From the NCBI GenBank assembly GCA_027492205.1, contig JAOZFN010000010.1, positions 1-64,000 on the forward strand: a DNA stretch of 64,000 bases, given 5' to 3'. Of this stretch, positions 1 through 64,000 are shown in pieces. This DNA comes from Thermoproteota archaeon. Lineage in GTDB: Archaea; Korarchaeota; Korarchaeia; Korarchaeales; Korarchaeaceae. The position numbers were made by a program, and so were the translations under genes. The notes under the pieces were generated by a model. That model did not search any database. It was not told the origin of the DNA and saw only the letters and a program-made list of their open reading frames with translations. The first letter of the stretch is position 1, and each line of letters begins with the position of its first letter.

Positions 1-115
1 TGGCGAAGTTCGGGGCCCCGTCCCTCGGGGTTATGAGCCACCTCCTGTAGAGACCCTTCGCCGACGAGACCGTCTCCTCCGGGATCTCTCTCCAGTGCCC
101 GACCTTGGGCCGCAT
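1..115 (-). CDS. Cupin domain protein, N-terminal part (runs off window)
   Basis: Own translation MRPKVGHWREIPEETVSAKGLYRRWLITPRDGAPNFA aligns with the cupin at 13379-13747; ATG overlaps the OsmC stop (TGATG). Confidence 0.8.
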   Translation of the reverse strand, partial: MRPKVGHWREIPEETVSSAKGLYRRWLITPRDGAPNFA

Positions 116-552
116 CACGCTCCTCCCCACTCCAGGTTGAACTCGATGTCCACGCAGTCCCTCAAGGTCCTTGCGAGGTGACAGTACCTCTCCGCTAGAT
201 CGGCCAACCTCTCCGCCTCTTCTTTCGAAAGACCGTCGATCCTGATCGTCGCCCAGATCTTGGTTATTTTGAATCCGCCTTCCCTCAACTCAGTTTTCGT
301 TTTGACCTTGACGGCCAGATTGGCCACACTGAGTTCCATCTTCTTGGCGAACCATACGGCCGTCGTCAGGAGGCACCCGCTCAGGCTGGCGGCGAACAGG
401 TCATCCGGGGAGGGGGCCTCGTTGAGGCCGCCAAACTCTACAGCCATGTCTATCTGAAGCTGATCGCCCCGAGGTAGCCTGACAGCGCCTCCTGTTCGGC
501 CGTTCCACCGCGCCTCAGCCTCACACACTATCGGCCCGTCCGGCTTCTTCAC
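115..552 (-). CDS. OsmC/Ohr family protein
   Basis: PSPDDLFAASLSGC ... AERYCHL two-Cys OsmC motifs; start (GTG 552 or TTG 558) inferred from GGTGA RBS. Confidence 0.85.
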   Translation of the reverse strand: MKKPDGPIVCEAEARWNGRTGGAVRLPRGDQLQIDMAVEFGGLNEAPSPDDLFAASLSGCLLTTAVWFAKKMELSVANLAVKVKTKTELREGGFKITKIWATIRIDGLSKEEAERLADLAERYCHLARTLRDCVDIEFNLEWGGA

Positions 553-637
553 CGCCAAGGGATCACCCGCACGCCCAGGATACAGAAACTTAAAGAATGT
601 GCACGCCCAACTCTTCGGTCTCCCTCGGATGCAGGAG

Positions 638-1120
638 ATGGATATACTGGTAGTCCTAGATGTGGAGGTCTCATCGGCTGAAGAAGTCATCCGCTATCTG
701 GGAAATCTCCTCCAGGAGAGAAGTTACGTTAAAGATACGTTTGTTGAGGCTACCATCGAGAGAGAAAAGAGCGTACCCACGGGACTGGAACTCGCCGGTG
801 GAGTCAACGCTGCGCTCCCTCACGCTGGCGTCGAGCACGTGAACAAGCCAGCACTGGCGGTAGCCAGGCTCAAGAGGCCCGTCACCTTCAGGAGAATGGA
901 TGATCCGGACTCTGAGGTGCCGGTTCGGATGGTGTTCATGCCCGCCATAAAGGATCCGAGCTCGTACATCCAGACCCTGATGAAGCTCGTTGACGTGTTC
1001 AAGGATCCCCAGGTAATGGAATCTCTAGTGAAAGCGCGCACCGAGCAAGAAGTCGAGCAGATTCTGAGGGAAGGGCTATCGACCCGAGAGGGGCAGGGAG
1101 AGTCTCAGGAAGGTTATTAA
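638..1120 (+). CDS. gatA: PTS EIIA component, galactitol/fructose-mannitol (IIA_2) family
   Basis: REKSVPTGL...ALPHA phospho-His motif; PVTFRRMDDP; start at ATG 629 or 638. Confidence 0.9.
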   Translation: MDILVVLDVEVSSAEEVIRYLGNLLQERSYVKDTFVEATIEREKSVPTGLELAGGVNAALPHAGVEHVNKPALAVARLKRPVTFRRMDDPDSEVPVRMVFMPAIKDPSSYIQTLMKLVDVFKDPQVMESLVKARTEQEVEQILREGLSTREGQGESQEGY

Positions 1121-1156
1121 GTATGGTAGTCCTTACCAGGCCGCCGGGGGGAGTCT

Positions 1157-1483
1157 ATGAGCGCGAAGCCCCGGGACATCAAGATCCTCGTCGCTTGTGG
1201 GACAGCAATAGCTACCGCCACGGTCGTGGCGGGAAAGATCAAGCAGGCCTTTGACAGGCTGAAGATTCCCGTCACGATAGTTCAGTGTAAGGCCTCCGAG
1301 GTCCAGGGGAAGATCGAGGTCTTCGATCCAGACGTGATAGTCGCCAACACGCCAGTCTCCGAGAAGGCCGCCAGGGGTAAGCCCGTGATTAATGGGGTTC
1401 CTTTCCTTACGGGCATAGGGGAGAAGGAGGCTCTGAAGAAAATATTCGAGGCGGTGGGGATAACTCCTCCCGCAGATCTATGA
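1157..1483 (+). CDS. gatB: PTS EIIB component, galactitol family
   Basis: ILVACGTAIATAT phospho-Cys loop; C-terminal PFLTGIG. Confidence 0.9.
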   Translation: MSAKPRDIKILVACGTAIATATVVAGKIKQAFDRLKIPVTIVQCKASEVQGKIEVFDPDVIVANTPVSEKAARGKPVINGVPFLTGIGEKEALKKIFEAVGITPPADL

Positions 1484-1495
1484 AAAATTTACAGG

Positions 1496-1580
1496 CTCAG
1501 AGTTGCCCAAATCAGCCCAAACCGCTCTCGTGGGTCCCTCTTGGGGCAGCAAGCTGAGGAGCTTCTCTTTCTTTTTTGTA
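1496..1580 (+). terminator. Hairpin followed by pyrimidine/T tract between EIIB and EIIC
   Basis: CTCAG/CTGAG and GTTGCCC/GGGCAGC stems followed by TTCTCTTTCTTTTTT. Confidence 0.45.
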
Positions 1581-1656
1581 ACAATCGCTAACTTTATTAG
1601 TAAGAGTCGAAGTTGTGGTAGTCAGCCGTCGAGCGCAGACGGCTGGTGAGTGTGAG

Positions 1657-2925
1657 ATGGACATCGTCGGAGCAGTCCAATGGTTCCTGGGGCTGGGGGC
1701 CACCGTCGCCATACCGATAATCCTCTTCATAGTGGGTCTCGCCTTCAAGATCCCAGCGAGCAAGGCCTTCAGGGCGGCGCTGACCATCGCCTGCGGCTTC
1801 GTGGGTATCAACCTGGTTATCGGCCTGCTGTGGGGTACCATGAGCGACGTCGCCCAGGCGATGGTGCAGAGGACTGGCATAGAGCTGACCGTCATCGATG
1901 TGGGCTGGCCAGCAGCGGCCGCCATCGCCTGGGGCACGATCGTGGGAGCCCTGACCATTCCCATAGACTTCATCATCAACATCATCATGCTGGCCCTGGG
2001 CCTGACCAAGACCATGGACATCGACTTCTGGAACTACTGGCACTTCGCCTTCACCGGCTCCCTGGTTACCATGGCCACCGACAGCGTCCCGCTCGGCCTG
2101 ATCGCCTCGGCAATAAACGCGATTATCGTGTTCAAACTGGGAGACTGGACGGCTGAGGGAGTCCAAGAGATGCTCGGGATCCCCGGCATCTCGCTCCCCC
2201 ACGGCTTCTCCGCCGCCTACGTCCCAATAGGCATTCCCATCAAGAAGGCGATCGATGCCATACCACCTCTGCGAGACGTCAGGGCCGACCCAGAGGCCAT
2301 CCGGGAGAGACTGGGGGTACTGGGAGAGCCCATGGTCATAGGCTTCGTAATCGGCATCCTGCTGGCCATTGCTGCCGGCCAGGACGTAGCCGGTATCCTG
2401 AACACGGGCGTCACCCTGGCCGGCGTCATGTACCTGATGCCAAAGGTCGTAGCGATACTGATGGAGGGTCTGGTCCCGATCTCTGAAGCTGGCAAGAAGA
2501 TCCTGGAGGAGAAGTACGGCGGAAGGGAGATGTACATAGGTCTGGACTCTGCAATCGCCATCGGTCACCCGACCGCCATCGCCGCGGCCTTGATACTGGT
2601 GCCCATCACCATTGGCCTGGCGTTCATCCTGCCCGGCAACAAGTTCCTGCCCCTTGCCGACCTGGCCGTGTTGCCCTTCATGGTCTGCATGCTGGTGCCG
2701 ATCGTGAAGGGCAACGTGGTTCACACCGTGATCATCGGGGCCATAGTCCTAATCCCGGCCATGTACATCGGCACCTTCTTGGCGCCGTACGTGACCCAGG
2801 CCGCCATCACGGCCGGCTTTGAGGCCCCAGAGGGGGCGACCCTGATTTCCAGCATCTGCGACGGGACCAATCCGCTGACCTTCGTCCTCTTCTTGCCGTT
2901 CTACCTCCTCTTCGGGAAGAAGTGA
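1657..2925 (+). CDS. gatC: PTS EIIC permease, galactitol family
   Basis: IDVGWPAAAAIAW, DIDFWNYWHFAFTG, YIGLDSAIAIGHP, LPGNKFLPLADL; GGTGA RBS before ATG 1657. Confidence 0.93.
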   Translation: MDIVGAVQWFLGLGATVAIPIILFIVGLAFKIPASKAFRAALTIACGFVGINLVIGLLWGTMSDVAQAMVQRTGIELTVIDVGWPAAAAIAWGTIVGALTIPIDFIINIIMLALGLTKTMDIDFWNYWHFAFTGSLVTMATDSVPLGLIASAINAIIVFKLGDWTAEGVQEMLGIPGISLPHGFSAAYVPIGIPIKKAIDAIPPLRDVRADPEAIRERLGVLGEPMVIGFVIGILLAIAAGQDVAGILNTGVTLAGVMYLMPKVVAILMEGLVPISEAGKKILEEKYGGREMYIGLDSAIAIGHPTAIAAALILVPITIGLAFILPGNKFLPLADLAVLPFMVCMLVPIVKGNVVHTVIIGAIVLIPAMYIGTFLAPYVTQAAITAGFEAPEGATLISSICDGTNPLTFVLFLPFYLLFGKK

Positions 2926-2997
2926 CCCCATCCCTCTTCCCCTCTTTTTATTACGGCTGGCTTCCTCTAAAGGTTCGTCAGAAGGAGGGACTCCATA

Positions 2998-3486
2998 TTG
3001 GACGAGTTTAACAGAGGCAAGGCCGTCCTTCTCTCGTACAAGAGAGAGATCGCGGTGACGATGGTCGTTCTGGTGCTCACCGTAATGTGGCTCCACTCGG
3101 CCTTCAGCGTTCACTCCAACCTCAGGCTCGTGTACGCCCAACCCTACGTTAGCGGAGACTTCACCGGTCTTGCGTTGAACTTCACACTAAAGAACGACGG
3201 ATTCTACCCACTCTTCGTTTCTGCGGGCATGAGCCTGAGAGACCCGGAGACGGGGGATGTGATCGAGAACTTCTCTGCTTCACTGGGACTGGTCAAGGGT
3301 CGCAGCGACGGCTACAGGGTACTCCTGCTCCCGCTGCCGCCCCAGACAATCGAGCACCTCCCCCCGAGGATCGAGGTCGACGTGGTGAGCTACTACGAGG
3401 CAAAGCTGTTTTGGCTGCCCGGCATTCGCGTGCCTCTCCACAAGGAGCTCATCGCTCCCGTGCTGAACGAGACGTGGAGGGGGTGA
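2998..3486 (+). CDS. Hypothetical membrane-anchored protein
   Basis: N-terminal hydrophobic helix followed by a beta-rich domain; GGAGG upstream of TTG. Confidence 0.65.
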   Translation: MDEFNRGKAVLLSYKREIAVTMVVLVLTVMWLHSAFSVHSNLRLVYAQPYVSGDFTGLALNFTLKNDGFYPLFVSAGMSLRDPETGDVIENFSASLGLVKGRSDGYRVLLLPLPPQTIEHLPPRIEVDVVSYYEAKLFWLPGIRVPLHKELIAPVLNETWRG

Positions 3487-3536
3487 CAGAATCGACCTCG
3501 GAGAGAGAAACGCCAAAAAAGGACTCGGGGAGGAGC

Positions 3537-4667
3537 TTAAACCAGCTCCTCCGGGTTCTCCAAGAGTTCGACCACCCGCCTGAGGAACCTGGCGGCGGGC
3601 ACGCCGTCCACGGCCCTGTGGTCGAAGACCAGACAGAGGGCCATCTGGGGCCTGACCTCGATCTCCCCTCCAGTTACGACCGGCGTCTGGGTGATCGCGC
3701 CCACGCCGAGTATGGCGGACTGAGGCGGATTGATGATCGGCGTGAATATCTCCACTCCCTCGGAGCCCAGGTTCGAGACAGTGAATGTGCCCCCGGAGAC
3801 GTCCCTGGGGCTGAGCCCCTCCTCGCTCCGAGCCCTGCTTGCAAGCTCCTCTATTTCCCTGGTTATCTGCATCAAGTCCTTCTTGTTGGCGTCTCGGACG
3901 ACGGGCACCACGAGCCCGTCTGGAATGCTCACCGCGACGCCCACATTGATATCGTCGTAAACGACAATTTTGTCTCCCACAACGCTCGAGTTAAGTTCTC
4001 TGTTCTCCTCGAGGGCCTTGGCCACCGCCTTCACCACGAGGGCTGTTATTGAGAACTTTCTCCCCCCGGCAGCTTCGCGCCTCCTGAGTTCTAGAACTCT
4101 CGACATGTCCGCCCTCATGACTATCGTGACGCTCGGGATCTCCCTATGACTCTCCGTCAGCCTTCTGGCTATAGTTCCCCTCTTGCCAGTCAGCTCGATC
4201 TCCTTCAGGACTCTCGGCCCCTCCTCGCCAAGCTCAGCCCTGAGCCCGGTGGATTCCACGTACCTGAGGATGTCCTCTCTGGTTATCCTCCCGCCGGGGC
4301 CCGTACCCTGCACCTCCCTGAGGTCGATCCCGTACTCCCTGGCCAGCCGCCTGGCGGCCGGGCTGGCCCTCACCTCCAACACCTCGCGGGGGGCCTCCCG
4401 CCTGAACTCCTCCTCCGAGACCTGTTCCCCAGGAGCCGCGATGATGGCCAGCGCCGTGAGCACCGGAACTTCCTCTCCCTCCTGTACGAGGATCTTGACG
4501 AGCACGCCGTCGGCGGGCGATTCGATCGGAAAGGTGGTCTTCTCCCCTTCTGCGGTCGCTATCTCCTCGCCCCTCTTGACGGGCTCACCCTCTCTCTTCA
4601 GCCACCTGACCAGCTTTCCCGTCTTCATTCCCGGGTCGAGGCGGGGCATCACGACCTTCCACGGCAT
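3537..4667 (-). CDS. Dihydrolipoamide acyltransferase (E2) of a 2-oxoacid/acetoin dehydrogenase
   Basis: Lipoyl domain (EGEKTT), E3-binding domain (ASPAARRLA...GTGPGGRI), catalytic DHRAVDG. Confidence 0.93.
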   Translation of the reverse strand: MPWKVVMPRLDPGMKTGKLVRWLKREGEPVKRGEEIATAEGEKTTFPIESPADGVLVKILVQEGEEVPVLTALAIIAAPGEQVSEEEFRREAPREVLEVRASPAARRLAREYGIDLREVQGTGPGGRITREDILRYVESTGLRAELGEEGPRVLKEIELTGKRGTIARRLTESHREIPSVTIVMRADMSRVLELRRREAAGGRKFSITALVVKAVAKALEENRELNSSVVGDKIVVYDDINVGVAVSIPDGLVVPVVRDANKKDLMQITREIEELASRARSEEGLSPRDVSGGTFTVSNLGSEGVEIFTPIINPPQSAILGVGAITQTPVVTGGEIEVRPQMALCLVFDHRAVDGVPAARFLRRVVELLENPEELV

Positions 4668-4685
4668 CGCGATCCTCCCGACTGG

Positions 4686-5675
4686 TTACACCATGCCTTC
4701 CACCGCCTCAACTATGTCCTTTGCCCAGCGCATGTACCGGTTCTCGAGCGGGGGGGAGAACGGGATGGGCATATCGGGCGACGCCACCCTCACGATCGGG
4801 GCGTCTAGATAGTCGAAAGCTCCCTCGACGATCGTGGCCGCCAGCTCGGCGGTGACGCCGCCGGTCTTGCAGTCGTCCGCCGCCACGACGGCCCTCCCCG
4901 TCTTCTTCACGGACTCCACTATCGTCTGCCTGTCCAGGGGGTTGAGGGTCCTTGGATCAATCACCTCCGCGCTTATCCCCTTCTTTTCGAGCTCTTCAGC
5001 GGCCTTCAGAGCCTCGTGAACCATCCTGGACACCGCCACTATGGTGACGTCGCTCCCCTCTCTCTTAACATCCGCCACGCCCAGGGGGATCTCGTAGGGC
5101 TCCTCCGGCACGGGGCCCTTTACCCCGTAGTAGAGGACGGCGCACTCAACGAACAGCACTGGATTGTCGTCCCTTATGGAGCCGATTATCAGCCCCTTCG
5201 CGTCGTAGGGGGTTGAGGGAGTCACCACCTTCAGGCCCGGGACGTTCATGTACCAGGCCGGGAAGAAGTTGGAGTGCTGGGCGGCGTGCGCCCTCCCCAG
5301 GCTGTACTGGGTCCTCACCACGAGGGGGATCCTCAGCTTCCCCCCGGATGAGAACCTCATCTTCGCGGCCTGGATGACCAGCTGCTCGGTCGCTATGGGC
5401 AGGAAGTCCATGTACATGATCTCGGCCACGGGCCTGAGACCCATTATTGCGGCCCCTATGGCGGCGCCCACAATCGCGATCTCTGAGATGGGGGTGTCTC
5501 TGACCCTCTCCGGGCCGAACTCCTCAAGGAGGCCCTTGGTGACCTTGAAGGCGCCCCCGTAAGCGCCTATGTCCTCTCCCATCAGGACGACGCTCTCGTC
5601 CCTCTGCATCTCCTGCCTGAGGCCCTCCCTGATGGCCTCGGCGTAGGTCAGGATCCTCTCCTCACCTGTGCTCAC
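4686..5675 (-). CDS. 2-oxoacid/acetoin dehydrogenase E1 beta subunit
   Basis: GEDIGAYGG, DTPISE, AAQHS, IDPRTLNPLD. Confidence 0.93.
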   Translation of the reverse strand: MSTGEERILTYAEAIREGLRQEMQRDESVVLMGEDIGAYGGAFKVTKGLLEEFGPERVRDTPISEIAIVGAAIGAAIMGLRPVAEIMYMDFLPIATEQLVIQAAKMRFSSGGKLRIPLVVRTQYSLGRAHAAQHSNFFPAWYMNVPGLKVVTPSTPYDAKGLIIGSIRDDNPVLFVECAVLYYGVKGPVPEEPYEIPLGVADVKREGSDVTIVAVSRMVHEALKAAEELEKKGISAEVIDPRTLNPLDRQTIVESVKKTGRAVVAADDCKTGGVTAELAATIVEGAFDYLDAPIVRVASPDMPIPFSPPLENRYMRWAKDIVEAVEGMV

Positions 5676-6700
5676 GCGTAAACCACCTCCCAGAGCTTGT
5701 CGAACTCGAGGACCTCGCTCTCCTCGGCGAACTTCACTGCCTCCTCGATCTCTTTGGCCACCTCTTCTCTGACCTCCTTCAGGCGATCTTCTGTGGTAAT
5801 TCCAGCCTCAATTAACTTCTGCTCGAACCTGGGGAGCGGATCCTTCTTCTCCCATTCTTCGACCTCCCCCTTGGGCCTGTACGTGGCCTTGTCGTAGACG
5901 CCGTGCCCCTTGAGCCGGTAGGTGATGAACTCTATGAGGGTTGGACCCTCTCCGCGGAGCGCCCGATCGGCGGCCTCTTTGGTGGCCTTGTAGACGCTGA
6001 GGACGTCGTTTCCGTCGGCAATCACGCCGGGCATGCCGTAGGCCGCGGCTCGGTAGGCAACCCGGCCGCACGTTATCGACTTTCTCGCCGGCATGGACAT
6101 GCCCCACTGGTTGTTCTCGCAGGCGAAGATGACCGGGAGCTTCCAGAAGGAGGCGAGGTTGAGCCCCTCGTGGAACGCGCCGGTGTTCGCGGCGCCGTCG
6201 CTGAAGAACCCGACGACGACGCCCCTTTCTCCCCTGTACCTCAGGGCCAGCGCGGCCCCTGCCGCTATGGGTATCCCGCTCCCCACGATCGCCGAGGCCC
6301 AGAGGGCGCCCCGCTTGGGATCTATGGCCACGTGCATGGACCCGCCGAGTCCCTTGACCACGCCGGTCTCCTTGCCGAATAGCTCGGCCATGACCTCCTT
6401 CGGCGGGATGCCCATGGCCAGCGCGTGCCCGTGGCCCCTGTGGTGGCTTACTATGTATCCAAACCCTTCTATTGCCCGGGCCACGCCTACGGCAATTGCC
6501 TCCTCTCCAGTATAGAGGTGGGCGGTTCCCTGGATCCTGGCCTCATAGAGGTACAGCTGCTCCACCCTGTTTTCGAAGAGGCGAAGTTCGACCAGCTTCC
6601 TGTACATCCGAAGGAGGTCTCCCTCGGTCAGCCCGAGTGAAAGAGCCTCTTGAACTGAGACCTCCCCAATCTCCTCTATCTCGATCTCGAGCTTGGCCAA
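5672..6700 (-). CDS. 2-oxoacid/acetoin dehydrogenase E1 alpha subunit (TPP-dependent)
   Basis: HRGHGH, GGSMH, SDGAAN...ENNQW TPP motif, TYRLKGH. Confidence 0.93.
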   Translation of the reverse strand: MAKLEIEIEEIGEVSVQEALSLGLTEGDLLRMYRKLVELRLFENRVEQLYLYEARIQGTAHLYTGEEAIAVGVARAIEGFGYIVSHHRGHGHALAMGIPPKEVMAELFGKETGVVKGLGGSMHVAIDPKRGALWASAIVGSGIPIAAGAALALRYRGERGVVVGFFSDGAANTGAFHEGLNLASFWKLPVIFACENNQWGMSMPARKSITCGRVAYRAAAYGMPGVIADGNDVLSVYKATKEAADRALRGEGPTLIEFITYRLKGHGVYDKATYRPKGEVEEWEKKDPLPRFEQKLIEAGITTEDRLKEVREEVAKEIEEAVKFAEESEVLEFDKLWEVVYA

Positions 6701-6760
6701 CGTGGAGGCACCGTTGAAAAGTATAGGACAATCTTATAGTTTTTGATGAAGTGCGTCGGT

Positions 6761-7426
6761 TCACGCCCTGCCCTCCGCGCACCTCCTGAGCAACCTCGCG
6801 GCTTCTGCCGGGTCTTCTTTACCAAATATCGCCGAACCGGCGATCAATACGGTGGCTCCGGCCTCGACGACCTTACTGACGGTTGAGCAGTTCATCCCTC
6901 CATCCACGGCTATCTCCAGATTGAGTTTCCCGTCCTCTATCAGCCGCCTCAGCTTCCATATCTTTCGGAGCGTTCCCTCGATGAACCTCTGACCCCCAAA
7001 CCCGGGCTCAACGGTCATAACGAGGACCCGGTCGACCGAGTCGAGTAACTCTTCGATCGTCGAGAGGGGGGTGCCGGGGTTCAAGGCCACCCCGACCTTC
7101 ACGCCAGCAGATCTGAGCGACGTCGAGAGGTAGATCGGCCTGCTTGCGGCCTCTACGTGGAAGTAGACCACGTCCGCTCCTGCCTCCGCAAACCTCTCAG
7201 CATACCTCTCTGGAAGCTCTATCATCAGGTGAGCCTCTATCGGGAGGTCGGTTGTCCGCCTGAGAGCCCTGACGACGGGGAGCCCAAAGGAGAGGTTGGG
7301 AACGAAGTGACCGTCCATGACGTCCACGTGGATGCTGTCCACCCCACCTTCCTGGGCGCGAGCAACCTCCTCTCTGAGATTCGAGAGGTCTGCAGAGAGT
7401 ATGGAAGCAGAGAGACTGACGGTCAT
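6761..7426 (-). CDS. rpe: Ribulose-phosphate 3-epimerase
   Basis: SILSAD, HVDVMDGHFVPN, MTVEPGFGGQ, VDGG. Confidence 0.95.
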   Translation of the reverse strand: MTVSLSASILSADLSNLREEVARAQEGGVDSIHVDVMDGHFVPNLSFGLPVVRALRRTTDLPIEAHLMIELPERYAERFAEAGADVVYFHVEAASRPIYLSTSLRSAGVKVGVALNPGTPLSTIEELLDSVDRVLVMTVEPGFGGQRFIEGTLRKIWKLRRLIEDGKLNLEIAVDGGMNCSTVSKVVEAGATVLIAGSAIFGKEDPAEAARLLRRCAEGRA

Positions 7427-7492
7427 TCGACTCAACGTCCTAGACAATTATTTAAGGATCCTTTCCCTTCGGGTTGGCTTCGGATGTGCTCA

Positions 7493-7768
7493 ATGGCCCG
7501 CGCCGAAACGACTGTTCAGCTGAAGAACAAGGTGGGCCTCCACGCCAGACCAGCATCCCTCTTCGTGCAGACGGCAAAGAAGTTCAAGTCAAAAATCGTC
7601 GTCAGAAAGGATGATAAGGAAGCCGACGCAAAGAGCATCCTCGGAGTGCTCTCTCTGGGCGCCGAGTACGGGCACTGGATAACGATAGTGGCTGAAGGAG
7701 ATGATGCTGAGGAGGCGGTCCAGGCCCTGGCGTCCCTAGTTGAGAGCCGCTTCGGGGAGGCGGAGTAA
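7493..7768 (+). CDS. ptsH: Phosphocarrier protein HPr
   Basis: GLHARPA (His15 motif) and DAKSILG (Ser46 motif); ATG at 7493. Confidence 0.95.
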   Translation: MARAETTVQLKNKVGLHARPASLFVQTAKKFKSKIVVRKDDKEADAKSILGVLSLGAEYGHWITIVAEGDDAEEAVQALASLVESRFGEAE

Positions 7769-7769
7769 C

Positions 7770-9521
7770 TTGCGGGCTGGCCCCCGGGAGTTCAGAGGTA
7801 TCCCCGCCTCACCGGGCGTCGCGGTGGGGAGGGCCTACCTCTACGTCCGGGGTTACGTCGAGGTAGAGAAGAGGGAGCTGAGCGAAGAAGAGGTCGAGGG
7901 CGAGATACTCAGGTTTGAGAGCGCCATAACGCTCGCGAAGGGTTACCTGAAGAAGCTCTACGAGCGGGTGAAGTCTGAGATAGGCGAAGAAGAGGCGGAG
8001 ATCTACGAGGCGCACCTCATGATCTTGGAGGACGAGACGTCCTTCCTCAAGCCGGTCGAGGTAATGATCCGGGAGCAGAGGGTCAACGCGGAGTACGCGG
8101 TTGAGACCGTCCTTGAGAGGGTCGCCAAGCTGTTTGAGGAGATGGAGAGCCAGTACATGAGGGAGAGGGCGGCAGACGTCCGGGACGTCAAGAGGCTCGT
8201 CTTGACGGCCTTAAAGGGGAAGATAAACGAGATCTCTGCCCCGCCAGAGGAGTCGATAGTCGTGGCCCATGAGCTCCTGCCGAGCGACATGGCCACCTTG
8301 GACAAGTCGAAGGTCCTCGGCTTCGCAACAGACAAGGGAGGTCCCACCTCCCACGTGGCCATCGTGGCCAGGACCCTGGGCATACCGGCCGTGGTGGGGC
8401 TCAGGGAGCTCTCCGTCCTCGTTCGTGCTGGCGACCCCATCGTGGTGGACGGAGACCAGGGGTTGGTGATAGTCAGGCCCGACAGGGAAACCATGAAGAG
8501 CTACAGGGTGAAGATGTCCGAGCAGATCCGCGAGAGGATGCTCCTGATGAAGTACGCCCCCCTGCCGGCGGAGACCAAGGATGGATTCAGGATAGGCGTG
8601 TTCGCAAACGTGGGGGGGTTGGAAGACCTAAATTACGCTCTGTCCATGGGCGCCGAGGGTATTGGCCTCCTGAGGACCGAGTTCATGTACGTCAGCTCCC
8701 CCAGGTTCCCGACCGAGGAGGAGCTCTACACGAACCTGAGGGGGTTCGTCGGGAAGATGGGTAACAGGCCCGTCATAGTGAGGACACTCGACATTGGAGC
8801 AGATAAGCCGCTGCCGTACTTCACCATGCCGCCCGAGCCGAACCCGATGCTTGGCTGGCGCGGCATAAGGGTGACCCTCGACAGGCCCGAGATCCTGCTG
8901 ACCCAGGTCAAGGCCGCCCTTAGGGCGGCCTCCCTGGGCAACCTCTGGGTTATGTTCCCCATGATCTCCTCGGTTGAGGAGGTGAGGAAGGCCAAAGAGG
9001 TAGTTCACGACGCGGCCTCCCAGCTGAAGAAGGAGGGCAAGGAGTTCCGGGAGGATGTCAAAATCGGCATAATGATCGAGACGCCCTCCGCCGTACTCAT
9101 GGCCCGAGACTTGGCCAAGGAGGTGGACTTCTTCAGCATAGGCACCAACGACTTAACGCAATACGTCATGGCCGCCGACAGGACGAACGAACTGGTCTCA
9201 GGCCTGTACAGCCACTTTCAGCCCGCCGTTATAAGGGCCGTAAAGGGGGTGGTCGAGGCCGCGAGGGAGGCCAGGATACATGTGGGCATGTGCGGGGAGA
9301 TGGCAGGTGACGAGCTGGCGATTCCGCTGCTGGTGGGAATGGGGCTAGATGAGATCAGCATGGCGCCCACCTCAATTCCGAGGGCCAAGAGGCTTGTCAG
9401 GTCGATAACTAAGGAGTCCGCGGAGAAACTCGTCGCGGAGGCTTTGGAAGCTGCAACGCTAGGTGAGGTCAAGAGGATCCTAGAGGGTTTCACGAGGTCA
9501 ATTTCATACTCTGGGCCGTGA
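7770..9521 (+). CDS. ptsI: PEP-protein phosphotransferase (PTS enzyme I)
   Basis: GIPASPGVAVG, GGPTSHVAI, GLLRTEF, EPNPMLGWRG, FSIGTNDLTQY, MCGEMAG. Confidence 0.96.
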   Translation: MRAGPREFRGIPASPGVAVGRAYLYVRGYVEVEKRELSEEEVEGEILRFESAITLAKGYLKKLYERVKSEIGEEEAEIYEAHLMILEDETSFLKPVEVMIREQRVNAEYAVETVLERVAKLFEEMESQYMRERAADVRDVKRLVLTALKGKINEISAPPEESIVVAHELLPSDMATLDKSKVLGFATDKGGPTSHVAIVARTLGIPAVVGLRELSVLVRAGDPIVVDGDQGLVIVRPDRETMKSYRVKMSEQIRERMLLMKYAPLPAETKDGFRIGVFANVGGLEDLNYALSMGAEGIGLLRTEFMYVSSPRFPTEEELYTNLRGFVGKMGNRPVIVRTLDIGADKPLPYFTMPPEPNPMLGWRGIRVTLDRPEILLTQVKAALRAASLGNLWVMFPMISSVEEVRKAKEVVHDAASQLKKEGKEFREDVKIGIMIETPSAVLMARDLAKEVDFFSIGTNDLTQYVMAADRTNELVSGLYSHFQPAVIRAVKGVVEAAREARIHVGMCGEMAGDELAIPLLVGMGLDEISMAPTSIPRAKRLVRSITKESAEKLVAEALEAATLGEVKRILEGFTRSISYSGP

Positions 9522-9590
9522 GCCTGCGGGCGGTCCTTCTCTTATCGAGCTTTATTTAGGAGAGTCGTTGCCCCGTTGCCCTGATCCCCG

Positions 9591-10799
9591 ATGGCCAGGA
9601 TAGTGGTTGAGAGATCTGCCCGTGTCCCAATGGACGAGCAGCCAATTGAGATCGTGGAGAGGAAGGGGATAGGCCACCCAGACACCATGTCGGACGCGAT
9701 AATGGAGAGGGTGTCCCTCGAGCTCAATAGGGAGTACCTGAGGAGATTTGGAGGAATCCTGCACTACAACGCCGATAAGTCCCTCCTGGCGGCCGGCGTC
9801 ACCGAGCCGGCATTTGGAGGGGGCAGGGTGGTCGAGCCCATGCTGATAGTCTTCGGAGACAGGGCTACCAACGTGTACGCCGGCGAGGAGATTCCTGTAG
9901 AGGAGATAGCCATCAGGGCCGCCAAGAGCTGGATAAGGGAGAACCTCCGGTTCGTGGATCCTGACGAGCACGTGAGGTACCAGGTGGAACTCAAGCCGGG
10001 AAGCGCGGAGCTCACGGACATATTCCGGAGGGGTGAGTCTGACCTGGGGGCCAACGACACGTCGGCGGCCGTGGGGTATGCCCCCCTCTCCCGAACCGAG
10101 AGAGCCGTGCTGGAGATAGAGAAGTTCCTCAACTCCCCCGAGTTCAAGAAGAGCCACCCCGAGACCGGCGAGGACATCAAGGTCATGGGGTACAGGGTGG
10201 GGGACAGGCTGGACATAACCGTGGCCGTCGCATTTGTGGACAGGTTCGTCTCCAGCGAGTCGGAGTACTTCCGGATGAAGGAGGAGGTTCTCGAGGAGCT
10301 CAACGCTTTCGTCAAGGAGAACTACGACTTCAGGGAGATAAACATAGCCATAAACACTCTGGACCGGCCTGGAAGGGGAGTTGACGGGGTTTACCTGACG
10401 GTCTTGGGAACCAGCGCCGAGGGAGGGGACTCCGGGCAGGTCGGGAGAGGAAACGGAGTCAACGGCGTCATTCCGCTAATGAGGCCCAGGAGCAGCGAGG
10501 CGGCTGCGGGCAAGAACCCGGTCAGCCACGTCGGAAAGATCTACAACATGCTTACCCACCATATAGCCAAGAAGATACACGAGGAGGTCCCCGGGATCAA
10601 GGAGGCTTACGTGTGGCTGCTCAGCAGGATAGGGCACCCAATCAGCGATCCCGCCTTGGCGGCCGCGGAGGTGTCCGTGGAGCCGGGGGTGTCTCTCGCG
10701 GACATCAGACCGGCCATCGAGGACATCGTTCGGCGGGAGCTGGAGAACATAACGGACTTCGTCGAGAGGCTCATCGAGGGTCAGATCCCGCCCTACTGA
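9591..10799 (+). CDS. mat: Archaeal S-adenosylmethionine synthetase
   Basis: ERKGIGHPDT, ANDTS, GEDIKVMG, GDSGQVGRGN, GKNPVSHVGKIY. Confidence 0.95.
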   Translation: MARIVVERSARVPMDEQPIEIVERKGIGHPDTMSDAIMERVSLELNREYLRRFGGILHYNADKSLLAAGVTEPAFGGGRVVEPMLIVFGDRATNVYAGEEIPVEEIAIRAAKSWIRENLRFVDPDEHVRYQVELKPGSAELTDIFRRGESDLGANDTSAAVGYAPLSRTERAVLEIEKFLNSPEFKKSHPETGEDIKVMGYRVGDRLDITVAVAFVDRFVSSESEYFRMKEEVLEELNAFVKENYDFREINIAINTLDRPGRGVDGVYLTVLGTSAEGGDSGQVGRGNGVNGVIPLMRPRSSEAAAGKNPVSHVGKIYNMLTHHIAKKIHEEVPGIKEAYVWLLSRIGHPISDPALAAAEVSVEPGVSLADIRPAIEDIVRRELENITDFVERLIEGQIPPY

Positions 10800-10808
10800 G
10801 GGGCGGGG

Positions 10809-11852
10809 TCATGCCCTCGCCTCCACCCTAACCTCTTCCGGGTCCACGATTCCGTCCCCGTTTTTGTCCCTCCAGTACACCAGGGTGACGTTGGCCGACA
10901 GCGCGGCCTGGAAGTTGGACGCCGCCCACATGAGCCCGGCCCTGGTGCCGTACCTCGTCACCCCGCCGATGAAGAGCGTTATCTCGCCCCCATCCTTGAC
11001 GGGAATCACGGCCGCGTAGTCCTTGTATCCGAAGTCTGCCCGCAGGGTGACGCCAGCGTACCTCATGCCGACGTAATATCCCCCGGCTTGAGCGAACTCT
11101 ACGACGGACGACGGCCAGTCAGGATTCACGAAGGGACCTCCGAGCACCACCTCAAGCCCGCCAGACCTGTCGGTCGAGTACCCCCCGAAGTAGGATTCGA
11201 TCAGGTCAGAGTTCATCTCGGCGTCCACCGACGACCTGGCCACCGGCCTGAAGGCCTCCGGCCCAGGGTAAGGGGTCTCCTCCAGCTTCGCCATGACCGT
11301 CCCAGATTGCGTGGGCTCAGACTCTGGGTCGTCGCTGTCCGCGCTGTAGGAGACAGTCACCTCGATGACGTCCCCCGGGCGGAGGATAGGGTCGAACGGG
11401 TCGCCGGTTGAGAGCGGATACACGAACTCGACCGTGGTTCCGGAGGGGCCCTCCTTCCCTGCGGACGACAGAACGTTCGGGTCGTCGAGCGAGCTCTCGC
11501 CGCCCCTGGTCTTCCGGTCCTCCACGAAGGTCCTTCCGGACGAAACCCAGGCGACTATCAGGTTGGCCCAACCGCCCTCACCGACCTTCCTCCACGAGAT
11601 CGCCACGTAGCCCTTGCCAGGGCTCGACAGCCCTACGTAGAGCCTCTGACCGTCGTGCATCCAGTGTACGGATACCCCGCCGACCGAGAGAGATGCGGGG
11701 TACTCACCCGGCCCTATGGTGCCCATCAGGGTCAGATACTTCGGATAGGGGACGCATGGAATCGTGACGTAACTATCTGCGGCCATCGAAGAAGCTGCGG
11801 GGGCCGGAATGCCCAGGAGCAGTAGCAGTGCAATCGTGCTTGCCCTTCGCAT
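10809..11852 (-). CDS. Secreted DOMON-like domain protein with C-terminal S-layer-like domain
   Basis: Signal peptide; LYVGL..GYVAI..ANLIVAW..EGPSGTTVEF..LSTGDPFD DOMON-like pattern; C-terminal GGPFVN...GVTRYGT...WRDKNGDG. Confidence 0.7.
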   Translation of the reverse strand: MRRASTIALLLLLGIPAPAASSMAADSYVTIPCVPYPKYLTLMGTIGPGEYPASLSVGGVSVHWMHDGQRLYVGLSSPGKGYVAISWRKVGEGGWANLIVAWVSSGRTFVEDRKTRGGESSLDDPNVLSSAGKEGPSGTTVEFVYPLSTGDPFDPILRPGDVIEVTVSYSADSDDPESEPTQSGTVMAKLEETPYPGPEAFRPVARSSVDAEMNSDLIESYFGGYSTDRSGGLEVVLGGPFVNPDWPSSVVEFAQAGGYYVGMRYAGVTLRADFGYKDYAAVIPVKDGGEITLFIGGVTRYGTRAGLMWAASNFQAALSANVTLVYWRDKNGDGIVDPEEVRVEARA

Positions 11853-11965
11853 ACTGCGGCGACTCCAAGTCGACCTTAATTCACTTTGTGTCGTCGGCAG
11901 CCGATGGCCTCCCCCTCAGGAGGCTGACCGCAGGTTTATTTCCCGTGGGCGCGGGGGCGCCTCAG

Positions 11966-12943
11966 ATGCCTGGCCGGGTTGAGGTGAAGATCCCAGAGGG
12001 GTCTGGCGGGAAGTTCTCCAAGGTCCTCGCGATCCTCGTCTTGCTCGTTCTGGTGGCCGTCTCCGCCAACAGGGTCGTGTTCAGGGTCGACTTGGGGTAC
12101 GTGGGGGTCATAGTTGATCCCATTACGGGTTACATCTCCCCAACCCCGGTGTTGGGGCCGAGGATCGGCTTCAAGGCCCCGTGGAGGGTGGTGAAGAACG
12201 TCTATGTAGCCACAGACGCCGTCCACATGTGGACCGAGTATCAGCAGGCCCTCGTCGGCCGGGGAGAGCTGATCGGCGACTATCCGGCCATCGAGACGCT
12301 GACCAAGGACGGCCTCCAGGCGTGGATAGACCTGACGGTCAGGTGGCATATCAGGCCGGAGTACGCCCCCGCGATCGTGAAGTCCTACCCCAACCTTGAC
12401 TACGAGGACAAGTTCCTCATACCGGAGATCAGGAAGGTCGCTAGGGATGTGGTGGCCCAGTACGAGGCCGCCATGATATCCGAAGTGCGTCAGAGCATAG
12501 GACTCGAGATAATGGACCGCCTGCAGAGGAACCTCGACGCTGATGAGAAGGTGGGAGGGGCCTTCGTCATAGACGAGGTCTACGTGAGGAACATAAGGCT
12601 GCCGGACGAGTTCATGAACGCGATTCAGGCGAAGCTCGCCGCTCAGCAGAGGATGATTGCAGCAGAGTACGAGAGGAACAGGACGCTGATCCTGGCCAAC
12701 GCGTCCGCGCAGGCCAAGATATTGGAGGCTCAGGGAGAGGCTGAGGCGAGGATAATTCAGGCAAAGGCCGTGGCCGACGCCATAGACCTGATAGCTCAGG
12801 CCGGTGGGAACAGGGAGACCATCGCCCAGCTATACGTCCTCCTTCAGAATCTGGCCCAGCTGCAGGCCAACGGCACTAGGTTCATAATAGTCCTCTCTCC
12901 GGAGGGCGCACAGCTCCCCATTCTCTACCCCGTGGGTGGGTGA
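11966..12943 (+). CDS. SPFH/prohibitin (band 7) membrane protein
   Basis: TM helix, TKDGLQ..IDLTVRW, VRNIRLP, AIQAKLAAQQ, EAQGEAEA coiled coil. Confidence 0.9.
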   Translation: MPGRVEVKIPEGSGGKFSKVLAILVLLVLVAVSANRVVFRVDLGYVGVIVDPITGYISPTPVLGPRIGFKAPWRVVKNVYVATDAVHMWTEYQQALVGRGELIGDYPAIETLTKDGLQAWIDLTVRWHIRPEYAPAIVKSYPNLDYEDKFLIPEIRKVARDVVAQYEAAMISEVRQSIGLEIMDRLQRNLDADEKVGGAFVIDEVYVRNIRLPDEFMNAIQAKLAAQQRMIAAEYERNRTLILANASAQAKILEAQGEAEARIIQAKAVADAIDLIAQAGGNRETIAQLYVLLQNLAQLQANGTRFIIVLSPEGAQLPILYPVGG

Positions 12944-12949
12944 GGGTTT

Positions 12950-13366
12950 ATGAGGGCCAACCTGACGGCGGTCCACGTAGTCAGGCTCGATACTGGAGAT
13001 GAGGTGATCTCGACGCTCTCGAGCAGGCTGAGAGAGCTTGGAGTCAAGGGCGCGGCGATAATGGGGATAGGCGGGGTCTCCAGGGCGAGGTTGGGGGTGT
13101 TCAACCCCTCGGTGGGGAAGTACATGGAGAGGGAGGTGGAGGGCTTTCACGAGGTGGTCTCCCTGATGGGGAACGTCTCGGTCCGGGAGGACGGGAGCAC
13201 GTTCCTCCACCTCCACGTGTCCCTGGCCAGCGAGTCCGGCCCCGTGGCGGGTCACCTGCTCGAGGCGGTCGTGGAGCCGACGCTAGAGGTGTTCGTGTTC
13301 TCGCTGGACTCAGAGATAAAGAGAACGCTGAAGACCCCCTACGGCTTCGTCGCGCTGGACGTGTGA
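12950..13366 (+). CDS. PPC domain (DUF296) protein
   Basis: VRLDTGDEV, EVVSLMGN, HLHVSL, GHL, TLEV. Confidence 0.9.
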   Translation: MRANLTAVHVVRLDTGDEVISTLSSRLRELGVKGAAIMGIGGVSRARLGVFNPSVGKYMEREVEGFHEVVSLMGNVSVREDGSTFLHLHVSLASESGPVAGHLLEAVVEPTLEVFVFSLDSEIKRTLKTPYGFVALDV

Positions 13367-13378
13367 ACCTCGGGGCCG

Positions 13379-13747
13379 TCACTTCTCCGGCGGAACCCCC
13401 TTGAGGGGGATCAAGCAGAGGAACTCTAGGTCCCCCTCGCCAGTGTTCTTGTAATAGTGCTCCACGTTGGGCGGGATGAACAGGAAGGTCCCCTCGCTCA
13501 CCACATATTCCTCCTCCCCTATCCTCACCAGGCCGCTTCCCCTCAGAACGAAGATCTCGTGCTCCCAGTCGTGAGAGTGCGAGGGGATGGATCCACCGGG
13601 ACCGATCCTGAAGAGCCTCATGGCGAAGTTCGGCGCCCCGTCCTTCCTGGAGATGAGCCACCTAATGGTCGTGTTCTCGGCTATCTCCACGGGCTCCTCG
13701 GGCACATCCCGAGAGTTTCCAACCTTTGGCTTCAACTCCGTGGTCAC
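13379..13747 (-). CDS. Cupin domain protein
   Basis: GAPNFAMR, HSHDWEHE, IPPNVEH metal-binding motifs. Confidence 0.9.
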   Translation of the reverse strand: MTTELKPKVGNSRDVPEEPVEIAENTTIRWLISRKDGAPNFAMRLFRIGPGGSIPSHSHDWEHEIFVLRGSGLVRIGEEEYVVSEGTFLFIPPNVEHYYKNTGEGDLEFLCLIPLKGVPPEK

Positions 13748-13774
13748 CGGTCCGGACCCCTGGGCTAACGACTC

Positions 13775-14686
13775 TTAATCTCTCCCCCTGCCCTTGGGCA
13801 CCCTGACCTTGGCGATGTCCCCCAGCAGAGCCTTGAGGCGCCTAACCAGTTCCTGAAGCTTCCTGTTGGCTTCTGCTGATCTCCTCTTCATAAGCTCACA
13901 GTCCCTGTCCCCGAACTTCAGGGGGAAGGTGGCTTGGAGCCTGATGGGAGTTATGGAGATGGCCCTCTCCACCATCAGCGCGTAGAGGTCTGTCCCTCTC
14001 TCCCTCTCCCCGACGCTCAGTGGGTTTGATCCGATCCAGTAGTAGGGCTTGCCGCGGGGGTCGAGCCTCTCCAGGATGTAGTTCTCGAACTTGGTCCAGC
14101 CGAGCCTGGTGAGCCTGACCGGGGTGTCGTCGGAAATTCGAAACGGGAAGTTGACGTTCAGGAGGTCCACTCCCTCCGGGAGCCCGTTCTCGAGGATCCA
14201 GGCGGCGATCTCGGCCGCGACCCTGCCGTGAATAGAGAAGGCCTCGGGGGTTGTCGGCTTATGGGTCTCTGGTATCTCCGCCGAGAAGGCGACCGCCGGG
14301 ATGCCGTTGAGGACGCCCTGAATTGCTCCAGCGATTGTTCCACTGGTGAACAGGTTGTCCACCGTGATGTTGTCGCCCATGTTTATGCCGCTGACCACGA
14401 GGTCGGGCTTGTCCGCCATGATCTCGCCGAGGGCTATCATTACGCAGTCTCCGGGCGTTCCGCTCACTAGGTAGGCCTTGCCGTACTTTCCCCTGCCCAG
14501 CTTGGCGTAGATCTCCCTCACCCTGAGGGGCTTGTGCAGCGTCACGCCCTTGCCGGCGGCGCTCATCTCCCGCTCCGGAACTACGCAGGTCACCTCCCCA
14601 ATCTCCTTGTCCAGGAGCGCTCGCCAGAGGGACCTGAGGGCGGGGGAGTTCACGCCGTCGTCGTTCGTTACGAGGATGGAAGGCAT
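13775..14686 (-). CDS. surE: 5'/3'-nucleotidase SurE
   Basis: ILVTNDDG, GTPGDCV, SGINMGDN, SGTIAGA, NVNFP. Confidence 0.95.
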   Translation of the reverse strand: MPSILVTNDDGVNSPALRSLWRALLDKEIGEVTCVVPEREMSAAGKGVTLHKPLRVREIYAKLGRGKYGKAYLVSGTPGDCVMIALGEIMADKPDLVVSGINMGDNITVDNLFTSGTIAGAIQGVLNGIPAVAFSAEIPETHKPTTPEAFSIHGRVAAEIAAWILENGLPEGVDLLNVNFPFRISDDTPVRLTRLGWTKFENYILERLDPRGKPYYWIGSNPLSVGERERGTDLYALMVERAISITPIRLQATFPLKFGDRDCELMKRRSAEANRKLQELVRRLKALLGDIAKVRVPKGRGRD

Positions 14687-14690
14687 TCCG

Positions 14691-15407
14691 TCACTCCCCG
14701 CCTAGGGCCGACATGACCACATCGACGGCGAACTTCTCCTCCGGCTGAACGCCCACGAGCCGCCCCTTCGCCACCCACTTCCCGTCCTCGTAGGTGTAAA
14801 CCACTGTGTCGGGGACGGCGCTCACCCCCAGCGAGTCGGCGAGGTCTGGGTTCTCCCAGGCCTCCACGGTCTCGGCCTCGATCGTTTTCGGCACAGCTAT
14901 GGCGAACTTATTCGCCAGGAGGACCTGGTGCGGGCAGTAGGGGCAAGTGGGCGTGACGTACACCTGCAGCTTGATCCGCTTGCCCAGCTCGGTGAGCTTC
15001 TTCAGGGCGTCAACCGTGCTCGGCGAGAGCCCGCTCTCACCCTTGGAAGTTAGGATGATGGTCTCGAGGAACGCCCACGCCTCGTAGCCTGAGGGAGCCC
15101 CGGTGTACCGGATGGCCACCCTGTCTGGGCCTATCAGCACCGTAGGCGTCCTCCTCGGGTCTACCCCGAGATCCTCAGCCTCCTCAAGACTGTTCGTGAC
15201 GTCGACTATCCTCGGGATCACCTTGTCGCTCAGGTCCGCGATTTCCCGTATTAACTGGGCTGTCCACTGGGAGTACTCGGCGTTTTGACTGCCGACGACG
15301 GTGACGACCTCTACGGGGTCCCTCATCTCGGCTTCGAGCCTAGCCTTGAGCTCTGAAGCCGTCTTTTCGTCAATTATTCTGTCGTGAACGTGCTCGTGGT
15401 GTCCCAA
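14691..15407 (-). CDS. Protein disulfide oxidoreductase (archaeal PDO, two thioredoxin folds)
   Basis: GAPSGYE, VTPTCPYCP, VSAVP; GAGGTGA RBS before TTG. Confidence 0.85.
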   Translation of the reverse strand: MGHHEHVHDRIIDEKTASELKARLEAEMRDPVEVVTVVGSQNAEYSQWTAQLIREIADLSDKVIPRIVDVTNSLEEAEDLGVDPRRTPTVLIGPDRVAIRYTGAPSGYEAWAFLETIILTSKGESGLSPSTVDALKKLTELGKRIKLQVYVTPTCPYCPHQVLLANKFAIAVPKTIEAETVEAWENPDLADSLGVSAVPDTVVYTYEDGKWVAKGRLVGVQPEEKFAVDVVMSALGGE

Positions 15408-15626
15408 TAGATCACCTCGTGGCCCCCTCTCAACACAAGGCTATTTAAGTTATTCTCCCGCCCCCGAGAGATCAAAGGGCCGTTTGAGCCTCTCGGAGGA
15501 TCTTGAACGGTTATTTTGGATCCCCCAGGCTACGATCTAAATCTCCAGGGGTCAGGAGATCTGCCTCTGCTCCACTGTGTCAACGTTTTTTACATCCACG
15601 GAACGGGGAGCAGGGGGTGTCCCCTA

Positions 15627-16208
15627 ATGCTGGAAATCAGGTGGCACGGCCGGGGAGGTCAGGGCGTCTGGAGCGCATCAGCCGTCCTGGCTTCCGCGGC
15701 CATAAACACGGGAAAGTACGCACAGTCCTTTCCGCAATTTGGACCCGAGAGGACCGGCGCACCCGTCCTGGCCTTCAACAGGATCGACGACAGGCCCATC
15801 GTCGTTCACTCGATGATCTACGAGCCGGACATTGTGGTTGTCATCGACAGGACTCTGCTCTCGGATAGGGAGGCGATACTTGGTGGCCTGAGACCTGGTG
15901 GCCACCTCATAGCCGACACAGATGAATCTCCCGAGGAGCTCCGTGCCAGGCTGCGGGTCTCCGATAGCATCCATGTCTGGACCCTGGATGCCGTGACCCT
16001 AGCCCTCGAGGAGGTCGGAAGGGCCGTCACGAACACGCCCATGCTGGGAGCCGTGATCAAGGCCGCGGGCGTAGTCCCGCTCGAGGCCATAGAGGAGTCC
16101 ATCAAGGAGAGGTGGAAGGGCGAGATCGGAGAAAAGAACGTCAAGGCCGTCCGGAGGGCCTTCAACGAGGTTGAGCACTCTCCGGCTAAGGTGGAGGTGA
16201 CCGCGTGA
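15627..16208 (+). CDS. porG: Pyruvate/2-oxoacid:ferredoxin oxidoreductase gamma subunit
   Basis: MLEIRWHGRGGQG, FGPERTGAPV, NTPMLGA. Confidence 0.93.
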   Translation: MLEIRWHGRGGQGVWSASAVLASAAINTGKYAQSFPQFGPERTGAPVLAFNRIDDRPIVVHSMIYEPDIVVVIDRTLLSDREAILGGLRPGGHLIADTDESPEELRARLRVSDSIHVWTLDAVTLALEEVGRAVTNTPMLGAVIKAAGVVPLEAIEESIKERWKGEIGEKNVKAVRRAFNEVEHSPAKVEVTA

Positions 16209-16480
16209 TGTCCGCGCTGAGGGGCTGGAAGGAGATCCCCATCGCGGGTATACCGTTCGAGCCTGCCGTGAAGTACAAGACCGGAGACTGGAGAGTCTTC
16301 AGGCCGGTGATCGATAACGAGAAGTGCATCAAGTGTGGGCTGTGCTGGATGTTCTGCCCCGACAGCTCCATCATCTGGGACGGAGACAACTTCCCGACCG
16401 TCGACTACGAGCACTGCAAGGGGTGCGGCATCTGCGCTCACGAGTGCCCCACGAAGGCCATCGAGATGGTCAGGGGATGA
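16208..16480 (+). CDS. porD: Pyruvate/2-oxoacid:ferredoxin oxidoreductase delta subunit
   Basis: KTGDWR, CIKCGLCWMFCP and CKGCGICAHECP 2x[4Fe-4S] motifs. Confidence 0.93.
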   Translation: MSALRGWKEIPIAGIPFEPAVKYKTGDWRVFRPVIDNEKCIKCGLCWMFCPDSSIIWDGDNFPTVDYEHCKGCGICAHECPTKAIEMVRG

Positions 16481-16505
16481 TTGTTGATTTGGGAGGTGTG
16501 AGTCA

Positions 16506-17744
16506 ATGGCCAAGTCCGTTCAGCAGAGGATGATGTCCCTCAACGGGGATGAGGCAGTTGCATGGGCGGCCAGGCAGAGCAACGTTGACGTCGTGGCCGC
16601 CTTCCCGATAACCCCCCAGACGATCATCATGGAGAGGATCGCAGAGTTCATCCACGACGGACTGATGGACTCTGAGATCATCAGGGTTGAGAGCGAGCAC
16701 AGCGCCCTGAGCGCCTCTTGGGGCGCCTCGATCGCCGGGGCGAGGGCGTTCACGGCCACGGCGGCCAACGGACTCGCCCTCATGTGGGAGATCCTCTACA
16801 TAGTCGCGTCGAGCAGGGCCCCCGTGGTGATGGCGGTTGTCAACAGGGCCCTGAGCGCCCCGATCAACATCCACTGTGACCACAGCGACTCCATGGGAGC
16901 CAGAGACTCTGGCTGGATCCAGATCTACAGTGAGGACGCCCAGGAGGCGTACGACAACACGATCCAGGCCTTCAGAATAGCGGAGCACGAGAACGTCCAG
17001 CTCCCGGTCATGGTGATGCTGGACGGCTTCCTGATCTCCCACACGATGCAGAACGTACAGATACTTCCTGAGGACGTAGTGTCGGATTTCGTGGGCTACA
17101 GGAAGCCCTCGAGGATCAAGCTGCCCGAGTTCTACGGCGAGAAGGAGATCCCCCTCATGCTCAACCCCAAGTACCCGATCTCCATAGGCCCGCTTGACCT
17201 TTACGACTACTACTTCGAGCACAAGATGCAGCAGATCGAGGCCATGAAGAGGGCGCCCGAGGTGATCAAGGAGATCCACAAGGAGTTCGCGGAGATAAGC
17301 GGAAGATCCTACGGCGACGGCCTGCTCGACCCATACAGGGCGGAGGATGCGGACGCCCTGATAATGGGCATAGGGAGCACGATGGGCACCATGAAGGCCG
17401 TGGTCGACGAGCTCAGGGAGGAAGGAAAGAAGGTGGGCTCCGTCAGGATCAGGACATTCAGGCCCTTCCCGGCCGACGAGATAAGGAAGCTTGCCTCGGG
17501 CGTCTCCTCTCTGGGAGTGCTTGACAGGAGCGCCAGCTTCGGAGCGGAGGGCGGGCCCCTGTTCATGGAGGTTAGGTCGGCCCTCTACAGCCTCAAGGAC
17601 AGGCCGCCGGTGCTCGGCTACATCTACGGACTGGGAGGCAGGGACATGCCGCCGAGGCTCCTGAAGAAGATCGCCGAGGAGGTTCTGAGCGCCAGGGAGG
17701 AGCCGGAGAGGCCCAGGGTGGGCTACCCGGGGGTGAGGGAGTAG
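16506..17744 (+). CDS. porA: Pyruvate/2-oxoacid:ferredoxin oxidoreductase alpha subunit
   Basis: AFPITPQT, ESEHSA, NRALSAPINIH, GLGGRD. Confidence 0.93.
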   Translation: MAKSVQQRMMSLNGDEAVAWAARQSNVDVVAAFPITPQTIIMERIAEFIHDGLMDSEIIRVESEHSALSASWGASIAGARAFTATAANGLALMWEILYIVASSRAPVVMAVVNRALSAPINIHCDHSDSMGARDSGWIQIYSEDAQEAYDNTIQAFRIAEHENVQLPVMVMLDGFLISHTMQNVQILPEDVVSDFVGYRKPSRIKLPEFYGEKEIPLMLNPKYPISIGPLDLYDYYFEHKMQQIEAMKRAPEVIKEIHKEFAEISGRSYGDGLLDPYRAEDADALIMGIGSTMGTMKAVVDELREEGKKVGSVRIRTFRPFPADEIRKLASGVSSLGVLDRSASFGAEGGPLFMEVRSALYSLKDRPPVLGYIYGLGGRDMPPRLLKKIAEEVLSAREEPERPRVGYPGVRE

Positions 17745-17755
17745 GGGGTGATTGT

Positions 17756-18757
17756 ATGGCTGAGACCAAGTGGGTTCCCAACATAAGGCAGATCGCGAAG
17801 GAGATGCACGAGAGGGGCTTCACCGGGATCACTCCGGGCCACAGGCTCTGCGCCGGATGCGTGGCCGGAACCATCGTCAGGCAGGTTATGATGGCCGCTA
17901 GGAAGCCGGTCGTCGTCATCAACGCGACTGGCTGCCTCGAGGTGGCCACCACGATCTTTCCTTACACCGCTTGGCAGGTCCCGTGGGCGCACAACGCCTT
18001 TGAGAACGCCGCCGCCGTGGCTTCTGGCGTTGAGAGGGCTCAAGCCAAGCTCATCAGGGACAAGAGGTTCGAGGGAGACCCGGACATAGAGATGGACTAC
18101 GACATCGTCGTCTTCGGCGGCGACGGAGGCACCTACGACATAGGCCTCCAGGCGCTTTCTGGCGCCTTGGAGAGGGGCCACAAGTTCATGTACGTCCTCT
18201 ACGACAACGAGGCGTACATGAACACGGGCATCCAGAGGTCAGGAAGCACTCCCTTCGGGGCGTGGACCACCACGACACCGGCGGGCAAGGTCATACCGGG
18301 CAAGCCGGTCGGAAAGAAGCCGCTGGTGGACATAATAGCGGCCCACAGGATCCCCTACGTCGCCACCGTCTCGCCCTACTACTGGAATGACGCGCTCGTG
18401 AAGTTCAGGAAGGGATTTGAGGCCGACGGACCGGTGTTCATCAGGGCGTTCTCCACGTGTAACAGGGGCTGGTACAACGCCCCGGAGGAGTCCATAGCGA
18501 TCTCCAGGCTAGCCGTGGAGACCTGCGTCTTCCCGCTCTACGAGGTCGTAAACGGGGTTGAGTGGAGGCTCTCACCGCCCAGCCTCGCCATAGCCAAGAA
18601 CCCTCAGAAGAAGAAGCCGGTGGAGGAGTACCTGAAGACCCAGCGCAGGTTCAGGCACATGTTTAAGCCCGAGAACAGGTGGATGATCAAGCGCTTCCAG
18701 GAGATGGTTGACTACGAGTGGGAGCTCCTACTGGAGCGAGTCGGGCTCAAGGGCTGA
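17756..18757 (+). CDS. porB: Pyruvate/2-oxoacid:ferredoxin oxidoreductase beta subunit
   Basis: GHRLCAGC, ATGCLEV, GGDGGTYDIG, DNEAYMNTGIQRS. Confidence 0.93.
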   Translation: MAETKWVPNIRQIAKEMHERGFTGITPGHRLCAGCVAGTIVRQVMMAARKPVVVINATGCLEVATTIFPYTAWQVPWAHNAFENAAAVASGVERAQAKLIRDKRFEGDPDIEMDYDIVVFGGDGGTYDIGLQALSGALERGHKFMYVLYDNEAYMNTGIQRSGSTPFGAWTTTTPAGKVIPGKPVGKKPLVDIIAAHRIPYVATVSPYYWNDALVKFRKGFEADGPVFIRAFSTCNRGWYNAPEESIAISRLAVETCVFPLYEVVNGVEWRLSPPSLAIAKNPQKKKPVEEYLKTQRRFRHMFKPENRWMIKRFQEMVDYEWELLLERVGLKG

Positions 18758-18840
18758 TGGGCTGAAGGCCCGGCCCACCCCACCACCCATTTTTTCCGAG
18801 AAAGGCGGAGAAACCTTTTTGAGTGGATAACCCTGCAAGC

Positions 18841-19131
18841 ATGGGGTCAAGGGTGGCCGAGAGGCGGGTGTACCTCAAGATCAGCGGGATCGTGCAGGGC
18901 GTCGGCTTCAGAGCCTTCGTGTGGAGGAACGCGCGATCCCTTGGCCTGAAGGGGTACGTTAGAAATCTTCCAGACGGAACTGTGGAGGTCGTGGCCGAGG
19001 GGGACGAGCAGGCCTTGAGGAAGCTCGTTGACCTCTGCTGGAGGGGGCCTGCCTTCGCTAGGGTCGACTCAGTGACGGAACGCTGGGAGGACCCCGAGGG
19101 GGAGTTCGAGGACTTCTCCATCGCCTGGTGA
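18841..19131 (+). CDS. acyP: Acylphosphatase
   Basis: SGIVQGVGFR, GYVRNLPDGTVE. Confidence 0.93.
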   Translation: MGSRVAERRVYLKISGIVQGVGFRAFVWRNARSLGLKGYVRNLPDGTVEVVAEGDEQALRKLVDLCWRGPAFARVDSVTERWEDPEGEFEDFSIAW

Positions 19132-19153
19132 TCCCAACCCAACCCCTCTCTGA

Positions 19154-19411
19154 TCACTCCTCCTCCCAGAAGTCCTCCTCCGCCAGGCCCCAATCCTCCT
19201 CCTCTTCCTCTTCCGTCTCCCAGAGGTCCTCGTCCTCGAGCCAGCTCTCCTCTTCAAAGCCCTCCTCTATTAGGTCGACCTCCTCAACGACTCCCTCTGA
19301 GATTATCACGTGCAGGAGGGCCTTGCACGAAGGACAGGAGACCTCCCCCTCGTAGTCCATCTCCTCGATCTTGAAGTGGGCCCCGCAGGAGGGGCAGACT
19401 ATCTCAGGCAT
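19154..19411 (-). CDS. LysW-like zinc-ribbon protein with extended acidic Trp-rich tail
   Basis: CPSCGA...CPSCKALL ribbon; internal EEDWG; ends EEDFWEEE. Confidence 0.65.
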   Translation of the reverse strand: MPEIVCPSCGAHFKIEEMDYEGEVSCPSCKALLHVIISEGVVEEVDLIEEGFEEESWLEDEDLWETEEEEEEDWGLAEEDFWEEE

Positions 19412-19452
19412 GGCTCACGCCGCGGCGGGGCCCGGGCGTGCGATTCATAAAC

Positions 19453-20139
19453 TTATCGCGACTGGACATCGGATCTCCTCGATGGACAGCTCTCGGCGAC
19501 GGGGCACCTGTCGCACAGCGGGCGGGCCCTGCACACCCTCCTGCCGAAATCGATCAGGGCGAAGTGGGCCGCCATCCTCTCTTCGGGCTGAAAGATGTCC
19601 TCCAGCGCTCCCTTGATCTCGGCGTATCCGGCGTTTTCCGGGACCAGCCCGAGCCTTTTGGCCACCCTCCCGACGTGCACGTCCACCGGCAGGATCGAAT
19701 GACCAAGGGCCATTAGTATGACGTCCGCCACTTTGTCCCCGATCCCCGGCAGAGATTTCAGCGTCTCCCGAGCCTCTTCCAAGTCCGCGTCGGCCAGGGA
19801 GGCCACCCCGGGGCCCTCAAGCTCCCACTCCGCCAGGGCCTTGACCGCCCTGGCCTTCGACCTGTACATGCCCGACACTCGGATTGCGTCCTCGAGGTCC
19901 TCCAAGGGGGCCTCCGCGATCTCCTTGGCTCCGCCGGGAAATCTCTCCATGAGCCTCTTCACGGCCTCCCTCTCCAGCTTGGCGGTCGTCCTGGGCGACA
20001 CGGCGATGGTCACCGCGACCCAGAAGGGGCTCAGCCCCTCCCTCCTCCACCAAGGGTCCCTCCCCGAGAAGAGCTTTACGATCTTCCTGACGGCCTGTAC
20101 TGCCCTTGCTTTCTTGCCAAGCCCCTTGCGCCCCGTCAT
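19453..20139 (-). CDS. nth: Endonuclease III (HhH-GPD, [4Fe-4S])
   Basis: LPGIGDKVAD, PVDVHV, CRARPLCDRCPVAESC; start ATG 20139. Confidence 0.88.
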   Translation of the reverse strand: MTGRKGLGKKARAVQAVRKIVKLFSGRDPWWRREGLSPFWVAVTIAVSPRTTAKLEREAVKRLMERFPGGAKEIAEAPLEDLEDAIRVSGMYRSKARAVKALAEWELEGPGVASLADADLEEARETLKSLPGIGDKVADVILMALGHSILPVDVHVGRVAKRLGLVPENAGYAEIKGALEDIFQPEERMAAHFALIDFGRRVCRARPLCDRCPVAESCPSRRSDVQSR

Positions 20140-20211
20140 CCCCCGCGTCACTGGGGAGTAACGAATTAACGCTTTCTGGCGCCCTAACTGGGGCGTCCGA
20201 GGGGGGCCGGG

Positions 20212-20931
20212 GTGACGGTGAGGATAACCATAGCGGCCACGGGAGATGTGCACTCCCCCCGCTACCTGCGTCAGTTCGTAGAGGCCGTCGACAGGCACGG
20301 CGGGAGGGCGGACCTCGTGCTCTTGGCGGGGGACATGGTGCTCAAGGGGGATCACGGAGAGTTCGCCAGGGTGCTAGAGTTCGTCGAGAGGCTCGGATCT
20401 CCCATAGTGGCCGTCTTTGGAAACGAGGAGTTCGACGAGTCCAAGCCGGCCCTAATTGAGGGGTACGGGGACAGGGTCACGTGGCTGGACGACCAGGCCG
20501 TCGAGGTCGAGGTCGCGGACACGCGCGTGTGGATCGTGGGAAGCAGGGGGTCCCTGAGACGCCCCACGACCTGGCAGCGGAAGCACGTGCCCGGCATAGA
20601 GGAGATCTACAGGAGGAGGGTTGAGCTCATTGACGAACTCTTGGCCAAGGCGGGGGACAGGCCCTCCATACTCCTCACGCACTACGCCCCCACGTTCAGG
20701 ACGCTGGTGGGAGAGAACAGGAGGATATGGCCCATGCTGGGAAATCCAGCCCTCGAGAGGGTCATCAAGAGGAGGCGGCCCGCCCTCGTGGTCCACGGAC
20801 ACGCCCACCGCGGGGCCAAGAGGGCCGATGTCTCTGGCATTCCGGTCTACAACGTCTCCCTTCCCGTCTGGTGGGAAATAGTCAGGATAGAGCTGAGTCC
20901 GCCCTCAAGCGGCTTGGAGCAGTTCTTCTAA
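20212..20931 (+). CDS. Calcineurin-like metallophosphoesterase
   Basis: GDVH, LAGD, FGNEE, THYAP, HGHAH. Confidence 0.9.
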   Translation: MTVRITIAATGDVHSPRYLRQFVEAVDRHGGRADLVLLAGDMVLKGDHGEFARVLEFVERLGSPIVAVFGNEEFDESKPALIEGYGDRVTWLDDQAVEVEVADTRVWIVGSRGSLRRPTTWQRKHVPGIEEIYRRRVELIDELLAKAGDRPSILLTHYAPTFRTLVGENRRIWPMLGNPALERVIKRRRPALVVHGHAHRGAKRADVSGIPVYNVSLPVWWEIVRIELSPPSSGLEQFF

Positions 20932-20950
20932 CCGAGAAGGAGAGAACACC

Positions 20951-21313
20951 TCACTCTCTGATGGCCGACGACACGACTTCACGGGCGAGCTTGCACCATT
21001 CCGCAAACTCCTCAGGTTCTATGGTGTTGGCTGCGGGGCAGAGTTCGTCAAGCACGCACTCCCCGCTCCCCGCGTCGACGACCACGGGGTAAGCCCTGCA
21101 GCCGGTGGGCCTGACAGGGTAGACCTGGCACCTTCCCCCGTCATCGAGGAACACGCACCTGCCGCCTACGTTCCTCAGCCTCAGCAGGCCGTGCCTGAAC
21201 TCTGCAAACTCCTCTAGCGCGTACCCACGACCGACAAGCCTCAGTACGTCGGTCTGAGTCAGCGGCATCTCAGTATCTAGGCAGCAGAGGCGGCACCCGG
21301 GCGGGCAGCGCAC
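20951..21313 (-). CDS. YkgJ-family cysteine-cluster protein
   Basis: CPPGCRLCC, CVFLD..RCQVYPVRPTGCRAYP. Confidence 0.85.
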   Translation of the reverse strand: MRCPPGCRLCCLDTEMPLTQTDVLRLVGRGYALEEFAEFRHGLLRLRNVGGRCVFLDDGGRCQVYPVRPTGCRAYPVVVDAGSGECVLDELCPAANTIEPEEFAEWCKLAREVVSSAIRE

Positions 21314-21370
21314 CGCCCCACTTCCCGGTCCGAATTTATAACGGCGCCAGCCCGACAACCCGGTCCGCCC

Positions 21371-21994
21371 ATGCCCGACAGGGACGGGAGGCACAGGTTC
21401 CTGGCGTTCAACTTCGGATACAGCTCGACGCTCCTGCTTGCGATACTCCCTCTCCTCGCAGAGAACTGGAGTTCGTCTGACTCAGAACTCTCCGACTACA
21501 TCCTGGACCACCTCTCGGTAGTCTCGGCGTCGTTCAGAGCGTTTGGGATGGACGTCCTCGGGGGGTGGGAGGCAGACTTCGTCGACGAGTTCAGGAAGAG
21601 GCTGGTCGCCGGCGAGGGAGACTGGATGGAGGGCCGCCTGGAGGCGCTTGAAAGGGCCATCAGGGCCACCAGGTGGGTGCTCTACCTCGAGATGGACCCC
21701 GAAGAGAGGGCCCTCTACACTCTGGGGGCTAGCGTCGCCAAGGCCTCCCTCGCCTTCATGACGGGGCTGGCCGAAGAGGCAGACGAGTTCCTGACGGACA
21801 CCGCCGAGGAGCTCGTAGACTCCGCCAGGAGGGTCAACCTACCTGAGGAGACCCTCAGGGACGTCGAGCAGCTCGCCCACCACCTCACGTCCGCCGGGGT
21901 GGAGCAGCCCCCGGGTGACCTCACTGGCCTGGCCGCCCGAGTGTTCAGTGAGATCTTCGCTTGGCTGAGTCGAACCCATCAGGAGTATAGCTGA
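21371..21994 (+). CDS. Hypothetical helical protein
   Basis: Clean ORF with host-like codon usage; TTTATA upstream. Confidence 0.7.
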   Translation: MPDRDGRHRFLAFNFGYSSTLLLAILPLLAENWSSSDSELSDYILDHLSVVSASFRAFGMDVLGGWEADFVDEFRKRLVAGEGDWMEGRLEALERAIRATRWVLYLEMDPEERALYTLGASVAKASLAFMTGLAEEADEFLTDTAEELVDSARRVNLPEETLRDVEQLAHHLTSAGVEQPPGDLTGLAARVFSEIFAWLSRTHQEYS

Positions 21995-22027
21995 ACGCGT
22001 CACGCTGCGGATGCCTGGGGGATTAGA

Positions 22028-22405
22028 ATGAGCCTGGCGATCCTTTCTCTCTTCGAGGCCGTCCGGACGGTAGAACTCGCAGGTGAGAGAGTCGACAGAG
22101 AAGTCCTCAGGAGGGCAATAGAGGCCGCGGCCAAGGTCTACTGGTCAGGCGTCCCACCCGACGTCAGGGAGGGAATGAGGGCCAGCTTCGAAGTGCTGGC
22201 CAGGGCAATCACGTCGGCGGAGATCACGATGGAAGAAGAAGAGGTCGCTATATTCGCCGCTAGAGAGCTTCTGGAAGCTGAGAGTGCCTTTGGCATCGAC
22301 AGACCCGCCGTAATTGAGGCCATAGACCGGGAACTCAGGTCGGCTGGGCTAGACGGATTGGCGGATCTGACGATGATGCTCCTATCGGCGAAGCTGAGGA
22401 CGTAG
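22028..22405 (+). CDS. Hypothetical protein
   Basis: ATG ORF, co-oriented, host-like codons. Confidence 0.65.
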   Translation: MSLAILSLFEAVRTVELAGERVDREVLRRAIEAAAKVYWSGVPPDVREGMRASFEVLARAITSAEITMEEEEVAIFAARELLEAESAFGIDRPAVIEAIDRELRSAGLDGLADLTMMLLSAKLRT

Positions 22406-22453
22406 GCCCGAAACCTTTTTGTTTCATTTTAGATCGGGCCGGGAGGGCCGAAG

Positions 22454-23515
22454 ATAGAGATCCGCGTCAGGGGGCGGACTGTCAACCTGAATCTTCTGGC
22501 CGAGCAGCACGGCGTCGATCTGAATACCCCAGTCAGGGACCGTTCCCTCGAGCCCAACAGATCCACCAGGATCTACAGGCTCGATCAGGATGTCGACGCG
22601 GAGTTGTACCTGTTGGACACGCAGGAGGCCAGAGAAATCGCCGCGTGGCCGCACGTGGTCATGGAGGAGCTGGACAGGAGGGCCTTCTCTACCGCCGGCG
22701 CCTGCGTGGAGTTTCTTGCACGAATAGGAGTTCTGAGCGGTCCATTAGTTGTTTTACACGTGCTCAGGGCTGGACCGGGTTACAGGGTCGCAGAGGCGCT
22801 GAGGGGCCGAGAGTTAACCTTCAGGGAGTTGTACGTTCGGCCGGAGTACCTCGCCACTTCGGAGAGGGATCACACGGGGGAGTCCGTCAGGGAGGTTAGG
22901 GTCACCTTCTCCGACTTCTCCCAGGCCCCAGAGGGAGAGAAGATAACGCTGATCAAGCCGGACACCGAGGCGACGGGCAGGACGGGGTTAGTATCTCTGG
23001 AAACGGCCTTCAGAGAACTGGAGGCGAGGTCCTGCACCGTGAGGACGCTCGTCCTTTACGGGTTCATCACGGACATCGCGGTCAGAAGGATAGCCCGATT
23101 TGCGGCGGACAGAGGGGTGGACAGGGTCGTGGCCGTCGCCCTCGTCGACCTAGCCGCCTTGGCCTCCAACGACTACGACATGGTGCTCTACGGGCCAGAC
23201 CTCCATGCGTGGAGGATCAAGAGGAAGCTAGTCAGGCTTGGGGCCACGGTGGGTCTCGAGACCTTCGCCGACATGGTCCGGATCTACGTTCCAGGACTCG
23301 ACCAGCCCGGGGACTTCTCGGAGAGGCAGTCATCGCTGTTCAACGGGGTGGGCTGGACGAGTGGGGACATATCGGGCCACCTGAGATCCACAGAAGACGC
23401 CATTGAGACCCTGTTGACCGTACCCGATCTGGAGGATTGGCAGAGGGAGATAGCAGAAGAGGAGCTTGATAGGGTGAGGGAGCTCGCGGGGAGGCTCTCG
23501 GGGCAAACCGTTTAA
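22454..23515 (+). CDS. Divergent type I phosphoribosyltransferase (UPRT-like)
   Basis: VLHVLRAG and LIKPDTEATGRTG resemble UPRT motifs; frame open from 22433, start uncertain (ATA 22454 after GGAGG, or TTG 22604). Confidence 0.6.
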   Translation: MEIRVRGRTVNLNLLAEQHGVDLNTPVRDRSLEPNRSTRIYRLDQDVDAELYLLDTQEAREIAAWPHVVMEELDRRAFSTAGACVEFLARIGVLSGPLVVLHVLRAGPGYRVAEALRGRELTFRELYVRPEYLATSERDHTGESVREVRVTFSDFSQAPEGEKITLIKPDTEATGRTGLVSLETAFRELEARSCTVRTLVLYGFITDIAVRRIARFAADRGVDRVVAVALVDLAALASNDYDMVLYGPDLHAWRIKRKLVRLGATVGLETFADMVRIYVPGLDQPGDFSERQSSLFNGVGWTSGDISGHLRSTEDAIETLLTVPDLEDWQREIAEEELDRVRELAGRLSGQTV

Positions 23516-23547
23516 TTGCCGTCAGGTCGGGCCACGAGGGTCCCGAG

Positions 23548-24114
23548 CTGATACTGTCAGACGTTGAGATCAGGGAGGCCCTCAAGTCGGGGGACATCAG
23601 GATAGAGCCCTTTGATCCCGACAGCCTGGGACCGTGTTCTGTAGACCTCAGGCTGGACACCCTCTTCAGGGTGTTTGGAGGGGACGGAGAGGTGGATCCC
23701 ATGAGGCTGGAGACCGTCGACAGGGGTGCAAGGCTGGTCGACACGGGCGGAGAGCCATTCACGCTCCAACCGGGGCAGTTCGTACTCGCCAGGACGGTGG
23801 AGAGGATCGCGCTCTCGAAGGGACTCGCGGCCTTCTTGGAGGGGAGGAGTAGCGTGGCTAGAATGGGCGTGATAGTTCATGCGGCGGGGCTCGTCAATCC
23901 CGGAACCGGGATGGCAAAACCGGTCCCCGTCGTCCTGGAGATATTCAACGAGAACGTGGTTCCCGTGAGGCTTTATCCGGGCATGAGGATCGTCCAGATA
24001 ATCTTCCTGAGGCTGGGAAGGCCTGCCTCGGCGGGGTATGATGAGAGACCGTCGTCCAAGTTTGTGAGTCAGGAAGAGCCCAGTCTGCTCTCGAGCAGGG
24101 GTGATCGAAGCTGA
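23548..24114 (+). CDS. dcd: dCTP deaminase
   Basis: (M)ILSDVEI...SVDLRL, EGRSSVARMG, VLEIFN, LYPGMRIVQ; conserved N-terminus begins at CTG 23548. Confidence 0.9.
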   Translation: MILSDVEIREALKSGDIRIEPFDPDSLGPCSVDLRLDTLFRVFGGDGEVDPMRLETVDRGARLVDTGGEPFTLQPGQFVLARTVERIALSKGLAAFLEGRSSVARMGVIVHAAGLVNPGTGMAKPVPVVLEIFNENVVPVRLYPGMRIVQIIFLRLGRPASAGYDERPSSKFVSQEEPSLLSSRGDRS

Positions 24115-25163
24115 GGAGGATCGAGGCGGTTGTTCTGGCCTGCCTCTCAGGCCTCGACCTGACCCTCGCGTTCGGCTACCGGCTCGGGCTCATTGAGATC
24201 GGCCCAACGCTCCTGTTCGTCCTCTCTCTGGTGGTGCTGGGGTGGCTCATCGCCAGGGCCTCTGAGGTCGCAGTCGGCGCGCTGGAGAGCTTCTCCGAGG
24301 CGGCCGGCGCTCCCCCGTATCTGACGGGAGTCTTGAGTTCACTCGCGTCCAGCCTCCCGGAGATCGCCCTGACGCTGATGGCCGTGATGTCGGGCGACCC
24401 AGAGGTCGTGGAGGTGGCGGTGCTCACCGTCATGATGAGCGTGGGCGCGGCGACCGTCATAGTCTCCGCGACGGCGGCCGTCGCCTCCATTAAGTCTGGT
24501 AGAGGCGTCGTTGAGGTCCCCAAGGAGGCCATGAGCGATGAGCTGAACGCGATCGCCTTCACGCTGACTGCCTACCTGGCCCTCTCCATGGTCTCGATGG
24601 CCAGACTCTTCTCGGGTCACTCCGACCAGCTCCCCAGAACCGTCGGCCCGATCCTGCTTTTGGCCTACCTCTCATACATAGTCATGCTGGCATCTAGGGC
24701 GGGGGGCAGGGGGAGGGGGACGGGCGGCGCCGCCAGACATCTGCTCGTGGGGCTGGCCGCGATGATCCCCGTCTTCATATCCGCCGAGGTGCTAGTCTAC
24801 CTAGTGGAGGAGCTGACGACCGCCGGGGGACTCGATGTGGTCCACGCCGCCGCGGCGCTGGCCCTGGTTGGGACGGTCCCAGAAAACGGGGTCGCCATCG
24901 TCTCCGCGGCGAAGGGGGACGTTGAGATTGGTCTCGGAAACGCGCTGAGCGGGGTCACGATACTGGCGCTGCTGGCCGTCGGGATCGTGGCAAGCGTCAG
25001 GCCGATACCCCTCGACGACTACGTTGTTGCCCAGATGGGGGTCACGACAGCCTCGGCGCTTATGCTGAAGTTCTCGGTGAGGGACGATGGCAAGATAGAC
25101 CTGGGCGAGGCGATCCTTATGGTCGCCCTGCAGGCACTGGCGTTCGACCTACTGCTGACCTGA
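24111..25163 (+). CDS. Ca2+/cation antiporter (CaCA) family
   Basis: Alpha-repeats ASSLPE and GTVPE...GNALSG; CTG start inferred. Confidence 0.8.
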   Translation: MRRIEAVVLACLSGLDLTLAFGYRLGLIEIGPTLLFVLSLVVLGWLIARASEVAVGALESFSEAAGAPPYLTGVLSSLASSLPEIALTLMAVMSGDPEVVEVAVLTVMMSVGAATVIVSATAAVASIKSGRGVVEVPKEAMSDELNAIAFTLTAYLALSMVSMARLFSGHSDQLPRTVGPILLLAYLSYIVMLASRAGGRGRGTGGAARHLLVGLAAMIPVFISAEVLVYLVEELTTAGGLDVVHAAAALALVGTVPENGVAIVSAAKGDVEIGLGNALSGVTILALLAVGIVASVRPIPLDDYVVAQMGVTTASALMLKFSVRDDGKIDLGEAILMVALQALAFDLLLT

Positions 25164-25896
25164 CGTCTGCGCGTGTGGTCCGCCGCTTCGACTCTCCTTC
25201 CTCCTTCCCCGCCTGGCCCCGCCTTCTGAGGAGTAGCCTCAGGACCGTCTTCGAGAAGCGAGCTATGTCCCGGGTGGCTCGGATCTTCGACTCCTCCCCG
25301 GCGTATATGGTGCTCACGGGCACGTCCCTGAGGTGCATGCCAGCCCTAGCCAGCAGGACCAGGGACTCGGTCTCCCCCTCGTAGCCGCTCCCCTCGACCT
25401 GCAGCAGGAGCTCAGCTGCCTCTCTCCTGTAGGCGCGGAAGCCGCACTGAGAGTCGCGGATCCTGACCCTGAGCAGGACCCTCAAGATGCCCGTGGTGAT
25501 GAAGTTGGAGAGCCTCCTGACTATCGGCATTCCCTCCCTAGACCTGAAACCGACGGCTACGTCCGCGTCCTCTAGGGCGAGGATCAGCTTGGGGATCTCC
25601 TCTGGAAGGTGCTGACCGTCGGCGTCGAGGGTCACAATGATGTCTGCGCCCTCGCCCAGGGCCTCCTGAACTCCCGTCTTGAGGGCCGCCCACTTCCCCA
25701 TGTTTACGGGGTGGGCGACGACGAGCGCGCCCGCATCGCGCGCCTCCCCGGCGGTCTCGTCAGAGCTCCCGTCGTCGACCACTATCACCTGGTCCACGAA
25801 CCTCTTCGCCCGCCTGACGACGTCCCCGATCCTCCCCCCCTCGTTGTACGCGGGGATGACCGCCACGACCCTACCCTCGCTGCCCCGTGAGACCAA
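25117..25896 (-). CDS. Glycosyltransferase family 2 (DPM1-like)
   Basis: VIPAYNE, VVDDGSSD, TLDADGQH, DSQCGFR. Confidence 0.92.
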   Translation of the reverse strand: MVSRGSEGRVVAVIPAYNEGGRIGDVVRRAKRFVDQVIVVDDGSSDETAGEARDAGALVVAHPVNMGKWAALKTGVQEALGEGADIIVTLDADGQHLPEEIPKLILALEDADVAVGFRSREGMPIVRRLSNFITTGILRVLLRVRIRDSQCGFRAYRREAAELLLQVEGSGYEGETESLVLLARAGMHLRDVPVSTIYAGEESKIRATRDIARFSKTVLRLLLRRRGQAGKEEGESKRRTTRADVRSAVGRTPVPAGRP

Positions 25897-25959
25897 CTCA
25901 GGCCCTCTGGGTGCGGAGAGGGCGATCCGAAATATAATGTATGGCCGATCGTCCCCCCG

Positions 25960-26778
25960 ATGGCCGCGCCCGTCGAAAGATACGACGGATACCTAATCGA
26001 CTTGGACGGCGTCCTCTGGGCCGGTTCCAAGACGTTTCCTGAGGCAGTGCGGACGGTGAACCGGCTTCGGTCGATGGGTAAGGCCGTAGTGTTCCTCACG
26101 AACAACTCCACGAGGAGCCGGTCGCAGTACGTGGAGAGGCTGAGGTCGATCGGGGTGGACTGGGTGGAGGAGGGGCATGTGGTGAACAGCGGGTACGCCA
26201 CCTCGAAGTACCTGGCCGAGCGTTTCGGTAGGCTCCACGTATTTCCCGTGGGCGACACCGGACTGCACGTGGAGCTGGTCCTGCAGGGTCACGCCCTGGT
26301 CTCCCAGGCGGACTGCTGGACCGGCAGGGTGGACGCGGTGGTAGTGGGGATGGACCCCAGCATAACCTACTGGAAGATAGGGGCAGCGGCGGCGGCCATA
26401 AGGAGGGGGGCCATGTTCGTCGCCACCAACCCCGACAAGACTTTTCCAACCGAGAGGGGACTCATGCCTGGTGCGGGGACCATCTTAGCGGCCCTGGAGG
26501 CCTCCTCGGGTAGGAGCCCCGAGATCAACATAGGGAAGCCCCACAGACCCATCTTCGAGGTGGCCCTCGAAGCCCTGGGCGTTGAGCGGGAGAGGGTGCT
26601 GGTAGTCGGCGACAGGCTCGACACGGATGTGGTGGGCGCAAGCGTCCTTGGACTGGACTCGGCCCTCGTCCTCACGGGGGTAGCGACCGAAGAGGACCTG
26701 AGAGAAGCGCGAGAGGGGCCAGCTTACGTCCTGAGAACGCTGGAAGACCTCTTCTCGGTTGCCTCGGGGGAGAAATGA
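25960..26778 (+). CDS. HAD-IIA hydrolase (NagD family)
   Basis: DLDGVL, FLTNNS, TNPD, IGKP, VGDRLDTD. Confidence 0.92.
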   Translation: MAAPVERYDGYLIDLDGVLWAGSKTFPEAVRTVNRLRSMGKAVVFLTNNSTRSRSQYVERLRSIGVDWVEEGHVVNSGYATSKYLAERFGRLHVFPVGDTGLHVELVLQGHALVSQADCWTGRVDAVVVGMDPSITYWKIGAAAAAIRRGAMFVATNPDKTFPTERGLMPGAGTILAALEASSGRSPEINIGKPHRPIFEVALEALGVERERVLVVGDRLDTDVVGASVLGLDSALVLTGVATEEDLREAREGPAYVLRTLEDLFSVASGEK

Positions 26779-26802
26779 GGATGGGAGGGGTTGAGGAGAG
26801 AC

Positions 26803-27798
26803 TTAGGGGGAGTGGAACGTCTCAACGACGGATATCTCCGAAGGCTGGACGGCTCCGTCAGAGTTAGCGTCCTCCCAGAGCAAGACGAAGCCCGCGTCCG
26901 GACTCAGCCTGTTCATGTTGCTGCTGAGCCACACGAGGGCAGCCCATGTCCCGTATCGTGTGCACCCCATCGCCCCGGCCACGTATCTGGTGCCCTCGCG
27001 GAACGTGAACACGACGGCGTAGTCCCTCTTGGCCCAGTCTGCCCCGGACACGGAGTAGGTCTTCCCGATCGATCGGACCTCCATCACGATTGATCTGCCC
27101 GCCTTCGAGAAGTAGACCCCCATGTGCGAAGCCGCGGACTTGGCAGGGTTGACCACCGCCCTCCCCTCGTGGGCGAAGGGTCCGCCGACCACTATGTAGG
27201 AGGCCCTCTCGGGGAGAGACATGACTACCGTCCCTCCTATCGTGGAAGAGAACTCCTGCGCACGCTGCTCGTCCACCCGAGAGCCCACCAGCAGGTAGGG
27301 ATACCTTCCGCTCCCTCCGAGGACGCCGCCCAGCATGGAGCAGAGGGTCTCGCCGCTGGGACTCCCCTCCTCGGCCAGCACCACCTTGGACGAGGAGTCG
27401 AGCACGATCCAAGTTGGGGTGGCCCTCAGCTGGAAGGCCGTAACGAGCTCGCCGGTCCCGTCGGCGTACCTCCACCCCTCGGCCCCGATGGAGAGGAAGA
27501 ACTGGTAGTCCGCCTCAAGGTCCCTGCTGACCCCCACCGCAACCACCGCGTAGTTCAGGGGAGTCCTGCAGGCCTTGAGGGCCTGGGCGAGCTTGGGCAG
27601 GTCCGTGCGGCAGTGCGGACAGTTGTGCTGGAAGAACACAAGGACGACCGCGTCCCACATCAGGTTCTCCGACGAGATGACCGCCCCGTCCTTGGTCGTG
27701 AGGGAGAATGACACCCTCTGCCCAACGGTGGGCAGGGCCGCCAGGGTGAGCGCCTGAAGGAGCATCAGCGCCGCGAGCGCAGCGGCCGGGGTTCGCAT
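26803..27798 (-). CDS. Secreted TlpA-like thioredoxin with C-terminal S-layer-like domain
   Basis: Signal peptide; CPHC; ATPTW cis-Pro; C-terminal GGPF...GCTRYGT...WEDANSDG. Confidence 0.8.
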   Translation of the reverse strand: MRTPAAALAALMLLQALTLAALPTVGQRVSFSLTTKDGAVISSENLMWDAVVLVFFQHNCPHCRTDLPKLAQALKACRTPLNYAVVAVGVSRDLEADYQFFLSIGAEGWRYADGTGELVTAFQLRATPTWIVLDSSSKVVLAEEGSPSGETLCSMLGGVLGGSGRYPYLLVGSRVDEQRAQEFSSTIGGTVVMSLPERASYIVVGGPFAHEGRAVVNPAKSAASHMGVYFSKAGRSIVMEVRSIGKTYSVSGADWAKRDYAVVFTFREGTRYVAGAMGCTRYGTWAALVWLSSNMNRLSPDAGFVLLWEDANSDGAVQPSEISVVETFHSP

Positions 27799-27829
27799 CG
27801 GGGCGCGTCGCCCGCGACCAATATTTAAC

Positions 27830-28705
27830 GTGTCCCGAGCCGCCGGCAGCTCGGGCACCCGAGAAGGAGGTGCGCTTGGACGCTTGGGTCCTGAGCAGGC
27901 GGGCGCCGTCGTGAGGCCGGTTTTTGCGAAATCCGCGCTGACCCGCAGCAGAATAGAGGGCATAGACTACGCCGTGAACCCCTACTACGGCTGCCTGCAC
28001 GGCTGTCGATACTGCTACGCGGCGTGTATGACGATGAGGCGATTCCCCGATCACGTGTGGGGGCTCCACGTCCACCCAAAGGTTAACGTCCACCGCCTCC
28101 TAGACAGAGAACTCTCGTCGGCGAGGCCAGGGCTCGTAGAACTCGGCACGTCCACAGATCCCTACCAGCCCATCGAGTCCAGGTTCCAGTTGACCAGACG
28201 CTGCCTGGAGGTCCTCTCCCGCCACTCGGGGTTCGACGTCGCCCTGCTGACCAAGTCCCCCCTTGTCCTGAGAGACCTCGAGGTCCTGAGGGCGGTCGAC
28301 GCGGAGGTAGGGCTCTCGCTCAGCGGCCTAGGGGGTGCCTTGTGGCTCCTCGAGCCGAGGGCGCCCCCCGCAGAGGCGAGGCTGGCGGCGCTCAGGAGGC
28401 TGTCCTCTGAGGGGCTGAGGACGTTCGCGTTCATATCTCCGGTGCTGCCTGGAATCACCGACAGGCAGATCCAATCACTCCTGAGGGCCGTCGCAGGGGC
28501 GAGGCCGAGTAGGGTGCTCGTGGACGCGCTGAGGTTCAGACCGGGCGTCCTCAGGTCAATGAGACAGGCACTATACAGCTCACCCGACCTGCTGAGAGAG
28601 CTGGAATCCTACGCGTCCGACCAGTTGGGGTGGCTTCAACGAGTGAGGGCCGCGATGGAGGAGTCGGCCGAGGGGCTCGGCCTCACCGTGGAATTCCTGT
28701 TCTGA
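27830..28705 (+). CDS. Radical SAM protein, SPL-like family
   Basis: NPYYGCLHGCRYCYA, TDPYQPIE, TKSPLVLRD, EPRAP; start uncertain. Confidence 0.88.
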   Translation: MSRAAGSSGTREGGALGRLGPEQAGAVVRPVFAKSALTRSRIEGIDYAVNPYYGCLHGCRYCYAACMTMRRFPDHVWGLHVHPKVNVHRLLDRELSSARPGLVELGTSTDPYQPIESRFQLTRRCLEVLSRHSGFDVALLTKSPLVLRDLEVLRAVDAEVGLSLSGLGGALWLLEPRAPPAEARLAALRRLSSEGLRTFAFISPVLPGITDRQIQSLLRAVAGARPSRVLVDALRFRPGVLRSMRQALYSSPDLLRELESYASDQLGWLQRVRAAMEESAEGLGLTVEFLF

Positions 28706-28712
28706 GCCCAGC

Positions 28713-28958
28713 TCAGGCCTTCGAGGCATGCACGAGGTAACTCTTCACGAGTTCCAAACCCGGCAGCACAGTCCTTCCCGTGACGAGGGCCGGTGTGACG
28801 GCCGTGCCGATCGACTGGACGAGGTAGGGGGCGACCCGTGGGTCATCGGCGTAGACGACCTTCACGTCCACGCCCAGAGACCTGGCCAGCCTAAGGACCT
28901 CTTCGCTCTCGGGCTGCTCTCTCCTGACCAAAAGTATCATTGCCACGTGCCCACCCAC
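28713..28958 (-). CDS. Small glutaredoxin-like protein lacking cysteines
   Basis: QPES in place of CPxC; TPAL cis-Pro-like motif. Confidence 0.55.
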   Translation of the reverse strand: MGGHVAMILLVRREQPESEEVLRLARSLGVDVKVVYADDPRVAPYLVQSIGTAVTPALVTGRTVLPGLELVKSYLVHASKA

Positions 28959-29034
28959 CCTTCGACGGTGATAAGGGGAACGGGGTGGGCTTCAGGTCCG
29001 ATATCTTCATTTTCTCCCGGGGGGCGGCGCGCGC

Positions 29035-30195
29035 GTGCAGGCAGAGGGGCGGGTGGTCATCTTCTCCGGCCCCGCGGGGAGCGGGACCTACGAGAGAATG
29101 TTAGAGGCGGCGAGGCTCGCGGAGGAGTGGGGGTACGAGGTAAAGGTCGAGAGACTCTTTGACAGGATGGCGAGAGTGGCTAGGGAGAGGTACGGGCTCG
29201 AGATAACCGAGGAGAACGTGCTGAACCTCCTGAGGGAGAGGCTCATCTCTATCAGGAAGGAGGCCGTCGAGGAGATCAGGGGGGAGATCGAGAGCAGCCA
29301 GGGGTTCTACATGGTGAGGTCCCCGGCGACCTTCTTCTGGGGAGGGACGCTGATCACGGGGCTCGACCTGGACGACGTCATGAAGCTCCGGCCCGATGCC
29401 TTCATAGTAGTCGTCGACGACATCATGCCAGTGAAGGCGAGGCTGGAGGCCGATCCTGAGTGGAAGACCCAGAGGTTCACCCTCAGAGACCTAGCTTCTT
29501 GGAGAGAGCAGGAGACCACTCTAGTCGAGGAGCTGGCGAGGTGGACCAAGGCGGAGTTCTACGTGGTCGCGAGGGCCCACCCACCCCGCGTATTTGCGGA
29601 CCTGGTCGTGCACCCGGAGAAGCCAAAGGCCTACATCAGCTTTCCCATGACGCACGTGCCGCCCGACATTTACAGGGAGTTCGAGGCCAAGAAGGACAGG
29701 TTCGTTGACGAGCTGGACAAGCTGGGCATCGTGATATTCGACCCAGCGACGATGGCCGAGGGGGTCATACTGTCCAAGCTGGAGGAGTACGAGAACAGGG
29801 CCAGGTCCGAGGGGAGGGAGCCCGACCCTGGGGAGGAGCTGGAGATCACGGTTAACTACGGCGGGGAAGAGCGGGTCTACAGGTACACCTACCAGGAGCT
29901 GGCGGCCGTAGACCCCCTGGTGGAGGGACAGATCGTGAAGAGGGACTTTGCCATGATCGAGTCCGCCAACATGGTGATAGTTTACAACCCCTTGGGCATA
30001 CCGTCCCCGGGCGTGGCCTGCGAGATGATGTACGCCCACAAGGTCCTTGGTAGGGACGTCTACCTCATCTGGGGGAAGGAGGGTAGGCCCAGTCCATTCT
30101 ACACGGCGTTCTGCAACAGGCGGTTCTCGACGCCGGAGGAGTTCCTCGAGTACGCACGGACTCACGTCAGGCCCAGGTGGGGAGGGATGAGCTAG
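29035..30195 (+). CDS. Adenylate-kinase-like P-loop domain fused to a nucleoside 2-deoxyribosyltransferase-like domain
   Basis: N-terminal IFSGPAGSG, WREQE; C-terminal YISFPMT, FDP, RDFAMIESANMVIVY, SPGVACEMMYA. Confidence 0.65.
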   Translation: MQAEGRVVIFSGPAGSGTYERMLEAARLAEEWGYEVKVERLFDRMARVARERYGLEITEENVLNLLRERLISIRKEAVEEIRGEIESSQGFYMVRSPATFFWGGTLITGLDLDDVMKLRPDAFIVVVDDIMPVKARLEADPEWKTQRFTLRDLASWREQETTLVEELARWTKAEFYVVARAHPPRVFADLVVHPEKPKAYISFPMTHVPPDIYREFEAKKDRFVDELDKLGIVIFDPATMAEGVILSKLEEYENRARSEGREPDPGEELEITVNYGGEERVYRYTYQELAAVDPLVEGQIVKRDFAMIESANMVIVYNPLGIPSPGVACEMMYAHKVLGRDVYLIWGKEGRPSPFYTAFCNRRFSTPEEFLEYARTHVRPRWGGMS

Positions 30196-30748
30196 CTCCG
30201 CTCCTGAGTGAGCTCTGAAAGCTCCGAGAAGTCATCTAAAGAGGGAGGAGCAACGAGATCGACCTCCCCAGCAGACGTCCCGGCTAACTTGGGCTCACCA
30301 GCGCCTCCAGAGTGAACTGCAGGAGCACCTTAGAAAACGCCGCCCCCGCCTCAATGTAGCCTTGGCTCCCCTCGGTCGCAGCCCCCAGCGCACAACGCCT
30401 ACGCAGTGACGTCAGAAGAGAGTCCAGAGGAAAACAAGGGGACTCGCAGATCTGGGGGCATTGGAGTCGTCCTCCGCGAAGGCTTAGCCCTGGACAGCCT
30501 GGGCGGGGAGGTATGCCTTCACGCCCTCCTGGGAATCTCGGCTCTCCTCTTGGGACTTGGCCACGGGCATAGTCCGAGGGAGCTGTCGCTCGGAGATCCC
30601 CCGGTATTGACCTGCCCAGACCCGGGCCCACCCCTCACGTGCGGCGGGAGAGTCCTATTCGAGTTATGAGGTAAAAGGGCAAAGAAGAGCGGAAGTTTGA
30701 CCGCCCGCCACGGCATTATCTTCCGGCGCCCCTCCCTTGCGGGAGACC

Positions 30749-31831
30749 ATGAGCTGGGGAGGGGTCGCTTCTGTCGCTCTGACCCTGATGCTGCTGGCCT
30801 CCGTTGCGTGGGCCGCGGTCTCCGCCCCCTCCTACTCACTATCCGTGTCTGTAACGCCGGGTGAGGGGTCCGTGGGTGAGTCGTTCACCACGTCGGTGAG
30901 GATAGTCATAGACGGCCTCCAGCAGGGAGATGCGGCCCACTCGATTATGTGGACCTGGGATCCAGGGGGGGTCGAGAAGTACTCCGACCACTCCCCCTAT
31001 TGGACTGACGCGGACGCGCCTGTAGACTACGAGACGACGTGGACGGTCACGGCAGACAGCCCGGGAACTTGGACCTCCTGCGTCACCCTGGTTCTCGAGC
31101 ACGCCACCTCCGACGGGGTTGAGCGCGATGAGATAACCCGCTGCTCAACCTTCGAAGTCTCCGAGCAGGGCGGGGGTGGGGGAGGCGGCGGGACCGCTAA
31201 GAGGCCCACCAGAATAACGATCCGCGTCAACCCCGACAAGGTTTCACCCGGAGAGCAGTTCAGCGTGAGCGGGGGACTCTTCGACGACAGTCAGAGCGAC
31301 TGGTGGAACCATCCGATAGCCGGAGCGAGGATAAGGGTGGTGTTCAAAGGGCAAACCAAGACAGCCACCACGTCGGCCAGCGGAGAGTGGAGCGTGGTGT
31401 TCACGGCCCCGGCCCAGGAGGGAACGTACGGGGTCAGGGCTAGCTTTGCGGGTGATTCCCAGTACGATGGGACTTCTGCCAGTGGAACGGTGAGGGTTCA
31501 GAGGCAGTCCAAGAAGAACTGCACGATTGAGCTCATCTTCCCCAGGAGGGTTCGCGTGGGGGATGTCGTCAACGTCACCGTCGTGCTTAGAGACGCCGAG
31601 ACGCACCGAGAGATCAGGGGAAAGGTTGTGACGCTCTACATCGAGGCCGAGAGCCACCGGGTGGAGTCCGGCTCGACCTTCACGATCCAGGCGAAGTACA
31701 CCGGCACTATAGACGTCGGCGCCAGGTTCGAGGGGGATGAGGAGTACAACGGGGCCTACGATCCTGGGGGGCTAATAGAGGTCTGGACGAGACCGGAGAT
31801 CACAATCACCTACGTGGGGTGTGGGGAATGA
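30749..31831 (+). CDS. Secreted Ig-like protein 1 (three Ig domains plus spare C-terminal strand; putative tip)
   Basis: Signal peptide, poly-Gly linker, Ig repeats (FAGDSQY, FEGDEEY), ends WTRPEITITYVGCGE. Confidence 0.85.
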   Translation: MSWGGVASVALTLMLLASVAWAAVSAPSYSLSVSVTPGEGSVGESFTTSVRIVIDGLQQGDAAHSIMWTWDPGGVEKYSDHSPYWTDADAPVDYETTWTVTADSPGTWTSCVTLVLEHATSDGVERDEITRCSTFEVSEQGGGGGGGGTAKRPTRITIRVNPDKVSPGEQFSVSGGLFDDSQSDWWNHPIAGARIRVVFKGQTKTATTSASGEWSVVFTAPAQEGTYGVRASFAGDSQYDGTSASGTVRVQRQSKKNCTIELIFPRRVRVGDVVNVTVVLRDAETHREIRGKVVTLYIEAESHRVESGSTFTIQAKYTGTIDVGARFEGDEEYNGAYDPGGLIEVWTRPEITITYVGCGE

Positions 31832-32481
31832 GAATCAGAAAGAGGAACCTCCTGGCCCTTCTACTGCTCACCCTGGCCGTGGCCCCTGCCCTTGCCCAGA
31901 CAAAGGTCTACAGGGGGGACACAGTAACGGTATCGGGGGTTGTCAAAGACGAGCTGGGGAACCCGGTGGCGGGAGCGACCGTTCAGCTCCTGGACGGGGC
32001 CACACTGCTGGACTCCACAACCACAGGCTCGGACGGGTCCTTCACCCTCACCTGGACCGTGCCGCCCGACCACCCGCTGGGGCCAAAGACCCTGACGGTC
32101 TACGTGCCTGAGCAGCCGAGCCTCTACGTGGAGGCGTCCTCCGCCTCTGTCTACGTAGAGATCTGGGCCCTGGCCGTGATCAGCGCCAGCGGGCCTCAGC
32201 GTATACACAGGGGAGACGAGGTCACGATATCGGGCTCGGTCCAGGGGATCAGCTCGGGGACCGTGGAGGTTCAGCGAGACGGAAACACGATAGCCACGGG
32301 CCCAGTCAGCGGTGGTCAGTTCAGCGTGAGCTTCACCGTGCCTAACGACTGGCAGAAGGGTCCAGTCACCCTTACGGTGACCTGTCCGAGCGGGAGCTAC
32401 GTGGACGTTCAGGAGGGCCAGGTGAGCACGGGGCTGTGGGTCAGGCCGACGATAGAGGTCACCGAGGTCTCAGGCGGATGA
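31828..32481 (+). CDS. Secreted Ig-like protein 2 (putative shaft subunit)
   Basis: Signal peptide ALA|Q; two Ig domains; ends WVRPTIEVTEVSGG; ATGA overlap with protein 1. Confidence 0.85.
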   Translation: MRIRKRNLLALLLLTLAVAPALAQTKVYRGDTVTVSGVVKDELGNPVAGATVQLLDGATLLDSTTTGSDGSFTLTWTVPPDHPLGPKTLTVYVPEQPSLYVEASSASVYVEIWALAVISASGPQRIHRGDEVTISGSVQGISSGTVEVQRDGNTIATGPVSGGQFSVSFTVPNDWQKGPVTLTVTCPSGSYVDVQEGQVSTGLWVRPTIEVTEVSGG

Positions 32482-33704
32482 TCCCCATGAGGGGGAGAGC
32501 ACTCCCGCTCCTTCTCGGTCTCTTGGGCCCGGCGGCTACCCTCGCTCTGGCGCAGGCCCACGTGGTTCGGGGTCAGGCCCTAACCATCACGGTCAGGCTC
32601 GCAGACGAGAACGGCGCGCCTCTAGCCGGCGTGACGGTCCACTTCTTGGACGAGACTGACGGGGTGGAGGTGGGAGCCGGCGTGACGGACTCCGACGGCT
32701 GCGCCAGCGTGACCTGGGCCACCTCGTCCGCCAGCCCAGGGCTTCACTCGATCCTGATCTGGACGGAGGAAGGCAACTACGTGGAGAAATCGCAGACCAG
32801 GCTCAGCGTAGAGGTACTGGCCCCTGCCGAGCTGGGGCTGAGCGTCTCTGCACCGGCTGCTGTGAGGCCGGGACAGAGCTTCGTGGTTAGGGCTACGGTG
32901 TCTAACGGTGGTCAGGCCGCGGCGCAGGATGTGAAGGTGAAACTCGGCCGAAAGAGCAAGGAACTGGGGGATCTTCCCGGAGGGGCCAGCTTGACGGCTG
33001 AGTTCTCCCTAAGGGCGCCCAACGAGCCCGGAGACTACGATCTGACTGTTGAGGCTGTTGGGGTGGAGTGGGGAACCGGGCGGGCCCTCTCGGTCTCATC
33101 TAGGGTTCACTATCATGTTAAGACCGAGGGGCTGGCGCTGGAGATCAGGGCTCCCTATTCGGTCAGGGAGGGAGAGAAGTTTGCCTTCTCTGTCGATCTC
33201 AGCAACGTGGGGGAAGATGAGGTCAGCCTGTCGATCTCGATAAACATCTCGGGGGCCCGGCCCGACCATATTGAGGACTTCGCCACCCTCAACCCGGGGG
33301 CCAGCATTACACGCGCCTATTTCGCCACGGCAGGCGAGGTGAGCGAAATCTTGTTGATTGCATCAGCCGAAGGAGGAGGCCTGAGAGCGAGCGATGAGGC
33401 GACCATAGCCGTCGTACCAGCCCCTCCCCCGCCTAGGCCTCCAGCCTCACGGCCAACTCCCACAGAGCTTACTTCACCGCCGGCGAATCTGACCTCGCCG
33501 CCCTCGACCTCCCCAGCCACGCGCCTGGCCCCGCCCTCGACCTCCCCGGGCGGGCACGCTGAGGTCGAGGTGAGCGTCACGCCCGATGTAGGCGCGGGGT
33601 CCAACGCCCCTCCCTCACTTAGGGGGGCTTCGGCGCTTGGATCGGGCTTCGTCTTGGCCGCTTTAGTGATCCTCAGGGGGGTGTGGAGGGTGGAAGATCC
33701 CTAA
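32478..33704 (+). CDS. Secreted Ig/CARDB-like protein 3 with Pro/Ser/Thr linker and C-terminal TM anchor
   Basis: Signal peptide ALA|Q; three Ig-like domains; PST-rich linker; GFVLAALVILRG TM; ATGA overlap with protein 2. Confidence 0.85.
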   Translation: MIPMRGRALPLLLGLLGPAATLALAQAHVVRGQALTITVRLADENGAPLAGVTVHFLDETDGVEVGAGVTDSDGCASVTWATSSASPGLHSILIWTEEGNYVEKSQTRLSVEVLAPAELGLSVSAPAAVRPGQSFVVRATVSNGGQAAAQDVKVKLGRKSKELGDLPGGASLTAEFSLRAPNEPGDYDLTVEAVGVEWGTGRALSVSSRVHYHVKTEGLALEIRAPYSVREGEKFAFSVDLSNVGEDEVSLSISINISGARPDHIEDFATLNPGASITRAYFATAGEVSEILLIASAEGGGLRASDEATIAVVPAPPPPRPPASRPTPTELTSPPANLTSPPSTSPATRLAPPSTSPGGHAEVEVSVTPDVGAGSNAPPSLRGASALGSGFVLAALVILRGVWRVEDP

Positions 33705-33779
33705 GGGCTGGGGGAGTTCGAGAACGCACCGGGCCGAGGGAGGTATGCCCGTCAGGTCTGCCCGCAGCCAACTCCGCGC

Positions 33780-35186
33780 TCAGGGGCACCCCAGCGCCCG
33801 CAGCCCCTCGGGAAGGCCCGCTGTTATTATCCGCTCGATCCCCTCGAGGGGGGCCTCATCGTAGTATACGACGTACTGCCCGTTCTCGAGGGGGGCCACA
33901 TCTCGAACCACGTAGTGAACGAACCCGGAGTGGGCGAGGAAGTTCCTCACATGGTCTGAAGTGTACGTCGCTGACATAGCCTGCTCAAGGAGCCTTACGG
34001 GCTTTGAATTGCGACGGGCGGCCATGAGTCGCTCTAACCAGGCTCCGAGTTCCCTCTCTTCATTTTGACCGGGTGCGCTGGGCCTGAGGAAGTCCAGAGA
34101 CCTTCCAGCCAGGAACCACAGCCTAAACAGCGGGGCCCCAGGCGGGAGCCGCCCAACCCTACACTCCACGGCCTTTCTCTCCAGGAGAAAGCTGGCGAGG
34201 GTGGAAGGTTCCCCCCCACGCCCAGTTGGCGGGGCCTCGTCGAGGGTTCCGGCGACCTCTGAGAGGAGGAGGTGATACTGCAGCACCATGCCCTTCTGCT
34301 TGTAGAGTGAGAGCAGCTTCCCAATCAGCTCAGAGGGAAGAACTCCGAGTTGGCAGCCATGGTCGAGGCCGAGGATTCTGGAAGCTCTCCGCGCGAATTC
34401 ACCCACCAGCAGGGGAACGACTTCTGCTGGCCGGCCCCGGGGGTAGTAATCCCCTCCAGCCTCCGTCCTCTCCAGGAGTTTCAACACCCTGCAGAGGTGG
34501 AGGTGAACCATTGTGGGGGATCCGAGTGACACGCCCAGCGACATCAGCGCGGCCTCTCTCAACAGATCGGCAGACGGACCCGGCCGCAGGCGTGCGGCGG
34601 ATTCCACCAGAGCCCTCCATTGGAGAACTTGTTGAGGATTCTCAAGTATTTTTGATAAAATTTCGGCTATTTGAGCAATTCTCAGGACGCTTTTTGGCGG
34701 CGACTCCTGCGCTCTCCAGGTTGCTCCGCGGGGTTTGCGGGCGATTACCGTGAGCTTCCGCCCCGCCGCCAGCGAGTGAGCTAGGGCGCCCAGGAGGGCG
34801 GAGGAAGTCACCGGGTCGGGTCCACCCCATGGAATTAGGAAGACAACCGTCTCCGCCCCATTCAGGGTTGAGAGAACCGACACGCTGGCGACAAATGCTC
34901 TCTCACCGAGCTCCTCGAGCGCGCAATCGGGGCGTTCGTCCAGGGCCACGCCGACGAGCCGAACGGTCGAACTGGACAGCACGCGACGGTCTAGGCCCTC
35001 GCGGCCCGGCGATCCTCCGGATCTCAACAAAACTAGGGTGGCCTCCCCATCCATGTCTACGATCTTCTCGAGCCCCGTGATGGCCCATTCCAGGGCCTCT
35101 GTCACAGACATCGACTCATCTATACCCCCCTCGGGCGCGCATAGGGGCAGTAGAACTGCGAGGGGCAACTCTGTACTCACCTCCAC
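33780..35186 (-). CDS. Csx1-like CARF-HEPN ribonuclease (divergent)
   Basis: C-terminal RNFLAHSGF matches the Csx1 HEPN RxxxxH motif; N-terminal Rossmann-like region; Csx1-like length. Confidence 0.65.
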   Translation of the reverse strand: MEVSTELPLAVLLPLCAPEGGIDESMSVTEALEWAITGLEKIVDMDGEATLVLLRSGGSPGREGLDRRVLSSSTVRLVGVALDERPDCALEELGERAFVASVSVLSTLNGAETVVFLIPWGGPDPVTSSALLGALAHSLAAGRKLTVIARKPRGATWRAQESPPKSVLRIAQIAEILSKILENPQQVLQWRALVESAARLRPGPSADLLREAALMSLGVSLGSPTMVHLHLCRVLKLLERTEAGGDYYPRGRPAEVVPLLVGEFARRASRILGLDHGCQLGVLPSELIGKLLSLYKQKGMVLQYHLLLSEVAGTLDEAPPTGRGGEPSTLASFLLERKAVECRVGRLPPGAPLFRLWFLAGRSLDFLRPSAPGQNEERELGAWLERLMAARRNSKPVRLLEQAMSATYTSDHVRNFLAHSGFVHYVVRDVAPLENGQYVVYYDEAPLEGIERIITAGLPEGLRALGCP

Positions 35187-35914
35187 CTAAGAACGGGCCT
35201 CTCTTCGTCACCCGCTCCCGTCAGGATTGAGATGGCTCTGAAGACTGCCCTCCCAAGCTCGGTTGCCCTTGCCTCCCCCGTGACGCCTACTTCGATCAGG
35301 CCAGCCCCGACCAACCAGGCAACTAATTCGCCGTCGGCGCGCTGGTACCTCCCAGAGAGTATCCTCATCACGCTCTCGAGGAGGGCGGGCGGAAGGGGAA
35401 GGATTGGGAGCCTGTGAATCTCATAGTCATCTTGCTCAGGCCAGAAGATCTCTTCAATAACATGCTCCCCGACCTTATCCCAGGACAAAATCGCGCTCCT
35501 CCACCTCTCAAGCCTCTCCCCAGAGGTCGCCATGATGACGGAGTAGACCCCGTCTAGCGGGACCATCTGGGCGATTGAGGTTAGCAGCGCCGCAAGCTCT
35601 GGGGTAGAACAGGAGATTAGAACGCTCACCAGGTCTGGATTGACCGCGCTCAGAGCGTGGCAAACGGCCTCCAGCCACTCCTCTACTTGACCGCTCAGTT
35701 CTACGCCCTCTACCCTCACCCACCTGTACTTCAAGTTGAAGGACTTTCTGAGGATCGGTAGGACCCATTCGGACCCCGGGGGGACTACTAGCACGATCAC
35801 CTCCGGCGCGAGTTCGTCCCTAGCCAGATGTCTGTAGGCTCTACTGATTAACCACGGCTCACTGCACGCAGGAGCCAAAAGCACATTAACGGCCCTTCTG
35901 GGCAGGAAGGGCAT
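35177..35914 (-). CDS. CARF domain protein (Csx14/Crn1-like) with C-terminal wHTH
   Basis: VLLAPACSEP...PEVIVLV...VSVLISCSTP...VYSVI...EIFWP...HRLPILP follows the Csx14 pattern; LVGAGLIEV...ATELGR wing. Confidence 0.6.
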   Translation of the reverse strand: MPFLPRRAVNVLLAPACSEPWLISRAYRHLARDELAPEVIVLVVPPGSEWVLPILRKSFNLKYRWVRVEGVELSGQVEEWLEAVCHALSAVNPDLVSVLISCSTPELAALLTSIAQMVPLDGVYSVIMATSGERLERWRSAILSWDKVGEHVIEEIFWPEQDDYEIHRLPILPLPPALLESVMRILSGRYQRADGELVAWLVGAGLIEVGVTGEARATELGRAVFRAISILTGAGDEERPVLRWR

Positions 35915-36268
35915 CTACAAGGCCCCTCACAGGGGGATCTTAAGGGTGATGGGGTAAAATTTCCAAATTCAACGTGAAAATTGAAAATCTGACCCACAGG
36001 AGCCTTCCAACTCATCCACCCAGGGCTAGAGCCGGTTCAGAGGAAATCGCCTTCCTAAGTCACTCAGTTTATTAAGGAAGTGGGCTCTGAGCCTCACCCA
36101 GGAGCATCCGGTGGCACAGGAATCGGGACGCCGGGACCCTGCATGGCACTCACCTGATACCCCCACACCCCTAGCCGGAGAAGAATGTCATTGGACGAGT
36201 CGGCAAGGCCCAATAGAGGTAATGCGCGAACTACGGCGTCCCGTTAGATGCAATTCCAGTAAAACCTG

Positions 36269-36283
36269 CCCAAAAATTTTGGG
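36269..36283. promoter_or_regulatory. Palindromic operator candidate CCCAAAA-A-TTTTGGG
   Basis: Perfect 7-bp inverted repeat 11 nt upstream of the HTH gene start. Confidence 0.45.
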
Positions 36284-36294
36284 TGGCTGAGTAG

Positions 36295-38016
36295 ATGGTC
36301 GAACTGAGTGATATTGACGAGCTTGAGAGGGCCTTCACGCTGGCTGCCAAAATGGCTTCTAGTGAGATGGATCTCCCCCTCGCCCGGCATGTCCCCAAAA
36401 AGATTGAGTTAGAGGACTTTCCGGTTCAAAGGGACTACAGATCCGGGGCTTTCATACGCGGGGACACGCTTGTTCTGAGTTCGAGACTAACTGCAAAGAG
36501 ATTAAACACAGTAATTGTGAGAGAGGCGTTCAACTTATTGATACCCCAGAGTCTCGATCAACTTAAACCGGTCTACGACCTATCTTGGGCCTACTCCGGG
36601 GCGGAGCTAAGCTGGTGGAGGGAGTGCAGCCGAGTCATCTGGGACCCCCGGTTCCCCCTGTACAACGCACCCGAGGTACTCTCCCCCCTATCCAGAAAGA
36701 GGGTGATTGAGGTTCTCAGGAGAGTGCTGCGCCTCCTGAGGGGGCTAATTAACGCCGGTCGGAAGGTTACGCTTGAGGAATACCTTTCCGTATTCAGCGA
36801 GGCGGCAGGGCTTCTTGAGCCCGTCAAGCTCTCCAGGGTCCAGGTCAAGGTAATCGAGGAACTCGCCAAGATCCCATATCTCACGCAGAGAGAGCTGGCA
36901 AGGAGGCTCGGGTTCTCGAGGTCTGCCATATCAAAAGCCCTGTCAAAGCTTACCGCCCTAGGCATACTAAGCGGCCCTGAAAACGTGGTACTTGAGCGGA
37001 TCGGCCTGGCCGGGATCTTAGCCGTGATCCAAGACAGTCAGAGCGTAGAGAGGGCTCTCGCCGAGTTTCCGTTTACCTACCGGATTCTGAGGCCCATCTC
37101 ACAGAGCCTCCCCATGTTTGCTTTGCTAATTTTTCCCAGCGAGGGCTTAACTCACCTTAGGTCGATCCTTAACCCCAGTGGGGTGCAGCTAGCTAGGATG
37201 CTCAGATTCACATTCACCTACAAGAGCACTCCGTTCAACCCGGAGTCGGATGTTGAAAAGGCCCTCAGGTTGCTGAGTGAGGGGTTTGAGTTCAAAATAC
37301 GTGGGGAGAGGGAGGCAACAGCCCCTAAACTCAGTAGGTACGATCTTATGATCGTGAATCGAGTCTTTCAGAAGGGCAGAGTCAGCGTGTCCGCGGCCAG
37401 AGCAATGGGAATACCCTCGGCAGAGCCGAGGCTTCGAAGGCTCAGGGAGCTGGGCGTAATCAGAAAGCTTTACGCGATCGGCGGATTTCGACTTGGAAGG
37501 CCCATCTCGGTGCTCATAAACTCTGAGCAGAGGGACTTCCCCAGGATTTCGGCCGCCATGGGCGCAATGTCGACGTCGCTTTCCCTGTACCTCGAGGGGG
37601 ACTTAAGGGGGGTTTGGGGCTTGCTGCTCACGTCGGATAAAGACATCCCCCAATTGATACAGGCGTTGAGGCTGGTGTTCGGGAGCGATTTGATGGACGC
37701 CGTGCCGCTCTTGGATTTCTCCCCGTCTTACTGGAGCATTCCGATAGGTCTTTGGGATGAGCGGCACAACCGCTTTATGTACGAGGTGGCCCTGGATGAG
37801 CTTGCCTCACGCCTCTCATCTAATCACCCTGGAAACGCTCGCAGACCAGCCAGCGACGAGCGCCCTAATGAGGTCCACCGACACGTTCACTTCGTATATC
37901 ACAACCTGCCTCCGACCAGCCCCCCTCCTCGACACGCTTCTCTGGAGGAGCCATCCCGGTGGGCACTCTCCGCCCAAGAGCGAGTACAGTCTGCTCTGGG
38001 AGATCGAGGGGATTAA
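36295..38016 (+). CDS. Large wHTH transcriptional regulator-like protein
   Basis: LSRVQVKVIEEL..TQRELARRLGFSRSAISKALSKL HTH; second HTH-like unit (LSRYDLMIV..RLRRLRELGVI); last ~65 aa overlap the opposite gene. Confidence 0.75.
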   Translation: MVELSDIDELERAFTLAAKMASSEMDLPLARHVPKKIELEDFPVQRDYRSGAFIRGDTLVLSSRLTAKRLNTVIVREAFNLLIPQSLDQLKPVYDLSWAYSGAELSWWRECSRVIWDPRFPLYNAPEVLSPLSRKRVIEVLRRVLRLLRGLINAGRKVTLEEYLSVFSEAAGLLEPVKLSRVQVKVIEELAKIPYLTQRELARRLGFSRSAISKALSKLTALGILSGPENVVLERIGLAGILAVIQDSQSVERALAEFPFTYRILRPISQSLPMFALLIFPSEGLTHLRSILNPSGVQLARMLRFTFTYKSTPFNPESDVEKALRLLSEGFEFKIRGEREATAPKLSRYDLMIVNRVFQKGRVSVSAARAMGIPSAEPRLRRLRELGVIRKLYAIGGFRLGRPISVLINSEQRDFPRISAAMGAMSTSLSLYLEGDLRGVWGLLLTSDKDIPQLIQALRLVFGSDLMDAVPLLDFSPSYWSIPIGLWDERHNRFMYEVALDELASRLSSNHPGNARRPASDERPNEVHRHVHFVYHNLPPTSPPPRHASLEEPSRWALSAQERVQSALGDRGD

Positions 38017-39165
38017 CCTAGCGAGTTCCGTGGCCGCCAGCCCCCTGTGATCCTCCCTCGAGCTAACGCTCCTCCTGACCCACCTGAGATCCTCTTCCTG
38101 GACCCTCCACGGGAGCAGCAGACCAAGGACTTCCACCCCGCGGTCAGGGTCTAGCCCCATCGCGTCCACGGCGTGCTTAAGGGCCAAGACGTCTATCACC
38201 GCGAAACAGTCGTCTCCTATCAGTCTGATCGGCTCCTCAACCCCCAGCGGGAGGCCGAGCCTATATGCAAGGCTCTTCGCCTTTATCAGCGCTCTCATCT
38301 GCTCGGTCGTCAGGAGGACCCTCAGCCTCGTCAGGAGGGACCTATAGTGGTTGTCTATCTTCAGGACATCTGAGATCCTGGAGTACGAGGCCATCAACGG
38401 CCTCTCCCTGATGAGAAGCCCCGATCTCCACAGGTCAGGCGACAGGTGTATCAGCGACCGGAGGAGACCGTCTCCCCCCATGGTCGCTGAGGGGTTCGTG
38501 AAGGCAACCTCTTGAGCCAGCGCAACGTCGATCGCGAGCTCAAGATAAGACCTCAGCCTCCTCCTGGCCCCCCTCCCGCCCTTCCCGGGGCTGCCCAGCT
38601 GAAAGGTTATCCCGAAGGGCGTTAAGAAGTAAAAGTCTCCCGGCCTTATCCCCCAGTCTCTCTTCGACCTGGACTCGGCGAACTTCCTGCTAACCTCTCC
38701 CCTCACGAGGGGGGCGGATAGGCTGTAAAGCACCTCAGCCGGCAAGTCCTCGATGGGGTCTCCCTCTACCACGTGGACGAGGGCATACGGCCTGGACAGC
38801 ATTCCCTCTCCCCTGAGCGCCGCGTTCACCAGGGACTCGATCGCCCTCGCCGCCTCCCCCCAGTAACTCACGAGAGGCTTGGCCTCCATCCCCGGCCTGC
38901 CCACGAGCCGTACCCTGGCAGACGTGAACCCAGAAGCATACCGCCTTATCTCTAAGGTTGGGCGGCTTTGGAGCCTAAGTTCTCTGGCAACACCCCCTAA
39001 GGGCGCGCTCCTCCTCTCAACCGAGTAGCCGAGGCATATCTTCTCTCCAGCGACCCTCGAAACGCGCGCGGAGATTCTCCGAAGAAATCGGGGGCCAGGA
39101 CAACCTACGGAGCCGGACCATCCGACTGAGACCCTGACCAGTGAGAAGACTGCCCTCCCGATCAA
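37816..39165 (-). CDS. Hypothetical protein with C-terminal wHTH-like segment
   Basis: 449-aa ORF; GLAATELARLIPSISQSRLY...GAGRRQVVIYEVN. Confidence 0.65.
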   Translation of the reverse strand: MIGRAVFSLVRVSVGWSGSVGCPGPRFLRRISARVSRVAGEKICLGYSVERRSAPLGGVARELRLQSRPTLEIRRYASGFTSARVRLVGRPGMEAKPLVSYWGEAARAIESLVNAALRGEGMLSRPYALVHVVEGDPIEDLPAEVLYSLSAPLVRGEVSRKFAESRSKRDWGIRPGDFYFLTPFGITFQLGSPGKGGRGARRRLRSYLELAIDVALAQEVAFTNPSATMGGDGLLRSLIHLSPDLWRSGLLIRERPLMASYSRISDVLKIDNHYRSLLTRLRVLLTTEQMRALIKAKSLAYRLGLPLGVEEPIRLIGDDCFAVIDVLALKHAVDAMGLDPDRGVEVLGLLLPWRVQEEDLRWVRRSVSSREDHRGLAATELARLIPSISQSRLYSLLGGECPPGWLLQRSVSRRGAGRRQVVIYEVNVSVDLIRALVAGWSASVSRVIR

Positions 39166-39280
39166 GCCGCGCGGCCCCCCACGGGGGCCGGGCGGGCGGC
39201 CGACATCGCGGCCCGGGGGCCTGTCAACCCGCCACCCGTCCGCCCGGCCCCAGATCAGTCTTCGTCTTAGTATAATAAAA
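39166..39280 (-). ncRNA. Structured GC-rich leader/small RNA with alternative hairpins, plus its TATA box
   Basis: 16-bp stem 39184-39199/39236-39251 (one mismatch); competing 8-bp hairpin 39172-39190; TTTTATTATA on the minus strand at 39271-39280. Confidence 0.45.
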
Positions 39281-39306
39281 CCGTCGGGGCCCCTGCCCTG
39301 CGGCCC

Positions 39307-40167
39307 TCACCTGAATTCCCTGTAAAACCTCCCGATGTCGACCCTGAGCTCCCGCCTGACGAGGGGCTCCTCGGTTAGGTGCGGCATCTCGTCGAAGATC
39401 GTGGGCTCCTCAGATCTGTAGAAAATTCCAATGGGTACTTTCTCTCCCTCTGAGAGTTCCTCCTCCCTAGCCCTGGCGAGCGCTGCCTCCCAGTCTCCCG
39501 GGTCGTGTCCCGAATCCTCCAGCCTGTAGACCCTCTCCCTATAGTAGGGGTAGGTGTTGTAGAAGGTGACGCAAGGCTGGAGGACGTCTATGAAGGCGAA
39601 CCCCCTGTGCCTGACTCCCTCCTTGAAGAGGTAGGTCAGGTGCTCCACGTCACCGGCGAATCCCCTGGCGACGAACGTCGCCCCGAGCGACAGAGCGAAC
39701 GTGAGCGGGTTCATCGGCTTCTCCGGCACGCCGAACGGGGTGGACCTGGTCTTCATTCCCTTCGGCGTGGTGGGCGTGTACTGCCCGGTCGTGAGGCCGA
39801 ACACCTTGTTGTTGTGGACCACGTAAAGCAGGTCGACGTTCCTCCTGATCGCGTGCGGCAGGTGACCGATCCCGATTGCGTAGGCGTCGCCGTCTCCAGC
39901 GAACCCCATGACCTCGAGTTCCGGGTTCGCGATCTTGATCCCGGTGGCCAGGGGGAGCACGCGCCCGTGGATCGTGTGAAAGCTGTTGACCGCCACGTAG
40001 TCCCCCATCTTGCCGTGGCACCCTATCCCGGTCACGACTACCACCCTCTCGGGCTTCAGCCCAAGCTCCGCTATAGTCCTCTTGAAGGCCATCAGGATGG
40101 CGAAGTTTCCGCACCCCGGACACCAGGTGTTCTTCTTGGCCGTTCCGAGCTCAGCCACGCTGACCAC
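39307..40167 (-). CDS. korB: 2-oxoacid:ferredoxin oxidoreductase beta subunit
   Basis: WCPGCGN, GIGC, HGRVLP, GDGD, GLTTGQ, QPCVTF. Confidence 0.93.
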   Translation of the reverse strand: MVSVAELGTAKKNTWCPGCGNFAILMAFKRTIAELGLKPERVVVVTGIGCHGKMGDYVAVNSFHTIHGRVLPLATGIKIANPELEVMGFAGDGDAYAIGIGHLPHAIRRNVDLLYVVHNNKVFGLTTGQYTPTTPKGMKTRSTPFGVPEKPMNPLTFALSLGATFVARGFAGDVEHLTYLFKEGVRHRGFAFIDVLQPCVTFYNTYPYYRERVYRLEDSGHDPGDWEAALARAREEELSEGEKVPIGIFYRSEEPTIFDEMPHLTEEPLVRRELRVDIGRFYREFR

Positions 40168-41886
40168 TCACATCACCTCCATGACGCCCTCCAGGATGTC
40201 CTCTGGCGTGAAAGGCCTCCCGTCGTAGCGGAGCACTCGGTGATCCACCTGAATTCCCGTCTCCATCCTGAGGAGCTTGGCAAGCTGCCCGGTGGCGTTT
40301 TGCTCCACAGCGATAATCCTCCCTGCCCCCCTGAGTTCTGCCACGATCTCCTCGGACGGGAACGGCCAGAGGTAGATCACCCTGACGGCCCTCACCTTGA
40401 GCCCCTCCTCCGCGAGCCTCTCCGTAGCTTCGTACACGGCGCCCCTGGTCGACCCCCAGTGGAGGAGCACCGCGTCGGCCCCGGGGTCGCCCCAGACCTC
40501 TAGGCTCTTCCCCCGGAGGGCCTCAGAGATCGCGATCAGCTTCCTCAACCTCTTGTCCTGCATCTTCCTGGCGTTGTCAGGGTCTTCGCTGGCCCACCCT
40601 AGCTCGTTGTGCTCGGAGCTGTTCTGCTTAACGATCGCCCCGAGCGTGCCGGGAAGGGCTCTCGGAGAGATTCCATCCTCCGTGAAGAGGTACCTCTTGT
40701 ACTCGCCGGGGCCTCTCCACTCGCTCTCGATGATCTTTCCCCTGTCTATCGTGACGGCTCCCAGGTCGAACGGCTCCACATCCGTGAAGCTCTCAGTGAT
40801 GTGCTTGTCGATCAGGAGGATCACCGGGACCTGAAATCTCTCCGCCAGGTTGAAGGCCTCCGCGGTCAGGTAGAAGGTCTCCTCAACGTCACCCGGGGCG
40901 CTCACAATCCTCGGGAACTCGCCCTGAGAGGCGTGAATGGCGAAGAGCAGGTCCGCCTGAGAGGTGTAGGTTGGGAGGCCTGTGCTCGGGCCAGGCCTCT
41001 GGGCGAGGACCACGACGATGGGGGTTTCGGTGGCGCCGGCCTGCCCGAGCGCCTCGACCATTAGGGAGAACCCTCCCCCCGAGGTCCCCGTCATGGACCT
41101 GACCCCTGCGTAGGCGGCCCCGATGACCATGTTTATGGCCGCTATCTCGCTCTCCGCCTGAATCACGCCTATATCCGCATCTCGCTGGATCCTAGCCAGG
41201 TAGTGCAGGATTGGGGAGGCCGGAGTCATCGGATACGCCGCATAGAACTTCATACCGGCGGCCACCGCCCCGAGGGCGCACGCCTCGGAGCCGGTCACAA
41301 CGAGCCTCCCCTCATCTCCCCTGAACCTCAGCTGGACTCCCAGGCTCTCAAAGTTCTCCCTCGCATACTCATACCCTCTCTTAGCCGCCTTCTCATTTAT
41401 CTCGTAGACCTTCGGCTTGAACTGTCTCTTCAAGACCTCGAGAAGAACGTCAAGTTCGTATCCGAGGAGGTTGACCAGAGCCCCCAGGGCGGCCGAGTTC
41501 CTGACGATGAGCGGGCCCCCCACCTCCCGCGCCATGGTCCTCAGGGGCATCGGAAGCGGCTTGGCTGGCCCTACGCCACTAAGATCTTTGACGGAGTCAG
41601 AGTCATACAGGAGGATGGATCCGGTAGTGAGCTCGCCCGCGTGCCTCTCTACCGTGTCTTCGTTGAGGGCTATGAGCAGATCTACCCCCCGGCGGGGGGC
41701 CCGGACGGGGCGCACGGACACCCTGACCAAGTGGTAGTTGTGACCGCCGCGGATGAGGGACTGGTAGTCGAAGACAGAGAAGACGTGAAAGCCCCCTCGG
41801 ACGAACATCTTGTCCATTAGGAGGCCTGCCTGCCGGATTCCGTCTCCAGCCTCTCCCCCGATCATCACGGTCAGATCTGGGCCCAT
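40168..41886 (-). CDS. korA: 2-oxoacid:ferredoxin oxidoreductase alpha subunit (gamma-alpha fusion)
   Basis: GGEAGDG, IRGGH, YPMTPAS, ESEIAA, TSGGGF, QRPGPSTGLPT. Confidence 0.93.
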   Translation of the reverse strand: MGPDLTVMIGGEAGDGIRQAGLLMDKMFVRGGFHVFSVFDYQSLIRGGHNYHLVRVSVRPVRAPRRGVDLLIALNEDTVERHAGELTTGSILLYDSDSVKDLSGVGPAKPLPMPLRTMAREVGGPLIVRNSAALGALVNLLGYELDVLLEVLKRQFKPKVYEINEKAAKRGYEYARENFESLGVQLRFRGDEGRLVVTGSEACALGAVAAGMKFYAAYPMTPASPILHYLARIQRDADIGVIQAESEIAAINMVIGAAYAGVRSMTGTSGGGFSLMVEALGQAGATETPIVVVLAQRPGPSTGLPTYTSQADLLFAIHASQGEFPRIVSAPGDVEETFYLTAEAFNLAERFQVPVILLIDKHITESFTDVEPFDLGAVTIDRGKIIESEWRGPGEYKRYLFTEDGISPRALPGTLGAIVKQNSSEHNELGWASEDPDNARKMQDKRLRKLIAISEALRGKSLEVWGDPGADAVLLHWGSTRGAVYEATERLAEEGLKVRAVRVIYLWPFPSEEIVAELRGAGRIIAVEQNATGQLAKLLRMETGIQVDHRVLRYDGRPFTPEDILEGVMEVM

Positions 41887-42078
41887 GAGCGCTCGGGGCC
41901 GCCTCTTCAAAAATGATAAAAAACATTTCCGGTATCAAAAACGGGACTCTGTGAGAGTCCGGGTTCCCTTATTCGGCAACATTGGTACCTACCCCGATCT
42001 AAGGGGTTGACTGAGTGGTCCAAATTTTGCAGAGGATCGCTTACACTCTCTGATGGGACTCGCGAGGAGGCGCCTCCT

Positions 42079-43005
42079 CTACGGGACTGGATACAGGATG
42101 TCTGCGACCCTCCGGAGCTGACCCAGGCCCTTCACCTCGAACTCGAATAGGGGCACCAGAGTTACACCCGGCCTCTCTCCGAATTCCGCCAAGATCTCCT
42201 CGAGGTGCGATGTCTGCATAGCTCGCCTTCTCTTCAGAAGATCACAGCAAGATTCACCCTCTGGAATCAGCTCGTTGACCACGACCCCCAGCACGTCCAG
42301 CCCGAAGGACTTGAGCTCCTCGTAAACCCTCCTAGTCTGGGCCACGGCAAGCGCCTCCGGAATGGTCACGAGCGCGGCCCCGACGTCGGGGGCTCGGAGC
42401 ATTGACAGGACATCCATGGCGAGGGCCCGCCACTCCTCGATTATCTCCAGCGGAGACCTCTCTCCTCTCCTTATTCGCTCGAGGGCCCCCCTTATCCTGA
42501 GGTAGAGCCTGGCCGCATCTCCCATGTGGGAGTAGACCTGTTCCTGAATCTTGATCAGCCTCAGGGTGCCGCCGGCCGGGGCGGTGTCCCAGACTATCAC
42601 GTCGTACTCCTCTGACCTGTAGAAGTGGAGCACGTAGGCCAGGAGGAATTCCTCGGCAAGCCCGGGGGCACCCGCCACGTAGTCTATGATCTCCCTCCCA
42701 ACTGGTAGGAACGAGCTGACGACTTGGTAGACCTCGTCCCCATATCTATGCCTCCACATCTTGAGGATCAGGTCTTCGTCCAGCTCTACCGCGTGAAGGG
42801 TCGGCAGTACCGACGTGGGTTTCCCCCTGACGTCGACCTCGAGGATGTCGCTCAGAGACGGCTGAAAGTCGCTGGATAGCAGGAGCACCCTCCTCCCGGC
42901 GTCGGCCAGCCGCACGGAGGTGGCGGCGGAGCAGGTGGTCTTCCCCACTCCCCCCTTCCCAGTGAACATGATCAGCCTCCGCTCTAGCGCGTCGGCCAGC
43001 GGCAT
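42079..43005 (-). CDS. ArsA/GET3 family ATPase
   Basis: GKGGVGKTT, SSDFQPSLSD, WDTAPAGGTLR, VVN. Confidence 0.9.
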   Translation of the reverse strand: MPLADALERRLIMFTGKGGVGKTTCSAATSVRLADAGRRVLLLSSDFQPSLSDILEVDVRGKPTSVLPTLHAVELDEDLILKMWRHRYGDEVYQVVSSFLPVGREIIDYVAGAPGLAEEFLLAYVLHFYRSEEYDVIVWDTAPAGGTLRLIKIQEQVYSHMGDAARLYLRIRGALERIRRGERSPLEIIEEWRALAMDVLSMLRAPDVGAALVTIPEALAVAQTRRVYEELKSFGLDVLGVVVNELIPEGESCCDLLKRRRAMQTSHLEEILAEFGERPGVTLVPLFEFEVKGLGQLRRVADILYPVP

Positions 43006-43056
43006 CGTCCCCCTCGGTGAGTGACCGTAATAAAGGGTCTCCCGGTGCTGTGGACG

Positions 43057-43728
43057 ATGCCGCCCCTGTCGCCCGAACAGGAGGAGGCCCTGGCGTCGGT
43101 CGCCAGGAAGTACTACGGCCGGGATCCCGCGCACGGCTGGGACCACATACTCGCGGTGGTCAACGCGGCAAGGGTGATAGCCCGGGAACTCGGGGCCGAC
43201 GAGGCCGTAGTAGTCGCGGCCGCCTACTTCCACGACGCCGCCCCCCGGTTCGAGGCGGGCCACAGAAGTCACTCTGAGGCGTCGGCGGGGGTAGCCAGAC
43301 GGGAGCTGACCGAGATCGGGTGGCCCGAGGAACTAGTGGAGAGGGTGGCTGAGACCATAGTGGGGGCCTCCTACGAGTCCCAGCTGGCTGGAGCCGGGGT
43401 GGATACCCCAGAGGCCCAGGCCCTCAGGGAGGCCGATCTGCTCGACGCGATGGGTGCCAGGGGCATCGCGAGGGCGTTCGCGTTTGCAGCATTCTACGGA
43501 TCCCCAGAGGGACTCGGAACCCTCGACTGGGATCCGGAGAACCCTCCAAACCTCGAGATGAATTTGGACGGCCCAGATCCGTCGGCCATACACCACTTTG
43601 CCTCCAAGCTCCTGAACCTCCGCACCCACTTCAGGAGCCGAACGGGGAGGCGGCTGGCAGAGGGCAGGCACAGGTTCATGGTCGAGTTCCTCAAGAGGTA
43701 CGCGGCCGAGATGGATGGGCGCCTATAG
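43057..43728 (+). CDS. HD-domain phosphohydrolase
   Basis: AHGWDH, YFHD, EADLLDAMGARGIARAF, HHFASKLL. Confidence 0.9.
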   Translation: MPPLSPEQEEALASVARKYYGRDPAHGWDHILAVVNAARVIARELGADEAVVVAAAYFHDAAPRFEAGHRSHSEASAGVARRELTEIGWPEELVERVAETIVGASYESQLAGAGVDTPEAQALREADLLDAMGARGIARAFAFAAFYGSPEGLGTLDWDPENPPNLEMNLDGPDPSAIHHFASKLLNLRTHFRSRTGRRLAEGRHRFMVEFLKRYAAEMDGRL

Positions 43729-43770
43729 CTGGCGTAAACCTTTTCTCGGACGCTCCGCGTTTGAAAAGCC

Positions 43771-44325
43771 GTGCGCGACGAGATCGAGGAGGGCATAAGG
43801 AGGACGCTCGAACTCATGTCGAGGCTTGGGATAGATGGCGAGATCCTCAGGCACGAGGAGGTCAGCGGGAGGACGTCCGAGGGGGCCGCCGAGGCGCTCG
43901 GGGTGCCGCTGGAGAGGGTGGTCAAGACCCTGATCTTCACGGCGGGTGGCAGGTTCGCCGCGGTCGTGACGCTCGGAGATAGGAGGGTGGACGTCAAGGC
44001 ATTGAGGGACCTGGTGGGTTTGAAGAAGCCCAGGCTCGCGACCCCAGAGGAGGTCGAGCGCCTCTTGGGATTCAGCCCAGGTGGGATCCCGCCCTTCGCC
44101 CCTGCAGGATTAATGCCCTGCTTAGTGGAGCAGGCGGCGCTCGAGCTGGACTGGGTCGTGGGAGCCGCCGGGAGTGAGTTCGCCGGCGTCAGGTTCGACC
44201 CCAAGAGCCTCCTCTCCCTTGGGTTCAAGCCGGCAAAAGTCTCGATGTCCAGTGAAAAAAGGCGTTACGAGCCCTCAGAACCGTCTGAGGGCTACGATCT
44301 TGGTGAACGCCCAGACGAGACCTAG
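43771..44325 (+). CDS. YbaK/EbsC aminoacyl-tRNA deacylase family
   Basis: AAEALG..VVKTL, GFSPGGIPPF, AAG. Confidence 0.9.
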   Translation: MRDEIEEGIRRTLELMSRLGIDGEILRHEEVSGRTSEGAAEALGVPLERVVKTLIFTAGGRFAAVVTLGDRRVDVKALRDLVGLKKPRLATPEEVERLLGFSPGGIPPFAPAGLMPCLVEQAALELDWVVGAAGSEFAGVRFDPKSLLSLGFKPAKVSMSSEKRRYEPSEPSEGYDLGERPDET

Positions 44326-46695
44326 TGGTACGCTCACCAGTGTGGAGAGGACTAGGGCTGTGGACCCGAAGGCCGCGAGTGCATGAGATGAGGACGCCAC
44401 GCCCAAGGCCAGGATAAGGAGTCCCGCACCATCAGCCGCGAGCGCCGCCTTGATCCACCCGGGATTGATCTCACCTGCCGAGAGGCGAAGCGACAGGACG
44501 AGTGGGGCCAGCAGGTACATCACCCCCAGGAGGCCGGAGGCCACTACGCCAGCAATGGTCACGGAGGCTTCAGAAGACCCCATCACATCCATGATCACCT
44601 TAGATGCGGATAGGGACCACAGCAAGGGGGTGATGCCGAGCCTCACAGCCCTCATGACCCCTGGCCTGCCCGAGATAAACTCCGCGACCCCCGGGCTCCA
44701 CGAGTAGTAGAACGCGTTGAACACCCTGAGGAACGCTGAGCCGGCGAACGTAGCAGCCACGTCCTCGTCCCTGAACTCCCTGAGCATCTGGACCTGGGGC
44801 GCCAGCTCCGAGCCGTAGGCCGCGGTGGCTATGACGCACCTAGACGGGGCGGCCTGCGCCGGCTGGACGGTCAGCGTCGCGGTGGCGGTCTTGACGCTCC
44901 CCCCGCCCGAGGCGGTCACGGTCACCGAGAAGGTCCCCGTCGTTGCCCCCGTCCTCACCTCCAGCGTAGAGATCCCGTCTGGAGTGACCTGCTCTGGGGC
45001 GATGCTGTAGGCGTAATCGGAGGGCAGCCCGGAGACTCTGAGAGAGACGGGCTGAGGCGCCCCAGACAGCGTTCTGAGCGCGACGGCGAACGTCACCGTG
45101 TCCCCTGTCCTGGCCTCCGCCGCCGACGGTGAGACCTCGACTTCGAAGTCGAACTGGCTGAGCGCCGAGGTAGTGCTCGGGGGGCTCGAAGAGGTCGGGG
45201 GAGCCGTCGTCTGGGGAGGCTGGGTCGCCCTCGGGTTAACGACGAGCGTGACCATAGCCGAATGGGTCTTCCCCCCGCCCGAGGCGGTCACGGTCAGCAC
45301 AAAGCTCCCAACGGCCTCACCGGTCTGTATGGAGAGCGTTGCGGTGTAGGCTCCAGTCTGAGTCACGGAGAAAGTTGAGTCCTGAGGCAGACCCTCCAGG
45401 CTTACTGTTACGGGGTCCGAAAATCCTCCAATCGGGATTATCTCGATCTCGAACTCAGCCACATCTCCCCGAGTTACCGTCAGGGAAGCTGGAGACAGTG
45501 ATATCGAGAAGTCCGGCTGCACGGTTCTATGAACGGTCAGCTGAGCGGTGACGGAGTGGCTCAGGTATCCGGCCGATCCGGAGACGGTGATCGCGCTCGA
45601 CCCCTCCGGAGTCGACGTCTGGGTGGAGACCGTCAGGGTCGTGGAGAAGGGGGGAACCCCGCTGGGCCTGCTGAAGGAGTATGTGGCGCCCTCAGGGAGC
45701 CCCGACAAGCTGAGGTGAACCGTCTCGTCGAAGCCCCCCACGGGAGTCACCTCGACGGTGAACGTCGCCTCGGATCCGGCCTCCACAGTTCTCACCGCTG
45801 GCGAGATGGACAGGTTGAAGTCCCTTGGCGCCTCAACCACGTGGAGCGTTAGTTCCTCCTGTACGGCCAAGCCTCCCCAGAAGGCATTGAATGTAGCCGT
45901 GACCCTCAGAGTGTAGTCTCCGGGGGTCGCGTCCTCCGAGGCCAGTATGGAGAGGGTGACCTTCTTCCTCCCCCCGGCGGGAACGAGAGGTGTTGGGTCG
46001 TCGAAGCCCGTGGTTATCCCGGAGGCGGAGAGATCCGTGGTCCGGAGGCTTACCTCCCCCTCGAATCTGTAAACCGACGTCAGCAGAGCCTGAACCCGCT
46101 TTGAACTCCCTTGGGTGAGAGTGACCTCGGTCTGATTCAAGCCCATACCGAGTGAGGGTTTAATACCCCTAGTCTTGAAGAGATAGTCCTTTACGAAATT
46201 TCCCGTGGCCACAGCGCCGTCCCTTATCTTGTCTCCGTATGGACAGTCGTACCCCATCGTCTTCCAGGAGACCGCGTAGGTGGAGAAGAGCTCGAGGAAG
46301 TAGGGCTCCCCGGGGTCCACCTCCACGGGTTCCGAGAAAGAGAACTCCTCCCACCTCGGCCCCCCGATGTCGATCTGCTTCGTCTTTTCGGCTATAACTG
46401 GCCCTGAGATCGACCCCCTGTGGATCCTGAGGGTGAGCTGGGCGGGCCCGCTTATGGAGGAGAACTCCACATATACTAGGACCGAGGTTATGGTCCCGAG
46501 TCTCGGGCGGATGATCTCTCCTATGGGCGAGTGAAAACTCACGTAGTCCCCGCCGGAGACGGCGGCAGAGCAAACCAAGTCGTCGATGATCGTGACGGCG
46601 GCTTCGGCGGGCGCGTACCCCCCAGGTAAGGGGGCGGTCAAGAGGATGAGGGAGCCCAGCAGTGCGATGGCTGCTGGGCCGCGTGCGTTGCTCAT
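44275..46695 (-). CDS. Cell-surface Ig-repeat protein with CFI-box-CTERM domain
   Basis: Signal peptide; repeated DF.LS.SP Ig units; PT linker; CVIATAAYGSELAP..LREFRD..FYYSWSP followed by TM helices. Confidence 0.85.
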   Translation of the reverse strand: MSNARGPAAIALLGSLILLTAPLPGGYAPAEAAVTIIDDLVCSAAVSGGDYVSFHSPIGEIIRPRLGTITSVLVYVEFSSISGPAQLTLRIHRGSISGPVIAEKTKQIDIGGPRWEEFSFSEPVEVDPGEPYFLELFSTYAVSWKTMGYDCPYGDKIRDGAVATGNFVKDYLFKTRGIKPSLGMGLNQTEVTLTQGSSKRVQALLTSVYRFEGEVSLRTTDLSASGITTGFDDPTPLVPAGGRKKVTLSILASEDATPGDYTLRVTATFNAFWGGLAVQEELTLHVVEAPRDFNLSISPAVRTVEAGSEATFTVEVTPVGGFDETVHLSLSGLPEGATYSFSRPSGVPPFSTTLTVSTQTSTPEGSSAITVSGSAGYLSHSVTAQLTVHRTVQPDFSISLSPASLTVTRGDVAEFEIEIIPIGGFSDPVTVSLEGLPQDSTFSVTQTGAYTATLSIQTGEAVGSFVLTVTASGGGKTHSAMVTLVVNPRATQPPQTTAPPTSSSPPSTTSALSQFDFEVEVSPSAAEARTGDTVTFAVALRTLSGAPQPVSLRVSGLPSDYAYSIAPEQVTPDGISTLEVRTGATTGTFSVTVTASGGGSVKTATATLTVQPAQAAPSRCVIATAAYGSELAPQVQMLREFRDEDVAATFAGSAFLRVFNAFYYSWSPGVAEFISGRPGVMRAVRLGITPLLWSLSASKVIMDVMGSSEASVTIAGVVASGLLGVMYLLAPLVLSLRLSAGEINPGWIKAALAADGAGLLILALGVASSSHALAAFGSTALVLSTLVSVPLGLVWAFTKIVALRRF

Positions 46696-46821
46696 AGCTG
46701 CGCCCAGCACGCCATCCTATTTAATCCAATGTCATGACCCGACCGCCCACCTATGGGCGAGATCGAGGAGTAAATCCCCGAAAGCTACCAAATGGATATG
46801 AAAATTCCCCCCTGGTCGAGT

Positions 46822-47046
46822 TCACGGTTCTTCCACATACTCGACCTCAAACACCTTCTCCCTCGACATCTGTCCCTTGACGAGCCTGACCCCGCTCTTG
46901 TTCACTCCAAAGTATTCCGCAAGGATCTCTCTCGCTTCCTCGTTTGCCCTGCCCTTCTCTGGTGGCGATCGGACGTAGACCACCGTGACGTCGCCGTCCA
47001 CCTCTACCCCACGCCTCCGCGCCCTCGGGTGGACCAGCACCCTCAC
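46822..47046 (-). CDS. DUF167 (YggU/UPF0235) protein
   Basis: VHPRA, SPPEKGRAN, GQMSREK. Confidence 0.88.
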   Translation of the reverse strand: MRVLVHPRARRRGVEVDGDVTVVYVRSPPEKGRANEEAREILAEYFGVNKSGVRLVKGQMSREKVFEVEYVEEP

Positions 47047-47055
47047 GCGCGTTGG

Positions 47056-47514
47056 TCAGCACCTCGCCTTCAGGGTCTCCGTCACCACGGCCGGGCAGAC
47101 CCTCGTGACCCCCTGCATCTGGCCGATCTCCCTGAGTATCCTATCCATTTCCTCCTCGTCTCTCGCCCAGATCTCCAGCATTATCGCGTGGTCGCCGGCC
47201 GTTATCCAGGCTCCCTTGACGTACTCCTTGGACGCCAGCTCCCTGGCCAGCCTTATTAGATCTCCGGGCTCTACGTCCACCCCAGTCAGTGAGGTCACTC
47301 TGTAGCCCAGCGCCTTGGGGTCAACCACGGCGGTGTAGCCAAGGATGACACCGCTCTTCTCCAGCCTGTTGAGCCTCTTTCTGACGGCGACGTCGCTTAT
47401 CCCGAGCGCGTCGGCCAGCTCCCTGTAAGTCACCCTCCCGTCTTTCATTAGAATGCTAACTATGGTTAGGTCCTTATCGTCGAGCACGAGCCCCAATTTG
47501 GTGGCCCTCACCAT
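47056..47514 (-). CDS. Lrp/AsnC family regulator (LrpA-like)
   Basis: LDDKD..I...DGR..YRELA..LGISDVAVRKR, GDHAIM, VCPAV. Confidence 0.92.
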   Translation of the reverse strand: MVRATKLGLVLDDKDLTIVSILMKDGRVTYRELADALGISDVAVRKRLNRLEKSGVILGYTAVVDPKALGYRVTSLTGVDVEPGDLIRLARELASKEYVKGAWITAGDHAIMLEIWARDEEEMDRILREIGQMQGVTRVCPAVVTETLKARC

Positions 47515-47702
47515 TAGTCGCTCGAACCTCCTGTTCCGAGGTCGCAATTAAACAATTCGAGAAAGAAACCTTTTTATTTTGGAATGGAAACTTCTAAAAG
47601 ATCTGGCGTTAAAGGGCAAATAGATATGGGACTATGGCGGCTAAACGCCGGCTTAATGCCGTCTGGGTGAACGTTTATCTCTGTCTCGGGGGGCTTTTTG
47701 GT

Positions 47703-47966
47703 ATGCCCTGCAGAAAGAGGAGGAGTGGCTCGAGGGGCGCAGGCGGGCGCGCCAAGGCCGAACTCGACGAGGAGGCCATCGCCATCCTCAAGGCCTTGGC
47801 GTCTCTCAAGGAGCCAGCAGGTTGCTCCAAGATAGCCGAGATCGCCGGTCTGCCGACGAGGAAGGTCACGGGCAAGCTGAGGGGACTCCTCAACAGGGGG
47901 CTGGTGTCTAGGCCCAGCAGGGGGGTCTACGTCATAACCGACGAGGGGAGGAAGGCGGTCTCCTGA
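47703..47966 (+). CDS. Small wHTH protein
   Basis: ILKAL...CSKIAEIAGL..KVTGKLRGLLNRGLV...YVITDEG. Confidence 0.8.
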   Translation: MPCRKRRSGSRGAGGRAKAELDEEAIAILKALASLKEPAGCSKIAEIAGLPTRKVTGKLRGLLNRGLVSRPSRGVYVITDEGRKAVS

Positions 47967-48032
47967 GGACTCTAACCGCGCAGGTGGCCCAGCAGAAGCG
48001 GCTCCCGAGAAAGAAGAAAGGGGAACCGGCTC

Positions 48033-48194
48033 TCAGTCGACCCTCTCGAACAGGTCCTTGGAGGCCCCGCATATCGGGCAGACCCAGTCCCCCGGCAGAT
48101 CCTCGAACTTGGTGCCCGGGGCTATCCCGTGCGAGGGATCCCCCTTCTCCTCGTCTAGGACGTACCCGCAGACCGTGCACCTCCACTTCGCCAT
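48033..48194 (-). CDS. rub: Rubredoxin (absent from the ORF track)
   Basis: Own translation [53 protein letters not shown]; GAGGAGG RBS. Confidence 0.95.
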
Positions 48195-48205
48195 AGAGAC
48201 CCTCC

Positions 48206-48580
48206 TCACTCAACCTCAATTCTCTTGGAGTTCTCCCAGACCCCGTGGACATTGCAGTACTCCAAGGCGAAGAGGGTAGCCGACTTGACCAGCTTCATCT
48301 TGAAGGTGACCTTGGGCTCTGCGTACCCCGGGCCCAGATCGAAGGTGGCGATGTGGATGGGGTTGTACGGCCTGTCCTCTTCCCTGATGAAGACCTGAAT
48401 CCACTTGATGTGGTGTTCCACGGTGTTCGGGTGGGGAATGTCCTTGCCGACGATTATCGAGACCTCGAACTCTTCGCCAGCCTTCACCCTATCTGGGGCC
48501 TTGATGTGTGGGGTGTGCTTCTCCCCTCCCAGCTCGGCCTCCTTCTCACGGGTGTAGATCTGGTCTCCGAACCTCTCCAT
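48206..48580 (-). CDS. sor: Superoxide reductase (class II SOR/neelaredoxin)
   Basis: [25 protein letters not shown]. Confidence 0.93.
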
Positions 48581-48761
48581 GGGACTCAGACACCCGAATG
48601 TCGGGGTGCGGGTGGGAGGTTATAACCGTTGTTTTCTGAATTTGAATGTCGGCGATTCTGAACTCCTGGCGTTCTCCCTCCGACCCGCCGCCCATGTGGA
48701 GGTGGGTATCGAGGGTGGATCTGCAAGGACTTAAATCGCCAGGTGGCGGGCGGGGTCGGGC

Positions 48762-50951
48762 ATGGGGAAGGTCCTCGTAATCACCGAGAAGCCCAGGGTG
48801 GCCCAGAAGATAGCGCAGATCCTGGGTGAAGGGAGCGCCAAGTCGGAGAAGAGGGGCAGGGTGACCCTGTATCGATTCGAGAGGGATGGCGAGGAGTGGG
48901 TCGTTGCCCCCGCATCTGGACATGTCTTGGAGCTTGACTTTCCCGACTCAAAGAAGGAGTGGACCTTCCCCGTGATATACCCCCCGGAGGAGCTCGTGTT
49001 TCGACCCATCCGGTCAAAGTCCGCTTATCTGAGGGTTATCCGCGAGGAGGGCATAGACGCTGATCGAATCATAGTCGCCACCGACTTGGACACGGAGGGC
49101 TCTGCCATAGGACTGGAGATCGTTCGATACCTGGGCTGGGAGGGCGAGAAGGAGATACTGAGGGCCGAGTTCTCCGCCCTCACCCCAGAGGCGATAGAGA
49201 GGGCCTTCGCCGATCTGAGGCCCTTCGACTACCCCAGGGCGAACGCCGGATGGGCCAGGAGGGTTCTCGACCTCGAGTGGGGGGCCAACGTGACGCGCGC
49301 TCTCACGCTGTCTACGAGGGAGCACAGCTGGGTTAAGGTTCTCTCCGGTGGGAGAGTCCAGAGCCCGGCCCTGGCCCTGATAGTCAGGAGGGAGGAGGAG
49401 ATAAGGAACTTCGTTCCACGCAAGTACTACGTAGTCACCGCCACCTTCGAGACGCCCAGGGGGGAGACTTTCGAGGCCGTCGCCCTACCCCCCAAAGGAC
49501 AGGACAGGATCCGGGACAGGGAGCTGGCCGAGAAGATAAGGAAGGATGTCCTGAACGAGTTTGGCCTGGCCAAGGTCAGCGCAAGGGAGGTCAGCGTCCC
49601 TCCCCCGCCCCCGTTCAACGGCACCGACATGCAGGTGGAGGTAAGCAGGATCACCGGCCTGACGCCGAGACAGATAGCCGACAGGGCAAGGGGGATCGCT
49701 CAGCAACTCTATGAGGCCGGCTTGATCAGCTACATCGGCACTGAGAGTCAGAAGTACCCAAAGGAGTGGGGCAGGAAGGAGTTCGAGGCGATGGTCAGGG
49801 TGATCCAGAGATGGGAGCCGCTCAGGGACGTGGCAGGGTGGGTGCTGGAGAACATGAGGCCCAGGCCTGTGGAGGGAAGGAAGGACGACCCAGCCCACCC
49901 CTGCATCCATGTGGTCGGTGCCCCTAAGGGGCCCGACGACCTACCCACCAAGAGGCACGCGAGGGTCTACGAGGTCATAGCCAGGAGGGTCCTCGCTACG
50001 CTCTCGCCAGACGGCAGGGACAGGAGGACTAGGGTAGACGTGGAGGTAAGGGGGCACCCCTTCAGGGCCGCGGGCAGGGTGATCCTCGAGCGGGGATGGA
50101 GGCGGGTCTACCCTTACGCGAAGGCCGAGGAGAGGGAGCTTCCGAGGGTCGAGAGCGGGGAGAGGCTGAGGTGCGTCGACGTCAGGATCGAGGAGAAGGA
50201 GACCCAACCTCCCCCCCGCTACACCCCCAGGAGCCTGATCAGGGAGATGGAGAGGCTGGGCCTGGGGACCAAGAACACGAGGGCTCAGATCCTCGACATA
50301 CTCAGGGAGAGGGGGTACGTGGAGGGCAAGAGCTTCAAACCAACGCCCATCGGAGAGGCCGTGGTCAGAGCCCTGGAGAAGAGCGTTCCGGAGATAGTGA
50401 GCCCTGAGCTGACGGCTCAGCTTGACAGGGCCATGCAGGAGATAGAGCTGGGGAGAATGGACCACCGGGAGTTCCTCCAGAGCACGCTGAAGAGGCTGGA
50501 GGAGATCGCGAGTGAGTTCGAGCAGCGAGGCCTCGAGCTGGGCCAGTCGCTGGCCGAGGCCGTGAGGGCCCACAGGCGCGCGTCGCGCGAGGTGGGTACG
50601 TGCCCCAGGTGTGGGTCACCCCTGGTCATCCGCAGGTCTAGGTATGGCAGGTTCGTCTCCTGCTCGGCCTACCCGGAGTGTGACGTGAAGTACAACCTTT
50701 ATCCCGGCGAGGAGGTCCTGACCGACGCCTGCGTTTGCGGGCTGCCGCTCGTCAGGGGCAGGGTCCGCACCAAGTCAGGGAGGACTCTCCAGTACCTTCG
50801 GTGCCTTGGCAACTGCGACCAGACACCCCTGCGGTGCAGGGAGTGTGGAGCCCCGGCGGTGCCCAGGAAGGGCAGGTACGGGGTCTTCATCGCATGCACC
50901 CAGTGCGAGAAGGTGAACTACTTCGTGGTCAGGAGGCGCAGGTCCAGCTGA
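48762..50951 (+). CDS. topA: Type IA DNA topoisomerase with C-terminal zinc ribbons
   Basis: ITEKP, ATDLDTEG TOPRIM, SGGRVQSP, ISY active-site Tyr, AHPCI, C4 ribbons. Confidence 0.92.
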   Translation: MGKVLVITEKPRVAQKIAQILGEGSAKSEKRGRVTLYRFERDGEEWVVAPASGHVLELDFPDSKKEWTFPVIYPPEELVFRPIRSKSAYLRVIREEGIDADRIIVATDLDTEGSAIGLEIVRYLGWEGEKEILRAEFSALTPEAIERAFADLRPFDYPRANAGWARRVLDLEWGANVTRALTLSTREHSWVKVLSGGRVQSPALALIVRREEEIRNFVPRKYYVVTATFETPRGETFEAVALPPKGQDRIRDRELAEKIRKDVLNEFGLAKVSAREVSVPPPPPFNGTDMQVEVSRITGLTPRQIADRARGIAQQLYEAGLISYIGTESQKYPKEWGRKEFEAMVRVIQRWEPLRDVAGWVLENMRPRPVEGRKDDPAHPCIHVVGAPKGPDDLPTKRHARVYEVIARRVLATLSPDGRDRRTRVDVEVRGHPFRAAGRVILERGWRRVYPYAKAEERELPRVESGERLRCVDVRIEEKETQPPPRYTPRSLIREMERLGLGTKNTRAQILDILRERGYVEGKSFKPTPIGEAVVRALEKSVPEIVSPELTAQLDRAMQEIELGRMDHREFLQSTLKRLEEIASEFEQRGLELGQSLAEAVRAHRRASREVGTCPRCGSPLVIRRSRYGRFVSCSAYPECDVKYNLYPGEEVLTDACVCGLPLVRGRVRTKSGRTLQYLRCLGNCDQTPLRCRECGAPAVPRKGRYGVFIACTQCEKVNYFVVRRRRSS

Positions 50952-50999
50952 TCAGATGGACCCGCCGGGATTGGGGGGCAAAGGGGAGGGGAAGGGTGG

Positions 51000-52355
51000 T
51001 TAGACTCCCTTCATCCACGTCTGGACCTCGTTAAAGAGGGCCCTTTCCTCGGCGTACCACCTCTCGAACCCCTCTGGAGAATCTGGGAAGTTAGAGTACA
51101 GCTCGACGGCCCTGTCCATGTACTCCTTTACCTTCACCAGCTGCCTAAGCACGGAAGGCCTTCTGAGGAGCTTCAGACCAGAGGAGACCCGCCGGACTAT
51201 GTCGGACGCCAGCCTGCCCCTCGCTCCTATGTCGTAGATGTCCTCGCCTGACACCACGCCGGAGGATATGATGAAGTCGAGGTCGTCGTTGGTGAGCCTC
51301 TGCAGGTAGAGCCTGAGCACGTCAAGCCCGGCTTGCTTGGCTCCGTAGAGCTTGTGGTACCTCTTGTGGTAGCTCCAGAGGCCGGCCACGGTGAAGTCAC
51401 CCCTCTCGCTCGCCTCCAGGACTGCCTCCGCCGCGGCCTTTGCGCCCAGCATGCTGGGCCCGATACCGCCGCCGTGGATTGGGTTGGCCGCGCAGATGGC
51501 ATCTCCGACGGCTAAGAACCCGTTCCAGGCCATGCAGGGGACTGTTCTCCTGGTCGGGACGACGCCCCCGCCAACGTGCAGCCTCCGGCTCACCCTGTAC
51601 CGCGGCTCGAGGACATCCTCGTACACCCTTCTGGGGTTCGGGTTGCCGGGTATGGCCTGGACCCCAAGCCCAAGGTTGATGTAATTCCCCCCCTTGTGGA
51701 AGGACCACCAGTACCCTCCAGGCGCTATTTCCACGTTGAGGTAGATCACGGCGTAGCCCCTCTCCCTCTCGGGCACCTCCTCAACCTCTATCTCTCCCCT
51801 GTAGGCTGCGATGAGATCCTCCTTAGGCACCCTGTAGGAGACCCACCAGCCCTCTGGGAGCTTGCCCCTGAGGGTCGCCGTGGCGCCGGTGGCGTCGATA
51901 ACGACGCTGGACCTGATCTCAAAGACCTTCCTTCCCCTGAGATCTCGCACCTTCACTCCTACCACGTTCGAGCCCTCGACGAGGGGCTCGAAGGCGTGGT
52001 GCTCGCCGAAGAACTCGGCGCCAGCCTGCTCAGCCATAGAGAGGAGCCTCTGTCCGAAGTGATGCCTGCTCAGGGCGTAGCCCTCTCCCTCCACGATGAT
52101 GACGTCCCTCTCGTTGGGCGCGAAGACCTTTACGCCCCGGAACTTCCCCTCGACCTCGGGCCCCGTGGGGTGGGGTATCCCGACCCTGTCAAAGTGCCGG
52201 ACGTCTATGGCGTCCCCGCAGACCTTGTCGCCCACGCTCTCTCTGGGCTTCATGTCCAGCAGGGCCACCTTGAGCCCGCCCCTTGCCAAGAAGTAGGCGG
52301 CCGTGGCACCTGCGGACCCAGCCCCGGCCACCACCACGTCGTACCTCTCGGCCAT
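51000..52355 (-). CDS. Digeranylgeranylglycerophospholipid reductase
   Basis: GAGSAG, KVCGDA, APGGYWWSF, GDA..ANPIHGGGI. Confidence 0.88.
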   Translation of the reverse strand: MAERYDVVVAGAGSAGATAAYFLARGGLKVALLDMKPRESVGDKVCGDAIDVRHFDRVGIPHPTGPEVEGKFRGVKVFAPNERDVIIVEGEGYALSRHHFGQRLLSMAEQAGAEFFGEHHAFEPLVEGSNVVGVKVRDLRGRKVFEIRSSVVIDATGATATLRGKLPEGWWVSYRVPKEDLIAAYRGEIEVEEVPERERGYAVIYLNVEIAPGGYWWSFHKGGNYINLGLGVQAIPGNPNPRRVYEDVLEPRYRVSRRLHVGGGVVPTRRTVPCMAWNGFLAVGDAICAANPIHGGGIGPSMLGAKAAAEAVLEASERGDFTVAGLWSYHKRYHKLYGAKQAGLDVLRLYLQRLTNDDLDFIISSGVVSGEDIYDIGARGRLASDIVRRVSSGLKLLRRPSVLRQLVKVKEYMDRAVELYSNFPDSPEGFERWYAEERALFNEVQTWMKGV

Positions 52356-52432
52356 GTCATCACCCGGTGCGCGCGGGGCACCAGGTGCGCCATCTTATAA
52401 GGGAGAGGTGAGGGCGGCGTCACCTGGTCCGG

Positions 52433-52879
52433 ATGACGGAACCTGGGTGGGCCGACTCGATCATGGCCCTCGTAGAGGCCAAGATCGAGCACACGGTCAG
52501 GGGGATAGAGGAGACCCTCAGGCAAGTCTTGGAGAGGCGCGGGGTGAGCAGGGAGGAGCTTGTTTCCGCATTGGAGAGGCTTCAGGAGGGGTTCTCCCTG
52601 CTGTCCCAGCGCTGGGTGCTGCCGGTGATGATAGTCCTGCTCCTGGGGGGAGAGCAGAGGTTCAGCTCCCTCAAGAGGACCCTCGGCGTTGGGTCTAGGG
52701 TGCTCACCGACAAGCTGAAGGCCCTGGAGCGCGCCGGCTTAGTGGTTAGGAGGGTCGAGCCCGGCCCCCCCATCTCGACATGGTACTCCCTGACGCCGCG
52801 CGGGAGGGAAATGGCCCTGCTGGCGATACCCCTCCTCTACCGGGCTGCGGCGACTCCGACCATGCCCGCGGACGGATAG
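52433..52879 (+). CDS. HxlR family wHTH regulator
   Basis: RWVLPV, RFSSLKRTL, LTDKLKALE..GLV.R, YSLT.RG. Confidence 0.88.
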   Translation: MTEPGWADSIMALVEAKIEHTVRGIEETLRQVLERRGVSREELVSALERLQEGFSLLSQRWVLPVMIVLLLGGEQRFSSLKRTLGVGSRVLTDKLKALERAGLVVRRVEPGPPISTWYSLTPRGREMALLAIPLLYRAAATPTMPADG

Positions 52880-52926
52880 GAGGCCGGGAGGCGGAAAGTT
52901 TTATCTATGCCCCCCTCGGGAGGAGG

Positions 52927-54183
52927 GTGCCCCTCTACGACGTCATCGTCGTTGGCGCAGGTCCTTCTGGCTCTACGGCGGCCAGGCTGCTCTCAGAGAG
53001 TGGCTTTCGAGTCCTCCTGATTGAGAGGGCGCGCCACCCCAGGAGGAAGGTCTGCGGGGGAGCGCTGTCCCTGAGGGCGGTCCGGCGCTACGGCATTCCC
53101 ATAGAAGAGGCCGCCGAGATAAGGGACGTCTTCCTGTGGGGACCAGGCGGAGCGGAAGTGGTGGTCCCCTCCGACAGGCCAGTCGGGTACCTCATGCCAA
53201 GGGAGAGGTTGGACGAGATTCTCTTCAGGAGGGCCCTCGAGTCCGGCGCGGAGGCCGCTCAGGGAGAGGCGGTCGTCAACGTGGATGTGTCCGGCGAGGG
53301 GGTGCTCGTGACGACGACGAGGGGCAGGTACTCGGCGAGGGCGGTGGTGGGCGCCGATGGCTTTGCCTCGAGGGTGAGAGAGTCTCTGGGCCTGACTCCG
53401 CGTGGGTGGTTCACCGATAACGCCTTCTGCCCCGTCTGCTACGTCCCCCTAGACTCAGCCGGGGAGCTGACGGGAGACGCGGAATTCTACCTAGGCGTCT
53501 ACGGGGAGGGATACGCGTGGATATTCAAGCACCGAGACCACCTGAACATCGGGATAGGGACCTTCTTGAGGAACTACAAGTCTCACCCGGCCACTCTCCT
53601 GGTCGAGTTCCTCCGACGGCACTCTGAGGCCTCCTCTAGGGTACTGGAGCCCCCCCAAGAGTCCAAGATCGTCGGCTCCTACATCCCATACGACGGCGCC
53701 ATCCCAAAGACGTACTCGGAGAGGGCACTCCTGGTCGGAGATTCAGCCGGTTTCGTCAGCACGCTGACGGGGGAGGGGATCTACCACGCCATGCTGTCCT
53801 CCGAGCTGGCCGTCGACGTCCTCTCGAGGTCCTTGGAGGAGGGGGATCTATCGGAAGAGCGGCTCTCCGAGTATCAGAGGAGGTGGCTGCGGGAGCCCGA
53901 GCTCGGTGAGATGCTCGCGTACGGGAAGCTCCTGAGGAACCTCCTGTTCAAAGATCCCAGGCTGCTCTCGAGAGTCCTCAAGGCCGCCTCCGAGGACGTG
54001 GAGCTGGCTAGACTGATAAGGGACATAGTGTTCGGCCTCAAGGGGTACAAGGCAGGCGCCTGGGAGCTAGCGAGGAGGATACCGCTTCGGGTGGCAATGG
54101 ACATGCTCCTGCTTGCTCCAGGGGACGTCTTCAGGCTTGCCGCCGGGTCCTCCAGCCCATTCTTCGGGGGTGGTGAGGGCTGA
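52927..54183 (+). CDS. Geranylgeranyl reductase family flavoprotein
   Basis: GAGPSG, KVCGG, GADG, GYAWIF, GDSAG..TGEGIY. Confidence 0.88.
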   Translation: MPLYDVIVVGAGPSGSTAARLLSESGFRVLLIERARHPRRKVCGGALSLRAVRRYGIPIEEAAEIRDVFLWGPGGAEVVVPSDRPVGYLMPRERLDEILFRRALESGAEAAQGEAVVNVDVSGEGVLVTTTRGRYSARAVVGADGFASRVRESLGLTPRGWFTDNAFCPVCYVPLDSAGELTGDAEFYLGVYGEGYAWIFKHRDHLNIGIGTFLRNYKSHPATLLVEFLRRHSEASSRVLEPPQESKIVGSYIPYDGAIPKTYSERALLVGDSAGFVSTLTGEGIYHAMLSSELAVDVLSRSLEEGDLSEERLSEYQRRWLREPELGEMLAYGKLLRNLLFKDPRLLSRVLKAASEDVELARLIRDIVFGLKGYKAGAWELARRIPLRVAMDMLLLAPGDVFRLAAGSSSPFFGGGEG

Positions 54184-54605
54184 GGCTCAAGATCTCCTGT
54201 CCTAGGTGCGGAAGGGAGGAGGACCTCGGAGATCCCGAGAGGCTCGCGACCAAGGCGCTCGAGTCCCCAGCCAAAGTCGCGGTGGTGGCCCTGGATCACG
54301 GGAGTCACATCCTCCTGGTGATGGTGGACGAGAGGGGTCAGGTGGTGGGCACCGAGGTCTCAGAGAGGGCCTCGGCCGGCGGGGTGTTGGACCGGATCCG
54401 GATCAGGCCCCTCCCGTCCAAGAATCCCCCGAGCTTGGACGCCCTCTCCAGGGACGAGTGGAGGGTATTTGCCCTATGTGACGGGATCAGGACCACTCAT
54501 GAGATATCGTCGATCCTCGGGATCCCCGAGGGGATGGTCCGTCTCATAGTGGAGTCCCTCAGGGCGAGGGGCTACCTCTCTGAGGTGGTGGTGGAGGTGG
54601 GTTGA
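54180..54605 (+). CDS. Zn-binding (CPRC...H..H) domain plus C-terminal wHTH protein
   Basis: Frame extends to CTG 54180: (M)RLKISCPRCG...DHGSHILLVMVD; CDGIRTTHEI..LRARGYL. Confidence 0.7.
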   Translation: MRLKISCPRCGREEDLGDPERLATKALESPAKVAVVALDHGSHILLVMVDERGQVVGTEVSERASAGGVLDRIRIRPLPSKNPPSLDALSRDEWRVFALCDGIRTTHEISSILGIPEGMVRLIVESLRARGYLSEVVVEVG

Positions 54606-54606
54606 G

Positions 54607-55284
54607 TTGATCAGGTCGAGTCCTCTCGCGGTCCTGATAGCCAAGGCCAGAAAGAGGCTGGGAGGCAGCGTCGTGGACACCTTCACCCTCAACAGGGTCT
54701 ACATGATGGCCGTGACCGAGATGTCCGGGTCGCACGGACCAGAGGAGAGCGCGAGGAGGCTGTTCGAGTGGGGTTACGCGATGGGCCACGCGTACCTCCT
54801 GAAGCTGGAGAAGGACCTGAGGGCCTACCCGCCCAACCTTCGAACCGTGAGGTTCATAGGAAGGCTGGCCTGGTACATGTTCTCGGGCAACGACCCGCAG
54901 GTTGAGGCCTGGGAGGAGCGGGGCCCGGGAGGCCCGTGGTTCCACCTGAGCATAAGGGACCCGAAGTCCCCCTGGGCCTCCGGGGTGAGCATGGGGAGGA
55001 GGATCTGCCACTACCCGGCCGGGGCCTACGAGGCCGCCGGGAGCACGTTCTTCGCCCTCGTGGAGGACATGGGACACTACGTCATCTCGAGGGAGACGAG
55101 GTGCATAGCCAGGGGGGACGAGCACTGCGAACTCACCTGGGTGGCCGTTCCCAAGTCCGTCCCGCTGGACGAGGCGATTAGGCGCCTGAGGCCGAGGTTC
55201 GGAGATTCGCTCGAGGAGATACCCCCTGAAGTGACCGCGGATCTATACAGGAGGGTGTTCGGTCGGGCCCCGGGTGGGGAGTGA
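54607..55284 (+). CDS. V4R-domain protein
   Basis: RLFEWGYAMG, ICHYPAG, ETRCIARGDEHC. Confidence 0.8.
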   Translation: MIRSSPLAVLIAKARKRLGGSVVDTFTLNRVYMMAVTEMSGSHGPEESARRLFEWGYAMGHAYLLKLEKDLRAYPPNLRTVRFIGRLAWYMFSGNDPQVEAWEERGPGGPWFHLSIRDPKSPWASGVSMGRRICHYPAGAYEAAGSTFFALVEDMGHYVISRETRCIARGDEHCELTWVAVPKSVPLDEAIRRLRPRFGDSLEEIPPEVTADLYRRVFGRAPGGE

Positions 55285-55290
55285 GGCACG

Positions 55291-55815
55291 CTGAACCCGC
55301 TGGTGCCCTTCGGAGACCGCAGGCCCAGGGTTCACCACAGCTCCTTCGTGGATCCGGGCGCCAGGATCTCCGGGGACGTCGAGATAGGGCCGAGGTGCGC
55401 GATCCTCTTTGGCGCGGCGGTTCGAGGGGACGACGAGCCGGTGAGGATACTCGAGCGCTCTGTGGTCCTCGAGCACGCCCTGATCGAGGCTCCAAGTGGT
55501 CACCCGGCCGTGGTGGGCCCTGGGGCCTTGATCTCCCACGGCGCCATAGTCCACGGCGCGGAGGTTCGGAGGGGGGCTCTCGTCGGGATAGGCGCCATAG
55601 TGCTCGACGGCGCCGTCGTCGGGGAGGAGTCGATCGTGGCCGCCGGGGCGGTGGTCCCACCCGGGAGGGTGGTAGAGCCCGGGTGGCTCGTCGCGGGAAT
55701 CCCGGCCAAGCCGGTCAGGGAGGTCTCCGCTGACGAGAGATCTCGAACCGCCGAAGAGATTGAGAGGGTCCTGGCAAAGGCGGAGGTCTATAGGAGGCAC
55801 TTGGAGGGCCCGTGA
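55291..55815 (+). CDS. Gamma carbonic anhydrase-like hexapeptide protein
   Basis: GDVEIG, VRGD, SHGAIVHG, GIPAKPVR; start at CTG 55291/55300 or GTG 55303. Confidence 0.88.
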   Translation: MNPLVPFGDRRPRVHHSSFVDPGARISGDVEIGPRCAILFGAAVRGDDEPVRILERSVVLEHALIEAPSGHPAVVGPGALISHGAIVHGAEVRRGALVGIGAIVLDGAVVGEESIVAAGAVVPPGRVVEPGWLVAGIPAKPVREVSADERSRTAEEIERVLAKAEVYRRHLEGP

Positions 55816-55821
55816 TGGGCC

Positions 55822-56415
55822 TCACTCCAGACTGGCGTGTCTGCGGGCTATGTCCTCCTCGGTCTTCCCGAGCCTGCTGGCGAGTTCGGAGATGAGCGCG
55901 TCGCAGAAGATCATGGTGGACAGCTCGAAGAGAGTGCCTAGGGGGGTGAGAGGCTCGTGGATTCCCATTATCTGTCTGGACTCGTAGTCGGTTGTGGTCT
56001 CCGGCTTGATTCTACCCCTTATCGTGACGACAACATCCGCGAGCCTTCCTATCGTGGAGTCGGGGTAGCTTGTGATCGCCGCTATGACGCCGCCCAGCTT
56101 CTTGGCCTCTCTGGCTATGGTGCTAGGATAGAGGGTCTCCCCTGAGCCGCTTATCACGATGAGCAGGTCTCCGGGGTCCATCCTGGGAGTGGTGGTCTCC
56201 CCGACCACGTGCACCGAGAAGCCCAGATGCATCAGCCTCATTGCGAACGCCCTGGCCACCAGGCCGGACCTGCCGGCGCCGACGACGAATATACTCCGGT
56301 CACCCAGCGTCCTGAGGATAGCCGAGGCCAGCCTGTCGACCGCCCCCTCGTCCAAGGTGGCGAGGTTCTCCCTCAGGGTGTCAATCAGCAGGAGCGCCCT
56401 CTCTCTGACTCCCAG
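55822..56415 (-). CDS. hxlB: 6-phospho-3-hexuloisomerase
   Basis: GAGRSGLV..FAMRLMHLG, ISGSGET, PLGTLFE, RHASLE; CTG start inferred. Confidence 0.92.
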   Translation of the reverse strand: MGVRERALLLIDTLRENLATLDEGAVDRLASAILRTLGDRSIFVVGAGRSGLVARAFAMRLMHLGFSVHVVGETTTPRMDPGDLLIVISGSGETLYPSTIAREAKKLGGVIAAITSYPDSTIGRLADVVVTIRGRIKPETTTDYESRQIMGIHEPLTPLGTLFELSTMIFCDALISELASRLGKTEEDIARRHASLE

Positions 56416-56474
56416 GGCGATCCCCTCTGCCCGTCCCGCTCACCAAATATATTGTTGCCCCGGCGCATTCTAGT

Positions 56475-57101
56475 GTGGAGGTCTTCGTATCCCTGGACGT
56501 GGTTGAACTTGGGCGCGCCATAAGGATAGCCCTCGAGGCCTGGAGCGCCGGAATAAGGCACATCGAGGTTGGGACCCCGCTCATAAAGTCCGAGGGGGTC
56601 CGCGCCATCAGGGCCCTCAGGGAAGCGCTGCCGGAGGCCGTGATATTCGCCGACACGAAAACGGCCGACGTGGGGTCTTTAGAGGCTCGAATGGCCCTAG
56701 AGGCGGGGGCGGACATAATGAGCGTGCTGGGGGCAGCTCCCGACGCCACCATAAGGTCCGCGGTGGCGGCAGCCCGCGAACTCGGCGGAACCGTTCTAGT
56801 GGACAGCTTGGGGCTGGGAGACAGGATCTTCGAGAGGGCAAGGGTCGCCTCGAGGCTGGGCGCTGAGATGATATGCCTACACAAGGGCGTAGACGAGGGG
56901 ATCTTTTCGGATGAGGCCCTCCTAACCGAGCTCAGGGATCTCGGCGTAAAGATAGGCGCGGCGGGCGGGCTTGACCCCGAGGGCATCTCCAAGCTGGTTG
57001 GGCTGGCGGACTTCGTCATGGTCGGGAGGTACGTTACCGGCAGTGAGGACCCCAGGAGGGCGGCCGCTCGGGTGCTGGAGGCGGCTCGCAACTCACGTTA
57101 G
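56475..57101 (+). CDS. hxlA: 3-hexulose-6-phosphate synthase
   Basis: SLD, EVGTPLIKSEG, ADTKTADVG..E, HKGVD, AAGG, VGR. Confidence 0.9.
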   Translation: MEVFVSLDVVELGRAIRIALEAWSAGIRHIEVGTPLIKSEGVRAIRALREALPEAVIFADTKTADVGSLEARMALEAGADIMSVLGAAPDATIRSAVAAARELGGTVLVDSLGLGDRIFERARVASRLGAEMICLHKGVDEGIFSDEALLTELRDLGVKIGAAGGLDPEGISKLVGLADFVMVGRYVTGSEDPRRAAARVLEAARNSR

Positions 57102-57138
57102 CTCCCACCGAACACCTGACGAGAGATCTGCTCTCTTA

Positions 57139-58491
57139 TCATTCCCTGAGGAACCTGATTCTTCCCTCGGAGAGTTCCATCAAGTACCTGACGCCCTGGA
57201 TCCCTAACCTCCTAGACTTGAGCACCGACGCCTCTCTTAGGAGGACGCCATCCCTCTCCGTCACCCTGAGGAGGATCACGGTGTCCGCGTAGAGAGAAGC
57301 CGCCCTCGTGTCCTTCTCGAAGTGCCCGCTTCCAAGCTGCGTGCACAGGATCGTTATCCCTCTCCCCTTGGCCATCCACTGGAGGTACCTGGTGAAGTCT
57401 ATGAGGCCCTCTCTCCCGACAGCGTGTTCGATCGCGGTAAGGCTGTCCACGAGCACGAATTCGGATTGGTTTTCGTCCACCAGTTCCTCTATCAGCTCGA
57501 ACTGCTCCACTGGCCCGAGCGCCTGAGGAACCACAGACGCCACCTGCACCTCGTCCTCTTCGGCCATCCCGAAGGACCTGGCAAGCTTCACGACGGTTCC
57601 CTTGGAGGCCTCAAAGGACACGATGAGTGATCTCCGGCCCATCTTGGCCGCCGACACCGCCAGCGAGACTCCGAGGACTGTCTTGCCAGACCCCACCGGT
57701 CCCTCCAGTATGTTGAGAGAGGACCTCGGCAGCCCGCCGCCGAGCATCTCGTCGAGCCCGTCGATCCCCGTGGAAACAACGTCCAACGGTTCCTCCGTGT
57801 CCAAGGAGTGAGGCAGCGTGATCACCCGCGCGCCCCCGCGCCTGGCGGAGATGGAGAACATGATGACAGGCTCCCGCGGGGAGGCCATCCTGACCTTCGC
57901 TATCTTGGCCTTTCTAACCAGTCCGCCCCTCTCCCCCTCCGAGAGGTAGAGGCCCACCACGGCGTCGGCGAGGAACTCTACGCCGAGGAGCATGGGCCTC
58001 TTGAGAGCATCGGGAACAACCGTCGCCAAAACGGTGGCCCCCGCCTGCTCCGCCGAGGTCATCAGCCTCTGAGAGAGTATCCTCTGCGCCGAGCTCACCT
58101 CCAGGACCGCGAGTACTTGGGAGAGCCCGTCGATAAACACCCGATCCGGTTTAAGCTGCTCGATCTCGTCCGCCATGGAGAAGAGGGCCATCTCGGCCTC
58201 TGCGGGGGAGCCAGGGATTCCGAGGGACTTCACCCTCAGGCGCTCATCCTCCACGAAGGGATCCAGATCCCTGTGGAGGGAGGCCGCCTGGAGGATAAGC
58301 TTCCTCCCGGGGTACCCGACCGCCAAGGCCAGGCACCTCTCCCCCGCCCGGCAGCCTTCGTTCAGGGACTGTATCCCGAGAACGGTCTTCCCACTCCCCG
58401 GGTCTCCGGTTACCAGAATCAGAGAGCCTGGTCCAAGTCCCTCCAGCGCCTCATCGAGCGGCTCTATTCCGAAGAAAGTCCTCCCTCCCAT
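57139..58491 (-). CDS. KaiC-like/RAD55 double-domain ATPase
   Basis: Two Walker A motifs GDPGSGKT and GPVGSGKT; STGIDGLDEMLGGG; KVR/KSR motifs. Confidence 0.88.
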   Translation of the reverse strand: MGGRTFFGIEPLDEALEGLGPGSLILVTGDPGSGKTVLGIQSLNEGCRAGERCLALAVGYPGRKLILQAASLHRDLDPFVEDERLRVKSLGIPGSPAEAEMALFSMADEIEQLKPDRVFIDGLSQVLAVLEVSSAQRILSQRLMTSAEQAGATVLATVVPDALKRPMLLGVEFLADAVVGLYLSEGERGGLVRKAKIAKVRMASPREPVIMFSISARRGGARVITLPHSLDTEEPLDVVSTGIDGLDEMLGGGLPRSSLNILEGPVGSGKTVLGVSLAVSAAKMGRRSLIVSFEASKGTVVKLARSFGMAEEDEVQVASVVPQALGPVEQFELIEELVDENQSEFVLVDSLTAIEHAVGREGLIDFTRYLQWMAKGRGITILCTQLGSGHFEKDTRAASLYADTVILLRVTERDGVLLREASVLKSRRLGIQGVRYLMELSEGRIRFLRE

Positions 58492-58719
58492 TGTCGCAGA
58501 CGCGCTCCATCCTTCTACAAAAAATTAATTGATTAAGGGATTTTACGGCAGTGAAAATTTGTTAAGTTTAGGAGATCAACACGGGCTCTCGCAGGCTTTC
58601 AGGCTGGGCCCACGCGCCCAGTTTGGGTTGAGAGCAGCCAAGTGCTTTGAATATTGGTCTTAATAAAGCTCGGACGTTTCATCCCAATGTTTAAATCACG
58701 ACATCCTAGCAAACAAAAT

Positions 58720-59298
58720 TCATTTGACGATGTCCCCGTCCTCGCCCAGGCTCCTGATGAGTTCGGGAGGCACCCACTCTGTCAGATAGATGAGATCTGA
58801 GCCCCTCCATACCCTCATACCTCTCCGGACAAGACCCTGAGCGTCCACCACGAGGACAACTACGTCACTTCCGTGCCTCCTGCCGACCTCCACGGCCACC
58901 TCCGGGGTCGCAGAGAGGTGAACGAACCTGCGCCTCATGGGCTTGATCCCCTCCCTGAGGATCTTGCTGAGCGCTCTCCTGGTCGTGCCGTGGTACAGTA
59001 CCGGTGGGGGGTCCTCTAGGGGATCCCCGGGTGGGAGGACCGGTACGCTGTGGCCGTAAGTCGCCCTTATTCTACCGCCCCTAATTTCGAACCTCCCGCG
59101 AGGATCGCGCACCACGACCATCTCGATGTCCCCCGCGGTGACCCACTCGAACCCGCGGAGGCGGGATATCCTCCTGGCAAGTTCGCCAACATCTACGTCG
59201 GAGAAGCCGAACTCGTCCAGCCTAATCCCCATCAACTCCGGCCTGTGCCTGAGTACGAGGGTGAGCAGCTTGCTCAGCCTCCTCATCCTCTCATCCAT
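58720..59298 (-). CDS. kptA: RNA 2'-phosphotransferase (KptA/Tpt1)
   Basis: LSKLL..VLRHRP, IRATYGHS, LYHGT, RFVHLS. Confidence 0.93.
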   Translation of the reverse strand: MDERMRRLSKLLTLVLRHRPELMGIRLDEFGFSDVDVGELARRISRLRGFEWVTAGDIEMVVVRDPRGRFEIRGGRIRATYGHSVPVLPPGDPLEDPPPVLYHGTTRRALSKILREGIKPMRRRFVHLSATPEVAVEVGRRHGSDVVVLVVDAQGLVRRGMRVWRGSDLIYLTEWVPPELIRSLGEDGDIVK

Positions 59299-59363
59299 CT
59301 ACCTCATTTGACGACCGCGGCGGGATCGTTTATACGATTTACCGCTCCCAATCGGAGCCTGAG

Positions 59364-59969
59364 ATGTCCGTGGCGGAGGTGGGGGGACTACTCGCTTCCC
59401 TGGGAATGCTCGCAGCGAGCGGCCTTATCTCAGCCGCCTACCTGATGCAGGGACTCGCAAGCTCAGCGATCTCGAGGGCAATCCGCGCACCCATGGCCGA
59501 GCGAAGACCTCTAGACAGAGTCTACACGCTCACCTGGATTCTCGCGGCCGCCGCGGCAGCTTGGATCTCAAGGGAGTCCGGCGTATTCACGGTTCTCTCC
59601 GTGGCCCTGGCCTTTAAGAGCGGCGCGGACTTGGGAAGCAGGGCAGTCTACTCAGTGCACGATCTCACTCTGCTCGGTCAGGCCAGAGGACTTCGCTCGG
59701 CCGTTTCGAGGGCGCTCGCCCTAGCCTCCCTACCCAGTCTCTTCTTCCTCCTCAGCTGGTGGCTCTTTGAGCAGGCAGCCTCGCTGGCCGTCAAGGCGCT
59801 CCTCGGCCTGCGGCTGGATCTCGTCGCTCTGACCCTCTGGCTGCTCGGGGTGGCGTTCGGACTGGCGTTTGGCGCGGCGAGATCGCGCGGCGAGCCCGGC
59901 ATACTCCTCAGAGGGGAGCTGGCGCTGGTGCTGGGATCAAAGGCGCGAGGGGCTTTGCCGCCTGGCTAG
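59364..59969 (+). CDS. Hypothetical integral membrane protein
   Basis: About five hydrophobic helices. Confidence 0.7.
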   Translation: MSVAEVGGLLASLGMLAASGLISAAYLMQGLASSAISRAIRAPMAERRPLDRVYTLTWILAAAAAAWISRESGVFTVLSVALAFKSGADLGSRAVYSVHDLTLLGQARGLRSAVSRALALASLPSLFFLLSWWLFEQAASLAVKALLGLRLDLVALTLWLLGVAFGLAFGAARSRGEPGILLRGELALVLGSKARGALPPG

Positions 59970-60023
59970 CGCTCACGGGTGAACGAGAAGGATAATTTCG
60001 TGAACCTGACGGTGGGGGATGGG

Positions 60024-60686
60024 ATGTCGGGGTCGATCAAGTCCGGCGACGTCGGTGGTGTGGTGATCCGCGGCAGCGGAGTTTACAGGGAGGGGGAGGA
60101 GCTCAGAGTAGCAGGCTCGGCCAGGGCCGACGCCGATGTGGCGGCGAGGAGGGTCTCGGTGGCCGGGAGGCTCTCCGTTAAAGGGATCCTCAAGTCAGAG
60201 AGGGCGTCGATCGCGGGAACCCTGAGCGCAGGTGGGGTGGAGTGCAGGCAGCTCTCGGTGGCCGGCCTGGCGAGGGTCGGCGGCAGGCTGGTGGCAGAGG
60301 AGGTCAGGGTCGGCGGTCGACTCGAGGCCAAGGAAATCCTCTCGAAGCTGGTGAGGATTGGTGGCGCCGTCCGGGCGGGTTCTATAGAGGCCGACGAGCT
60401 CGAGATAAATCTGGGTGGGTCCTCAGAGGTCAGAAGGATCTCGGCCAAGACCGTGAGGATAAGTCCCAAGAGGGACCTGATGGGGCTCCTGATGCCCTCG
60501 AAGAGGAGGCTGAGGGCCGAGAGAATAGAGGGAAAGCAGGTGTACCTCTCTCGAGTCTCGTGCGAGGAGGTCGTGGGAGAGCGTGTGCTCGTGGGGCCGG
60601 GGTGCCGGATCAGCAGGGTGGTCTACAGCGAGGTCGTGAAGGTTTCCGACCGGGCCAGGGTGCTGGAGCTGGTCAAGGCCAAGTAG
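60024..60686 (+). CDS. Bactofilin-like / polymer-forming beta-helix protein
   Basis: Repeated V.VAG.L.V.G.L units; C-terminal VVGERV.VGPGCRI..V.Y. Confidence 0.7.
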   Translation: MSGSIKSGDVGGVVIRGSGVYREGEELRVAGSARADADVAARRVSVAGRLSVKGILKSERASIAGTLSAGGVECRQLSVAGLARVGGRLVAEEVRVGGRLEAKEILSKLVRIGGAVRAGSIEADELEINLGGSSEVRRISAKTVRISPKRDLMGLLMPSKRRLRAERIEGKQVYLSRVSCEEVVGERVLVGPGCRISRVVYSEVVKVSDRARVLELVKAK

Positions 60687-60692
60687 GCGGGG

Positions 60693-61307
60693 CTACCTCC
60701 CTCCGAATCTGGCCCGCTCGCTCAGCATCCTCTCGTAGTCGGCCCTTGCCACGACGACCTCGCGGCCGCAGTGCTCGCACGTGAACCTCACCGCCTCCTC
60801 TCCCTCGCGTGGCTCTCCGCGGAGGGGCCTCCCGCAGTAGCACACGAACCCGATGAGCCGAGCCGGGTTTCCAACCACTAGGCCGTAGGGAGGGACATCC
60901 CTCGTTACCACCGAGCCTGCGGCCACCATGGAGTACTCCCCTATGGTCACCCCGCAAACGATCGTGGCGTTGGCCCCTATGCTCGCGCCCCTCTTGACGC
61001 GGGTGGGCACCACCTCCCAGTCGACGTTGAATGATCTGGGGTACTTGTCGTTGGTGAAGGTGACGTGTGGTCCGATGAAGGCGTCGTCCTCGATGGTCAC
61101 CCCCCTGAAGACCGAGACGCCGTTCTCTATCTTCACCCCGTCGCCTATCTCGACCCCGGCGTCGACGTACACATCCTTGCCGAGGACGCAGTTCCTTCCG
61201 ATCTTTGCTCCGCTCCTCACGTGCGCGAAGTGCCACACCTTGGTGCCCTCCCCGATCCGGGCCCCTGGCTCCACGACCGCCTTCTCGTGAACGAAGGCTC
61301 CACCCAT
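60693..61307 (-). CDS. Hexapeptide N-acetyltransferase (WbpD/WlbB-like) with Zn ribbon
   Basis: IGEGTKVWHF, FTNDKYPRS, GANATIVCG, GNPAR..CYCG..CEHCG. Confidence 0.9.
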   Translation of the reverse strand: MGGAFVHEKAVVEPGARIGEGTKVWHFAHVRSGAKIGRNCVLGKDVYVDAGVEIGDGVKIENGVSVFRGVTIEDDAFIGPHVTFTNDKYPRSFNVDWEVVPTRVKRGASIGANATIVCGVTIGEYSMVAAGSVVTRDVPPYGLVVGNPARLIGFVCYCGRPLRGEPREGEEAVRFTCEHCGREVVVARADYERMLSERARFGGR

Positions 61308-61367
61308 CACGACACCCCCGCGCACCGCCGCATCAAGTCATTAATCCACACGGTCAGATCCCCCCGG

Positions 61368-62186
61368 CTACCCAAATCCCCCGGCGGCGGGCGCGAACCT
61401 GAAGTTCAGGGGGTCTAGGAAGTACTTGGGCACGATCGGACTCAGCGGGTACTTCAGAGCGAGCCACCCCTGGAAGATCATGATGGCGGCCGTCGCCCAG
61501 GCAGAGTTCTCCCTCTCCAGACCTACCGAGTACCTGAAGGCCCTGTAGATCAGGAACGCCTCCCAGACGAGGAAGGCCGCGCCAACGATGGCCGAAGTGG
61601 TGAGATCGAAGGAGTAGTATCTCTGAAGGTCGCTTAGAGTCTTGACTGAGAGTTCTTGGAGGAGCTTCGGCGAATAGGCCACGCTGAGATCGTATAGGAT
61701 CACAAGGTTCCCGACCGTCAGGCGCTTCGCCGCGACTAGGGCGACCGCCCTGAGGGCCTCGGGCACCAAGACGGGGCTGGTGGCCATGACGGCCGCAGAT
61801 AGGGGAAGATCTCGCCCCATTCTGCGCGCCACGTACGAGGCCAGGGCCCCCCTCACGATCATCAGGACCCCCATCATGGCAGGGATGATGAACGCGCTGG
61901 CGACCGCCTGGAGGGTCATGGCCCTGTCGCTGTAGAAGATCACGTCGATGTTCGCCACCCAAGGCGGGAGGTTCGCCACCTCGTACCGTATGCCCGAGTC
62001 CAAGGCGAGCTTAGACGCGAGCACTACGACGGACTGCACGACCCACATCGACACAAGGATTTTCAGGCTGGACGCCCGCCCTAGCTTGACGTAGAGCTCC
62101 TTGCTTCCGATGAATGCCCCTCTCAGGTACTCGCTGAACGTGTAGAAGGCCTCGGCTCCCAGCAGCCCCTCGCCCTCGGCATCCAC
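61368..62186 (-). CDS. Multi-pass membrane protein (Yip1-like)
   Basis: About five TM helices with Yip1-like spacing. Confidence 0.55.
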   Translation of the reverse strand: MDAEGEGLLGAEAFYTFSEYLRGAFIGSKELYVKLGRASSLKILVSMWVVQSVVVLASKLALDSGIRYEVANLPPWVANIDVIFYSDRAMTLQAVASAFIIPAMMGVLMIVRGALASYVARRMGRDLPLSAAVMATSPVLVPEALRAVALVAAKRLTVGNLVILYDLSVAYSPKLLQELSVKTLSDLQRYYSFDLTTSAIVGAAFLVWEAFLIYRAFRYSVGLERENSAWATAAIMIFQGWLALKYPLSPIVPKYFLDPLNFRFAPAAGGFG

Positions 62187-62216
62187 ACGGTGCCCGAGAC
62201 GATCGCGGAAAAAAGG

Positions 62217-63788
62217 TTAACGATCAGTTCCGAACAGAATCCAAGCCCCCCTGAGGGGGTTGAAGTTCCAAATCAGGTCTTGCGAGCAGTTGAGGCACAT
62301 CCACACTGGGTCGTACGAGTACCCCTCGTCCCTCAACACCGACTCCCTGAAGAAGGCCAGGGCCTCCAGAATGCCGGCCCTCCCGGCGCCTCCCGGGAGA
62401 TAGTAGTCCGGGTAGGAGAGGGCAAAGGCGAGGAACTCGACTATTCGCGCGTACTCCCCGTCTATCAGCTGTCCCCTCGACGTGGTCGCTATGATCAGGG
62501 CCTGGCTGAGCCCCGACACCTCGCGCGCGAAGTCTTCAGCTTCGCAGCCGTTCAAGAGGAGGACGAGCTTGCCGTAGCTCAGGTTGGCCAGCGCCCTCGA
62601 TAGATACTCCGCAGTCAGGTTCCCAGGGTCGAGGTCGACCCAGTCCCACCCTGCGCCGTGATGGGCGTCTATGACCACGAAGACGATGTCGTTCGGGTCC
62701 GACGGGAGGGAGGCGATGGCATGAAGGGCCCTCTCCACGTCCTCCTCGGTCTGGATTATCAGGTCCGGGTAGATCAACCCGGCCGAGGGGGCCTTCCTCC
62801 TCCGGCCCCAGGGGACGTCGGACATGTACATGCCGACTTGGAAGGGGCCAGCCCAGCCCCTGGAGAGGTGCGTCCAGTACAGGGCCGTGGCGTCAAGTCC
62901 CTCCTCGGTTCGGAGGGACGTCTGGCTGACGATGAGGAGTATGCTGTCCTCGCCGTAGCCGTGCCTCTTCGCGAGGTGGTAGAGCATGAGAGAGCCGCCG
63001 GCCCCTATCCTGCCTCCCTGAATTATCACGAGATACCTCTGGGACCTCCCGTAGAGCGCGTTAAGTCTCGGATTGTCCAGATCGTTCATGGGATCAGTTC
63101 CAGCCTCCAGCTCCTCAAGGTTGGAGAAGCCATCCGAGTCCACGTCTCCGCGCAGGACCTCACCTCCCAACAGGCCCGACTGGCACAGGTCCACGACGTA
63201 GTAGAAGGGGAGCGCCTCCAGGGCGAGCAGAGCGGACGTCTCTCCGTCGTCGACCACCCCGTCGCTCAACACGGCATCCACAACCCTCGAAACGCAGCCG
63301 CGCGTCTCTTCCACAGCGAAGAGTCTAGAGTATTCTGGAGGAGGTCCGCGCAGGATACCCTCCACGACCCTGACAAGGGCCCACTCTCCTTCCTCCATCC
63401 TCCCGTCTGCCTCGAGCCGAGACAGCATTCGATAGACCCACCTCTCCATCCCCGTGTGGATGGCGAAGGATAGGAGGGGGCTGGCCGAGAGCGGGTTGCC
63501 ACCCCAGCTGAACTCGTCCCCGTCGCAGATCCCATCTCCATCCGTGTCCCAGAGTACGGGGGAGGTTCCAATCTTCACTTCGAAGCCGTCCATCAGCCCG
63601 TCTAGGTCCGTGTCGAACTTTCCCACCTTTGTCCTGTAGACCAGCTCCTCCAGCGCGTCGGCGAGCATGTCGTCATCTCTGTCCACCAGACCGAACGTGA
63701 GTGTGGTCAGGCTGTCCAGCTGACTCAGCAGGAGCGCAAATGACAGGAGAGCACTTAGTCTCTTGGCCCTCGTCCTCCAGCGGATCAA
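62217..63788 (-). CDS. Secreted protein with DxDxDG Ca-binding repeats and a clan CD (C13/caspase-like) peptidase domain
   Basis: DTDLDGL.D..E, DTDGDG..D..E, DVDSDG; VFVVIDAHHG...LLLNGCEA His/Cys dyad; start uncertain (TTG 63788). Confidence 0.65.
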   Translation of the reverse strand: MIRWRTRAKRLSALLSFALLLSQLDSLTTLTFGLVDRDDDMLADALEELVYRTKVGKFDTDLDGLMDGFEVKIGTSPVLWDTDGDGICDGDEFSWGGNPLSASPLLSFAIHTGMERWVYRMLSRLEADGRMEEGEWALVRVVEGILRGPPPEYSRLFAVEETRGCVSRVVDAVLSDGVVDDGETSALLALEALPFYYVVDLCQSGLLGGEVLRGDVDSDGFSNLEELEAGTDPMNDLDNPRLNALYGRSQRYLVIIQGGRIGAGGSLMLYHLAKRHGYGEDSILLIVSQTSLRTEEGLDATALYWTHLSRGWAGPFQVGMYMSDVPWGRRRKAPSAGLIYPDLIIQTEEDVERALHAIASLPSDPNDIVFVVIDAHHGAGWDWVDLDPGNLTAEYLSRALANLSYGKLVLLLNGCEAEDFAREVSGLSQALIIATTSRGQLIDGEYARIVEFLAFALSYPDYYLPGGAGRAGILEALAFFRESVLRDEGYSYDPVWMCLNCSQDLIWNFNPLRGAWILFGTDR

Positions 63789-64000
63789 CCTCAGCGCGCT
63801 CAGAAGGCACGGGGGTGAACATAACGATTTGCCCCAGACCAAAGCGGTCCTCCAGGCCTGATTCAACGAACTCGCGCGGGCCCCAAGGTGGGCGATCCCA
63901 CAACCCGCCTCTAGGCCCCCCGGGCGACGCCGTGGTCAGGTGCCAGTTGAAAGCCTCCGCTATACAAGAGGGGACGTCTCGAGGATGTAGGGTAGGTGTT
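63673..64000 (-). CDS. Possible 3' end of an upstream gene (runs off window)
   Basis: Frame open from the window edge: ...PSCIAEAFNW...LWDRPPWG... Confidence 0.35.
   Translation of the reverse strand, partial: TPTLHPRDVPSCIAEAFNWHLTTASPGGPRGGLWDRPPWGPREFVESGLEDRFGLGQIVMFTPVPSERAEVDPLEDEGQETKCSPVICAPAESAGQPDHTHVRSGGQR

What the first reader, a model, noticed from the sequence alone, without database searches (positions are those of the whole stretch)
30749..33704. Candidate new archaeal fibre: three-gene Ig operon built for C-terminal donor-strand complementation (tip-shaft-anchor)
Seen: three genes coupled by ATGA overlaps, each with its own signal peptide. Internal Ig domains start with strand A and then a P..V..G motif (RPTRITIRVN-PDKVSPGEQF; ALAVISASG-PQRIHRGDEV). 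Proteins 1 and 2 each END with a lone strand-A-like peptide (W-TRPEITITYV-GCGE; W-VRPTIEVTEV-SGG). Mature proteins 2 and 3 each START just after strand A (ALA|QTKVYRGDTVTVSG; ALA|QAHVVRGQALTITV). Protein 1 is therefore donor only, protein 2 is acceptor and donor, and protein 3 is acceptor only with a PST linker and TM anchor. Established: donor-strand exchange builds chaperone-usher pili, type V pili (C-terminal donor) and archaeal bundling pili/threads. Inference: protein 2 can self-polymerise, capped by protein 1 and anchored by protein 3, with no assembly machinery encoded locally. A fixed 1:1:1 split adhesin is the alternative.
Basis: partly seen in the sequence, partly recalled or inferred. 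Interest (0 to 1): 0.92.

Follow-up and report, generated by a model that had tools for sequence, protein, structure and literature searches.

The report
Split archaeal surface stalk in three genes
Three adjacent genes of an uncultured korarchaeon encode exported pieces of one chain of antibody-like domains, cut so that each piece ends with the strand that the next piece lacks, which suggests they snap together on the cell surface.

Summary
Three genes (30749-31831, 31828-32481, 32478-33704, + strand) overlap by ATGA. Each starts with an AxA-type signal peptide.

P1 and P2 end in a conserved 13-14-residue tail. In giant unsplit relatives the matching segment is the first strand (A) of the next Ig-like domain in the same chain. 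Mature P2 and P3 start exactly where that strand would end. The tail motif lies at a C-terminus in 2 of 10,958 six-frame ORFs of the genome, and those two are P1 and P2.

The triplet is conserved in two genera and, much diverged, in another class of the phylum. A two-gene form (tip plus anchor, no P2) also exists.

Best reading (about 0.55): a membrane-anchored adhesin-like stalk split into three parts, rejoined as P1 to P2 to P3 by strand complementation between subunits. The topology is the inverse of most known donor-strand systems: the donor is C-terminal, the missing strand is N-terminal, and the anchor is the acceptor.

Not shown:
- Strand insertion itself. My one complex prediction gave no verdict.
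It is neither supported nor excluded (about 0.25).

I found no homology to known pilins and no paper on this system. It looks like a new variant of a known assembly principle, supported so far only by computation.

The parts
30749..31831 (+). P1 gene (360 aa), distal 'tip' subunit: signal peptide, complete N-terminal beta-sandwich, Gly8 hinge, two Ig-like domains, C-terminal tail; donor only
   Evidence: ORF. Pfam Big_3_5 at E 3.5e-9. AF2 model with pLDDT 81.8 has strands 28-138, 154-250 and 258-346. 10 orthologues aligned.
30749..30814 (+). P1 signal peptide (residues 1-22, ..VAWA|A)
   Evidence: Sequence. pLDDT below 50 for residues 1-25. Cleavage site read by the AxA rule, not predicted by a program.
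30815..31168 (+). P1 N-terminal domain with its own first strand (SYSLSVSV) and conserved Cys111/Cys132; the presumed distal end
   Evidence: AF2 strands 28-36 to 123-138. Invariant C111 and C132. No specific family found.
31787..31828 (+). P1 C-terminal tail (residues 347-360, TRPEITITYVGCGE), an orphan strand-A-like donor
   Evidence: Aligns to junction-profile positions 90-101. W346-G357 invariant. pLDDT below 50 and no strand in the monomer model.
31828..32481 (+). P2 gene (217 aa), middle subunit: signal peptide, Ig-like domain lacking strand A, complete Ig-like domain, tail; acceptor and donor
   Evidence: ATGA overlap with P1.
31897..32166 (+). P2 domain 1 (residues 24-113), which starts at the A' position, one strand short of domain 2
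   Evidence: DSSP of the AF2 model: D1 strands 25-28, 32-38, 51-56, 59-65, 71-77, 85-93 and 104-112. D2 has an extra first strand at 113-121. Q24 aligns to junction-profile position 4, equivalent to 102.
32440..32478 (+). P2 C-terminal tail (residues 205-217, VRPTIEVTEVSGG), an orphan strand-A-like donor
   Evidence: Aligns to junction-profile positions 90-102 with high posterior. 15 of 15 orthologues end at profile position 101-102 with 2-3 residues left. Aligns to an internal 'EIWAKTYMNLT' of giant protein P0024 that runs on into the next Ig domain.
32478..33704 (+). P3 gene (408 aa), proximal anchor: signal peptide, Ig-like domain lacking strand A, two CARDB-like domains, Pro/Ser/Thr linker, hydrophobic segment, conserved C-terminal motif; acceptor only
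   Evidence: Pfam MG4, CARDB, A2M and NPCBM_assoc. 7 orthologues aligned.
32553..32822 (+). P3 domain 1 (residues 26-115), which starts at the A' position; presumed acceptor of the P2 tail
   Evidence: 31% identical to P2. First aligned residue H28 is at junction-profile position 6, equivalent to 104. No structure model was made for P3.
33414..33629 (+). P3 Pro/Ser/Thr-rich spacer (about residues 313-384)
   Evidence: Sequence. Poorly conserved and variable in length among orthologues.
33630..33701 (+). P3 hydrophobic segment (385-399) and conserved end R-G-x-W-R-V-E-D-P (400-408)
   Evidence: G388, S389, R400, G401, W403, R404 and V405 invariant in 7 of 7. The only ORF in the genome with this ending.

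Best explanation
The three genes encode one cell-surface stalk that is split into three separately exported polypeptides at two Ig-domain boundaries.

Proposed steps:
1. Each precursor crosses the membrane by Sec, and signal peptidase I removes the signal peptide.
2. P3 stays in the membrane through its C-terminal hydrophobic segment. It holds out a Pro/Ser/Thr spacer, two CARDB-like domains and an N-terminal Ig-like domain that begins one strand late.
3. The 13-residue C-terminal tail of P2 supplies that strand (strand A).
4. The N-terminal domain of P2 lacks the same strand and receives it from the tail of P1.
5. P1 has a complete N-terminal domain, so it is the free distal end.

The product is an ordered, non-covalent chain P1 to P2 to P3 of about eight beta-sandwich domains. 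It is probably an adhesin-like stalk, most likely with one or a few P2 per chain.

Shown: gene arrangement, signal peptides, tail and N-terminus positions relative to unsplit relatives, conservation, absence of cis fold-back in monomer models.

Inferred: cleavage sites, insertion of the tails in trans, order and stoichiometry, adhesive function.
For: 1. ATGA overlaps and AxA signal peptides.

2. Homology to unsplit chains. The best relatives of P2 in 1.84 billion representatives are giant multi-repeat proteins of 1,000-6,300 aa, in which the P2 module is internal. The P2 tail aligns with a segment of P0024 that continues into the next Ig domain.

3. Junction profile. I built it from 35 windows of those relatives. 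The P1 tail falls on positions 90-101 and the P2 tail on 90-102, which is strand A. Mature P2 starts at the equivalent of position 102 and P3 at about 104, so donor and acceptor abut without a gap. This holds for 15 of 15 P2 orthologues and 9 of 10 P1 orthologues. Of 7 P3 orthologues, 3 start at profile 5-6 and 4 are aligned from inside the signal peptide.

4. AF2 monomers. P2 domain 2 has a first strand (113-121) with no counterpart in domain 1. The tails form no strand in cis.

5. The tails are among the most conserved segments. The tail motif is unique to these two C-termini in the genome.

6. Same three-part design elsewhere: G001, G003, G004 (same genus), G005, G009 (second genus), and a 25-40% identical triplet in another class (G030; identities, ORFs).

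7. A two-gene form, with a tip bearing a tail next to an anchor lacking strand A, occurs in G009 and G018, and partly in G012. This shows the donor/acceptor module is the conserved unit.
Against: - No structure of the joined state exists.
- AF2 models P2 domain 1 with pLDDT 96-98 without the strand. Pfam's CarboxypepD_reg model starts only at residue 34. This seven-strand fold is complete in other proteins, so domain 1 may be stable alone, and the tail may add at most an edge strand rather than fill a deep groove.
- The P2 tail has high pLDDT (94 and 82 per block) yet no strand, which I cannot explain without coordinates.
- Cleavage sites were not predicted by a program.
- P3 domain 1 was not modelled.
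- The P1 start has no basic residue in this genome unless the TTG at 30737 is used.
- All relatives are from metagenome bins, and there are no expression data.
Confidence: 0.55

Rival explanations
1. P2 polymerises head to tail, its own tail entering the N-terminal domain of the next P2. This gives a chaperone-free filament P1-(P2)n-P3 with large n, capped by P1 and anchored by P3: a new kind of archaeal pilus.
For: - P2 is both acceptor and donor.
- Within a lineage the P1 and P2 tails are nearly the same. In the two korarchaeal genera both are W-x-[RK]-P-x-I-x-[IV]. In G030 both are W-S-K-P-H-F-x-[ND]-I.
- The paralogous two-gene system that coexists in G009 has a different tail, K-P-V-L-[RK]-[TV]-x-I-G. 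So the tails can diverge, but those of P1 and P2 have not, and nothing in the sequence forbids P2 to P2.
- P2 is the best conserved of the three: 62-85% identity against 56-64% for P1 and 48-57% for P3.
- Chaperone-free polymerisation by strand donation has precedent in archaeal cannulae (passages seen).
Against: - P2 is single-copy, sits in the middle of the operon and is coupled by ATGA to both neighbours. This suggests near-equal amounts, not a major subunit in excess.
- Operons without P2 exist.
- The fold matches stalk modules of giant adhesins and macroglobulin domains, not pilins.
- No test of P2-P2 contact was made.
Confidence: 0.25
2. Three independent secreted or anchored Ig-domain proteins. 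The tails are leftovers of an old gene fission or serve another purpose, such as binding the S-layer, a glycan or a processing enzyme. The N-terminal domains of P2 and P3 are complete seven-strand folds that need no partner.
For: - AF2 folds P2 domain 1 confidently alone.
- The CarboxypepD_reg profile begins after the 'missing' strand.
- There is no direct evidence of binding.
Against: - A leftover would not keep invariant residues across orthologues of 47-88% identity.
- It would not reappear at both junctions, in the two-gene form and in a triplet of another class.
- The cut lies at the same structural position at every junction.
- The three genes stay adjacent and tightly coupled wherever they were found.
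Confidence: 0.15

Closest known systems
Type V pili of Bacteroidota (FimA/Mfa1 systems)
   Same: C-terminal donor strands enter a groove left by the absence of an N-terminal strand. The system has distinct tip, shaft and anchor subunits and assembles outside the cytoplasmic membrane (passages of review PMC8512630 seen).
   Different: - In type V pili the precursors are lipoproteins, an Arg-gingipain removes the N-terminal strand, and the anchor is a lipidated donor that keeps its own N-terminal strand.
- Here the sites are AxA with Gln or Ala after the cut and no lipobox Cys. The strand is simply not encoded after the signal peptide. The anchor is the acceptor and sits in the membrane by a C-terminal segment, so the polarity is reversed.
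- No sequence or fold match to FimA-type pilins was found.
Archaeal donor-strand filaments: Sulfolobus threads (Saci_0406), Pyrodictium cannulae (CanA/CanX), bundling pili and Tafi
   Same: Archaeal, Sec- or Tat-exported subunits joined by one donated beta-strand, probably without chaperone or usher. A neighbouring gene is proposed as cap (passages seen; listing).
   Different: - Threads and cannulae donate an N-terminal strand. For Tafi and bundling pili the passages I read did not say which end donates.
- They are homopolymers of one small subunit.
- Here the donor is C-terminal, the subunits are multi-domain, and three different subunits are chained.
- No homology was detected.
Giant archaeal multi-Ig surface proteins (tandem Big_3_5 / CarboxypepD_reg modules with a C-terminal membrane helix)
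   Same: They share the same repeat module, with E down to 1e-129 for P0024, the same W-x-x-x-I-x-I junction, a signal peptide and a C-terminal membrane segment.
   Different: Those are single polypeptides of 1,000-6,300 aa. Here the chain is broken twice inside a domain, and a signal peptide sits at each break.
Chaperone-usher, WxL/Elr and CPR Pam pili
   Same: They follow the donor-strand principle, with a tip subunit that cannot extend further and a terminator at the base.
   Different: They use N-terminal donors and lack a C-terminal strand. They depend on dedicated chaperones encoded in the operon. No such gene is present here.

Membership tests
Donor-strand-complemented surface polymers (general principle) | Subunit domain with an incomplete beta-sandwich lacking one strand | tested here: met
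   P2 domain 1 lacks the first strand that domain 2 has (DSSP). P2 and P3 start at junction-profile positions equivalent to 102-104, after strand A at 92-102. Caveat: AF2 is confident in the domain without the strand.
Donor-strand-complemented surface polymers (general principle) | A terminal extension on the neighbouring subunit that supplies the strand in trans | tested here: inconclusive
   By sequence, the tails match strand A of unsplit relatives. They stay unpaired in monomer models. The only trans test gave no verdict.
Donor-strand-complemented surface polymers (general principle) | Homopolymerisation of a major subunit into a filament | not tested
   No P2-P2 prediction or experiment was done. 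The indirect arguments point both ways.
Type V pili | Lipoprotein precursor (lipobox Cys) and removal of the N-terminal strand by a dedicated protease | tested here: not met
   The sites are A-x-A followed by Q or A, and no Cys follows the cut in P1, P2 or P3.
Type V pili | C-terminal donor strand | tested here: met
   Met at the level of sequence position only.
Type V pili | Homology to FimA/Mfa1-type pilin fold | tested here: not met
   Pfam and NCBIfam give only generic Ig-like families. The rows shown by Foldseek against PDB (about 40 of 299 matches at E <= 0.001) were tandem Ig, Bap, titin and complement MG domains, with no pilin. The sequence search of PDB found one SusC N-terminal domain.
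Archaeal threads / cannulae | N-terminal donor strand on a single-domain pilin | tested here: not met
   The mature N-termini of P2 and P3 begin inside the domain and have no extension. The extension is C-terminal. For the literature features.
Fibrillar multi-Ig adhesins | Tandem Ig-like domains behind a signal peptide, with a cell anchor | tested here: met
Fibrillar multi-Ig adhesins | One continuous polypeptide | tested here: not met
   There are three ORFs with stops and separate signal peptides. The same split is kept in 5 related genomes and in G030.
Archaeosortase-type C-terminal sorting signals (PGF-CTERM and the like) | Shared C-terminal motif on several proteins of a genome, plus a matching NCBIfam model | tested here: not met
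   No NCBIfam hit to the P3 end. The ending is found on P3 alone in the genome. The sortase gene itself was not searched for.

The most novel reading that the evidence does not exclude
Korarchaeia build a chaperone-free surface fibre of a new class. Signal peptidase I unmasks an acceptor site by cutting just before a domain that lacks its first strand. The C-terminal tail of the next subunit fills the site. P2 polymerises into a shaft of tandem Ig domains, capped by P1 and rooted by P3. This topology is the mirror image of chaperone-usher, thread and cannula assembly, and it evolved by cutting a giant adhesin into self-joining pieces. In some anchor precursors the end of the signal peptide aligns with strand A, so it may even act as a temporary self-complementing strand before cleavage.
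Probability: 0.25. Interest if true: 0.85.

Novelty: new variant of a known kind. Interest (0 to 1): 0.62.

Why it matters
If the pieces do join as proposed, this would be a natural case of a multi-domain surface protein split into separately exported, self-assembling parts. A domain would be completed across the break by a C-terminal strand.

It would widen the known repertoire of donor-strand assembly in three ways:
- a new polarity;
- no chaperone and no protease other than signal peptidase;
- a first cell-surface assembly proposed for Korarchaeia, which have few cultured members and, as far as my searches went, no described non-type-IV surface appendage.

It also shows a plausible route by which pili could arise from fibrillar adhesins by gene fission. 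Such orthogonal tail/acceptor pairs from thermophiles could be of use as protein-joining modules.

If the pieces do not join, the locus is an ordinary set of Ig-domain surface proteins.

Tried and rejected
- Complex prediction. I sent three chains: P1 residues 252-360, mature P2 as the partner, and P3 residues 26-120. The tool's verdict was 'no answer'. The score was not specific by its own mark, because a control that replaced chain 1 but kept P2 and P3 scored as high as the complex. My three-chain design was the flaw. I use this result neither for nor against binding.
- Sequencing runs. None was listed and no RNA holder was listed, so there are no expression data and read laying was not used.
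- Pattern scan of genome contigs. It returned 13 loci, of which only 3 were true relatives (contig positions match G001, G003 and G004); the other 10 were single Ig-domain hits in bacteria and one nanoarchaeon.
- ESM Atlas. It gave only generic archaeal Ig-like clusters.
- Foldseek on both models and the sequence search of PDB. They gave generic tandem Ig and macroglobulin domains and no pilin in the rows shown.
- C-terminal sorting signal. I considered the P3 ending as an archaeosortase-type signal and rejected it. It occurs on one protein only and has no NCBIfam model.
- Local assembly factor. I considered the neighbours and rejected them. The upstream 386-aa protein and the downstream genes have no chaperone-, usher- or sortase-like families. 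The flanks differ completely in G030.
- Tail/acceptor covariation statistics were not attempted. The tails are almost invariant within the main group, and only three diverged lineages exist.
- Fused forms. All three homologous-protein searches went to 'near' lengths. A 'longer' search for a direct P1-P2-P3 fusion was therefore not run. The length-free representative search showed only giant repeat proteins, not a simple fusion.
- Rows dropped. P0013 (a 125-aa fragment) was left out of alignment A1. P0173 (the window's own truncated gene call for P1) was left out of A2.
- Papers. For every paper I saw listings, abstracts or the passages returned by 'find', never the whole text. Supplements were not opened.
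Full report
WHAT IS THERE.

The window is contig C15 of a 1.94-Mb, 17-contig genome, 96% complete. Sources name the close homologues 'Candidatus Korarchaeota archaeon' and 'Thermoproteota archaeon'.

Between 30749 and 33704 lie three + strand ORFs. With ATG starts they are P1 (30749-31831, 360 aa), P2 (31828-32481, 217 aa) and P3 (32478-33704, 408 aa). The stop of each overlaps the start of the next as ATGA. Each begins with a hydrophobic segment ending in A-x-A.

Pfam and NCBIfam find only generic Ig-like families: Big_3_5, CarboxypepD_reg, Big_1, MG4, CARDB and A2M.

ARE THE TAILS REALLY ORPHAN FIRST STRANDS?

A profile of 15 P2 orthologues was scored against 1.84 billion representative proteins and found 5,122 hits at E <= 0.001. 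The best are giant proteins of 1,000-6,300 aa with many repeats, in which the two-domain P2 module is internal.

In the alignment of P2 to P0024, residues 30-212 match 2175-2361. The tail W204..T212 lies on 'EIWAKTYMNLT', which in P0024 runs straight on into the next Ig-like domain.

I then cut 35 windows centred on such junctions from the 147 stored giant relatives and built a profile. Its consensus reads ...VTVW-ANTTITITSVS-ESVVRGDNITISG..., with W at position 91, strand A at 92-102 and the R-G turn at 107-108.
- Against this profile the P1 tail aligns to 90-101 and the P2 tail to 90-102.
- Mature P2 (Q24) starts at position 4. By the internal repeat (R9/G10 = R107/G108) this equals 102. P3 (H28) starts at the equivalent of 104.
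- So donor and acceptor abut at one and the same structural point at both junctions, with 2-4 spare residues on the donor.
- This holds for 15 of 15 P2 orthologues and 9 of 10 P1 orthologues. The tenth, P0181, gave no separate last hit, although it has the tail in the alignment.
- Of 7 P3 orthologues, 3 start at profile 5-6. The other 4 are aligned from inside the signal peptide at profile 95-101.

The AF2 monomer of P2 (pLDDT 88) agrees. Domain 2 has a first strand at 113-121, then a short 125-126 and the strand at 131-139. Domain 1 starts with the short strand at 25-28 and the strand at 32-38, so it is one strand short. The signal peptide is disordered, and the tail 204-217 forms no strand. 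In the P1 model (pLDDT 82) the N-terminal domain has its own first strand (28-36), and the tail 349-360 is disordered. Neither tail folds back in cis.

IS IT MORE THAN CHANCE?

The motif W.[RK]P.[IVL].[IVL] lies within 20 residues of a C-terminus in 2 of 10,958 six-frame ORFs of the genome, and these are P1 and P2. The tail residues are invariant in orthologues of 47-88% identity (P2) and 56-73% identity (P1).

CONSERVATION AND VARIANTS.

In 40 relatives of graded kinship plus the own genome, and then in the 40 genomes held for the class, true triplets were found in the own genus (G001, G003 and G004; not in the 72%-complete G002) and in a second genus (G005 and G009). None was found in the third genus (0 of 21), nor in the other genera and families of the class at the thresholds used. 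All five triplets show the same tails and the same starts after the cut.

Within the genus the flanking genes are syntenic. The upstream 386-aa protein is far better conserved (81-94%) than P1 (56-64%), P2 (62-85%) or P3 (48-57%), as expected for surface proteins.

Two variants are informative.
- G009, G018 and (partly) G012 carry a two-gene paralogue. A 467-470-aa tip protein with the tail ..EVWTKPVL[RK][TV].IG.. lies directly beside an anchor that starts ..SG|Q[QE].FVQG.. and ends ..W[KG]VE[KE]P. There is no P2.
- G030, from another class of the phylum, has a full triplet at only 25-40% identity (identities; ORFs). Its tip is about 535 aa, with its own first strand and the tail ..VWSKPHFENIAIGGG. 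Its middle protein is 230 aa (..SSA|APQVQRGE.., tail ..VWSKPHFKDIKVSP). Its anchor is about 526 aa (..TFA|NPSFFTGQ..) with CARDB-like domains and a membrane helix.

The conserved unit is thus a donor tail next to an acceptor that starts one strand late, with zero or one middle module.

HOW IT MOST LIKELY WORKS.

I read the locus as a fibrillar adhesin-like stalk that has been cut into self-joining parts. The parts are exported by Sec and trimmed by signal peptidase I. They are rejoined outside the membrane in the order P1 to P2 to P3, each tail becoming the first strand of the next subunit's N-terminal domain. P3 roots the chain in the membrane, and the N-terminal domain of P1 (conserved Cys111/Cys132, no known family) is the free end.

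The geometry is natural. In a tandem Ig chain the first strand of a domain leaves from the end of the previous domain, so the joined product is simply the unsplit chain with the break moved by one strand. A cis fold-back would have to span a whole domain.

No chaperone, usher, sortase or protease gene is nearby, and the neighbours differ in G030. The steps that are inferred, not shown, are the cleavage sites, the trans insertion, the stoichiometry and the function.

FIBRE OR FIXED COMPLEX?

For a P2 polymer:
- P2 is both donor and acceptor.
- The P1 and P2 tails are nearly the same within each lineage, although the coexisting two-gene system in G009 has a clearly different tail. Nothing in the sequence prevents P2 to P2.
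- P2 is the best conserved part.

Against a P2 polymer:
- Single copy and ATGA coupling on both sides.
- P2-less operons exist.
- The folds resemble adhesin stalk and macroglobulin domains rather than pilins.

If the tails are promiscuous and the three proteins are made in similar amounts, chains P1-(P2)n-P3 with small n would result. I give about 0.25 to a long fibre.

WEAK POINTS.

AF2 is confident in P2 domain 1 without the strand. Pfam's CarboxypepD_reg model begins only at residue 34. The domain may therefore be stable alone, and the tail may add an edge strand rather than fill a deep groove. I give the 'independent proteins' rival about 0.15. The complex job gave no verdict and is reported only under Tried and rejected. 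P3 was not modelled. There are no expression data.

COMPARISON WITH WHAT IS KNOWN.

From the passages I read:
- Sulfolobus threads, Pyrodictium cannulae, the enterococcal WxL/Elr pilus and chaperone-usher pili all use an N-terminal donor strand. The CPR Pam pilus uses an internal linker strand between its two domains.
- Type V pili use C-terminal donors entering a groove opened by removal of an N-terminal strand. Their anchor is a lipidated donor.

The present system shares with type V the 'C-terminal donor, N-terminal strand missing' logic. It differs in that it has no lipobox, no dedicated protease and no fold or sequence homology, and its polarity is opposite, since the anchor is the acceptor.

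By descent it belongs with giant archaeal multi-Ig surface proteins. It fails their defining trait of being one polypeptide.

Full-text searches found no description of this system. The searches were for Korarchaeota with 'donor strand', 'C-terminal donor strand' with pilus, split Ig-like adhesins, Korarchae* with Ig-like and surface, and donor strand with archaea and C-terminal strand. That covers only the held library. From memory, not from any call: the MG6 domain of complement C3 is built from two chains after processing, and engineered split CnaB domains (SpyTag type) show that such splits can rejoin.

VERDICT.

This looks like a new variant of donor-strand assembly, resting on strong sequence and comparative evidence but with no structural proof. 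The fibre claim remains open.

Noticed in passing
window 33630-33701 (P3 residues 385-408): After a short hydrophobic segment, P3 ends in R-G-x-W-R-V-E-[DE]-P, with G388, S389, R400, G401, W403, R404 and V405 invariant in 7 of 7 orthologues. The two-gene paralogues keep a similar end, W[KG]VE[KE]P. No other ORF of the genome has it, so it is not a general sorting signal. It may be a cytoplasmic contact site.
   Followed up: partly
window 32478-32552 and orthologues (P3 signal peptides): In 4 of 7 P3 orthologues and in 4 anchor ORFs from loci (2 P3, 2 two-gene anchors), the junction profile aligns the end of the signal peptide (..T-L-A-L-A) to the strand-A positions 94-101. The uncut signal peptide might occupy the acceptor site until cleavage. 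This is speculative.
   Followed up: no
L018 (G009:C7), L009 (G018:C17), L011 (G012:C168): A two-gene paralogue of the system: a tip protein of 467-470 aa with a diverged tail, directly followed by an anchor protein, with no middle subunit. G009 carries both the triplet and this doublet.
   Followed up: partly
L045 (G030:C42, minus strand, 5324-9275): A distant full triplet (25-40% identity) in another class of the same phylum, with the same cut points and the tails WSKPHF..I.
   Followed up: partly
window 29035-30195 (+): A 386-aa protein with a GPAGSG(T) P-loop-like motif and no Pfam or NCBIfam hit. It is 81-94% identical across the genus and always lies upstream of the triplet there, but not in G030.
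   Followed up: partly
window 33780-35186 (-) and 35177-35914 (-): Two overlapping minus-strand genes downstream. The larger has only a weak hit to the CARF protein Csx1 (E 0.015, far below cut-off). Both are conserved next to the triplet in two genomes of the genus.
   Followed up: no
window 30749-31831: The stored gene call for P1 in this genome (P0173, 319 aa) starts 41 residues late and so misses the signal peptide. Orthologues are 362-369 aa, except P0181 at 328 aa, which is also short at its N-terminus.
   Followed up: yes
window 31169-31192 (P1 residues 141-148): A run of eight glycines links the tip domain of P1 to the Ig-like domains. Orthologues have Gly/Ser/Asp-rich linkers of variable length. 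It is probably a flexible hinge.
   Followed up: no
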